DNA of 63,949 nucleotides, counting the filler, from Basidiobolus ranarum (Eukaryota): the NCBI GenBank assembly GCA_040143965.1. It is 3 parts of 3 records of this genome, joined end to end, with 100 filler letters (N's around TTAATTAATTAA, not from the genome) between each part and the next. Parts side by side here need not be neighbours in the genome. Positions count along the whole stretch, not along the records: positions 21,935 to 43,741 come from JASJQH010007072.1; 2 more parts are not named here. One strand, given 5' to 3'. The translations under genes were made by a program, and so were the position numbers. The notes under the pieces were generated by a model, which was not told the origin of the DNA, made no database searches, and was given only the letters and a program-made list of their open reading frames with translations. This document shows positions 1-63,949 of this stretch, in pieces. The number at the start of each line of letters is the position of its first letter. Within the stretch, counting starts at the first letter, position 1.

Positions 1-1
1 C

Positions 2-115
2 GGTGGCAGCTATGATACCAAGGACTATGGCGGTAATGGAGCTGGTCATGGTAGCTACAAGAGAGCAATCCAGAAACGAAACATCGCTCGTTTCCTCGCA
101 GTCAAAAAGAACTAA
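2..115 (+). CDS. 3' end of a Gly/Tyr-rich protein (5' part outside window)
   Basis: Frame 2 is open from the window start: GGSYDTKDYGGNGAGHGSYKRAIQKRNIARFLAVKKN*, with TAA at 113-115 followed by AT-rich UTR-like DNA. Confidence 0.6.
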   Translation, partial: GGSYDTKDYGGNGAGHGSYKRAIQKRNIARFLAVKKN

Positions 116-780
116 GATACCAATACTTCTTACTTTGACAATAGAAAATTCTCAAGAATAGAAATTAACAGTAGTTCTGTTCCTCTGTCTCTACTCCATA
201 AATTATGACATCATGTATAGTTAGATTGGTTTTTATCAGCATAACCTCATGAAAATTACATTCCACTTGACGCGCTCTACCAAATATACATTCCAATAAA
301 GCTCATCCCAATATGGTAAATCTTTGATCTGTCTTAGCCAATCCAGCTTCTCTAAGCATAGCTGGGTTTGAAATTGACAAAATAGGCAAGAGCGCCACAA
401 TTGTATTGGCAAGTCGTATTTTCCAATAGTACTACTTAGTAAGCACACACTCTCTCTTATTGCGCCAGTTGGACAATAGAGAGTTCGAAGTTACCGGACA
501 ACCCGACGATGAAACGAGTGTCAATACTTGCTGTGTATGTACACAAACACATGAGCCAAACTGTATTTCAAGCACTTATCTACCTTTTTTAGAAGAATGG
601 CTCTGGGATATATGATCTAGGTCGCAAGGCTAAACTCGTACTGACTGGTATACTTAACTTTAATAAAATAACTTACGATTTCGGGGAGTTAGTTTTGCCA
701 AACCGAGTCAGCATCTCACATTGGTCTATATTATTCAGTGGAGGTTTTACACCATCAATGATGTGACTGATTGCGATCCA

Positions 781-857
781 TATGTACGGATTCTGTATGG
801 ATTATGTACGGATTATGTATGGATTATGTACGGATTCTGTATGGATTATGTACGGAT
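781..857 (+). repeat. 11-bp tandem repeat, 7 copies, consensus T(A/C)TGTA(C/T)GGAT
   Basis: Read directly: tatgtacggat tctgtatggat tatgtacggat tatgtatggat tatgtacggat tctgtatggat tatgtacggat. Confidence 0.95.
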
Positions 858-1406
858 ACCTGAATGCCAAGATCGGAAATTCGTGGCTCAAACCCACTCT
901 TCAAGTGTCATCTCTATAAGTATCCATCTCAATGACCTTAGCGTCTCTAGTTTAATCTCAACCGCGCTTACTGGTGAACCGATTCGAATGCCTGACTTAC
1001 TGATTTCCATATGATTACCAATTCGTTGCTTGTTGCAATGGTCACTGGATTACAAATGATCACCAATTTGTTGCTCATCCAATGACCAATTAAACTACTC
1101 CCCGAGTGCCGCAAACAACATAAATAATCGCAATTAACCGCCACAAAAGAATAAATAGAAAATCAGTAGAAAATCTGCATTTCTCTTAAGAATTCAATTT
1201 GACTATTCATTGGCGATCGTCGATATTGGACTGAACCAGAATCATCTGTCATTTAGTAATGGCAATCCACCCATCTTCATTTATAAAACCCTCATTCGCT
1301 GCTCACTCTAGTTTATCTTGTTGTTATTATACTTTAGTATACCTTCCATTGTTTCCATTTATTCCTACTCATATTAGCATTATCTCATACTTCCATTATA
1401 TATTCA

Positions 1407-2738
1407 ATGACTTCAAAGGAATTTCCTCCATTAAACGCTGTTCAGTCAAAAGCAACACCATACTATTCAAAGGATGATACCTACATACTTGCTGATTTGC
1501 CAAGTCTGGGGAGATCTGAGGAACACGAGGAATTTGCTTCTTTATTCCATAAATCTCGTACTGGTCATGAACTCCCACCCATTCACGTGGGGTTAGAGCT
1601 AGAACTTTTACGAAATTCTTTAGGCAAACTTGGTTCACACAGAAACAGCAAAAGCCACGAGATTGGATATTCACCAGCAACGAGTAACTTTGATGAGGAT
1701 GTAGAGAATACTCGCCCCTTATCACCAGGTGTGTATAATTTACTAAAAGACCTTGAAAATTGTTTGGAGAAAACCCAACGTTCAGACGAACCTATTACCC
1801 CTTGTGAGTCCGAATTTCACCCCATGCCTGTCGGTTTAAAACTTAACCGTGACCAAACACCTAGCATTTACTCAAGCACTCAGCCCTCTAGTATGTTCAA
1901 GTACGATGCATTGATGGACCGAAATAATGATATCTTAGAGTATAAACCCGATTCTTTTGTGAATCCTGCTCCTGAGAGAACACCGTCAGTTAACGGCGCG
2001 AATTACGATATCACAGTTAACGAAGCTTTTATGTCAGCTACCTTGGCCGGATGGTTGTCAAAGCTCTACATCACAAACCCTTCCTTTCTCGCCCGTAAAA
2101 CATGGAAACGTAGATTTTTTATTCTTTCCTCAAATATTTTGTACCGCTTCAAGTCCTTACAAGCGAACACTACTGCTGATGAACACTTAGAGATCAATTC
2201 AAATACCATTGCTTGTGTATCTGATAAGTTTCCCGGGAAAAAGTGGGTTATTGAAATCACCAACCCTGGTACCTCCTGGTACATCCAAGCGGAGTGTTTG
2301 GATGAACTAAAGACTTGGTTGAACGCACTCAAGTCTGCTGTGATCAGGTCAAAATTTAATGGTCGAGTTTTATCTTCAGAAAGTGAATCCGTCGAGTCAG
2401 CCAACCTTGATAGCATTGATGAATATAGTTCATCCCATTTTTCTTCGAGCATCTCAATAATTGAAGGAAAGATTCAAGCACGTTCTGTATCCCGATCCAG
2501 CATGCCTTTCCCACCGCAACTCCCTGTTCCTCAGGGCAAGCCACCACTACCTCCGAATTCTTTACATTTAGCCGCAACAGAAACCGAACCCGTCACTCAT
2601 TCAAACAATCCACCCGAATGGAATAATCCTAGTGTTGATAAGTTTTTGGGGAGAATTAGGCCCAGTGGACCTAGTTTGTTGACTAGACGATTGCAGAACC
2701 ATGTGACTAATCCTGACCAAGATAAGCGCCATACGTGA
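1407..2738 (+). CDS. PH-domain protein with Pro-rich C-terminal tail (intronless, 443 aa)
   Basis: PH hallmarks: LAGWLSK...KTWKRRFFILSSNILYRFK...WYIQAECLDELKTWLNALKSAV; PxxP-rich tail PPQLPVPQGKPPLPP. Confidence 0.85.
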   Translation: MTSKEFPPLNAVQSKATPYYSKDDTYILADLPSLGRSEEHEEFASLFHKSRTGHELPPIHVGLELELLRNSLGKLGSHRNSKSHEIGYSPATSNFDEDVENTRPLSPGVYNLLKDLENCLEKTQRSDEPITPCESEFHPMPVGLKLNRDQTPSIYSSTQPSSMFKYDALMDRNNDILEYKPDSFVNPAPERTPSVNGANYDITVNEAFMSATLAGWLSKLYITNPSFLARKTWKRRFFILSSNILYRFKSLQANTTADEHLEINSNTIACVSDKFPGKKWVIEITNPGTSWYIQAECLDELKTWLNALKSAVIRSKFNGRVLSSESESVESANLDSIDEYSSSHFSSSISIIEGKIQARSVSRSSMPFPPQLPVPQGKPPLPPNSLHLAATETEPVTHSNNPPEWNNPSVDKFLGRIRPSGPSLLTRRLQNHVTNPDQDKRHT

Positions 2739-3309
2739 ACGTGTCGCTTTCTTTGGGATTATTTGGATCGTTTCCTCTCTCTATGTTGAGTGTATTCATT
2801 GGCTTAGTATTATTTATCTCTGTAACTTGCTCTTTTGTCTTTTGACATTATTCACACAAGCTAACGTTTGATCTAAGCCCCGTGTAGTCAAGACAAAGCT
2901 GTACATTTCCCTGTATTTTGACACCTCATTTGTATCTTCCTTTTATTTTACTCTATCCAACATTTCATCGTGAGTTTGGAATTGTTCGAACATTTAGGAG
3001 GGGGGCTTTTTGTTCTATATCTGGCCAGCATCTTCACCTTGAACCATATCATATCATATCTCATCTTTGTAAATGTATTCTCACGAATGAACTCCACTTT
3101 ATGATCCAAAGCAAGTAAAGTTGGATTGCCAAATTGTAGATTTTCAAGAACATAAAATCCCATTGAATTCCAATTTTTATTGATCATCTGAGTAATGGAA
3201 TGGAATTGAATTGAATGAAAATCGTCATCATTTGATGATGGAAACTAGTTTACTTCTCTTGATAAATGAATATTAAAAAAGAAATACTTTGGATTTTATT
3301 GAGTTATTG

Positions 3310-3792
3310 ATGACTACTGAACATATTCATACGGAAGGTTGTTGTAACCATACAGTAAACTCTTCCTTAACACAGACTTTGGAAGAGCTTGACTTTGAAC
3401 GTTCTCTACACTCTGCTTGCGCGATGGGAGATGTTCATAAGGTGAAGAAGTTCCTGGAGAAAGGATGTGCAGTCAATCAATTGGATAAGTCCGGATACAC
3501 TCCTTTACATTATACTGCCCGTCAAGGAAACCTTATCATTTGCAAGTTATTAATAGAAAATGGGGCCGAAGTAAATCTACAAACACCTGAACTTGGTTCC
3601 ACCCCTTTACATAGAGCGGTTGTTCAAGGACATTTGGATATAGTGAAATTATTACTATCTGTCAGGGCAAATTTATCCATTTTAAATAGAGAAGGAGAGA
3701 ATGCGGCTAATTTATCCTTAAAATATGGTCAATTAGAAATTTCCAATTTTTTAAGATCCATAAATCCGGATATTTTCTCATCGATAAATTAA
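3310..3792 (+). CDS. ANKRD39: Ankyrin repeat protein, ANKRD39-like
   Basis: ATG at 3310. His/Cys N-terminus, then QTLEELDFERSLHSAC (ANKRD39 has QTLEEMDFERG); ankyrin repeats GYTPLHY and GSTPLHRA. Confidence 0.8.
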   Translation: MTTEHIHTEGCCNHTVNSSLTQTLEELDFERSLHSACAMGDVHKVKKFLEKGCAVNQLDKSGYTPLHYTARQGNLIICKLLIENGAEVNLQTPELGSTPLHRAVVQGHLDIVKLLLSVRANLSILNREGENAANLSLKYGQLEISNFLRSINPDIFSSIN

Positions 3793-4023
3793 TTGGATTA
3801 AGTAAATTGATATATTGAAATATTTAAAGATATAATCAATCTACCAATTAACTTTAGAGATTAAGCGTAAGATGAGAATGGTTATTGTGAATAACTACAT
3901 AATAATTAAACGTGATTAAGTTAAATAAAAAGGAGCAAATATGGTTGATTTCTACTCTTATTTAGTTTTGACATTGAAAGTTGGAGTATTCATAGTAAGC
4001 TTGAATTCGATTGTAGAGTATGC

Positions 4024-5195
4024 TTAGAAGGTTTCATCACCATCATCGTCCTCATCATCATCGTATTCTTGCAGATGCATATCAGCAAGCTTTTGATCTA
4101 CATCATCTGGGTCAACAAATCCTTCCTACAACGAATGAATACTTTAAGATCTGCCTACATCTACCACTTAATTAAAGAATATGTATTACCTCAGTTCCAT
4201 AGAGTACAGAGTGAAGGGCTCGGACTACGGTTGCAGCAGGTTCTTCGGGATCGACGTTTTGTCCAGCAAGCTCTTCAACCATCCGTAGTTTATTATAATA
4301 GAAGTCGCGTTCACGCTCCAATGTCTCCATCTGAGATTGCATATCAGCTACCTGGCGATGAAGATCCTCGACTATGGCCAAGTGTTCTGAGGAGGGAGTA
4401 AAGCGTGCAGATGAACCAGATTTAAGTACGCCATTTCTGCTAGTTCTTGAGCCTGATCTATCTGTTCAATTGGTTCAAGTATTAACTATACAATACCATT
4501 ATGACTATGTAGTATCTAATCAGAAGTAAATTACCTGGAGTACTCGCTTGATAGGATGGTGTTATGGATCCTCTGGATCGCACACTAGGTGAAAGTGCTC
4601 CATTGGAGATATTACTCTTTCTTCTTCTGATTGGGTCATAATTATTAGGCTCAACATCTTCATGAAAGTGCTTAAGCCATTGAAGAAAGTCCAAGTTATC
4701 TTGAAAGCGACATTTACAGAGTTTTTCCATGGGGATGTGCTGAGTGTGTCAAGGGGTTTTTTTTTGAACAGTTTAGTTTAAAACAAAGTTTGGTTACTTG
4801 ATGCACAAAAAAGTATACCTTTTCGATTTTATGTTTGATAAATGCACTCTGCAATATTTTGAGATTATTTAAATATTCATATTCTTGATTGGCTTCAAAT
4901 TTCACTTTGGACATAGGGACATCACCTAAAGTTCGAAAACAAGCTTTTGTTTAGTATAGGGGTAATGAAACGTATTAACGATACAAACACACCATAAATA
5001 GAATCCACTATCTGACAATAAGCAGCACCTGTTTGTAAGAGAGAAAGGGTGAGAGTTTAGTGAGGATTAAAGTTTCTTTTATAAACGGTGTAAATAAAGA
5101 GCATACAAACCTGTGCCCAATTGCTCTATTTTGGTGTATTTGAGTTGCAACAAATCGTTGACCCAAGCAAGAAGTTCAGCTCTACTTTCACCCAT
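4024..5195 (-). CDS. BIM1: EB1/Bim1/Mal3 microtubule plus-end tracking protein (5 GT-AG introns)
   Basis: Spliced protein MGESRAELLAWVNDLL..., CH domain (KVKFEANQEYEYLNNLKILQ, FQDNLDFLQW), EBH domain (LERERDFYYNKLR), acidic tail ending GDETF*. Confidence 0.95.
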
Positions 5196-5667
5196 GACTG
5201 TAACAATTTTTTTGCAAACGAAAACTGTTCGAGAAGAGAGTTACTTTATGTATGGCAACTTTCTAGTAGCATACATATCCTCGGGAGTTGAGGTTGAGAT
5301 TTCTAGATTAGTGGATTCATGTGTAACTCCACTATAATTGAGTTAGAATTGATTGAACCAATCAGCTTAACAGTGTGAAGCCTCAATGCTCTGATTGTTC
5401 CCCCTCAATGAGAGACAACAAGCCATGATTGCTTGATTTGCACAGGTAACCTTGGTGATGGTGGACGTTAAGAAGCCTCCTCAAAGCAGTCACATGATAA
5501 CAGAAAAGAAGATTGTTTCGAAAGGAATTCAGATACAACGGATATAACGAATATAACGAATATAAACACGATATGATTATTTATTATGGACAGCTTCCCG
5601 ACACATTGATACTGAAATGCATATATATTAGTGTATTAAAGATGGGTAGCTTCAGCGAGTACTCCGC

Positions 5668-8001
5668 TCAATACAGAGTTAGCTTGCTAAACAAACTGGT
5701 GACGTTCCCTTCATTTGAAAGGGTTTGTTCCTTCGCTTTAACCCTGATGGTGTCCATCAATTCTTTGGTTTGTGATCGATCGACATCATCTCTCTTGCTC
5801 AAAATTGTCTCAACCAAACCGATAGGAATATCTGGATAGTGCTTGCGAACACCATAGAAATCAAGATAGATCATGTTGGCTGAGCTACCGATGAGCGTCT
5901 CCACCTTAAGCAATACGTCCATTTGTTTCTCTACTTGTTCCTGTGGTATGTATCCAAGGAAGAAGTCGTAAGTGGCCTTGATATCGCCCTCTATCTTACT
6001 AACTGCGTTGGGTAGAGTGAGTTTGGCATTTTTGTTTCGAAGAGCATTCAGGTAGGCAAGAATAAAGCGATCCAACAGGTGATCCATGATTTTCGTGAAT
6101 GGATATTGTTGCATGTGAGTTTTGAAATCATGACAATAATCCTTCAAGGTGGCTATGACCGGGAGCATCAGATCCTCTTTATACCAGCTCTGGCAGAATA
6201 TCTGAGAGAAGATTGCTTTTAGATCATGGAATACGATATCGAGCAATGCTTTGGAAGCTGCTTGTGATACCGCCATAAATCCTTCCATAGCAGAACTCAA
6301 ATTCATGTTTATCTGCTCCTTGTGTTTTCCGGATACTAGCAACTCTAGTCTCTGCATAATCGCCTCAGTGTATTCAATGCTACGGATTTGGTCGTTACAG
6401 AGTGCAATCAAGTAGTCAACCAACCCCTCAGGGACCTCCTTAGGCTGATCGAGCTGTCGCTTTAGTTCTGAGCGAACAACGTCAATCCATTGAGATTGGG
6501 CATCTTTCGTAGCATTGGTACATTCGGCAATAACACTACATAATAGCTCTCGATGATTCGAGTCGAGTACGATATCGATTTGTTGATTTATCATTTGGAA
6601 CATAATGACTGCTGCTGACATTCCGTACATGCCGTTAGCACCTCCTTCAGGGGGCTTAATTCTACTAACGAATTCACCAGTCTCGGTTTTCATCAAGTTA
6701 CGAATCCACTCAAATAACTTATCCCTTGTCAGACCGAGATACTCTTCGACGAGCGTACCTTCATGTCCCTCGAGTAACCTCGGCTCTAGAAGATCTTCAG
6801 CAACACCAAGTTGCTGGCTCATGTCAGTATAGTAATCACGCACCCAGCGCAACAGTTTTAATACCGAACCAGCATCAACATTTTCTTGAATCATTCTTGT
6901 GAGTCTCTCATGAATGTGTCGATGATAACTCTTGACAAAGTAAGAGAATATATTATACTGTTTAGGGAAGCGAGGTTCAAGGAAGTCGTAAATCATAGTC
7001 AGGTCATCAAAAATGAACTGTAAAGCAGAGAGTGTACCACTTAAATCTTGTTGGTATTGTTGTAGGTATTCATTGAAACGATTTGATATCACCTCATCGA
7101 ATATCTCAAATAAATGACGTCGATATCCCTTCACAACTCTTGAACTGCCCTCCGCAAGTTTCCACTTACTGCTTGTAGACCGGAGGTTTGCATTTGCTGT
7201 CCTTGCCTTTTCAGCAGCCATAGCCAGTTGATCAGCTCTCTCTTCAGATTCGATTATTTTTGCGATGTAAACAAGGGTCACTCCTTTGTTTGAACTTACT
7301 AAAAAGAAAATCTCACGGACCAATTGCCAAAGATAAGAAGAGAATTGCGAAGCGACATCTTCTAACTTTAAAAAGAATTTCCGCAACGTAGCAATTACAT
7401 CCATCGACGCTTTTTTGGCTTGGTTCATGGTGATATCTCGAAACTGTTCTAAACGGTATATTTCGTAATGAATCTTTAACAGATTCTGACCTGGCTCTCT
7501 TGTATTTTTCATATCTTCTTCGAGTAGTTGCTGTGCTTGGTCGAGGTGGGTCGTGAATTCAGTAAAACGTTCTACGAATTCTTTAGTAGCGATGAAGTTT
7601 TGATGAGTTTGCGAGATCTTGAAGGTTAGAAAAACCAGTTAACCATCAGGATTTTTGGGTTGCTACCTTTGTCAATGTTGAGAATAATAGAGAAATACAA
7701 ATACCTTTTGAATTCTTGAGTAGTTCTTTATCTCGTTTTGGGAATCGAGGCATATCTGGTCAATGGATTTGAGATCGACCTTTACCAAATCCATTTGATT
7801 TTTTCCTGAGAGCAATTTCTCCAGACCAACCTTGACCGAATCGAATTGAGTTTGTACGTCGCTCTTTAACTGTGCATCTATGGTAGCTTTTTCCTGTGCA
7901 AATTTCTTTCGGAGTGCAGTTACTTTAGTAGTCAAGTCATCAGGATGTTTAAGCAAGTCTGCTAAACGAAGGAGTGCTGCTTCTTTGATATTTGTATCCA
8001 T
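5668..8001 (-). CDS. SEC6: Exocyst complex subunit Sec6 (one intron, 7618-7704)
   Basis: N-terminus LADLLKHPDDL...; long helical 614-aa ORF with Sec6-like motifs (MFQMINQQID, LIALCNDQIRS); a GT-AG intron joins the two ORFs in frame. Confidence 0.92.
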
Positions 8002-9361
8002 CTAACAGTGTTCAGTGCTTTCAAAATGCAGTCAAACCGACTTATACGAAAGCTAGAGCCAAAAGTCAATAATTCAGCCTGAACCAATAATAATCAAGCA
8101 TCGTAGAGAGTCAATACTTGATTATTTAATTAGTTAAAATAATCAACCAAATACTCTAAACCAGGTAATGAACATTTTAAACGGATTTTAGAAATTTGAA
8201 TAGTCCACTAATGTTGTCTATCAAATGATAAAGTTACCACTTTATTCAGAACCAAATAACCATCTAACCCGGGGTTGAAGCTACGGGTGAGATAAGAGTT
8301 ACAGAAAGATGGTTTCTTATTTAGGAAGTTCTAGGTACGCGAAATACAAGCAAACCCTTCTTGGCCACAGCTCGACTTGTAAACGGATAGATTTCCCTAA
8401 AACGTGGTTAATATGTCGGGGGATATTGATATTAGGAAGGTTTGGAGGTTTCAGCCATTCTAGGATCTTTGACTGAAAGAGTATAAGATTCCTAATTATC
8501 AATTGATTCTTAAATCGATTTCGGAATCGATCCCTGCGCCTGCCATTAATTCGAGAATGGTTTTGCGTTCGATGTACCAAATTCACCAGTCTAACAATGA
8601 AGATGAGATCTCAAAATCTTTAAATCAGAAAAGCTAATATATATTTGTTGAAAATCGATTATGGAATGGATCGTCGTTGGAATACTGTCCCGATTGATCG
8701 GATTCGACCATGATGCAATCTTTTACACCTTGATTTCTGACTAATCCATTCTAGCATTGGTTGAGTTTTCAATTTCTTACTACAGTCACGCAACTGCAGT
8801 GATTGTCTTGGGCAAGATACACATTGTCTAATGACGACAGTTTGGGGATGGCAAAGGTTGAATACATTCTTTCTTGATTGGGATAATAGAGCCTTCGATT
8901 TCACTTATTTAATCATTTGAGCTACTGAAGTCTTCCGCTTGTTACTCTGCTTGCTACTCTGCTTGCTACGTTGTCAATTGGGCTTTAGCTTGTGTTCATC
9001 CACAAAGTTTCTAGACATAAAGAATTCTATGGATGTCGTCCAAATATGGCGATAGCATCCAGATTCGTCCATAATCTAATCAGTCATGATATGAATCATC
9101 GCAAATCTTGTGTAAATATACTGATCTAATATATGTTAAATTGATATCACGGATCATTCTATATATGTGCCAACCAATTCTTAGTTGGTGCATTGCAAGA
9201 ACAACTTTTTATTTTGGTGGCACCTCTATAAGTACCGATTGTGGTCTTCATCCGATGATTACTAAATACCTAGCGTGATTGTTTCGAAGCATTTTTTTCG
9301 ATATTGCAACCGCTATCGAATTTACTTTCTTACATTTCGTTGTCATACACTAGTTTTTTAA

Positions 9362-11688
9362 ATGCTGGATCCAGTTACTGTCGTCCCTGCTGTCCTCGGT
9401 GGATACATTGTGGTGTTTGGTCTCGTTTCCTTGGTAATTAAAGAATGGCTCTTTCTCTCTGAAGCTAGTAAGTACTTATATCTACGCACATACAGAAACG
9501 GGACAAGTCTAATATTTGATTTAAACAGTGGTTGCTACACTGTTCGGTATTGCCATTGGCCCAGCAGCACTCAATCTCGTAAACCCAGGGGACTGGGGAG
9601 ACAGCTCCACTCTGACCTTGGAGTTTGCAAGAATTGTTATTGCCATTCAGGTATTTCTCGTAACAGGTTATCCAATTATTCTCTCAACATTCTCACTGGT
9701 ATCCTTTACTTTTCTTACAACACACTACAGGTTATGGCAGCCGGTGTGAACTTACCAAAGTAAGTAGATTCATTTCTTTGTAAATAATGTTTAGTGAAGT
9801 AACCAATTGTTCACTTTAATAGAGCTTATTTGGTGAGAGAATGGAAATCTCTTACTGTTCTCCTTCTACCAGTCATGTTTGTCATGTGGCTAGTCAGTGC
9901 TGCCGCTTTGTACTTTTTGTTACCGCTTAATTTCGTAAGTATCGAAGATGATACAACAATTTATATGGCAAACATATTCATTTTGTTACATGATTTCAGC
10001 TTGAAGCATTGCTTATTGGTGCCTGTGTCACACCAACGGATCCGGTAAGTAAATTTATGAACAAGATAGTGTCATTTCTATATATTAATTCATCTTGCTC
10101 TTTCACACAGGTATTGGCCAACTCGATCGTTAAAGGAAAATTTGCCGAATCACATGTTCCCGTTCATACTAGAGACATCATTTCCGCCGAAAGGTAGGAA
10201 CATAGTCTGGTTCTATCGTTGATCTAACAAGCACTAATAACCACTTTCTTTCACATTATATAAACAGTGGTGCCAACGACGGTAAGAGTAACTTGATAAA
10301 ATAACAGGAATTTTCGTGATATTAATCTATCAACATTCATATAAATAGGGCTAGGATTTCCATATTTGTTTTTTGCAATCTATTTATTAGTAGAGCCAAC
10401 TACTGGTGCAGCTTTAGGGAAATGGTTTTACATGATCTGGGCCTACCAAATTCTATTATCCATTGCCATTGGCGCTATTGTTGGTTATATTGCTCGAAAG
10501 CTTCTGTATTTCTCTCAGACTAGAGAGCTTGTAGATAAGGAGTCGTTTTTGGTGTTCTCCATTGCTTTGACGGTATTTATACTCTCTTTGGTCAAAGTTT
10601 CGATTCATGAGACTAAATATTTTTATGTACAGCTTTGTCTTATGGGATGTGTAAAGATGATCAACAGTGACGATTTATTATGTGTTTTCGTAGCCGGAAA
10701 TTCATTTACTTGGGAGTATGTATACTATAGATTGATATTGACAATGTCACGTTTAACTAACCAACCATCAAAATTTAGCGACTGGTTTCGTAAAGCTACC
10801 AAGGAAGCACATTTCCAGGAGGTGATTGATATGATGTTCAACATATCATTCTTTGTTTACTTTGGGACTATCATTCCGTGGGCCTCATTTGAAACACCTG
10901 CTTTAAGTCTCAGTGTATGGCGTCTCGCCGTGATCGCACTAATCATTCTTTTCTTGAGAAGACTTCCCATAGTGGTCCTTATGTCACGATGGATACCTGC
11001 CATCAAAAACTACAGAGAAGCAGTGTTTGCTGGTTGGTTTGGACCAATCGGAGTTGGTGCACTATTCTATTGTATGATAGGTATAGATGAAATAGAAAAA
11101 TACAACCCTAATGGATATGTCAAGAAAGTCATCTTCCCAGTTGTGAGTTTCCTTGTGTTATCCTCGGTTATTGTTCATGGTGTGACCGTTCCATTGTTTC
11201 ATCTTACCACGATTGGGACTCGTACCTTCACCAACTCTTCCACCATTGCTAATATTGTCGGTAAATTACCGAAGATCAGACTGGGCGGAGAGATCGTTGT
11301 TCAAAGAAGTAACTTATCCTCTAGTAATACACTTGGGAGTACGTATACACACAAAGGCAAAGATACTATGGAGGAGGTTCAGCCTGGAGCGAGTGTTTCT
11401 AGAGAGAGATCCAAGTCCATCAAATCTGCTCGTTCCGTACATTCATATGTGGGAAAAGTGATATCTGTGGAGGAGTGTGAAGATGATGACAATTTACCAC
11501 AGACCAACAATAGATGTAAGCGATCCATGATCATTATTGAGCATGAGGAGGGAGAGGAGTTTCGGAGTGATGAAGAAGAGTTACTTGAAGATGAAATTCC
11601 TCCACCCTCAGTAGCATTCTCACGAGAAGGTCGATCCGCCGATCTCTCCCGACTTACCCATATAACAATTCATCCAAACTCAGAGTAG
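9362..11688 (+). CDS. NHA1: Nha1/Sod2-family Na+(K+)/H+ antiporter, paralogue A (9 introns, 14-nt microexon 10268-10281)
   Basis: Motifs TPTDPVLANSIVKG, ESGANDG, SDDLL, RRLP, GWFGPIGVGA, SSVIVHG; all introns GT-AG. Confidence 0.93.
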
Positions 11689-12059
11689 AATTTTTATTGT
11701 AGTATTATTATACCTACATTCATATTTTCGTTAACATCTCTTGAAGATGTTTGTATATTTTCCAACAACCACTTTTCCTTTAAAAATTAGAAATTATTCA
11801 ACTATCATGCATCCATAAATCAATGATCTACTTCTAATTTACACACAAATCACTTTGTCGGATATATCCGTTTATGTTCTTAGGTATCAGTATGGGTATC
11901 GGTATATTCAATTATAATCAAAAAGAAAACGATCAATGATTGAACAAAAAGATTTATCGATTCAATTTTCTGGATTCTGGCTATATATTATAAAGTCACT
12001 GATCATATTTGCCATTACAAAATCTACAGTAAGTATATCTTCGAAATGGTTTTAAGGCT

Positions 12060-14669
12060 TCACATTCGGATGTCTACAATCGTTACCTATTCATTGCAAT
12101 TGATAATATGTAAGTCACAAATTGGAAAAGGAGGAGGAAGGGTCTATTTCAATAAACATACCGTATTATCGGATAAACATGCCGCCACTTTATCTCCAGT
12201 AGAGTTCCAACTAACTTCAAAGATTCCACCGTTACCTTGATAAGTTTTAACCAGTGTACCGTCCTTATGGAAAAATTTGGTTAGTACATGGGGGGATGGT
12301 CAGATGTTGAAGAGGAAATACTCACTTTAACCGACCAGATATTTAGTGATTGATCAAATGAACCACTAGCGATATATTTCCCATCTGGACTGAAAGAAAC
12401 CGAATACACGGGTTCCGTGTGTTTAGCCAGTGTGTATAGACAATCGCCATTCTCGATATCCCACAGTTTCACGGTAGAATCGAAGGATGCACTAAATCAA
12501 AAGATATCTTCAACACACTATATTATATAAACATCAATTTTGAATGGTTTCTTACGTAGCTAGGATTCTTTTTGCGTTGGGTTGATCAGTATTTGGTCCG
12601 GTAGGGGACCATCTAATGGTGTAAATCTCTTTTTCGTGTTCTCTAAAATCATGCACAAACGTATCTCGAGATAGAGACCAGATCTATGTATATCCGAATG
12701 TAAGTGACAAAAGCGATGATGAGCATCCAAGAAGAAATAAGGTGATTGAACACCCAGGGAACTAACTTTTGCTGTGGAGTCATCGGAGCACGAAGCCAGA
12801 AACTGTCCAGAAGGATCCCATTTGACTGTGTTTACTTCATCCTATATGTTGTGTTGATGTGGTCAGTAAAAACCATCACTGTCGTTCCCCCGTATTGAAG
12901 TGAACATTCTACCTGATGACCGCGGAATGTTTTCACCGGATTTGTGAGGCCAACCTGACAGATTTGGATGGTTTTGTCGGTGGAGCACGTAGCGAATATA
13001 TCATCATCAAGCCAGTCAACATCCAATGTAGGCGCTTCAATTACAAGGGTTAATGGGTTGAGCTTTACTGTGTAAAGTATGTAGAGATAAACGTACCCGT
13101 ATGGAAATGATATTGTTGTTTTGATTCCCCTGTGGAGGCGTCCCATAGTATAGTGGTGTGATCGACACTACCACTCAAGAGTAAGTTGCCTCTCTTATTC
13201 CATTTGAGTGAGAAGATTGGGCCGCGATGCTTGGACATAACGTAACGTAATTCTCCTGGTGAATCATACGGTTTCAACAAAAGTGAATTCTAATTGAGCG
13301 CAGGGAATGAATATCTCACCTTTTTGTGTCCATATTCTGGCTTGACCATCGTATGATCCGGTGGCTAGTAAGGTCCCAGAAGGCTGGAAATAGAAGTTCA
13401 GGGTGAGGTTCTTATATGTATGTTGAATCGAATATATGGTCTAGCTTACATTCCAATCTAGTGTAGTAACATCTTTACTACTATGCATAGTAGGAAGATG
13501 CTTCAGAATGACTGGAACAATCGGTTCTTTACTTTTTGTATTTGGAATGGTCCAAATCCGTGCTGTGGCATCACCAGAGCTACAGTTCAATTTCTTTGAT
13601 TAGCAAACTTCCACATTTAATAAAACAACCGTCGGGATTTATATTACCCAGATGCAATAAGATTGGGAATTGTTGGATTCCAAGAACAGACAAAAACCTT
13701 CAGAATAGACAGGTTAACATATGGCAAGGAAAAAATCTCTTACAGCTAGAACTCTGCCTACCTCAGATTCATGTCCATGCAGGATGCTAACATCACGGCT
13801 GGGTATTGTTTTGCTAGATACTTCGCCATTAGTGAGAGAATCTAAAAGCATTATATGAGTTAAAGCCAAAATACATGGTATGACAAGCGGGTGTTAATAA
13901 GTACCAGATTGTTCCATCATATCGGTATCCTTGCGTACATCAGTCTCCGCTGGTTCCGGTTCCTGATTCTCCAAAGTCTCTCTTTTTGCGCGTCTCTCGC
14001 GTTCTTTTTGAAGTTTTCTCTCCTCTCTTCGTTCCTTTTTAATTTGTAACTCATCTTTTTTACTAGTAGAATCTTCTCTTTTATGTTTCTTCGTCACTTT
14101 TTCACATTTATGTTGGGTAAGTAAGGTGAAAGGTGTTGAGCATTCACGTTCAGTGCCATCCTATTTCAATGGATGAAAATAACTATTTAGATAAAAATCG
14201 GCTAGGTGAAAGATAGTAGCGAAGAGTGTTGATAGCTAGAACGTGCCTCGTTGAGATGCACCTCAATACTCATATATTGAAGTCCTTTCTGAAGAATGTT
14301 GATCAACGTGCCTGGAGAGACGTCAAGTTCTTTATACTCCGATTCGTGTATATGCGTTTCATGTTCGAAAGCAAAAGTAGAGTGTTCAAAACCTACAATA
14401 AAGATAACCAAGTTAGAGAGGGAAGTTCATAGTGATCAAGTGGTTATTGAAAGAGAAAAAGAAAGAAGTGAATAAGAAGTGGTTCGATCTATGGACGCGA
14501 TTCTTCACTCTTTTCGTAATAAAAGAAAAATAATAGAACTAAGGGCTCGCGCGGTACGCGAAACTAAACAATACATATAGTAATATGTAGCGATGAGTTG
14601 GTCAGACTTACCAGATTCTTTCAAGTATCGATAGATCAAATAATTCACTTCCTCACTCGTGATGCTCAT
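12060..14669 (-). CDS. SIF2: TBL1/Sif2 LisH + WD40 repeat corepressor (intron-rich, includes a GC-AG intron)
   Basis: [28 protein letters not shown] (LisH), LQKGLQY, WD repeats [43 protein letters not shown]; ends VTIVDIRM*. Confidence 0.93.
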
Positions 14670-15317
14670 CTCTAAAAAACAATATACTGTTCAAGATCTA
14701 AGGTAAAGGGAGTTTTTAAAAATATATTTAGTCGACAAAGCACTCCTCCACTGTGTTTGTCAGTAAATGGGTATCTGAAGAATCAATAGAAGGAGATCAA
14801 TGCTACGAAGGATTCTTGGAAAGTTGTTTCCAACTACAAAACCGTAAATCCGTTGTCAATCCGAAAATGAGGTTTAACCAATTTGATTAAATTTGGACAA
14901 TCGTTATGAAATTTAGATGGGTTAGAATTTTCAATATCAATCTCAATCTGAAGCATTTCTTGTCGCTTTTCTATGTGGCCCATTGAGCCCATTTAGCCCT
15001 AATCAAGGTTTTTACTTGATCACCAGATTCGCTCCATTGTGTCAGTTACCGTAATGAAATATTTGATCCAGAGCGTTTCAATTGAAAGTGGCTGTGAATA
15101 TTGCGTTCTACCCAAATGCTGTATTATGTGGTTGAATGTCATACGCATACTAAGTATTGGACGTATGTTGCTACATAAATTTCATCAGACGAAACGTTAG
15201 AAGGTTAGTCCAAAAGCGCACTTGAAACGTACAGCACTGATTTATAAATATGGAACAAAGTATTACAATGGACATTCCTGAGTTGAACTGCATGTGAAAT
15301 AGTTAAACTTTACTAGA

Positions 15318-16472
15318 ATGAGTCAGACCATCCCGTTGTTATTTGAAAAGCGGTGGCCTTTTGCGCTAAGGTTTAAAAACTCAGTAATCCCGCGGATCAT
15401 TCTCAAAGTATTTGCATTGACTGTTTACAGTGCCGGAATCGTAGCATTATTTAAATATGTACTTCCACAGTTGAATATGTCAGGGGCTCTGATCAATGTG
15501 TTAGGTATGGTGCTATCTCTGTTGCTTGTATTTCGGACTAATACTGCGTATGATCGATACTGGGAAGGAAGAAGACTCTGGAGTTCTCAGGTAGTAAACG
15601 TTCGAAATCTCACGAGAATGATTTGGGTTCATGTGTATGAAAAAGATGAAAACGACCGGAAAGCAAAGGGAACTGCAGTTCGTCTTTTGATTGCTTTCAT
15701 TTATGCCACTAAGCATTATCTACGTAAAGAGTATAACTACGATGAAGTGACGCCTGAATTCGCACCATTTTTACGAAGACATCATTCCCAGTATCGCACC
15801 CCAACCACTCTTTCTGACTATTCAGATTTCATCGTAGGAACTGGCCATACTCCTAGTTTAGAGACCAGTCAGCAAGGAGCCAATCTTCCCTTAGAGATCG
15901 CTGTGTACTTGTCGGCCTACATACAAAATCAACGTATCAAGGGGAACATAGACATCCCATTGTTTGGTATCATCTCCGGGTCTGTCAACAACCTAATTGA
16001 ATGTCTCTCTGGATTCGAGCGAATTCTTCATACTCCAATCCCAATGGCCTACTCAATTCATCTCAGTCAAACACTTTTGGTCTATTGCCTAATGTTACCA
16101 TTACAAATGGCTGAAGATCTTGGGTGGATAGCTTGCTTCGTCACTGGCTTGGCATCTTTCACCATGTTTGGCATCCTAGCTATCGGTCAGGAGCTGGAGA
16201 ACCCATTTGGGTACGATTGGAATGATCTGCCACTAGACAATTTATGCCAGGTCACCAAGGAAGAGATCATGGCTATTGTGAGCGTTGCTCCTCCATCCAT
16301 TGATTCCTGGCTTTTCGATGAACCAGAAACCCTTTACAACATGGATTTTGCGATGAATATTCCTGGCTATTCAGCTAGCTTTGTCGACCAGGATTGGACT
16401 AAAGGGCAAAAAAGGAACGCCTTCCGAAAAGTCAAAGTGGCGAAATATTCGGAAAAACCGTATTCAAGATAG
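15318..16472 (+). CDS. Bestrophin-family (UPF0187/YneE/VCCN-type) anion channel, intronless
   Basis: Motifs LLVFRTNTAYDRYWEGR, ERILHTPIP, ELENPFGYDWNDLPL; four hydrophobic segments. Confidence 0.92.
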   Translation: MSQTIPLLFEKRWPFALRFKNSVIPRIILKVFALTVYSAGIVALFKYVLPQLNMSGALINVLGMVLSLLLVFRTNTAYDRYWEGRRLWSSQVVNVRNLTRMIWVHVYEKDENDRKAKGTAVRLLIAFIYATKHYLRKEYNYDEVTPEFAPFLRRHHSQYRTPTTLSDYSDFIVGTGHTPSLETSQQGANLPLEIAVYLSAYIQNQRIKGNIDIPLFGIISGSVNNLIECLSGFERILHTPIPMAYSIHLSQTLLVYCLMLPLQMAEDLGWIACFVTGLASFTMFGILAIGQELENPFGYDWNDLPLDNLCQVTKEEIMAIVSVAPPSIDSWLFDEPETLYNMDFAMNIPGYSASFVDQDWTKGQKRNAFRKVKVAKYSEKPYSR

Positions 16473-16763
16473 ATAGATATGTGCTTCTATCCAAAATAAA
16501 CTTTCTGCTCACTAGCTTTAGTCTTGAGCAGTTTGTTGATATTCGAATGATTATCGATGATTTTATGGAATGCTTGTTAGTATGATACTGTCACTATATT
16601 ATGTACACTATTCTCACTTTTAGAGGTAAATTCGTGCTTTTTTTTAAAGAAAATTCTTGATTAATTAACTAGTCAGAGTATCTGGAGCAAATTCTATCAT
16701 TTTAAGGGAATTTTGGTGTGAGATGGCTATTTTAGTGAGGTGAGAGTGGGTATTCTACAATAT

Positions 16764-19030
16764 CTAAGATTTTGCTTTGGAATTATCCATCAAAATTGTA
16801 ATCTGTTCCGCGGGCGGGACGTACTCTTGCCCCCGCGGTACTTCCGAAGTGGTATGACAACTTCTAAGAGATTCCTCATAAATCTCCTCCTCTGCTTCTT
16901 TTCCTTCTTCGACATCCGTCATATGTTCGATCACAACCAGGGATCTTCTGTTGGGTTTTAGATGCGTGGAAGTGGTGTTCTCATCATACTCCCGGACAGA
17001 TACTACTTTACCAACAATGGGTTTCTCATTGTCAACGTTATTTTTTTCATTAGTATCATATCCTGGTGGTTTACTGATAGTAGTCTTGGAACATAGAGTG
17101 TTCTGTGAGCCCTCATTATGAAGCATCAAGGAAGGGGCTGGAGTTCTGGCAATGACAATTTCTTGACCTGGGCGTATCACTGGTAATCTATTCACAATAC
17201 TTGCTATCGTGTTGGAGGTAGTCAGTGTTCGTGTACCGATCGTACCCAGATGGAACAAGGGAATAGTGATACCATGAACTACCACTGAAGATAGAACCAA
17301 AAAAGATATGACTGGGAAAATGATTTCCGTTATATAACCCTTTGGTCCTGCTTCTTTCATCTCTTCTAAACTAACCATACAGTAAAATAAACTTCCAACT
17401 CCAACGGGTCCAAACCACCCAGCAAATATTGCTTCTCGATAATTTTTTACCGCAGGAATAAATCGTGAAAGTAGAAGTACGATAGGTAGCCTTCTAAATA
17501 TCAATACTAACGAAGTGATTCCAATGAGACGGAGTACGCTGAGGTTTAATGCTGGCGACTCGAATGAACTCCAAGGAATGATGGATCCAAAATAGGCGAA
17601 GAATGATACATTAAACATCATATCTATCACTTCTTGAAGGTGTGCTTCTTTTGTATGTTTGCGAAACCAAGCACTAATTAAATTAAAGCATTCTGTTAGG
17701 GGTTGGTTCTACCTCAATGAATTCGCAGTGAAAATAAACAAAGATAGCTTACTCCCAGGTGAAGGTGGTCCCAGCAACAAATACCGCTAAAAGATCATCA
17801 CTATGTATAACAGTAACAGTGCCCATTAAGAATATCTGAAATAGTCATGTAAGTACTATATTGAGATACACTTTAGTCAAGGAATGTACTTACAGCCAAA
17901 GCAATGGAGAAAACCAAAAAAGATTCTTTGTCGATTAAATGTTTACTTTCACATAAGTGAAGTAATCTCCTAGCAGCGAATCCTGCAATAAAGCCAATAA
18001 CAATAGATAAAGCGATCTGGTATCCCCATATGGTTGCGAACCATTGCCCGATAGCTTCACCGGCACTGTTGCTTCTAATCATCAGAAAGGCGAAGAATAG
18101 GAATGGGAAACCTAGGCCTGAATAATATGTAAGTTTAAGACAATATGAATACCATTGATCTCGAGAGTTACCATCATTGGCACCACTAACAAAAAAACTG
18201 ATTAGAACATGTCGTCATAATTATACAGGTAAGGTTAGCTTACCTTTCCGCTGCAATAATGTCTCTAAGATGAACCGGAACATATCGTTCAGCAAAAGCT
18301 CCTTTCACAATAGAATTCGCCAAAATCTGTAGAATATGGTTAGTTCAGTAAACCTTTACAAAGATTGAATCAAGTTGTACCGGGTCAGTGGGGGTAATAC
18401 AGGCGGCGAGCAGAAGGGACTCTAACTAATCAATTAACCGCGTTAGAGTACTGTATATCAGTTATGAATTGGTGATGGTTAACGTACAAACGTTAATGGC
18501 AGTAACCAGTAAAATACTGCAGCACCGACTAACCACATCACAGTCATTACTGGGAATAGAAAGATAACAAAGGATTTCCACTCCCTTAGGATATATTTCC
18601 TGGCTTATTGTTAGTAAGCTTGATTTACGGAATGAAAGGGGTCCAATATCACTTACTTTGGGAGATTTACACCGGCTGCCATAACCTGAATAAGTTTGGG
18701 CATTAGGTGAAACGTTCATTGTACTACCAACAGTATTACTTACCTGTAGGGCAATAACAATTCTGGCAAATTCAAGGGTAAAGGTGTTTGGGTGGGCACT
18801 CCATGTGGTAGGGTCGACAAGGTTCAACCCTATAGGACCTATGATGATTCCAAAAATGGTTGCTACCACTAAAAGGATGTTAGAAGATATGTTGTAGATG
18901 TGCTTTTAGCACAGTACTTACAAGCTTCTGATAGAAAAAGTCTTTCTTTAACAAACATAGACACTAGACCAAACAGAAGTATAAAACCTCCCATTACGGC
19001 GGGGATCACATTCGCCGGATTTAGGACCAT
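16764..19030 (-). CDS. NHA1: Nha1/Sod2-family Na+(K+)/H+ antiporter, paralogue B (9 introns, 14-nt microexon 18172-18185)
   Basis: MVLNPANVIPAVMGGFILLFGLVS..., TPTDPILANSIVKG, ESGANDG, SDDLL, GWFGPVGVGS; same exon structure as paralogue A. Confidence 0.93.
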
Positions 19031-19635
19031 CTTTCAAACAAAAAAATATCAACTACGATTGATGTCTAAGCTACCAACAGAAGGATATTTGTTCGAAGGA
19101 ATTTTAGTGCTTCTTTGCGGAAGGGTTAGATAAAGAAGACTTGCTAGAATTAGGGGCTGTAAGGTATTTCTTGGAAACAAAGAGATGTTGACTTGGCTGA
19201 AATCGGCTAATCAGGGAGATGCGGGGATATAAGTAGAGATAATGGAAGGGGTTGGTACTTCAATAGTGCAGATATCTGGCAGAAGCGACACGTTACGGGA
19301 AAAAGACGGGAAGAAGCAGCTCATATTTATATTTCCAGTGGCATATCACTTCACATAATATACTTGAATCTAATGCTTCTAGCAGCATGACATTTACCAC
19401 TAGTGATGAGGATTAAGAATAACTTCCGATGAAGGTGACATATTCCTTTCGATCTGGGACCATAATATCAAACTTGAATTATACCACAAATAAAATGTAT
19501 AGTGAACAATATGCTATAGGGGCGTTGAAGATTGAGCTTACTTTGCGAATTTACCGACTCTAGATTTTCTTCAACGAAATTCACTAAATAGGAGCCTACA
19601 GCGCATTGCATCCTATAAAGAAATAACAATAGGCC

Positions 19636-19717
19636 CTACACTACACTATATATATACTGCACCATACTCTATACACTGTACTACACTATATAAACTATAT
19701 ACACTATACGTACTGTA
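19636..19717. repeat. Degenerate (CTACA/CTATA)n low-complexity repeat
   Basis: ctacactacactata...atacactgtactacactatataaactatatacactata read directly. Confidence 0.6.
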
Positions 19718-20293
19718 TTCATAGCACCGTGAACTCTTCACCATAAATCCCCCGGATTTTCCATTTAAACAAATCCTTTGGATAAGTCGGGGGATGCAAT
19801 GCTGGTCATTTCTGGGAGTAAGTACTTGTTAATGCGTTATAGTGCTTGACAAGTAGTGCTTTACAACCAGTGCTTTCACCAACCTTTAAGTTTTATCCAT
19901 GTAACTAAATTGGTGCATTACCTTGATGCATAAAGACCAATGAGTGTTTGAAAACTATATGGACCTTCCGTATAGACATCCTACTCTCATTTTCTTGGGT
20001 TCTCATTCTACCAATCGTTGAGCTCCAAACCGGTTCTGCACTCATCACCAGTATCAACCAGTCACGAGATATACTTTTCTTAACTGAGCTCCACCAGATT
20101 GTTTACTCTTTGTGTATTTACTATATGATAAGGTGAGTGAATACACTGAGTTATTGTTACATAAATTTAACTGCGAACGTAATTTAAATCTTGCCTATGC
20201 ATATTTAAGGGTATGAAATGCTCCGATTACACCCACAATCCTCCATGTTACAAACCAAAACTTGCCATTAGAGTTGGATATAATCATTGCCGT

Positions 20294-21834
20294 GTACCAA
20301 ATTACTGCATGGATGACTGTTATTAGGCTATTAGTCATATTTATCATGATCCCCAGTTATGCCACGCTTCACTAAGATATCAACCACTATTCTCAAGAGG
20401 AATTTACTTAAAGATTTCTCAAGCCTGTCCTAGAGGCTCTATACTTTGTGGACATGTTCCTAATAGCACATTCTATATTGTTTTTGTTTACATTTTGCCA
20501 AAATTATAAATGTCACTTTTTACTCAATAAATTAATAAGTGAAAACCACCAGTTCTTCTATTTCTCCAAACCACTTCCAGCAAACTCCCAAAATACTTCA
20601 ATAGGTCATGAGGCCCAAGCCTACACTCTCTGTAATGTTTACTTCTCAGATTTCTGAACCTTTTCCTTCCACTGAAATGTTATATGGAACTCAATATCAA
20701 GCTTAAAAATGAAAATACAGCTGCAAGAAAAAGGACTTTGGGATACTGTAGTAGGAGAAGACAATCAACACTATATTAAGCCAAAGTTCTACTCCAGATT
20801 AAAAAGAATTAGATGCCTTTACTACAATTTGCCATGATGTCAAAGACAAATTTTTAACTTAATGTTCTACTATCTCTAGTGGAGATTCAATAGTAGTTCA
20901 CTTATGTAAAGATATCTATGCAAACATTTGCAACTGACCCTGCACTATCACCACCACCACCTTCCTGTTGAAAGTAGCATTGCCTAAACACCTATATAGT
21001 CATATATAGCTCAGTACTTAGTTATCTTATATTTCACCAAGATATTACCCATTATTCTCAATCTGAATTTACTTAGAATGTTCTTACCAACTTAGAAATT
21101 CTCTGATATTTAGATTTTTCAAATTTGTGCTAGAAGCTCCAAACTTTGCACACATGTTCCTAGGACCTTCCTTAGCATATCTTACATGGTAGCTTATTTA
21201 TATACTGATACAATTATAAATGTCAACTTTCAACTCAATAAATCAATAAGTGAAATCCACCAATTTGTGTAATTCTCCAAACCACTTCCAATAGCCTCCT
21301 AAAGACTTAAACAAAAGCAACCATATATAAATGAAAGGACTTGATAGTGAGAACTGTAACAAGAATTGGGAGTCCATATCACATGGATATTGCATCAACA
21401 ACTGAGACTGTTTCTAACTTTGCCAGAAGAACTTCTGGAAACCTGAAGACTTGGCATTAACACTTGGGTCATCTAAGCTACTATAGTATGAGACTATTAT
21501 ACAAAGATAGCCTATGTACTGGAATAGATCTTAAGCCTTCAGATATTACCAAATGTCAAAGCTTTTTTCAATGGATAATCAGCAGAAAACCATTTCCAAA
21601 CAAAGGAGCTAGCAGAGCAAAATATTTATTGGATCTCATTCATACAGACCTGTGTGGCCAATGCACACTGTGACATCAAGTAAGCAACAATATTTACTCA
21701 TTTTTATTGATGATAAATCTCACTTCACAGTTTCACATCTTCTGTTGAGCAAAGGAGAAGTGTTTCATTATTTCAAGATATATGAAGCAATGGTCACAAC
21801 CATAACAGGAAGAAAAATAATATATCTATTCAGT
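20294..21834 (+). mobile_element. Degenerate Ty1/copia retrotransposon 5' half: eroded LTR (ends ~20603), PBS, gag, GAG-pre-integrase and integrase fragments; truncated at gap
   Basis: LTR homologous to the other copies; PBS GGTCATGAGGCCC at 20604; gag-like KMKIQLQEKGLWDTVVG; WH*TLGH; LDLIHTDLCG / YLLIFIDDKSHF (rve integrase) with stops and a frameshift. Left boundary approximate. Confidence 0.88.
20966..21313 (+). mobile_element. Copia-family LTR nested inside the degenerate element
   Basis: TGTTGAAAG...CTTAAACA, colinear with the LTR at 63508-63857; no matching TSD (CTTCC vs AAAGC). Confidence 0.88.
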
Positions 21835-21934
21835 NNNNNNNNNNNNNNNNNNNNNNNNNNNNNNNNNNNNNNNNNNNNTTAATTAATTAANNNNNNNNNN
21901 NNNNNNNNNNNNNNNNNNNNNNNNNNNNNNNNNN
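21835..21934. other. Assembly gap with artificial TTAATTAATTAA linker
   Basis: 100-nt spacer of Ns with a central stop-in-all-frames linker. Confidence 0.97.
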
Positions 21935-22121
21935 GGCTGGCACGATATCTCCAAAAAAATCATCATGTCCGATTGTGGTGGGATAGTGCCATATTGTTCC
22001 TTATAGTGTCCGATCGAGTGTTATAGGACCCAGCCATGGTAATTGGCAGATCGCGCCAGATGGTGTACTAGCAGGCTGGATCGAGCGGCACGATCTGACC
22101 TGGTCCGATGGAACAAGTCTA
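21935..22121. mobile_element. Probable terminus of a non-autonomous DNA transposon (CpG-rich, young-looking), cut by the gap
   Basis: Repeated GGCACGAT and GTCCGAT motifs; end CCTGGTCCGATGGAACAAGTCTA resembles the right end of the element at 42607-42835. Confidence 0.5.
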
Positions 22122-22595
22122 TTCAAACATAGTCTTTTTCAACTAGCAGGGCCATATCTGATATGCAACATACACTAATTCTTAAATCCGGCTAATACTT
22201 TCTATTGATCTTCTCAAGTATTTATAACATCAACAGATTTACAGAAGGGCATAAATATATTGTTTTAATTCATAATTTGAAGTTGACAGTTTATCAAAGT
22301 CTATATGTAAATATTTTCAGGATTTATATTTTTGATAGATTCTTATGTATATTTTCTATTACTGATAAATATTTTTTCAATTTAGTTTATTTGTAAAGTA
22401 AATATGTAAAAATTCAGATTTGTATAGAATAATATTAATACCAGAAAGAATAAATGTTGAGTATCATTTTTTGTCATTGACAGTTGGCAATCAGTCAAAC
22501 AATTAATAAATGTTTTATTAAACAAACATGCACGATGCATAGTGAAATTTTAGGCTATATAGCCTGCACAGTACAAAGGTGGTATACCAGCTTAT

Positions 22596-22944
22596 TGTTC
22601 AGGTATTTTGGGAGCCTGTTGGTAGTGGTTTGGAGAACCGGAGAAATTGGTGGTTTTCACTCAATGATTTATTGAGTTGAAAGTTGACATTTATAACTTT
22701 ATCAAGAAGTAAACAAACAAACGGGTAGGATGTATTACAAAAGGTCCCAGAAACATATGTGCAAAGTTTGGGGCTTCTAGCACAAGTTATCAAAGTCTGT
22801 ATATCTGCAAACTTCTAAGTTGGTGTCAATATTCTAAGTAAATTCCGATTGAGAAAAGTGAGTGATATCTTAGTCATATATAGCTTAGTATTTAGTTATC
22901 CTTTATTTGACTATGTAGGTGTTTAGACAATGCTAATTTCAACA
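22596..22944 (-). mobile_element. Copia-family solo LTR with internal microinversion
   Basis: Reverse complement starts TGTTGAAA and aligns along its length with the LTR at 63508-63857; segment 22871-22913 is flipped. Confidence 0.88.
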
Positions 22945-23906
22945 AGTTCCACTAACTTTTGTTCCCAAATTCAAAGATCTTAATGCCACCTCTTTCCATT
23001 CAATCAGCTGTGATGCCATCGGTCAAGCTGCCAGAGATCAGTTTTGAGCAATAGTGTATATGAAAAGTTCATCCTTTTCTAACATTAGATGCTTTCAAAC
23101 TGACATTCATCTATTTATTTACTCATTACTTCTCATACTATTTGAGTACTTTTTAGGTGTTTAGAGGCTAGACAAATATTTGGGACAAGTATGAGAATCA
23201 ACCATATATCTTCTAATTTTAATTTTAAAATCTTCAAGCTAGATGTAGGCGTTTTGAAGTGCTGGATAAAGGATTTCTATAGACTTTTTGTTCTAAAAAC
23301 TCTAATACCACTTGTGTAACTACATTACCGTCAATTAACCAGTTTAGTATGATATACCACCCTCCTCAAATGACACAGTGTATATACAACTAGTGATACA
23401 TTTCTTCTTACTATCTGAGTAGATATTCTTTATTGTATAGAATGTGAATGTAGACATAAGAGTCAAGGACTATTTGCCATGTTCAAAAATACCTTCTATG
23501 CCTACTTCGCGAACCTTCGAGGTTCTGTATTAGTGATGATTGATAATAGTCTCTGATTGCGGTGTATCCATATGTTAATGATATGAAGTTGAATATGGAT
23601 AAAATGACCATATGGACCTATTACACTTCTTTTTTGTCATTTCAACACTATTTCACTACACAGGCCAGACTAGATTTGGCTTGATATACCGAAATAGAAT
23701 ATGAAAATCGAATGATAGACACCCTATTATCACCAATATCAACTTGCGGCATAGAGTAGTGACGCAACGCTCGGCATACGAATCGTCATTGATTCATATG
23801 AGCCTCATTACGTAAAACCTTTACCAGATCACACCATTGATGAAGAACACCTATTTATACCGCCCTGGAGAAGGAATACCAAAATATCTTTCATACTAAA
23901 ACAAGA

Positions 23907-24632
23907 ATGGCACGTATAGTTATCGTAGGTGGTAGAGGAAAAGTTGCCTCCCGTTTGGCTACTCTACTAGCAAAAAGAGGGGACACTGTGCATAGTATCG
24001 TTCGTGATCCGTCACATAAAGGGGACATCGAAAAGCTAGGTGCCACTCCGATTGTTGAGAGCATTGAAGACGCCTCAATTGACGATTTGGCACAGATTTT
24101 TTCTGGGAATGATGCAGTCATATTCAGCGCTGGAGCTGGAGGTAAAGGAGGTGCAGAAAGAACTAAAAAGGTCGATCTCGAAGGAGCAAAGAAAGTCGTG
24201 GATGCTACCAAGAAAGCTGGTGTTAAACGGTTTTTATTAGTAAGTGCCAATACTGCACGCCCAAAGGATGATATCCCTTCACACTGGGATAAACAAGATG
24301 TAGAAAGATTCCTTAAGTCTTGGGAGGCCCTGCCTGATTATTATGAAGCCAAGATTGAGGCTGATCGCTACGTGCTTCAGCAAGATGACTTGGATTGGAC
24401 TATTTTGAGACCTGGTCTATTAAGTGACGCACCAGGAACTGGTAAAGTTTCGTTAGGTAAAACAGGACTGTCTACTGACATTACTAGAGATGATGTTGCA
24501 GCGGTATTAGTGGCACTATTGGACCAACCACAATCCAAGCATCTTGCACTAGATCTCATCAATGGAGATACGTCAATTAATGAAGCTGTGAAGAAGGCTG
24601 TGGAGGCGAGATACTCCGCACTCAGTTTATAA
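23907..24632 (+). CDS. NAD(P)H-binding Rossmann-fold protein (atypical SDR, YMR090W/YhfK-like), intronless
   Basis: RIVIVGGRGKVA nucleotide-binding loop, DAVIFSAGAGG, YYEAKIEAD, WTILRPGLL, ITRDDVA. Confidence 0.9.
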   Translation: MARIVIVGGRGKVASRLATLLAKRGDTVHSIVRDPSHKGDIEKLGATPIVESIEDASIDDLAQIFSGNDAVIFSAGAGGKGGAERTKKVDLEGAKKVVDATKKAGVKRFLLVSANTARPKDDIPSHWDKQDVERFLKSWEALPDYYEAKIEADRYVLQQDDLDWTILRPGLLSDAPGTGKVSLGKTGLSTDITRDDVAAVLVALLDQPQSKHLALDLINGDTSINEAVKKAVEARYSALSL

Positions 24633-27600
24633 TTCCAACTTCAGTAAATACTATCGTACATATATCGCAGTACATATGCAAAGATGCACCACATCAATAA
24701 ATTGAGATTACAGTATAATGTATAACCGTTTGAATCTGTAGCTCAGAGAATAATTAATATACTGAAAAATAATCCTTGTCAGTTCCTAGAAATTAGGGCT
24801 GTGTAGTTTCCATTCCGGATGAGGGTTTGAAACTTCAAAGCGACATCGTAAAATCAAATACATGAGAGAATAGAGGCAATTTACTTACGTATGCCCAAAG
24901 GAACACTGATTGCCATTTTAGCTATCAATCTATATATACAGTTAAAGAAATCCAAACAACTCAGAGAGTTAACTCTTATTCCTTCTGCGTTCGTCAGAAT
25001 TGACATCCAATCCGGGAACCTTAGAGAACGCGATCACATAGTTGTATCATTTAACGCACACTACAAACGTGAACAACTGTAGTAATTAGTAGGTCTCTAG
25101 GGCGACTAGGTTGAACACATGGGTTGCAAGGTTGATGATATCATAGATAGTTTGATACATTCTATCAAAATCGTATTGCATTTGGAAACATTGATTGGTT
25201 ATTGAATAACAATATCTGATATTTATTGTAATTTTGCGGACCAATTTTCTCGCCATCTGAGAGACTTCAGAATGTTTTACGTTTCACAAATTGCGCTATG
25301 CTACCCCAGTATATAGAAGTTTGACTGTGTGAATGTCAATATAGTAGCTAGTGTAAAACTAGCGGTCGGAAATCACTCTCACTCACGCTCTCCACGAGTC
25401 AGTAAAATCTGAAAGTGGTTCGAAAAGCCAAGTGGATATTACTACTACATACAGAACTGAATGATATTGTGAGAAAGTGATATAAAGCACAGAGCCGAAG
25501 CAAACAATTTCAGAGCAGTGAACATAGCAGATAACTTGGATAATTCTGCTTACAATAGAAATCAGTTTAAATTTCAATCTTCACGTATGATTTGACCTCA
25601 ATCCGCCAAGTCTAACCTGTATGAACTTTTTGATTATTTGTATGTTCAATAACAGTATTGTTACGACTTTAGCCCAAGCTAGGAGTTAATAATCGAGCAA
25701 GCACATAATAAAAATGTGCAAAAATACTTACAAATAGTGGGAACTATATTTCCTGATTAAATATGAGTGCTCAGTTTTATTTAAACTCTAATTCCATTGG
25801 ATCGTGTGTAAATGGATAATTTAACCATACATATTCAATCACGAGTCGCTCACCATTTTATAACGTTATTAACATGACTCAAAAAATGGTCTAGATACCG
25901 GGTATTTCCAAATCAGTAAATGAAGAAATATTTATATTCAAGTGTACACCAACAAATTCATTATTCACTTGGATTTGAAATATCCACACGTTTCTCCAAT
26001 TTTGGACGTTCCACTAAAGCTACGAATCGATTTATTCAGAAATGGGTATAGTAGGACCAGAATCTGCTACATTAATTTGTTTGGGTACTTCTCGTATGTT
26101 TGAGCACTTGAACTAGAAGTGTAGCTGATAGCACATGTACCAACAATTCAATGCATATACTATAACTCATTTCCAAGGATATTGCAGAAGTCCAAGTATT
26201 TCTGTAACTATTAATGGATCTCCCCTGACGTAACACGTAAGTCACTTAATGGAAATTAATTCTAGGAGCCTTGAAAGCCTCCAACGGTATCTTTAAATCT
26301 TAGGAAAAAGTGGGAGTTTCTGGGTAAGCCATTTACTATTTGACTGATTTGACAGCCATCAACAATAGTTTGTTATCTATGCCACTTTAAAAGTATTTCG
26401 ATAGTGAAGGTAGTAATATCCAACACACAGACTTCCAAAATAATAAAATTAGTAGGTTGGCTACGCTAGAATCATTTCGTTTTATTATTTTTTTATCTAT
26501 AACGATATCTCATAGCTAAGAATGTGCATAGTCAGTTTATGTAAAACCGAAGCTAGTTTGGTCTTCTGTAAATTACGCCTCATTGAGTTAGCATTGTTTC
26601 TCCACTAGAACTCTGTTGAAAATCGATACTGCCATCATTTACTGATCTTCGAAATACTGTTGCGGTAATCATAGCCCCACGAAGTTACATAAGTACAGGA
26701 CAGACCTCAATAACAAATGGCGAGCGTAGTATACTGGGTGTGGACTACAAGACCTGAATTACTCTAGCATAACATTGTGAACCTAGATGTTCAAAAAACC
26801 AGCTGGGGCATATTATACCAACGCTACAAATATCTAATAACAAAGCCGTCTGAAGGTGAAAAGTATGTGAATGCAATATCTAGACGCAAAAACATATCCC
26901 GATTAGATAATCAGTGAAATCTCGATGAACTAGGTGAGAATTCGTACCATCGTGATGTGGATATGTTCTTGTTTGCCTATTCTTTAATATAATCACGGAC
27001 CATAAAAGTCAATTTCTCTTTCTGTCTAACCGTACTTTCCGTAGTTCGATAGCCATTCCAGTCATGAGTTGAATTGCAATCTAGACGGTATATTTATATA
27101 TCACCGCTATCGGGATATTGCGCAGTGTTGCCCTCCTCAAGGGAGGGGTGACGTGTTCGGATGAGTTATATGGAAGCTCCTCTGTGATTCAACTATGATC
27201 CGAATTTTCCCGACGATTTTAGATTGATATACCTAAAAAGGTGCTAAAAGGTGCACTAACAACTCAGCGGTAACTTAGATACAGACGATGGCTAGAAAAT
27301 GACGTTACTTTTTGTAGTGGATCTAGTGAGAAGATACCTAGCTATATCGTAACTAACCGCACCTGTCAGGAATCATCTAGACTTTCCAGAACTAACACCG
27401 TGTGGCTAACTTGTTTAAATTCACAAAGATAAGGTCATCACGTTTGCTAGATCGTCGGAACTAAGGTGTTACAAGCTGGAATCATCCGTAAACACCATAC
27501 GCAAGCACCTAAAATCCCTTAGGTTTCCTTGATTTCTGGGTATTATTGGTGTTGAGATATCGGTGGCCTAGCATCGGATTTCCTAATTACTCCATACTCT

Positions 27601-28083
27601 GGGCACTGTTTCGGGGTGTTCTATTCAGCCCTAACCCTAATTTGAATATTACTTTCTAGCATTTGTCGTTTCGTGATTACCAAATTAGTTCGAGTTTCTT
27701 CGATTTATGTATTGACCAATCACGGCCTACATAACATGGAGGGGAATGATTTGAATCAGCTGTACTGTTTTCTGGGGAGGATTCTAGTAGAGATACGTTA
27801 ATTACATCATAATTGGTTCAATATGCTTATGAAGTTCAATGCGATTTATCCCGAGTCATCGCTTTATAGGCCTGCTTAAATCGATATACTGCAGTCATTT
27901 GGAGACCAACTATAAATCTTGACATTAGCACATCCTTACTTTGCTTTCTTGTGACTTTTTTCTCATAAAGTGCACATTTATCCCAACACTCATATACCTA
28001 CACCATTTTTCATTCACGAAAGACGCCCATATAATCCCTTTTTTGTGACTTTTTCTTATCAAACCACACCTTATTGCCATATA

Positions 28084-29343
28084 ATGGATTTTGAAGAACA
28101 TGTGCAACAACTTGCCGTACCTTTTCAACATAACAGACCTGATGCAAATCGAGGCAATGCTCATAATTTCCTAGTTTCTCTCGGCAACGAAAGTTCTTTT
28201 TTCGATAATGTTCAACAGAGTATTATTGCCGCTCCTCAACCTCGTAAGTTTTAGCTTTTTGATCAACCTCGTTTGACGTTTTGGCATCCTTATATTTTCT
28301 TTTCTAAAATCTAATGTTTCCTTCTCAATCTCGCAGAAATACAGGACACTTTTACTGCACCAGGTGGTGGTCATATTACTGCTTTGGATTTCAATGATCC
28401 ACCTTTTTCCTGGGTTTCTACTCCTTTCAGATATAATAATTTACTCAAGGGAGTATTACAGTCTGTCCCTGATGATTCTAGCTGGAATTTAGAAGAGGAG
28501 CTACATCAATTGAGCTCATCGACATTTTCAACCTCTAGTCTACCCATCGCGATTGCAACCGGTATGTATTTAGTACTCTATTATAATGTTTGAATAAGTT
28601 TTCTGACTTTAATTATAGATCAATATCTAAATGTTACCCGACCAAGCGTTAATGCCGACCTTTCCTTCTATTTGCCTGATGAATTACTATTACAAATATT
28701 TCAATATATAGCACCATTACAGGCGTCCTTGAACGCATGTGCTGAAGTATGTCGACAGTGGAATCGTTGTGTCACTCCTTTATTGTATTACGCACCCAAG
28801 TTTGCGTCTACTTTTCATTGGGCTTTGTTTATCCAAACTCTGCTGCGTCCAAAAAGGCTTCACTCCCACGGTATGTTCGTTCATCGTATTGACCTATCCG
28901 GGAGAGGTCAATTCAACGATATCTGTGTATCTGCCTCTTCTTTGATACAATTGGCGTTTAACTGTCCCAAGCTGTCTTCGTTGAATTTGTCTGGATGCTC
29001 AATATTTGGGGATACCTTTTGGAGAGAGTTACGAGAGTACCAGTCCATGTTGCAGCATGTTCCACAGTCGGATTTAACGCGTGTCGCGATTAGCTATAAG
29101 CACGCCATTCATGCTCTAGCTACCCGTTGTCCTAATCTACAAGAGCTTTATATCTCCGGATGTGATTGGGTCACTGTGGAAGTATTGCACATAATAGTTC
29201 GGAGGTTTACCTCACTGAAGATACTTGACTTGACGAAATGTGCAAAAATACTGTCAGACAACATCACCCTGATCCATAATGTTCATTATGCAAAAGAGAA
29301 TGAAACGATACTGGATACAATTCTGAAAGCTTTAGATACGTAA
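28084..29343 (+). CDS. F-box/LRR protein (introns 28244-28336 and 28562-28618)
   Basis: Three exons splice in frame; F-box LPDELLLQIFQYI...VCRQWN; RNI-like LRRs CPKLSSLNLSGC, CPNLQELYISGC, LKILDLTKC. Confidence 0.88.
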
Positions 29344-30035
29344 ATTCCTTGTTCGTTTTTTATATATTTGTATACTTTTGCAGTCTTGGTCAGTCATCCT
29401 CATTCTTCATTTTGAGAAATAATTCACATTCCATTTCCAAATACCTATATGTATGTAACATAATACCCGACCCGTCCGATCTTTACCTTCGCTTTTTCAC
29501 ACCGTTTGTTCAACTATAATTTGTCATCCTTGTGCTCCAAGAAGAATAATACTCCCATTCTAAAAACAGAAGCATTGGAATTTTTGGTTTTATCAAGGGA
29601 AGAGAATGCCAAAACGCGTAACATGAAAAGGAAATCTATTCTTAGTAATGAATAAAAAACTTAAATGAATATTTCATTTTGGATCCAATGAAGTCCTCTT
29701 TAAATAAAGCGTGTTTAAATTAGATGAAGTGATTCTTGTTGCTTTCTGAATTTTGTTCAGAATGAGATGTTTCTCGATATCGCGCACGGCTTACCAGTCG
29801 AGAGGGTTCCCCCCATACTTTCGGTAAAACAATATTACTTGATTCGGTTATTGTATCTGATCAAGGGTAATGTTTGGTTCCAGTAAAAATTAGCACTTGG
29901 ATTTATTCATTAGAAACAAACGAGAACAACGCCCAAACAAAGGTTATTGAAGGGATATGAAATTATATACAAGAATTCAGCCTGCAGAAATAGAAGATCA
30001 TAAATAAAGTGAATCAAACCAGAGCCTCGTTATCA

Positions 30036-30644
30036 TTACTTCGTTTTCTTGGTTGGTGAAGAAGTTTTTATCGGCTTTGTACGCTTCTTAGTGGTGGTCA
30101 CTTTAGTGCGTGTCTTGGAATCCTTAGTAGGGATTACCATAGCATTGTCCGCAATGTTGGTGGCTTCCTTGGTTTTAATTCCTTTAGGTTTCTTCTCTTT
30201 GGGCTTGGGAGCAGGGGTCGGAGATCCTTTCTTAGATTTCTTTTCCTTGGCAACATTTTTATTCTCTTTTTTTTCAACAGGTTTGAGTTTGGGCTTAGGC
30301 TCTGTTGGCTTCTTCGCCAGTTTTACAGGTCCCGAGGGGCCTTTAGGTTGAGTGAAGTGTTCCGAGGTTACACTACGTTTAAGAGCAAGATTAAATAGGT
30401 TATCAAAAGTATCGCCAACTTTGTAATTGGCTTGAATGTATTTCTTAATTGCTTGGCGCGATGAGCCATTACGCTCCTTAAGGTTGACGATTGCTGCGGT
30501 GATCATATCTTTGTAAGTTGGATTATTGTTGGTAGCTTTCTTGGCTGTAGGTGACTTCTTAATAGGCTTGACTACCTTAGCTTTGACTGGAGTAACCTTC
30601 TTCTCTGGAGTTCTGGATGTACGATCATTACGAGGAGTAAGCAT
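30036..30644 (-). CDS. HHO1: Linker histone H1
   Basis: Globular domain [29 protein letters not shown]...[11 protein letters not shown]; Lys/Pro-rich tails; first ATG at 30644. Confidence 0.93.
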
Positions 30645-32897
30645 GATGAATAGATTCAAGAGACCAAAGATGGTAGTTGCTTATGTAACCCAAGGGCTAT
30701 CTGGGAAGGGAGGAAAAAGTAGAATTGTGAGTTCTACTTACAAATTGTCTTCAATTTATATCTGATCTGACAGGCCTCAACATCAACATCACATATCTCT
30801 TGGCTGATAGAGCCCGAGATTGTGAGCAAATCAATCACCAGTAAATTGGGATAAGTATAACCTGTGCTAATGAAACATTGTGAGTGGCAAATAGCTCAGC
30901 ATTTCGATTTCATTACTCACCTGCATGTAGTTGCCAATATGCTCTACATACTTGTCAGTGGCACATATATCCTTCACACTATCCATACGGCGGTCACGCG
31001 TATAGTCCATCAAGAATTCAAAAGATACACGTGCTGGCTAGTCAAAATACAAATCATTTGGAATCTGTTTAACCACTTCTGATCGATATTTCCCTACCGA
31101 ACAACGAACGCAGTGAGGCAATATTCTTGACAATCTTCTAAATTAATCATTTTAAATCAGCGGTGGTGGTATCACTTGGCTTGATTGAAGCATGTACCGA
31201 TTTCTATGCCGCATAACGTCTAACTACTCGGAAGCTCTCTTAACAAGGGATGAATTAACAGCCATCTTGATGAGACTTCTAACATCAAATCAATCCTGAG
31301 TGTGGTTATATTATTACCACCACAAAGGAATGTCTCATTGATTGCCATACGACCTTTCTAAGAACTATCCCTATCCCTTAATTTGCTCAAGTGATTTTCA
31401 TTTGAGGTTAAGGAGTAAATGGGATGGTCACCTACCACTGCAGCCAATTATACAATAAACTACTATCCTATATTTATCTTGCGAGTTAAGTGGCTATATA
31501 TTGGGGGATATCAATACATGTAGTACATGATGACCTGTCAACACGAATCTAAGCATGTAGCTCCTTGATCGTTGGTACTGGTGACAGACAGACAGGTTAA
31601 TTCATGAAGTGTCTGTGATACTTGCTATTCAGTCAGTCTTCTGCCATCAAATCAAGCGCAGTATTAAGTATAGTACAACAGTTACAAAGATTACCTGCTA
31701 TCTTACTCTTTATTCGTGTCTTTATAGCATTATTGAATCTTCTCGATGCAAATTTATCCTCCTAAAGCCTCATTATCCAGAGATCAATATATGGCTGTAC
31801 CGAGTCGAGATTAGCAGGCTAAACTTTGGTGATATCACTATTAATACTATTAGTAATATTAAATCTGAGAGCGATATGATGCATTTGATATGGCCATACG
31901 ATTCAAAGTAAAGATACTGGTATCAAGAGAGGTCTATAATATGAATCCCATCAATACTTCATAGAGTGAAGATTCCAGTCATGCTTAGTGAATGATACAA
32001 TTATCATATGAATGATCTTACGTGATCAACTTTATTTTACAATCGTCAACTATGGACAATGTTTCAGAAAAGGTCAACTTGGGTGAGGGACAGCTCTTCT
32101 AATAAAAACCTACGATTATCAAGGTCATTTGCATTTATGATTTTCCTCATATGTTGTTAAACGAAACTACTGATGACAGAGTTGAGCATGAATTGGTTGT
32201 GAATAACAAGGGTAACGAGTATCAGTCACTGTTATTTCTTGATTTTGTTTTCTACTGAGTTCTGCTTGGGAATAGATAACGATTCATTTGAAATTTGACC
32301 ATGATCGTTTCTGCACAGAATTTGGCAGACAACATTCGACCTGCACAGCTAGCCTATCTCTAACTTAGAGTCTCCTTATCTAATGGATTCGACACTTCCA
32401 TAAAGAAGCAATCAATGGTGATTTGGATCTAACAATTTCTGCTAACATGTTCGCTTGAATGCGAGACCGAGGTACAATAAGGGCTCATACATGAGATCAG
32501 CACACTATTCATTATCTCGTGTCAACAATTCCACTGTTGCGTTTAGAGTTTGGATCACTTTCTACAATGTCCAGCAATGAGATTGATTTATAACATACAC
32601 ATTTGAGGCGATTACTCAACCCGAACAGTACAAATAAACTATATGCTTTACTGAAGAGATTGCACATATGAAACTAATCTCCTACAGCGTTTTGCTTGGT
32701 ACATATGAAGGAATCTCATTACTGTCTAACATTAAGTAGGGAAAAAGAGGGCGCCAGGAACACGCTTCCATATCTGAATGGATGCAATTGGTCATGTTTA
32801 CATCTAGCTCTATGAAGAATTTCTTAATAATGAATCAAATGTGTAAATCACTAAAGATACCGTCGAGAAGAGTTGTATGTATGCGTGTTCAAGTGAC

Positions 32898-33680
32898 TTA
32901 TTTCGCCTTAGGCTTAGAAGTGTAGCCACAAAGCTCCTCGTAAGCTTTATACAGCTCCTTGGGTTTTATCAAAGATCTATAGTATACAACAGGCTCGCGT
33001 TGGTGTTTGGTGTTTGAGACCGCTTGATAGAAATCTTGCGCGCAAGGTACACACAAATTTTCTTTTAGTTTACCCTTTGCTTCACGATTACCATACTTCG
33101 CATTCATCCAGTTAACGTTACCATTAATAACTAAATCCAAGCAGTGAGATTGTGAACCCCCACGAGCGATTTTCTTGCACGCCACCGTGGCGGTATTCAT
33201 ATTAGACCAAGAATGAAATACTGAATCAGCAAGATTCTGGGAGTTTTGTGGGAATTGGCACTGCTCTGATATGTGCTGACTAGCCTTTACGGTAGCATCG
33301 AGGCACTTCTCTGAGCATACGGTCTCCAAAGTACTAAAAAACAAACTTGTATACTGGTAACATTCCCGTAACTTTGGATACAATTCCTCAACCTTTTTAA
33401 TAGCTGTTTGACATTTTGCGGACTTATCATTTATATACCCTGCAAACCCAGTGCCGGTTTTCTTTGCAGAGTTCGGGCCATTGGCCGTGATCTGCTCAAA
33501 AATAGTGAGTGGTGGCGCTTTGGTACTCTTCTGACTCTCCTTTTGTCTTCCGTCCCTCCTAGAAATAGGCTCATGAACTTCTAGGATCTGATTCGACTGA
33601 GTTTTCGAATTCTTGTCCTCCGCCGTGACTGTTTGTAAAAGCACCGCGGTGACGAGATAGAGGATTAGACAGGACTTCAT
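32898..33680 (-). CDS. Secreted Cys-rich protein of unknown function (intronless)
   Basis: Signal peptide MKSCLILYLVTAVLLQTVTA (ATG 33680), low-complexity linker, Cys-rich helical domain (ECY...TVCSEKC...QC...AC...HC...LCVPC...LC). Confidence 0.8.
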   Translation of the reverse strand: MKSCLILYLVTAVLLQTVTAEDKNSKTQSNQILEVHEPISRRDGRQKESQKSTKAPPLTIFEQITANGPNSAKKTGTGFAGYINDKSAKCQTAIKKVEELYPKLRECYQYTSLFFSTLETVCSEKCLDATVKASQHISEQCQFPQNSQNLADSVFHSWSNMNTATVACKKIARGGSQSHCLDLVINGNVNWMNAKYGNREAKGKLKENLCVPCAQDFYQAVSNTKHQREPVVYYRSLIKPKELYKAYEELCGYTSKPKAK

Positions 33681-34699
33681 TGGATAGGAGAGTAAGTAGA
33701 GCTTGGCCGACAACCAAAAGCTAAGCAGTCATCGCCAAGTTTTTATTCAAACCTGAAGAGCAAACCACGAGTAGAATTGGGTAGAATCATGAAACTCAAA
33801 CATCAAACAAAACTCTCCGTTTTCACATCTAAACAACCTTGTTACCTCGAGTCAACAGATCAACTGGACTTAATGAATTTCAATAAATCCCAATAGAATC
33901 AGTACATAAATTAAGGAGGAGAGAGTATTCATTTGTAATTAATTTGTACTCAGTAGAATGTTTAACATCATCTGAAAGTGAAACCAGGAACAAAGCATTA
34001 AAACCGGTTAGCAAGTTGGGTGATTCTTCGTCATTTGATTCTATCAACTTTAATGAGAATAAGATTTCATTCTTCACTTCGGACACCCCTGCTCTTCACC
34101 TGGAAGCTGCGTATGATTAAACAGTGCTTCATAGACTGGGTGATACGCTACAGAACCACAACAACGAAACAAATCGGAAGTTAGCATGCATATCTATCCT
34201 TAAACCATCCGTGAGTATGTTCTTTCTTTTTGTTGTGTTAGATTTTCAAATGATTTGGCATTAATATGCAAAGGTCTAGAGGCTATATAGAGCTGATCTG
34301 AAGCGATCCATAATAACCTGGGGTGATCCCACGTTAAAAAAGGCACCCATGCGAAGCAATCCACCAGAATAGACAATCCAAGGTTCTTCTTTCCGCGGAC
34401 AGAATGGGATTCACACAACATGACCAATGTACACGTTGATTCGATAATTATGTTGATGAACAACAGATCATTCCCATTTTGTACTACGCCTTTTCGCACC
34501 TTTATTTCTCAACAATAACACAACTAATTTGGTTGCGTCGACTGATTTGGAAGTAGCATCTCTTCGCCATGACACCAATTTCATTCGTGTAACTACCGGG
34601 ATTGTTGGTGTAACCATCTACCACTCCGGAAGCCTTAAATAAGGGATTTTCGCCTCTGAGAATATCATCCAATTACTCTCACTACCCTCTCTTAATAAA

Positions 34700-35371
34700 A
34701 TGAAAGTTCTCTCGTTGACCTCTTTGGCTGTTGTTGCTTTGTCTTTCGCCCAGACCGTTGTTGGTACGTACAAGTCGACTCTTTACATATGTGACTATTG
34801 ATTTTTATTGATCTTTCATCAATTTTGATTAGCTGCCGATTGGAGGATTACTGATCTCCCAGAAGCTAATCGAATTCTTACTTGCAGCCAACAGACCGCT
34901 TATTGCGCAAACAACTGCGGTGGTGATGGTCCTGAATTCGCTCCTATGAATTTCTGTAATCCCAAGACTATGGGTTGGGGATGTGGTTGCAAAATTAAGA
35001 AGCCAGACTTTCCACCCTACCGCTGGCCCGTTGTCGTTGCTGAATGTGAGGGAATGAAAGCTGACTGCAACGCTAAATGCCCCCAGGACAACAATATCAA
35101 CACTTGTTACACCGCTTGTACTGGAAAGTATCTTTGCAACACCGACAAAGCTCCTCCATCGTACTTGCAAGTTAGCGATGTGAATGCCACACCTGCTTAT
35201 ACTTCAGGTGGCACCCCTGCTGCTACTGGTACCAACCCAACCAACGCTGCTGGAACAGGAACCTCCACTTCTCCCACTGACACCACTAAGCCCAATGGTG
35301 CTTCCTTGGTTTCCGCTGGACTTGGATCATCTGTTGCCGCCTTGGTCGCTGTTGCCTACATGGCTCTCTAA
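34700..35371 (+). CDS. Predicted GPI-anchored Cys-rich surface protein (intron 34764-34832)
   Basis: Signal peptide MKVLSLTSLAVVALSFAQ; Cys domain CSQQTAYCANNC...NFC...CGC...C...C...C...C...C; Thr/Gly stalk; NGA omega site plus hydrophobic C-terminus. Confidence 0.9.
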
Positions 35372-38028
35372 TTAGTGATATAGATATCATTCCTACACTA
35401 CCTCATTAGTACAATTTACGAACCATAATATCCCTAATTTTTGCTGGCTCACCCAAGATTATTAAACTGATTTTATTCATATCATATCGTATCTAATGTT
35501 CCCAATTTGAATTCAACATCTATACCAGACCATTATTCTCCTCGTGGAAATAAGCTAAATCCCTGATTATTTCCAGGTATGGCTCCTGATTCATTAGCCA
35601 ATTAAATCTAATGAAAGCTCGAGTCACCCAAGACTCGAAGCCAGTGAAGGATGTTTCTGTTTCGAAAATTCCTGGATTTTTTAATTTATCCACTTGGCCC
35701 CAATGAACTTGATCAACAGGTTACTTTTAACCATACTCATCCAAAACGCCTGAAGAAAGACTTAGGGCTAGGGTATGCTATTCTAGGTGATTAATAGGAA
35801 TCCTATTATGAGCCATATAAACCACAATCTACACCAGTCGAAAGTTATGTTAGCTAATTCGTTAGGAATGATGGTGAATTTTTAGATGAAAACCCAAAAT
35901 CTCCTGAGAATATCTGGTTGCTTTCATTTCTTTAAGTAGTAGAGAATAATTTTTTAATACATTGAGAGTATGATATGGATAAGAGTTTGACAGAGACTGA
36001 TGGACATTCCTTGCTAAGAATAATATGGTCAATTGCAAATCCAACACAGAAAAGGGTATTCAAGATAGTATCCTGGCCAATGCATGTAACAATACTACAA
36101 TGGTCCTAAGCTAAAACGACCTACTGGGAAAGCTTTCAAAAGTAGTGCTGGATTGGCTATAAATGGCAGGAATTCACTGATAACAATGCTGAATCATGCA
36201 CAAGATATTCTATTCAGCCTTCATTGACTTCTTTATCTTTGGCCTCAGTATCTAGTCTCCTCTTATTGGCTCAATATGTATTCATCAAACATTTCCTGAT
36301 ACACATACAAACTGCTAGTTCTATTGAGGTTGATCTCACAACAAAAGCAACTCTATATACATAGGATATACGATAAAAGCACATTCCACATTCCAAACGT
36401 TGGATCAAATGGCTTATGGTCAGGTGATTTTCCTAAAGAGCCTCGGCGACTAAGTGAGATAGATCAAATCAGGCAAGTCGGATCTCCACAAGTAAAGCTG
36501 GAAATCCATGGGTTGCTTTAATCGTTGTAGAGTTAACATGAGCAGTGTATATCAAATCCCGATACAAACACGTGATCCACGAGTAAGCATATATCGATTA
36601 AGAAATTATTGTGGGCTGTCTGATCCCGTGATAATAATCGCTTGTCATCAATAAGAAAATCATCGGAAGCTCAAGATTGAATTAGCCTCGGATATATACT
36701 TGTTTAGATTGCCCCGAATAATTCGAAGACAGGCATACATCCATAAATCCAATAAATAAGCTTCCAATTTCAATACTCTTGTTCAAATGGATAACATCCT
36801 ATCCAAATAGGAAATCATTACTGCATCAAGATTCAAGTACGAGACATTCCGTAGCTGTAGCCAGTTTCTAGGTCCATTGGAGAGTGATGATGACGAAGAT
36901 AGAATGAAACTATCTGTAAATCCTCTTTAGAATGTGAATTGGTCTGGTTCTGAGCTCCCCATGCACTTGCAAATAGAGTTAGTGAGGTATCTAACCGATC
37001 ATTGGCCATCGTTAAATCTGGAAAATCATACCGTTATGTTCTCTTTTAGATCAGCCATTCTCTCCTTAATACAACCTAGTACTCATTTATCGCCTAGAAC
37101 AATGTCTAAACCCCTGAACACAGTAAAGACACATTAACTGAGGGAATGCAGAGATCATACGAACTAGGATTCATGACCATTTGCATGTACGTCCAGATAC
37201 TGGGCAATCCCAACTCTTGATGAGCATCTCAAAGTGATCCTCATTCTATCCTCCTTAACAACACAGTATACATTCACATGCTCAAATACACAATGTATGG
37301 AAAAGCTCACAATACATGGAGGAATCGAAGCCTTTGTTGCCATCAAACAAATTCATATTCTTCCTCCGTAGCACTTTAGATTCCTTACTACTCACAATCA
37401 AATGGTTTCCGGATCAGTATGGACTTCCACGAAAGCGAAAACAATGAGGTGAATTGCAGAAGTGTGAATAAAATCCCTACAAATCCAAAACTTACCGTTT
37501 CCTGTTTGTGCTACATGAACACCTTGGATTGTTAGCAGTGATCTTACCATACATCGATGAACATGTCAAAGATTCAGATATGCTCCCCTCAGGTCACTAC
37601 TGTTACAATTGGATCAGTGGCTTGAACATCGAGATTCAATGGTTTTATCATGAGTCACCTAAAATCTTCATTCAACCCAATGGAGTGCTATCCTCACGTA
37701 ACTAAGGTCGATTTAATAAACAACGCGAAGTTTGTAGGCCCTACATTCTGCACCCCAAATTAGATTAAAGAAGCAGATGGAGTTCTTTTGATCGGGTAAA
37801 ATCCCAAGCAATCCGGATCTTGGTGGAACGCTTGGTGAGGCAGTGGTCGTAGGTTATTGTTATTCAACTGAATTCCCTTGCTCTTACCCCTGTCTTGGAG
37901 TATATTTTTCGGACTATTGTTGAGTTACGTTTTCTTATCCTGGTTTTACACCCAGTACTGACTGCAATAGCTTCTATTATTTGAGAGCTTCAGTCTCTAT
38001 CCACTCCACAAACCACTTCCTCTCTCTT

Positions 38029-39062
38029 ATGTTCTCCATCAAAAATATTATCAACTCAGATACAACCCAAGTTCCTGAACAGATAGCTCCCAAGTTCTCT
38101 TTCGATACCAAAGCAATTAGGGTAAAATACTCTTGTTTAGACAAAACCACATTACCAGATAGAACCCTCACTACGAAGGTAAATTCCATATATTTCTTAC
38201 AAACAACTACGCTATTGTAGAGAATTTTCTACATGTGTTTAGTAAACTCATTCACTATTTGACTCATATGTGCTAGTATCTCGGAGTACTGAAAACACGC
38301 CTTTCTTTAGCCAAATTTAAAGTCGAAAACGAGTGGGAAGACAAATCCTTCCCAGAGATTCTCCAACTACATAAGAATAAAACATCAAACTCAAGTTTTA
38401 GTTACTCATTAAAGGGGAAAGTTGCTCCTTATATTACTCCAACCACACCCATAAATACTGGACAAAAGCGAAAACATGATGGGGATCCAATATCCCACAG
38501 AGCCCTAACTCCTCAAAGAGTATTCAACTCTAATGCGAACATCTTGAACTCAAATCACCTTAAGAATGGCTTTCTCGTTGACCGCGCAGATAAACGTCAC
38601 TGTAGGGGAATGGTATCACCTCTTCTTAATACCAAAACATTTAGTGGTAACGCCAAGCTAGAAAAGGAGAACATCAATCCATATTCAAATCATTCTGTCA
38701 ATTACACCACACCACCTAGACAAGCTGTCTTGAGAAGTACCAATTTCCTACCAGACTCCTCCAATCAAATCCCACCTACGTTAACTTGGTCCACTTCTCA
38801 ATCAATACCAAATATCGGCAAATTCACGAACGCATGTTCGTCTTTGCCTACTTTTGAGGCAGCAGAGACTATCATGCTACTCTGTAGCCCACATTCCTCC
38901 ACTCCTGGTACCCCACAATTGTTGGCTTTGGAATGCCCATCTATACACGGCTCTTCCACCTCTTCAAGGCTACACACATCTGACCAAAATAACCAAAGTG
39001 TATTCACTTCGCCCACTACCACGGGACCTTACATATCAGTAAGCCCCTGCCTCAGTGAATGA
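38029..39062 (+). CDS. Whi5/Nrm1-like G1/S transcriptional repressor (exons 38029-38178 and 38277-39062, ~311 aa)
   Basis: Phase-0 GT-AG intron 38179-38276; exon 2 begins YLGVLKTRLSLAKFKVENEWEDKSFPEI (GTB/Whi5 motif); many S/T-P sites; C-terminal EAAETIMLLCSP. Confidence 0.75.
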
Positions 39063-42000
39063 CAGATGTCTATCGACATGCCATAGCGTTGCCTCTGAAC
39101 CCTCATAAGATCTTTGTTTAGTAGCTCGCTTAACATCTCATGTATTCGTCATTTGACGGGTCAGGAAAGAGTAAGGGAGAGATTTTTTAAGGAATTTCAA
39201 CATCATTATGATGGATCAATAGAAGTATTCCAAATGGAGTGAATTAAAAGGAAATCGATTATTAGTTTGAATATCGGAATTATCTTCATAACTAGACCTA
39301 TCCATGAAATCCTCGAATACGCTTAATCGCCTCTCCAAAATACTCTCAATCAATAACGTAAAGTGCATATATACTTGAATATAACCAAGAAACTCCCATT
39401 TTCACCTCTATGGTTAACTTAGTTCAAGTACATAAAGAATTCATTCATTGGTTAATATTCAAAAGTCTTCTCCTTCCCGTTGTAAAATAAATCCTCTCCC
39501 ACATATCTGATCACCTCCATGGAATTATATCGGATTTCTATTGAAGTATTAATAATCACCCTCAGTGCTAGTCAAGCCACCTATCTGTAAACAATTTATG
39601 TATTCTTAGCTGGTGGCGGTGATATTCAGATAGATAGTAATGGTACGCCTTAAACATACATTCCGAAATCATACCACTATGGTAATGGGCCATCCTGAGG
39701 CTATAGCACACAATAAAGAACCATCAGGAAACTATCCAGACTTTACTAATACGTGCATGGCGGACAGGGAGGATCCCAATTAATCGGATACTCGAGTGAA
39801 CCAAAACCATCACCATATTATCCGCCCCAATAACGAGATTTAGGGAAATAGCTGAGTTTGAGGAATTTGTGTCGCGCACAAGAAGGAATATGGTTATTTG
39901 AAACGAATCATAATCTTCACCCTGTATCTTCTACAACCAATCATGGACAGTATTTAGGAACTTGGAACGATTGATCAAGTCAGGAATCATGGTAGAAATC
40001 CGGTTCCTTAAGACATAGAGATTTGAAAATGGTAAGAAATATATCATTCTATACTATATTTGGGAATGTTGGTCGTGGTAGCACAAGGGTTCCTACGTAT
40101 AACCTGACTTCTCTTAGATCCCTATGTATTAGTATGATTTTGGATTCGTTGGTGATTAGCAACAGGTTCATGTTGAAAAATCTCCAAGTCACATCATGTG
40201 AATGAGAAGAACAAGACCAAGTTTGCAGTGGATCGACACTGTCTAGAATAATAAAGTAGCAAGTCAAGTATCCAACTTCGAAGTGGCGTAAATCGACCTA
40301 CGCTCAAAGCTTTTACTTGACATCTCAATATGGGCATTCATTTATGACTTGCTAACACCAAACATGGACATCAAATACATCATCCGTGATCCTGTAGACG
40401 GTATCCCAGTAAGCTAACCTCAAAACCAACTTCCTGCAAAGCCCTTGGTTAAAAATCACCACTATGGTTAGGTATAGGCTCTTCTGATTAGTCAGCCCTG
40501 TTCGTTTCTTGGTAGTGAAATAAATACATCAACATTCAGAAAGTCATTAGCCATCCATTCTACCGGTTACACACGCGTGTAGCTTCGCTTAGTCTAGGCT
40601 TATGATATGAGTATAATTTCTTCCGAATGACCTCACACCCAATATTGATATAAAGAGTGACCTAAGGTGAAAGTCACACTTTAAATCAGATGTAGCTAAT
40701 ATATCCAAAAGAAATGTTAAAACGAAATACAAGCTCAATCCAGTGGAGGTTCAATCCTATATGTTGCAAACCTAATCAATATCGTCATATCTCATGGTGG
40801 CCATCCAGAGAAGTAAAATTAGCATGATAATCCTCCAGGATATCCCTGACTTGGGTGAATCTCCCCCCGAAAGATTTGAATACTTACTATTTTACTCTTC
40901 GTCAAAGACGCCATCCATGGCTCTAGCCTGATGTTGACGGTTCACTTTGGTTGATTATGTTATAGTGAAGGGTAACTTATGTCTGAATAAGGAAAGTGCA
41001 TGAATAGAAATTCGATTAGAATGTGGTGTGGTATTTGGATCTCAGGATCTAGGTGACTGTAACGGGTAGTCCATATGGTTACTGGTTTTACAATCACTTT
41101 AGCTAGTCTAAGTCAACACGACGACCTTGATCTCACATAGCAATCTAGTGTCCAATCAACCTCGGTGCATCAGTTCAGGGTAATGAAAACACGATGGAAA
41201 CTTGTAAGACATGATTCAACCTTCATCACTTGATTTCCTCCATAAAGTAGCAACTTGGTGAGAGTCGAAATGCCAACCATTCTTGAGGTTTCAAATGTTC
41301 CCTAATAACTAAAATTTATTTGCCATCCCGGAACCCTAAGTGAATATGCGTACAATTGGGTATCTATCTGAACTGTTGAGCTTGCTACAATACGTGAATC
41401 GGTTTCATTGAGCTGCACCCTGCTTCAGCAGCTCTTTCGACGGCCCATTGGAGACTTCAGGTAAAACCCCCAGTAAGGTTTCTCAAAGTAGAGTGAGAAT
41501 GGAAAGGAAATAGTCTTCTAATGCTCAACTCATCAATTATTCACAACTCACGTGTGATAAATCTAAGTATGTCCTTACTGAGATACACAGGAATATACTT
41601 GAAATGGCCAAGTAAAATCAAATCGTCCTGGATTCCGAAAGAGCATTGCACTCACTTACAGAATCAGAGGCCGGGCTATCATTATCAAGTTCCAATTTGG
41701 AGTGAAGGCTTAGCCCTAAGATTGGTACTGTACTATCTTAGATACGTTCGATAACATACTGACACTTCAGTATTTGCATGTGTCGGATAAAATCTAGTTG
41801 GGATTATTTAAGTGCTATTCAAGGGATATAGATGTTGGTGAGATAAATCACCCATTGGGCGCATATTGTTGATGAGACTAAAAATATAAGAAAATAACCA
41901 AGCCATAGCCAAAATGATAGACTTCTCTTAGAGAAAGTAATTTCCCACAAGCGTAGTTTCATTTAATCTGATATAAGCATCGGCTCAAGTGAATCTCTTT

Positions 42001-42606
42001 TCAATGCCAATCATGTCAATAATGATACACGATGCCTCAAACATCTCACTTGACATATATCATGTGCAATATTACTGAATCCTTATGCATGTGTATTTGT
42101 GTTTAGCTTGGCTACTTCTCTGGAATGCTGTGAGATAACACCAAAAGTATATTGGTACCATATGCTTGCTCATACATATTTAGTTGTTAACCATCCTGTT
42201 ATAGTAACTTTACTGACACTACACACAATTCTGGATCTGCATCTTCCAAGTTATTCCTATAACCTGTTTCTTACTGTACTTGGTTTCAATAGGAGACAGG
42301 GAATTGGCTAAAATACTGTATGAGCATCTGTGACTTCTATCATGAGTATGGTGCTCTATGTGATATTGATTGGTCAATGCTAATGGGGCATATCCATCAA
42401 TTGTCCCAAGTTGCTATATTGGAGTTTAATCATCAAAATATTGTTGAAATTAACATTGCCTAAACATCTATATAGCTATACAGTTTATTTGGCAACATTT
42501 CAAGATCATGCTAAGCAACTGAATAGGTTGACATAGTTACTGTACATGTATAGCTAATTTATAGTTTTCTGATAGCTGCATGGCACCTTATTATCAAGTT
42601 ACATAA

Positions 42607-42835
42607 TGGACTTGTTGGCAGTGAAAGTGCCAGATTGTGCTATAAATATCACATTGGATAAAGTACTTGTTCTCTGTGATAGTGCCAGAGTGTGCTGTAT
42701 ATATCATATTGGATAAAGTATTCTAAATTTTTTGTGACACTATCCAGCACCCTCTGGCATAATCAATTTAAATCACAATTGCTCTGATATATTGAGCCAT
42801 GGTCCAGTAAATCCTGGTACAATGGAACCAGTCCA
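42607..42835. mobile_element. Candidate MITE with 10-bp imperfect terminal inverted repeats and an internal ~55-bp tandem duplication
   Basis: TGGACTTGTT ... AACCAGTCCA (9/10 inverted match); units at ~42610-42664 and ~42665-42720; no clean TSD. Confidence 0.5.
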
Positions 42836-42880
42836 ACAAATACACTGTTGAAATAAGCACTACCTAAGCACCCATTCAGT

Positions 42881-43580
42881 TGTTAAAGTATTTAGGAGCC
42901 TGTTGGAAGTGCACATATTTAAAAATGTATATAACTGAGAGCTTTGAAGCTGGTAAAATATTCTAAGCAATTTCCAATTGAGGATTATGAATGATATCTT
43001 AGTAATATATAGGATAACTAAGCACAAAGCTATATATATATATATCTATATGGGTGTTTAGGCAATGCCAACTTCAGCACTCTCCCTCAACTAAATGTTC
43101 ATATAAACTAATCCCAGGGATGGTCTAAATTTTTCAAATTTCAGTCCAGCCAAGTGTTTAGTTAATATATCAGCTATCATGCCTTCTGTAGATCAATAAG
43201 TTTAGTCAATAAGCATATTCCATGGTTTCTGTAAGCTCATGGATATTGCTATAAGCCATAGTCTGCTTTTAGGAGTCTGCAAATTTTTTAGGATTTTCTG
43301 GGTCCCCAAATCCATCCAGCTGGTCATATAGATCTCATCAGCAGACTCACCATGCAGAAAAGTAGCTTTAACATCCATTTGATATATCATATACTGGTAT
43401 TTAGCTGAAATGGCTAAAGTCAATCTAATCAATTGGATCTGTGCAACAGGAGCAAAAGTTTCCATATAATCTATTCCTAGTGATTTGGAATACCATTTGG
43501 CTGTTTGTCTAGCCTTGAACCTCTTTATATTCCTGTTAGAGTAGTACTTAACTTTCTGCACCCATTGGCAGCTCATTCAT
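42881..43580 (-). mobile_element. Degenerate Ty1/copia 3' end: RT (RVT_2) and RNase H fragments, PPT, internally deleted 3' LTR
   Basis: RFKARQTAK...GIDYMETFAPVA...QMDVKATFLHG (copia RT); MIADILTK (RNase H end); purine tract TTGAGGGAGAG (43080-43090) abutting LTR TGCTG...TTAACA (43079-42881). Confidence 0.9.
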
Positions 43581-43741
43581 TTTGTTGGAGGATCTTGACA
43601 TAATGGGGGTAGACTTTGAGTATTAGAAGCAACTTATGATAGTGTGTTTTAGTTAGTTTATTTTCAAGAGTATATGGTGACTTATATAGTAGAAAAGTAA
43701 ATCAATTGTTTGAGATATTCAGCAGTTTGTGTAATAAGATA

Positions 43742-43841
43742 NNNNNNNNNNNNNNNNNNNNNNNNNNNNNNNNNNNNNNNNNNNNTTAATTAATTAANNN
43801 NNNNNNNNNNNNNNNNNNNNNNNNNNNNNNNNNNNNNNNNN
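43742..43841. other. Assembly gap with artificial TTAATTAATTAA linker
   Basis: 100-nt spacer identical to the first gap. Confidence 0.97.
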
Positions 43842-44216
43842 GAAACAGTAAAAGCCGTAAATTCTCTTCGAGAACAACTTCGTTATTATGCTATTGCTGA
43901 AATCGCTGGACGTCCTTTTCTGGTAACTAAAAATGATGTGGTTGTAGTAGATCATATGAAGGAAGTTCAGTTAGGAGATGTCTTAAAATTGAACAGAGTT
44001 CGGGAACTTGGCTCCAAAGACTATACTATTCAAGGAAAGCCTTATGTATCTCAAGATTTTTACAGTGTTCGTGCTACAGTTATTGAGCAACCTAAAGGAA
44101 AGCAAATTGAAATCATTAAAAAGAAGAGAAGAAAGGGTTATCAACGCCGACTTACTCATAGACAACCATATACTGTTCTCAGAATTTCCGAGGTGGATGT
44201 TAATAAATTGGAGTAA
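43842..44216 (+). CDS. MRPL49: Mitochondrial ribosomal protein bL21m (5'-truncated by gap)
   Basis: Frame open from the gap: YYAIAEIAGRPFLVTKND...ELGSKDYTIQGKPY...KKKRRKGYQRRLTHRQPYTVLRISEV (L21 family). Confidence 0.9.
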   Translation, partial: ETVKAVNSLREQLRYYAIAEIAGRPFLVTKNDVVVVDHMKEVQLGDVLKLNRVRELGSKDYTIQGKPYVSQDFYSVRATVIEQPKGKQIEIIKKKRRKGYQRRLTHRQPYTVLRISEVDVNKLE

Positions 44217-47200
44217 ATGCCCTTCATAATATGCAAATTCGATTATTAATTATTGATCCGTTCCTCTACTTGCACACTTTATATCTTAAAAAATATGAAT
44301 TCCTAGTTCCTTTGCTTAGAGGTTAACTTAGCCTTATTTTTACAAACGCAGTGGACTTATCCATAGTCTTTTATCGTGCTCTTTGCGTATGTTTATTGTA
44401 TCATGCCATTGTTTACCGATATTTGCTTTAAAACGGCGTAAAGCTGTTGCATCATTACCGAAGAAACTAACGGCTCACTTATAGTGCCATCAAAAGGACT
44501 GATGCATTCAGACGCCAGTGATGAATGTGAGAGCGCTTGTAGCTCGCTATAAATAGAGTTCATATCCATTTGCATTTGGCATGGTATATTTATCAATGGT
44601 GCGACTGCCACATTTTTGAGCGCTTGGCTTTATCTCTTCATTGATAATAACATAATCTAGTTAATGTCTATATATAGCAACACTCCAGACATTCTTACAA
44701 TTGCATGATTGACCCATTTCAATACACTCACACCACAAATAAAAAACCAGTTATAGCAGCCTCTCCTTTTAATATTGAGTAAAGTTTGCTAGCAATATTA
44801 CCAGAACAATACTCTTCTTACACTGAGTTCTCTTAAGCGTACTCTGGGACTTTGATCAATCTTGACGCAGGATTAATATTAGTCTTCATTCTAGGAGATC
44901 TTGTATATCTTCAGCTAAGTAAATGAAGTTTAACGTTCAGCCTACGACCAAAAGATCTAAACGGCGAATTACCATGTTGATATAGATTCTATTCTTATTG
45001 AGCTACTGCATATCATAATGGCAGTTTATGCATTTACTGCTAATCAGCTGGGTGTTCTCAGTTGTGTACAAATAAACCGGTAGTAATTAAAAGTTTATAA
45101 TTTGTAAAGAAGAGTATAGCTAATCGTAAACCTCTTTCGAAATGTGATTTAGAGTGTGGCTACACGTAAATCAGTTAGTTATTGGAGATCTTCCGCCTAG
45201 ATATTGCCCTACAACTTTACTAAATCAAGACTGTCCGAGAGCACCTAATACAGCAGGACTTTTATTTGAGTTGCGACTTGATACGTATTGATTGAGAAAC
45301 TAACACAAATCCCAAAATACTGTGTTTGTTCCTTTAGACCAGGGGTTGTCAAACTCTGCCCATGATAATTGTTTAAATTCAGCTGGGAAACACCGTCTCA
45401 AAGGTCAACTCAAGACTCGCTAAGATCATACAATAATATGTAAAAAACCAAAGCCTAGTTCAGCTCAGGTGAAGAATTTCATAGTTTAGCTACTACCAAT
45501 TGTAATATTCCATTGAAAGCTAGCCCTTCAGTGGTTAGCTTTTGCATGCACAAGAAAATCATTAAGCTGAGAATCGCCGTACTATGTTGATGACAACTAT
45601 GAATCTCTGTATATTCCATCTGGCTCATGTATGTGTTTCCTAAAGCGGAAAAAGAGACCTGTGACACCCCTTTAAACTCCACCAACCAGGCAAGGTAAAT
45701 CTGGCATATTAATGGTATATAGATGTATGTGCAAGATTAACAAAACATGCTTAATCTTGTAATACCCAAGCACTCATGCGCTTTTAACCATTCAATGAGT
45801 GTGATGCACCACGTCCTTCGCCCATGCTTTCTATTCAAATTAGTTTAGTCAATTTAAAGTCAGATGAATATACATTCATCTGAATTCCAGTGCTAAGCCC
45901 AAATCGTCATTCTGATAAACCAACTGATATCAATTGATCAGATTCATTGATATTGAGTTATATACTGGCTGCTTACATGCATACTACTAGTTCATCCAGG
46001 CTCACTGGTATACATCATTTTGTTTTTGGAGAGTCAGGTCAATGCTAACAAGTCTACCTAACCGGAAATTCAGCACCACTTTCTGGACAATAGGATGTTT
46101 TCTGATAGCCAAGTATACTTCGCAAGAATATAGACAGTTCGTGGTTTCCGGTCGTAATCCAGAAAAATAGAACACTTTGCATTTATTTTGGGGATTGTAT
46201 TCTACTTAAAATCTCATTGATGCCCAGACTTATCATCTTCTTTATAATAGACTGTCCCTGTTGTTTCGTACTCAACAACAAGTAAAATCCTGGCTACACT
46301 TCTTATGTTACATACTCTAAATGGCCCTATATGAAGCAACAATCGCCAAACCCCCTAGTGTTTGCTGCAAGAAAACATTGGTAAACTCTTGGTCAAATGG
46401 AACAATTTCCAAAACAGCTCCTCATAATCACTAAATTGCTACCTTTGTGGTATTTTACCGAATAATCTGATGTGGGAATGAATCTCCTCTTTGGGGGCAC
46501 TGTGCATTGGATGGTAGATTAGGTTGCATGTTAGTTTAAGTTGTGTAAGGTAGTTTTGGTTTCCGACACTTCCCTGTATTTTGAGAATGCAATACATTAT
46601 GCATTTTCACTAGCTGCATAGAGACCACCAATTGTCTATGATATAATTCCCTGATTTGGGCAAATAGATGTAGTTCTTCCGAGACTTCTGCCAAGAGTCA
46701 AATCAACCTTACTTGGATGCTGGTGGATAGCCGCAGTAGATTCACTAAAAGCCACGGTGATTTCAGTAACACCGAGACTCTAATGCTTGCACCAATTCCA
46801 GCCATGACAATATTGACTTGGATTCACAATTGAACTAGCAGCATCTCCTTGTCAAGTGAGTACATCTCTGGAAGTAAATGAACAGCTGTTTCTAGCCCTG
46901 GTAATGTGTTGGTGGACTGGTGCCAGCTGCAGTATATATCACTATCTGAGATTTGATTTAGGATACGATAAGGTAATCTATTTTTGGACACCATCATATT
47001 GAGCGTTCATGTGAGACATCAGCTGATGTGTCTCTGGAATAACCTGCTGTACGAATCAAAATCCTACCGAAATACATTAAACATGCATATTTTCGCCGGT
47101 TGGTAATAACCTTTCTTTGCCATAATAATCCTTATTTGGACCAGGTTCCTCTATGAGAATGATCTGTTACTGGTATCAATGATCTTGGATCTCAATCACT

Positions 47201-47352
47201 ACCTCTACAGATCACACTGCAGCCAATAGCGATACGTTAATCTATCCATTTCTTGTCACCCTTTTCATTCAGTTTACATAAAGCGTGCTACCTCTCTCTT
47301 AGTTGTTCACCAAACGGTCCACTCACTTTTTCTGCGATTTAGTGAAGCTAGT

Positions 47353-48090
47353 ATGAGTGCCTTTAGACGATCTAAATCTTTTCAGCGCTCTCTGCTTCTA
47401 TCACTCCCTGTTGATATTCAAATTCTTATCTTTCAAATGCTAGATCCCTCTACTCTACTTAGCCTCGTTAAGGTGTCTCCTATTATATGGCAAGTGGCCT
47501 ACAAAGTGTTTCAGCATCGTGTGGCTATAGCCCCACTACGAGTTTCTCTAATATTTCATCAAGCTAATTCTTGGCGTTTCTCGGCTGAATTCGAATGCAC
47601 CTCTTGCAATCCTACAACCGCAGACCTACTCTTTCGGCCTTCACAGAGAGTATCAGTTCGCTACTTCCATAATTCCAACAAAGACACACTCTTACCGTAT
47701 AAAAATGGGAATCAAGAATTTATTACACCCAACTTGTTAAAAGAGTCGAAGCGACATGTGAAGATTACTGCCGAGGATTCATTATCTGTACAGCCGAAGT
47801 CTACTCGGACACCTGCTTGGAAATTAACGTATATGGTCACCAAGAAAGCATTTATTTCTTTTGTTCCCAGGATTTGTATTGGTGGTCAGTGGTTGACACC
47901 TAAAGAATTTGTTTGTTCTCCGCAATATTTTTTCAAACAAAAGCGAGACATGACTAGTTTTTTGCAAAGTCAACCGAAAAGGCTTTTACAAAAGTTGTTA
48001 AAGGGTTCTTCAGGAAAGGCCTATCATAAGGAATACCAGGGCTCACATACTATGCTAGGAGTTTGCTCACGCAATGTACGACAATTGTAA
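47353..48090 (+). CDS. F-box protein with unknown C-terminal domain (intronless)
   Basis: N-terminal LLSLPVDIQILIFQMLDPSTLLSLVKVSPIIWQVA matches the F-box pattern. Confidence 0.7.
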   Translation: MSAFRRSKSFQRSLLLSLPVDIQILIFQMLDPSTLLSLVKVSPIIWQVAYKVFQHRVAIAPLRVSLIFHQANSWRFSAEFECTSCNPTTADLLFRPSQRVSVRYFHNSNKDTLLPYKNGNQEFITPNLLKESKRHVKITAEDSLSVQPKSTRTPAWKLTYMVTKKAFISFVPRICIGGQWLTPKEFVCSPQYFFKQKRDMTSFLQSQPKRLLQKLLKGSSGKAYHKEYQGSHTMLGVCSRNVRQL

Positions 48091-49425
48091 CATTTCGCTA
48101 ATTCTGCCGTTTAACTACTCTCAACTACTCCCAAGACAACCGCGTCTGATTGTCTATAGTAATACCTTTACATTGGTACCATAACTGTTCATTTTGTTGA
48201 ATTGTTACTGCTGCACACTTTCAAACCTCACTATATTTCTTCTCGCTGCTAAACACCTTCCAAACAAGACACCTTTTTTTGAACCACTTTTGTATAGAAT
48301 TCATTCGTAACCTCCATTCTGCACTCGTATTCTCACTTTCAGTTTTTTCTTCGTGTGCATTACATGTACAATAAAATCCACACCACCGGTATTTATTTTA
48401 CTTGTTAGCTACTTCATTCTTAGCAATGCTTATGTGACCTGAAATGGAAATATTGAAGCACTCAGATCCATTTGGGTATCAAGAGCAGATGTGACTATTC
48501 ATGGGTGCATGTTTCCCGTTCATAGCTCAGAATTTTCAGGACAGCTCAGATTAGGCTGGAGTTGTCTAAATGAAACTTCGTAGTGAATTGCCTCAGTGTC
48601 GCATATGTCGAAAGTACTAAATTTAAGCATATTATGTGACTAACAATTGGTATTTAGAGTTGCGGCGCAGTGGCGATGATGAGATAATCCCGGTTTTCTC
48701 CTGATCATGCTCCATAATTTTAAGGTTTTATCTTTATGGCCATTCGTTTTAGATTCAAGTTAATGACTATTACTTAATGCTCTGATTGGATATCCTTTTA
48801 TGTTTGATATAGCAGATAGGAGCCCTCATCAGCGCCCATTCCCGGTTCCCTGTACACCATCCACTGGCCATATTAAATGGAGGCTGATCGTTCAAATAAT
48901 CCACATCATCATCTCGTGCGGTATTCTTGATAATACAATCACTGATCAGTTGATAGTAAAGCGGTGGATATATTGCCAGATACTTTGCCATTGGCAGCTC
49001 AGTTATTGGGCAGTGATTTAAGGTTGATTTTCCACCTTTTCGAGAGTAGATTCCCGATAATTCTCTTGAGCCACCTTAACAAGTATTCGGTAAATTCCAA
49101 ATGTCTTTGCTAGCTAAGCATGGCATGTAGATGGTCTTTGAGTGGTACAAATACTACCTATATGAAGTAGTCCAAGTCACTCCAACTCAATGCCCAGACC
49201 ACTCAATATTCATGATTCATGAGTCTAGACGGTGTAACCTAGTCAAGGTGAAAAAATCCATCAAGTTTATATTTTCCGAATTTCCCTTATGTGAAAGTCA
49301 CGGATCGACTAAACTTCACTCCTTGCTATCTAACCAAATCCTATTATTTACCCATTTTTTTGTAATTACTATTCTTATCGAGTAACCATTTTCCAATAAA
49401 CAAACCAGTACTACCTTCTTCGAAA

Positions 49426-52400
49426 ATGAACTCTGTAAATCCTTGCGGAACTGACCGCATGGATGAAACTCTTGCGTTGCTTGACTATGATAAGTTAATC
49501 AATTTGCCCGATTCCGCTTTTATCCCAACACCTCGCATAAATATTACCTCACTTAGTCAAGAAGAATTAATTGCCAAAGTTGAAAGTATCGTCGTTCAGC
49601 AAGGGATTCCCCTTATAATAGAAAATGTTGTCCAAGGTCACAAGTGGGATCAAGAACTTCTGTCACCTGAATGGCTTTATAAAAATTATCATGATATGGG
49701 TCAGTCATTTAACTTTTATCGAGTAGTAGATTGAAATCGGTTTACTTATATAAATTGAACCTAATCCATTCATCTCGGTAGAGATGGCGCCTAGAGATAT
49801 GGCAACAAAAGAAGATCTTCAAGATTGGACATTAGGAAAATACTTGGATTACGTTGCAGAAAACAATAAAGAATCCAACCCTCAAAAGCTTTATGGAAAA
49901 GACGTTGATTGTCCTTCAGAGTGGTCAGATTATGTCGCTAAACAATTACCCTCATATTTCGCATATAAAGGTCCGAATGATGTCATGCGTAAGTACCCCA
50001 CTTATTGCTATTCTTGTGAAGCAACTTTCATTTACGCTTTCAGCATCAAATCTTTCATAGCCTATCTTGAAGAAGATTTACAACCTGATAATCTTATGAT
50101 GTACCTTGGAATTGGTCAAACTTGGTAATCTGATTTTTTTAAGCTTCCATAATATCGGTAAAACTAATACTAGTATTTTAATAACGAAGGACACCTGGCC
50201 ACGCGGATATTTGCGCTTCTCACGGTCACAACATTATGGTTTCTGCAGAGCCAGGTGAATTTTCTATTTATACTTAGTGACTGTAATGATATTCTAATCC
50301 GTACGATTGCTAGATTCTTCGGCATTCTGGTTTATGGCAAAAACATCTGACAAGATCAACGCAGCTGCACTATGGTCTAAACATGCTTCTGGTGTTGCTT
50401 CCATCGATTCGGATAATTACTTTTGCCCCGTTAGTGATCTTGCCAAAGCTGACTTCCCTGTCTATGTAGTGGAGCAAAAGCTTGGAGATTTCGTTTTGGT
50501 AATGTTATATTCGTTTTTCCATTGATAAATCTAATTTGTAGTTTGAGGAAACTAAGCAGTTATATACTTTAGGTTCCTATGGAGTCAGCGCATCAAGTCA
50601 TCAATAAGGTTTGTATTTAAGAGATCACAATTATCATTGATAACAAGTGGCTTAATATGCTCGTACATCTCCCCAGGGAGGCTTGAACATTAAAGTATCC
50701 TGGAATCGATCTACTGCTACATCTATACGCTTTTGCTTTGATCATGTGCTACCTCTTTGGCGAAGGTATCTCTTAGATTGTTTTCTTTTATCCGTGTGAT
50801 ACTAATACCTCCACCTTCACACCAATAATATAGCATTCTCAAGCCTGAGGTATATCGTATTAGAGCTATGACACAGGCCACGATGATTGCATGGGCAACT
50901 AAAATAAGCAATAACGCAGAGTCCCTTTTAAAACTTCCGAAAGAGGAGTTACATCGATTTCTAGATGATTATAAGATAATTTTAAGCGTCTTCAAAGATA
51001 TGTTAACTGATGATTGGATTGAGGAGCGTCCCGATGGACTTGAGTATCCTCCCGAAATATCACCAGATAAGTTACAACATTCTAGAGTTTGTGATTTTTG
51101 CAAAGCCGACATTTGGAATCGATGGTTTTATTGTCGTCAATGTAAAGATAATCCGGATACCCAGATCGATGAAGAGGACTATTCGGGCTATGACATCTGT
51201 AGCAAATGTTACTCTGAAGAACGTACGTGCGTTCACTCACACAACATGGTTTTCATTGAGCATTCATCTATAAAACGTTGTATAACGCAATACACTGAAG
51301 CAATTGAAGCATTCAATAACTTCATACAAGGCCATGAATCTGGTTATTCCTCAGAAATACTTGACTTTGATTTCCCATTGTTAGTAACGGTCTTTTCTCT
51401 GAAGATAAATGAGTAACTTCATTAATATTTCTCTAAATTCAGGGATTTGAAAGGAGATAAAGTATCATATATGACTATTGCATATAATATGTACAGCTGC
51501 CGTAAAAAGGTTCGTATGGTATATCATGATTGTCCAGGATATTCATTTAACCTATTCTCCACTTATTGTCTTAGAAAGAAGCACCGGTCTATTGCCATCA
51601 ATGTAAAGCTTTAAAAAACACCACTTCTATGATTTGGTGTGGTTGTGGAACTAAATATTGTGGTCAATGTTACTACAATCGGTATCGCGAAAATGTCTAT
51701 GAACATATGCGAAATAGGAAATGGAAATGTAAGAAATGCTTAAAGCAATGCAACTGTGCTCAATGCCTTCGTAAACTTCATAAGACCCATCCAGTCATGG
51801 TGGATACCTCTGAATCCAAAGATATATCAAGTACTGAAAGTCATTCGACTCTTGGAAACTCCGGAAAACCAATCTATCCAGAAATCATGTGCACTTATCC
51901 AGGTGATAATCCTAAAAGTGTCGGTAATATTCTTGATGAGCGTTTTATTGGTCGCCTCAGCCAGCATAATAGAGTTTTGGTACGTTAACAGTTGCATATC
52001 TTTACAAGCCAACAAACGATTGATCTAACATGTCACTGTGTAGGATCTAGAAAATATCATCTCAAAGAGAAAGCGTGCAATTGATCTTATCTTCACCTCA
52101 GTAAGCACCCTTGATCTTATATAGTCTCCTTTTGACGATACTCAATTCATATTCTTAGCCACGGAAACGGGGGAAATCTGAGTTACGTGACGAAGTTAAA
52201 GAAGCTAGGAAAAACATTATTTCTCGTGAATTCGTCAATTTTCTTAAGCGTCTCGATTATCAAAATACTCTAGAATCCATAACTACCGACATTAAATTGA
52301 CTCCCGAAACCTCGATCGTCACCCAGATTCAACAATGGAAACTACTTTTGTCTGCTAACCCTAAATTGAGTCAAATCCTCGATGTATTTGAACAAGAAGT

Positions 52401-52476
52401 AAGCCCGCTTCTAGAGGATCCAACACCAAAGCTGGATACGGACCGCATGGAGGTAGATCCTCACGTTGAATTATAA
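49426..52476 (+). CDS. JmjC-domain + Cys-rich/zf-4CXXC_R1 chromatin protein, DMM-1-like (about 11 introns; 3' end uncertain, 52476-52560)
   Basis: Spliced motifs LYGKDVDCP, NLMMYLG..TWTPGHADICASHGHNIMV, FWFM, EQKLGDFVLVPMESAHQVINKG..IKVSWNR; CDFC..CRQC..CSKC; CHQC..CGC..YCGQC..WKCKKC..CNCAQC. Confidence 0.85.
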
Positions 52477-54341
52477 GCTATATTTGGTTTGAATCTTGTT
52501 AGTGAAGATCCAAAAAAACAATACTACGAAACTATCTTTGACAAAGGGCTATACATATAAACTTAAGCTTAAGGAATGAATTGACATATTATTGCTGCCT
52601 GTATTCTTCCGTGTATTGATGATAAATTTACATTATCGAGATTTCCTGGTTTAACTCAAGTTGCTACCATTTATGTATCTTCTTCACACCATTTATATAT
52701 GGTCTTGTTTAGGACGCTCTATTTTCTCTAACGATAATGTAGTATTATATGAGAACGTAGGTCAGTGATTCAAATAACTTGTACTAGGTTTGATTTTCCT
52801 TTGTCCATATATACCTGGTTCATGATGTATTGGCAATAAATCATCAGGTTACCATCAAGTATCCATCAAAATATAGTTGAGAGGGAGGTTTGGCTCTTTT
52901 AGTAAGACATTATTAATCAAATGGTTTGCTCTACTTCTGATGAGCAACAAGCAGCACACTACAATATACCTCAGTCTTCGTTTATTAGCGAGTGTCAACG
53001 TGTGGCCAACAATGCGCCGAACACAATCAACTAGAGCATCCTTTTATTGTAAGAGGCGAGCTTGTGTGAATATGGTGATGCCAAACATAATAGAACTGCC
53101 AAATGAAAAATCCTTACGTTGCTTCTATAGAAAGAAGTATCATTTTTGCTCCATACAATGTTATTTACCTTCTCGATGGTGATCATATGTCCGTGAATAT
53201 CTTAAACCACTAGCATTTTTGGCTCCAGTCTTAACTCCGAGCAAGTTTCTCATTTTTATAAAAGTGAGTTTTCTCAACTCTCTAGAATGAGGTTCAAGTA
53301 CATTCCACACTTAAACTTCTCAATTAACCCATAGTAATTATAATAGGTATCTAATTAAGAAGTTTAAGGGGGAAGTTTGAGACATGAGTAAATCAGGTGA
53401 CTTACGTTACCAAACTGGGAAAATAGTCTCTCTAAATCTTCTTCACCGGTCAGCTCAGAAAGTCCAGTGACGAAAAGATTGTTACCGGAATTAACTTCCT
53501 CTAAAGAAACTTGCTCACATTACATAGAAGTGAATGGGGATGTCTGTTGTCTATCTGCAAAGCGATGTTAAATAAGGCGATACGTGGACGTCGAGATGTG
53601 TTTTAACCTTCGACACGGGAAAATCCGGAGCTATCTTAACCTTCATCTTCATATATCAAGCCTATGAGATGTGTCTAGAAAACATGTCAACTAACAATAG
53701 TACCGTAGTCAATCGACTTAACTCAAGACGTAGAGAACGTATGAAAACGAATCAAGTTTACACAGTTCAACTGACAAACTCTTCTCAGGGATGTCATCAT
53801 GAGGGTTTGTCCCCAACCATAAGATACAAGAGCGCACGACCAATATGAGGAACCTTGGGATTCACTAAATCAAAATTCACGTGATTGTCACACTAATAAT
53901 TGAAGTTTATTTCTGACAGTTTGTTACCTATCTATTGAATGCATCGTCCACGTGACAAGCGTCGGTTAAAAAGTCATTGAATTATTCTAACTATGGATAT
54001 ATAATTTGTTACGCAGTGAGGAATTTCTGATCTAGAAAATATCCGTAATCACAACAGTTTCCCATCAAAATAAGTGAAAAACCCGACCTCCAATCAAACG
54101 TTTCCCATAGTATACCAACTTTATAATTACCCAAAGGATCAACGTCAGAGAGAGCATTGAGTATCTCCCTTTTCACTCCTTATTTCACTCAATAAAGGCG
54201 TGAATTCAATACCTGTATCTTCTAACCGTCAGCATAGAGCTTCAGCACCTTATTGGATTCCCTATCCTCCCGTTCTCAGTGCTTTCCTACTTTAATCTTT
54301 CAACAAATAACTAGTGCTAAGCAGTCGACAGTACAAGCACC

Positions 54342-55193
54342 ATGGGTATAGTATTTAGTAAAGTTTGGAAGTTATTTTGGAGTAATGATGAGCACAAAAT
54401 CGTAATTGTGGGTTTGGACAACGCTGGTAAAACCACAGTACTATATAAACTGTAAGAGATTTCTAACACCAAAGTCAGATTCTGTTTCTATACTCATCTA
54501 ATCAACATATTCCAGCTTATATAACGAGGTTGCGTCCACCACACCCACCATTGGTAGTAATGTCGAGGTTATTTCTTTTTAATTGATTCACCTGGTACAC
54601 CCACTTGCTAACTAATATATTTGAACAGGAAATTGTATACAAAAATATTCGCTTTTTGATGTGGGATGTAGGCGGACAAGAAGCATTAAGAGCCTCTTGG
54701 TCGGCATATTACACTAATACCAAGGTAAGGGTGGGTTATTCTCATATACACTAGTGCAAATTGTTAACCAAATTACAAAGGCTGTCATCATGGTGATTGA
54801 TAGTAATGACAAGGATCGTCTACACATAGCCAAAGCAGAGCTACATAAAATGTTGGAAAGCGATGTAATAATGAACCAGCTGAATATCTTCTTCAGAATT
54901 GATATTTATTGATTCCTTAATTATCTATCTCTAGTCCTTAAAAGGCGCAAGTCTTTTAATCCTCGCCAATAAACAAGATCTTCAAGGAGCACTGACAGCA
55001 GCACAAATCTCGGAAGCACTCTCCTTGACCTCACTTACCGATCATCAATGGCATATTCAAGCTTGCTCGGCTCTCACTGGATTTGGGTGAGTTTAGAGAT
55101 AGTGTGCGGAAATTATATTTCAACAACTAACATCGCTTTATATCTAGTCTGTTTGAAGGACTTGACTGGATAGTCGATAGATTGACATCATGA
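54342..55193 (+). CDS. ARL5: ADP-ribosylation factor-like GTPase ARL5 (5 introns; absent from ORF track)
   Basis: [72 protein letters not shown]-myristoylation Gly2. Confidence 0.92.
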
Positions 55194-56010
55194 AAGGTTG
55201 GAGGATATAACTCCATACTATACACCAAGCTTACAAATATATCCTTATGAACTTGTGGTCATCCCACTCCATAGCTATTTCCACTGATCTCGTTAACAGC
55301 CCACTTTTCAAATAAACAGTTGTTATTAGAAACGCTTTGAAAATGTAACGTCACTCGAGACTATGTATTGTTTGGACATTCAGCACCACTCAAATGAATG
55401 ACCATATTATTAAGAAACCAAACTACGTGGTTAAGCTAATCTCCTTCAACAATAGTGGCAAGTAGCCAAGGACATCGTATAGGAATCTTTACTATTACTT
55501 CGGTCCAGCCAGAAGATGTCAACCCTGATTGAAGTTCATCTGTAGCTTACTTAGAGTAGTTAAATCAAGTCAAATATGTTACAAAGTTTAGGGTGAAAAT
55601 AATGTTGTATATATATAGCTTATAGAATTAATCGTTCAAATTGATTGTTTCTGCGAACCATCTTAACTCTGAATGTGAAAAAATCAACTAGAAACCATTC
55701 ATTACATTAAGTAGATTAAAAAATGTATGAATTTTGAATGATAAACATTAGAACTGAAAATTGAATAACCAATAACCACCCTCAAAAACCCGATCACAAA
55801 GGATAATGTACATCCAAAAACTATAATACACTATGCAAAGAAAAAAATGAGATACTACCGTCAAGAGATAGTCATGCTGGAACGTTGGGAATGCTAGACA
55901 TAACGCATCACTTCACAAATAGCAACTTGAAATAAACAGAAGTTATGAGACACGTGGTACAATACACTATAGAAGCTACGCCTAGATTACCATGAAAGTA
56001 CATCGCATGC

Positions 56011-57314
<1,304 letters not shown>

Positions 57315-60300
57315 ATTCTAAAAAGATAAAATAAAGCCACAGAAACAAATGAAATACTGTATACAGCGCACTCTAGGCTTTTAGCTTATATGTATAAACT
57401 GAGATAAGTAGATGACGAATATAACTCTCTTGAAGAATTGGTGAAGTCAAGAATTTGAAGGGAAATCGAGGCAGATGCGCCGAATTTATGGAACTTGTTA
57501 CACATCAATTCGATATTAAAATAGTGAATTCTTAATATTAACTATACCAGCTGACTGATGGCAATTTCAGTCTCATAATAATTGACGGAATGTCGGACGG
57601 CCTCAATTGCCCAGTTTTTATTGGCCCAATTGACTATAATTACCATATTCTCATCAAATCCTTGCACAATTTTCCCGATTTGTCACCAAATAGATGAATA
57701 TTGAATATTCATTTGAAACAAATATGCTATACTAGTATTCTATTACAGTGTGGGATAAATAAATATGAGAGGCCGCGATTAGAAGATATGGATAATTTCA
57801 GCCATCCAATTCCGGTGATTCCAGTGAGTTGAGGATCATTTCGGAGTATTAATGAGAATGAGAACCTTGATGAGTTGGACACTATCTGGAGTAGAATTTA
57901 CAACCAAGGCAGAAGGATTGATGCTAATGTAGCAGAGAGAAGAATGGCTTGACGCGCTAGAGGGGTCACTATCATAGACGTTTCCAAATCGATTGGAGAC
58001 CCCTAGGGAGCATATCCTGCATCAAAGCAATGGTAGCTTTTTCGACCATTCAAAGAGGGTTGTTATGAAATATCAAACATGGTTTGGATTGGCCGGATTC
58101 CGATCATTGAGTTCTACTCAATATACGTACGCTTAGGTTAAACGATGAGCCACATTATAGGATGTTGCAAGGGCATCTCATTATTTGTGACATGTGGATG
58201 TTGAAACGAAGAGCGGTCATGACAACTGTTACTACTGCATCCTGTAAATACCTGAGTGCTGGGATCGACTATTTAACACAAAGAGTGGGCTATCGGCAAA
58301 CTTAGTACTCCGTACGAGTTAAATCAACTTGATGTCCTCGCTTGCGGTGCCATTAGATATGTTTCTCCAAATAAAGACCATACAACTAGTAAAACGATCA
58401 GAGTCGCATCAAACTAAGTCACTCTACTCCTGGACATGATTCCCGTCAAAATTCGATATTTACATATTACACATACAAAACTTCCTCGCCTCTTTATTCA
58501 TCTATGTCTTAGGGTGTACTCCCTTCTTTTGACTTCATTTGTAATCTATGGTTGCCACTGGTGACGGACATGTGTGCAGAATGGCAATCTCGGTCACTCT
58601 CAGCAGGTTTTTGAAACCTCTGTTACAAAATGAGAGAAGTTTGATACTTTTGTCATTCAGAATCTTCATGTTTGATTGCTAGCATGTACAGCCTATTTTG
58701 TTATGGATGCTATTCGATTCCTTCCTACAGAAAATATATGAAATCTGTAAATGCTCGAATGAGTCATCCAAAATCCACTGCGGACAACTGATCCGGATTT
58801 CAAATTCCGTCAATGATCGAATGAGCCCAAGGTTCTTTACTTGGTACACACGGCAGAGTGCGTCATCTGAGATTTTTTCATCATACGATGTAGGTGCGAT
58901 TGACGATCAAAATAGTACCCCATCATTTGTGCGACACTCAATGCTTTATCGAGATCTTCTATTCTTTGATTTAATCAAGGTTTCCGACAATCTAGGGGAG
59001 TGGACTAGAGCTTCTAGGAGCTTCACCGTCCAAAGTAGGTAAGTGGGTTCTTTTATAGAAGCAAGTGGAAGCTGGGCGCATATGCTCAGTTCATAGGACG
59101 TTTCGGGTGTTATCCGTATCGGTAGCCCTTGAGCGAGAATCAGGGTGCCACATGATCGTCACACATTTCAAACTCCTCCTTCACCGCTAACCAATAGGAT
59201 CGATGGCGAGTGAATCTAGAGCGTCATTTCTTCAACTTGCTTGTCGTAAAAGCCTCTGTTACAATTTCTTTAATGTTGCTGTTTCGGTGGTAGTTTGTTT
59301 CTGTGCTACCATGGCGACTAGGGATAGGACAGTATGCTAGTTCTTGATGCGTTTCGCTCAAGTATAATGACCAATAAGTCATGATATATATGTCCAATAG
59401 GCACTGGATATTGGGCAGCTAGATGGATAGCAGAAATACTTTACTAGGCGCAGTGTATCTCTAGGTAATGGTTTTCATCATCCGGTTTAAAATGTTGGAG
59501 ACTACGTGTAAGTTATGCCTGATATTGGATGATGTACCCAAGTCTTGGTAGCAGTAACTTTAGGCTACACTTGAAGCATTGCAATATCAAGCTGCATACC
59601 AATAAAACTCAAAAAGGCAAGTTTCCTCAAAATCAATTTAGTCGCTATTTTTCCTTAAATAGTTCCCTCTCTAGTCTCAGGGCCCAACCCAATCTTGGTA
59701 GCATCAATGTACTATTGCCAGCGTTTACTAGTTCAAATCAGGATCCTGAGCTATGGTGGTTTGATATATCGCAGGATTGGCAATTCATGTATGCATAATC
59801 GCTGGAATGTACTGATACATCTTCATTATAGATCCATCACCTGAATTCAGAACCTGATTTCTCAGATTATTACGCAGTACTTCTGTATATTGTACTGGAA
59901 TTATGGTTATATGATTGCCATTATAAGTCCATACATGGATTAAAACATAGCCAAATCAAATAGCTTTCCAGAATTTTTGTACTTTATATGCAATTTTCTA
60001 GGCATACGTTTATATCTATAATTTCGGTTTATAATTACGAAGCCAGAAAATCTATCAAGTCACCAGTGATAATGACAATAGTATGTAGTTCAAGTTGGAG
60101 AAGCATTATATGTGTAGAACAACAATACCCTTGTGAAATGAGTACGAGTATTAAGTACAGTCAGGAAAATATAGAGCTCGCACTCAGGGCAATATGTATA
60201 CCTACATTGAAATCATTTTGGTCTTTTGCTACCATTATTATACCAAATCAGTTTATAAATAAAGCTTATTTTCTTTTCATAGAGCGCTTAATTAGTTTCA

Positions 60301-60830
60301 CCATACCCAAAAAATATCAGACCATAACATCCGTCATCAACAATATTCTTGCTTTTCTTTCAACGAACTTGAGACTTACCAATCAAGCTCTCTTAAAGTG
60401 TTTATTAACGAAAGAATATTTTAGTCTATCTATTCTCTAAACAGTTTGATAGCTGGTATCAGCGACTAACATTTCCTGATGAATCTCAGTGTATGTATGC
60501 AATTTGAAAGAAGTGACTTTTCCTACCGAACTTTGCTGGAAGCTTATGTAGTTTCTGAGAGTTTTACGAAATATAGATGGTGTAGAGCCAAGATTTGCTG
60601 ATATAATGCCAACTCTCATAACCATTAATTAGCCCACTGGATGAGCTTACAAAACTATGTTTAAACTTGAGATGAATTTCGTAGAATAGGCGACCGAAAA
60701 ATTTTGAATTAACTAATTATTTTTTTACACTCGATTATATCACGTGATTTTGATTATATTATCAAACAAACATATAGTAGCTTTCATTCCCTAAATCAAG
60801 TGATACCTGTTCGTTTCTTCTACCTTAAAT

Positions 60831-61884
60831 ATGGCTTCGAACGGGGAAGTAAGTGGCAATGCTATTAGATTTCCTATAGGGCCTTATTCATCAATAGATT
60901 TACTTTAGAATTTTGACACGAGTCTTCCAACTCCTGAAGTTGCTTCAGAGCATATGCCTGAAGAATTAAATAATTCCAACAATCTATCTCCTAGAGACGA
61001 TTCTAGAGATAGGACAAAAGAAAGATCTCCTGAAAGATCCAGTCGTCGCAGAAGCAGATCTAGAGACAGACGTGATAGATATCGTAATAAATCTAGAGAT
61101 CGGTCTGGAGGTAGATCCCGCGACAGACATAGAGATCGTTCTAGCGACAGATATCGGGATTATCGTGATTCACGTAACAGCCGTCGCAACTATCGTCGTC
61201 ACTCTAGGTTTGATTTATTTCTGTAACTACCTGGTATATTTGTTTTACTAATATTAGCCACTGGTTAGATCTCGTAGTCCTCCTAGGCGTAAGTTCCGTA
61301 GCCGTAGTCCTCCACAAAGAAAGGTATATATAATATGTACCTTTCTAATCATTACACATATTAATTGTTACTTTCAGGGTACTCCTCCTCCTTCCAAAGT
61401 CTTAGGTATTTTCGGGTTGAGTTTACGTACTCGTGAGAGAGATCTTGAAGAGATCTTCGATGAATTTGGTAAACATGAAAAAGCTAGTATTGTTTATGAT
61501 CACCGCGTAAGTAAATTAATTATGTATTTGAATAACGAGCATTCATCTAATTCTTTGTAAATGACAGACTGACCGTTCGCGTGGATTTGGTTTTGTCTAC
61601 TTCGAGCATGAGGAAGATGCCGCTAGGGCCAAGGAGAAAACTAATGGCTTGGTTCGTAACGAGAATTCTCCGGGTTTTTTTATTTCTTTTAGTTGACTCA
61701 AACATTAAATTATTAGGAACTTCATGGTAGACGTATTCGCGTAGACTTCTCGATGACACAAAGACCTCATTCCCCAACTCCTGGTCAGTATATGGGTAGA
61801 AAAACCCAACGTCCCAGTCGCCGTCGTAGCCGTTCCCGATCCTGGTCTAGGTCTAGATCCAGGGGGAGAAGTCACTCACGTTAA
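60831..61884 (+). CDS. TRA2: Transformer-2-like SR splicing factor (RS-RRM-RS, 5 introns)
   Basis: N-terminal RS domain; [19 protein letters not shown]...[10 protein letters not shown]...[24 protein letters not shown] (Tra2 signature linker); C-terminal RS domain. Confidence 0.92.
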
Positions 61885-62820
61885 TTGCTATCATGAAATT
61901 TGCGCTCAATTTTTTCTTACTATCCGTCGTTCGAGTTACTTTCTATGTTTGAGCAATTTGCACCTGGCACCTTTTGCTGTTTCAGAGTTTTATTCAACAA
62001 TGTCAAGATGCTATTACTATTAATACTGTCTTGAAATGGTTCTCAAAGGTATTACTGATATTATGACTTTGAAGTAAATAATTTATTAGATCAAATATCT
62101 CCTTCATACTCTGTTCACTTTGAATGGCTTCTATCGTTCGATAACAAATTATTCAAAATCTACTATAAACTAACATCATACTGGCAAATTACTTAGAGAA
62201 TTCTCAAATAGTCAAATAATCTTCCATAGTGATTCCCTCCGTGAATGAGAGAAGAGTAGAGTTGCCCCCGCTCCCAGATTAGTTACTTGTAAATCAAACA
62301 GGACATCCACGTAATAAGAAGGCGAACTTTGAAGTATACCCCAAAGTCCAACTACCATCACTGTCAACGTCATTACATTACCCTATTGATGACGAAACGC
62401 TAGATAGGTATTCCAATTTCACCATATTCAATGGGCCCTCATGAAATTAGACAAGAGTTGCTTGAGTGATCATATGATCCGCTGGAAAGTAAAATGAAAC
62501 CATCTGCAAACCCGGACACTTGGTTCACCTGAACCTTATATTGCTTCCAACGAATTTTGCTGTCTAGAATACTGAGTGCCTTTTGAGCATAATTCAAGTA
62601 AGCCGCTAACTATCACAAGATATGGAATTTCAAATATGCATTGTCACGCGGTATAAAATAAACTCCATTTAGGGAACACTCTAACACTACCTTTCATCAT
62701 TTGTTCTTGTCAATATGACCTATGTAGAATAGCCTAGAAACTTGACATCGATAAGGTTTATTCCTGCATATACATGATCAGGGTAAAACCAGAAAACACT
62801 CAAAAGTCTGCATTCAGATC

Positions 62821-63147
62821 TGTTGAAAATAACATAGCTTAAGCATTTATATAGTCATGTAGCTAGCTGTCTAAATTTCACTATGTTATTATTCAATATC
62901 TTCACTCGAAATTTACTTGGGATACTTTTACCAACATGGTAGTTCTCAGGTTATATGATTTCTCCATAAGACTCCAAACTTTGTCCACATGTTTCTGGAG
63001 CCTTCCTGTACATATTCTACATGTTAGTTTATCTACTTCTTGACAAATATATAAATAGCAACTTGCACTCAATAAATCAGAAAGTCAAAACCATCAATTC
63101 TTCTAGTTCTCCAAATCAGTTCCAGCAGCTCCTAAAATATTTCAACA
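62821..63147 (+). mobile_element. Copia-family solo LTR with perfect 5-bp TSD
   Basis: AGATC|TGTTG...CAACA|AGATC; colinear with the other LTR copies. Confidence 0.92.
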
Positions 63148-63507
63148 AGATCTACATAAATAGCCTAGTCAATATACTAGTGTGCCTGTTAGAGAGGTTT
63201 TGGATTCTTGGTGCTATATGAGACTCTGAAATTATTGATACAACATGTCTTGTTGACACAGTTATATATTGGCAAATTTAACCTTTAAGAACTCTTTTAA
63301 ATTCTATAGAAAGACTCTATAATAGGAGACACTAATTGATTGAATCCAAACCTAATTACAATTCACAGAATCTCCAATCAACATTTATACTAGCCTAAGG
63401 TTATACTAACACAAAGACTGGAAATACTTGATATGAAACTATTCCAGTGGTGCACTTAAGAGATACTTGCCCAACTTATGCTGAAAGTATTGAGAATACT
63501 TTATAGA

Positions 63508-63949
63508 TGTTGTAGAAATTGGTATTACCAAAACACCTATATAGTCATATATAGCTTAGTATTTAGTTTTCTTATATTTCACTAAGATATTATCCATTTC
63601 TCTCAATCAGAATTTACTTGGAATATTGACACCAACTTAGAAGTTCTGATATATAGATTTTTTCAAACTTATGCTAGAAGCCCCAAACTTTGCACACATG
63701 TTTCTGAGACCTCTCCTAGCACATTCTACATGTTAGTTTATTTACCTCCTGATAAAAGTATAAATGTTGACTTTCTACTCCATAAATCAATAAGTGAAAA
63801 CCACCAATTTGTCTAATTCCCCAAGCCACTTCCAGCAGGTTCCCAAATACTTTAACAGGTTGTGAGCCCCAAGCTTGCCCTCTCTGTAATGTCTACTTCT
63901 CAAAGTTATGGAACTTTTCCCTCTTCTGAAAAATTGAATGGAACCAATT
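63508..63949 (+). mobile_element. 5' end of a Ty1/copia element: LTR 63508-63857, PBS 63858-63869, gag start 63889 (runs off window)
   Basis: TGTTG...TTAACA, then GGTTGTGAGCCC, then ATG MSTSQSYGTFPSSEKLNGTN (copia gag KLNGxNY pattern). Confidence 0.9.

Follow-up and report, generated by a model that had tools for sequence, protein, structure and literature searches.

Does this stretch of the Basidiobolus ranarum genome (63.9 kb in full, referred to here as the window) encode a repressor of G1/S transcription of the Whi5 type, and is the gene complete? The host is an early-diverging fungus, as an earlier note on this DNA had said, of the phylum Basidiobolomycota, and Medina et al. (2016), where they treat its distribution, describe Whi5 as absent outside fungi, a restriction that the B. 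ranarum gene fits. We consider it probable, at roughly 0.85, that an intact gene of two exons lies here and encodes a 311-residue, largely disordered Whi5-type protein carrying the PF08528 motif, the mechanism of which would follow from homology to yeast Whi5.

A two-exon gene with a phase-0 intron

The coding sequence opens at the plus-strand ATG at 38029-38031, the first in-frame ATG past the TGA at 37921-37923, and the exons listed in Table 1 join into a product of 311 residues that, in a model rebuilt by script, is identical to the database protein P0001; the translation of exon 2 aligns to P0001 with 100% identity across 100% of the query. The earlier note had proposed a phase-0 intron that unites two pieces into about 311 residues, and this model is exact. 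Its description of the gene as hidden did not survive, since the identical model already stands in the public annotation, where a pair of sources give it the name 'hypothetical protein K7432_005172 [Basidiobolus ranarum]'. With PF08528 already attached to that entry in the protein database, the related claim of a Whi5-family protein that is hard to detect stands as to the family and falls as to its having escaped detection.

Table 1. Features of the putative Whi5-type locus, in window coordinates.
Feature	Position	Strand	Description
Exon 1	38029..38178	+	150 nt, 50 codons, MFSIKNIINSD...RTLTTK, last codons ACG AAG
Intron	38179..38276	+	98 nt, phase 0, GTAAAT...TGCTAG (GT..AG)
Exon 2	38277..39062	+	Starts TAT; 261 codons plus TGA at 39060-39062
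GTB / Pfam Whi5 motif	38289..38360	+	Residues 55-78, LKTRLSLAKFKVENEWEDKSFPEI; PF08528
Basic cluster K114 R115 K116	38466..38474	+	Candidate NLS; K114 and R115 invariant in 6/6; just after T107-P
C-terminal conserved block	38853..38915	+	Residues 243-263, FEAAETIMLLCSPHSSTPGTP; putative equivalent of Whi5 'motif 3'
ACGCGAA	37723..37729	+	MCB-like; 306 nt upstream of ATG; lead
CRCGAAA	37428..37434	+	SCB-like; 601 nt upstream of ATG; lead

An open frame as long as that of exon 2 has a probability of about 2.6e-8 per start at the base composition of the window, and frames of at least 261 codons occur only nine times in all six frames of its 63.9 kb. Exon 1 includes the first part of the GTB helix (from residue 45) and an N-terminal block common to all the Basidiobolus relatives, six of six, with residues M1, F2, S3, I4, S10 and R45 invariant in all six proteins; translated alone, it is without a Pfam match.

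We observe that the exon boundaries coincide with the limits of similarity to the B. meristosporus protein P0002. In a tblastn search of the window with this protein, one HSP, in which P0002 residues 160-209 align to exon 1 in frame 1, stops precisely at 38178 (...RTLTTK), and the next, in another frame, opens precisely at 38277 (YLGVLKTRL...), with zero protein similarity in the intron interior. The intron has a GC content of 0.296 (versus 0.373 and 0.425 in the exons) and holds a YTRAY-like TTGAC, branch-like, 14 nt upstream of the 3' site. Retention of the intron would bring the frame to a stop at the TAG at 38218-38220, after 63 residues, and the first methionine of exon 2 is residue 162, beyond the Whi5 motif; since the retained frame stops early and exon 2 offers no methionine ahead of the motif, the splice is needed for the Whi5 motif to be made. 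In the AlphaFold2 model, helix 45-67 runs continuously over the exon junction at residues 50|51. From this comparative evidence we infer splicing of the intron in vivo; the five relatives are gene predictions too, so that their continuity over the junction counts as partly independent evidence only.

Two other readings of the local sequence were considered and rejected. The model of the B. meristosporus orthologue, P0002, is longer by 159 residues at its N-terminus, and an upstream coding extension of this kind is closed off here by the TGA at 37921-37923; the upstream similarity seen with tblastn of P0002 is moreover weak and crosses frames. On the minus strand beneath the locus, the longest open frames reach 83 and 76 codons and are unsupported as genes.

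Relatives in Basidiobolus

An exhaustive phmmer search over 1.84 billion cluster representatives (E<=0.001) returned six matches, four of which are Basidiobolus Whi5-motif proteins including the query itself (self, E = 2e-204; P0002, 3.7e-44; P0003, 4.0e-32; P0004, 1.4e-24), aligned from residue 1 to about residue 295. The other two, P0005 with bacterial Ig-like domains and P0006 with phage domains according to Pfam, are spurious low-complexity matches. Two further proteins, P0007 and P0008, emerged from a profile search at E<=0.01, which yielded nothing more when relaxed to E<=10, leaving six of 8000 scored candidates; as these 8000 were the candidates sharing most words with the query, distant Whi5 proteins may have gone unscored. 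Full-length relatives outside Basidiobolus were found neither at E<=10 among the 8000 candidates of the word-indexed profile search nor at E<=0.001 in the exhaustive phmmer search.

The resulting set of six comprises P0001, P0003 and P0007 from B. ranarum and P0002, P0004 and P0008 from B. meristosporus CBS 931.73, that is, at least three paralogues per species and two beyond the present copy in B. ranarum. P0001 shares 40% identity with P0002, its likely orthologue, and 37% with P0003. P0004 and P0007 are 70% identical to each other, and P0008 is 55-57% identical to that pair; these pairwise identities suggest two subgroups among the six proteins.

The GTB motif and family membership

The translation of exon 2 matches a single Pfam family, Whi5 (PF08528), with a score of 30.5 bits where the gathering cut-off is 25 (E = 2.8e-7; the match covers profile positions 2-25 of 25), so the Pfam comparison that the earlier note had put forward came out in favor of its family assignment. 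The full-length P0001 reaches 30.2 bits, and for three relatives the values are 30.5, 34.7 and 31.9 bits; a precomputed PF08528 assignment exists in the database for all six Basidiobolus proteins, and we recomputed the match for four of the six (30.2-34.7 bits). Whi5 is the sole Pfam family on P0001 at E<=1, a search in which the RB_A and RB_B pocket domains were not found. In the ESM Atlas, 29 of the 30 nearest feature matches fall in the Whi5 set, with a top score of 0.90.

Across the GTB region, the residues R45, Y51, L52, K56, R58, L59, A62, K65, W70, E71, S74, F75 and E77 are invariant in all six Basidiobolus proteins; 12 of them lie between residues 51 and 77, which bears out the motif conservation that the earlier note had made a test of its proposal. 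Every string quoted in that note (LKTRLSLAKFKVENEWEDKSFPEI, TPTTP, TPQR, TPPR and EAAETIMLLCSP) is present in the spliced product. The KSFPEI stretch of the GTB recurs unchanged in the chytrid protein SpunWHI5b in the Whi5/Nrm1 FASTA file of Medina et al. (Figure 3-source data 3, 2016), which we used in its entirety and compared by eye, here and below. The conserved tryptophan of the motif is shared with Whi5 of Saccharomyces cerevisiae and with SpunWHI5b, UramWHI5a and MverWHI5.

The position of the motif differs between systems. In yeast Whi5 the GTB spans residues 181-205 and binds the C-terminus of Swi6 (Travesa 2013, as cited in Hasan 2014), whereas the Basidiobolus GTB lies near the N-terminus, at residues 51-78, an N-terminal placement also seen in S. 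pombe and in many proteins of the Mucoromycota. Unlike in yeast Whi5, a counterpart of 'motif 1' N-terminal to the GTB was not located, and the invariant N-terminal MFSI(K/Q)(N/H) block is seen in Basidiobolus only. Outside the two family motifs, sequence similarity to these yeast, Mucoromycota and chytrid Whi5 proteins was undetectable by phmmer and profile search. On its primary structure, then, the locus is placed in the Whi5/Nrm1 family (PF08528), with a tie to the wider family that consists of a 24-residue motif and a second block recognized by eye.

Predicted disorder around one helical hairpin

AlphaFold2 gives the product a mean pLDDT of 47.1, with 250 of the 311 residues below 50, and the sole confident elements are the helices 45-67 and 75-87 (10-residue blocks at pLDDT 68-83); the underlying alignment is shallow at six rows, which makes the low confidence elsewhere weak evidence of disorder. 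The ESM Atlas model has a pLDDT of 0.45, and in the corresponding structure search all TM scores were at or below 0.27, a measure that is meaningless for a disordered model. A sequence-profile search of the PDB gave zero matches at E<=10. As modeled, the protein would be disordered apart from one ordered helical hairpin at the signature region, in line with the description by Hasan (2014) of yeast Whi5 as disordered except for a small signature region. It further resembles yeast Whi5 in this disorder outside the GTB region, in having several S/T-P sites and in its length of about 300 residues.

A second conserved block and the Whi5 subtype

The string EAAETIMLLCSP occupies residues 244-255 of the product. 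Around it, A246, E247, S254, P255, P260, T262, P263 and E269 are invariant in six of six Basidiobolus proteins, as is P197 farther upstream. In yeast, according to Hasan (2014), 'motif 3' comprises Whi5 residues 245-267, among them Ser262, which belongs to a group of four CDK sites described as critical to Whi5 inactivation, and a peptide of motif 3 binds one of motif 1 as long as the motif-1 peptide carries no phosphorylation. We observe by eye the same block in ScerWHI5 (..EEATAVETLMLLSSPTKK..), in KlacWHI5, KtheWHI5 and SkluWHI5 (..EAIETLMSLSSP..), in FgraWHI5a and NcraWHI5a (..DAIE(T/S)LLFMSSP..), in CneoWHI5 (..DAAELMMFLAHSPSP..), in MverWHI5 and MalpWHI5b (..QAARTILMLSSP..), in UramWHI5a (..EAAQTILMLSS..) and in LhyaWHI5c (..IAAQNLMLMSSP..). 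Judged from this comparison, EAAETIMLLCSP is the second conserved block of the family, the 'motif 3' of Whi5 including the serine targeted by CDK, and follows the pattern A-A/V-E/R-T-I/L-M/L-L-L-S/C-S-P that yeast, Mucoromycota and chytrid Whi5 proteins have in common. The block is not predicted as a helix by AlphaFold2 (pLDDT <50). A text search of the literature for the C-terminal motif string together with Whi5 found nothing. The text of Hasan (2014) does not contain the motif strings, which are set in its figures.

For the subtype, we compared the Basidiobolus proteins with the Whi5 sequences of the file, McirWHI5d among them, and with ScerNRM1, KlacNRM1 and SpomNRM1. Nrm1 of S. cerevisiae and S. 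pombe belongs to the same Pfam family and resembles the present protein in its GTB-type Swi6/Cdc10-binding helix and in a hydrophobic block of the A-A-x-x-L-L type toward the C-terminus. It differs in a GTB without tryptophan (of the ..LRLQFAYYKYKTKQ.. type) and in a C-terminal block that sits at the extreme end without S-P. The features of the Nrm1 subtype (a W-less GTB reading ..RLQLA.YK..T.Q.. and a terminal ..AAKSLLQL.. without S-P) were not seen in the Basidiobolus proteins in the by-eye comparison. Because the GTB keeps its tryptophan (ENEW, compared with NGW) and the motif-3 block is followed by S-P in all six proteins, the sequences by eye fall with Whi5, not Nrm1.

This assignment bears on the first rival explanation, in which a protein of the same family would act like Nrm1, as a G1/S-target co-repressor that rebinds MBF after Start in a negative feedback in S phase, rather than as an inhibitor before Start. 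A GTB motif and a Pfam family common to Whi5 and Nrm1 leave room for such a role, and the Basidiobolus paralogues, at least three in two subgroups, could have split both roles between them. A G1/S-induced gene would moreover carry upstream elements of the kind found here, namely one ACGCGAA and one CRCGAAA less than 1 kb upstream. Each of these elements is single, however: ACGCGAA occurs once in the 1 kb upstream and five times in the 63.9-kb window (0.08 per kb, or a chance of about 8% per kb), and CRCGAAA once and nine times (0.14 per kb, about 13%), so the MCB-like and SCB-like matches are compatible with chance; the E2F-type TTTSSCGC has zero occurrences in the whole window. Set against an Nrm1-like role, too, all six proteins carry the Whi5-type GTB (W70 E71) with the S-P-tailed block, whereas the Nrm1 sequences of the Medina file are W-less and end in ..AAKSLLQL.. 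without S-P. We therefore regard an Nrm1-like role as unlikely, at perhaps one chance in a handful, and keep to a Whi5-type inhibitor as the preferred reading.

Paralogues and the possibility of a specialized copy

With at least three paralogues per species, the role of P0001 may be specialized or partly redundant. An explanation about as improbable as an Nrm1-like role is that this copy serves quiescence, stress or spore formation and meiosis, in the manner of Whi5/Mug54 in S. pombe or Whi7 in budding yeast, with the main G1/S control of cell size perhaps resting with proteins of the P0004/P0007/P0008 type. S. pombe Whi5 is described as repressing MBF genes in quiescence and as meiotically up-regulated, and Whi7 as a stress-linked paralogue; the fast evolution of the present copy (40% interspecies identity versus 70% for P0004-P0007) would also suit such a role. 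Against it, the sequence is without a feature that would separate the roles, and it has kept every conserved block.

A wider scenario joins these observations, and we offer it as a speculation that we consider unlikely. Basidiobolus may have undergone its own expansion of Whi5-type proteins into a slow subgroup (P0004/P0007/P0008) and a fast subgroup (P0001/P0002/P0003), marked by the lineage-specific MFSI(K/Q) block, with pre-Start and post-Start or quiescence roles perhaps divided separately from the divergence of Whi5 and Nrm1 in Dikarya, and the C-terminal block, flanked by its three conserved CDK sites, might then act as a helix on which a co-repressor (HDAC complex) docks under the control of phosphorylation. 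The A-A-x-x-L character of the AAETIMLLSSP block may resemble that of Sin3-interaction helices.

That the locus is non-functional, a chance motif in non-coding or decaying sequence or a wrong gene model, is highly improbable: the public name is merely 'hypothetical protein', but the frame is intact, a 261-codon exon (P ~2.6e-8) and a Pfam match at E 2.8e-7 would both have to be accidents, five relatives from two species are conserved end to end including exon 1, and the exon/intron break falls where the orthologue similarity ends.

CDK-type sites and a proposed mechanism by homology

Returning to the Whi5-type inhibitor, the product holds 10 S/T-P sites, versus 5.9 +/- 2.0 expected in 5000 shuffles (P = 0.044), a modest enrichment, and only two of the 10 have the full S/T-P-x-K/R consensus. 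The strings TPTTP, TPQR and TPPR lie at residues 104-108, 128-131 and 195-198. Seven of the 10 sites fall in columns with S/T-P in at least four of the six relatives: S254 and T262 have it in 6/6, T107 and T259 in 5/6, and T128, T195 and S295 in 4/6, the T107 residue itself being invariant in all six Basidiobolus proteins. The KRK cluster beside T107-P is plausible as a nuclear localization signal modulated by CDK.

By analogy with yeast, the hairpin at residues 45-87, with the GTB inside it, would dock on the C-terminal region of a Swi6/Cdc10-type subunit of SBF/MBF and so keep G1/S genes off, in part through recruitment of histone deacetylase. A G1 cyclin-CDK would then phosphorylate the S/T-P sites, the best conserved of which are T107 by KRK and S254, T259 and T262 around AAETIMLLCSP, upon which the protein would be released, probably with a change of localization. 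We infer the SBF/MBF binding, the repression, the control by CDK and the NLS from membership in the family. [quoted passage not shown] Rb, p107 and p130 are described in analogous terms, as CDK-released, HDAC-recruiting inhibitors of a G1/S transcription factor; the likeness is one of role only, and there is no relationship in sequence or fold.

Significance

The locus is an unexceptional addition to a known family; its annotation was already public, and the gene was previously unremarked. The earlier note had seen in it a bearing on when the SBF/Whi5 circuit replaced E2F/Rb. As an extra data point the gene does contribute, but the conclusion itself is in the literature: an early fungal origin of SBF-Whi5 and its coexistence with E2F-Rb in chytrids and 'zygomycetes' are stated in the relevant passages of Medina et al. 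(2016) and Amses (2022, PMC9457484), the latter of which describes searches for E2F, Rb, SBF and Whi5 over early-diverging lineages and, in another context, mentions Basidiobolus. The replacement of E2F by SBF is mentioned in general terms by Merenyi (2023). Basidiobolus has zero occurrences in the main text of Medina et al. (2016) and is absent from its Whi5/Nrm1 file.

Through the present analysis Basidiobolomycota, a lineage missing from the 2016 data set, gains Whi5-type repressors in which the two family motifs are intact. The result amounts to an annotation upgrade, from 'hypothetical protein' to Whi5-type G1/S repressor, and not to a new principle. It also illustrates that a disordered regulator defined by short motifs, along with its intron, is recoverable exactly from raw sequence alone. 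The fungus has long been used in the cytology of mitosis, and the gene may offer a handle on cell-cycle work in it.

N-terminal block and 5' leader of the Whi5-type gene

All six Basidiobolus Whi5-type proteins, those of B. ranarum (P0001, the 311-aa product of the two-exon gene studied here, P0003 and P0007) as well as those of B. meristosporus CBS 931.73 (P0002, P0004 and P0008), have the block MFSI(K/Q)(N/H)(I/L) in common at residues 1 to 7. This block was not found at the start of any sequence in the Whi5/Nrm1 FASTA file accompanying Medina et al. 2016 (Figure 3-source data 3). Within it, M1, F2, S3 and I4 are invariant across the six proteins.

The model of P0002, the likely B. meristosporus orthologue of P0001, carries an N-terminal extension of 159 aa, and we observe patchy similarity between residues 100 to 159 (the last 60 of this extension) and the 5' leader of the B. 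ranarum gene (37849-38028, +), with FSYPG(L/F)TP and an LSL immediately before the Met as examples, interrupted by a frame change and a stop codon (TGA, 37921-37923). This similarity reflects either DNA-level conservation of the leader or an over-extended B. meristosporus gene model.

Other domain matches in the window

Three further regions with domain matches lie on the same record as the Whi5-type gene and one lies on the third record (table below). The copia-type fragment is located at the end of the contig bearing the Whi5-type gene. At the joins, we observe two pairs of N runs of 44 N each (21835-21934 and 43742-43841), enclosing a stretch of 21,807 nt (21935-43741).

Regions with domain matches
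Feature	Position	Strand	Record	Match and composition
Linker histone H1/H5 globular domain	30036-30680	-	Same as Whi5-type gene	PF00538, 101 bits; open frame of 214 codons, lysine-rich
DUF7707	34829-35371	+	Same as Whi5-type gene	28.5 bits (cut-off 23); frame of 180 codons, cysteine-rich
Copia-type reverse transcriptase fragment	43202-43576	-	Same as Whi5-type gene	PF07727 (RVT_2), 73 bits; covers 18-100 of the 244 profile positions
Ribosomal protein L21 domain, bacterial-type	43842-44213	+	Third	PF00829, 94 bits

The DUF7707 frame has a hydrophobic C-terminus and possibly encodes a secreted or GPI-type protein. The L21 open frame, which begins directly after an N run, presumably encodes mitochondrial bL21.
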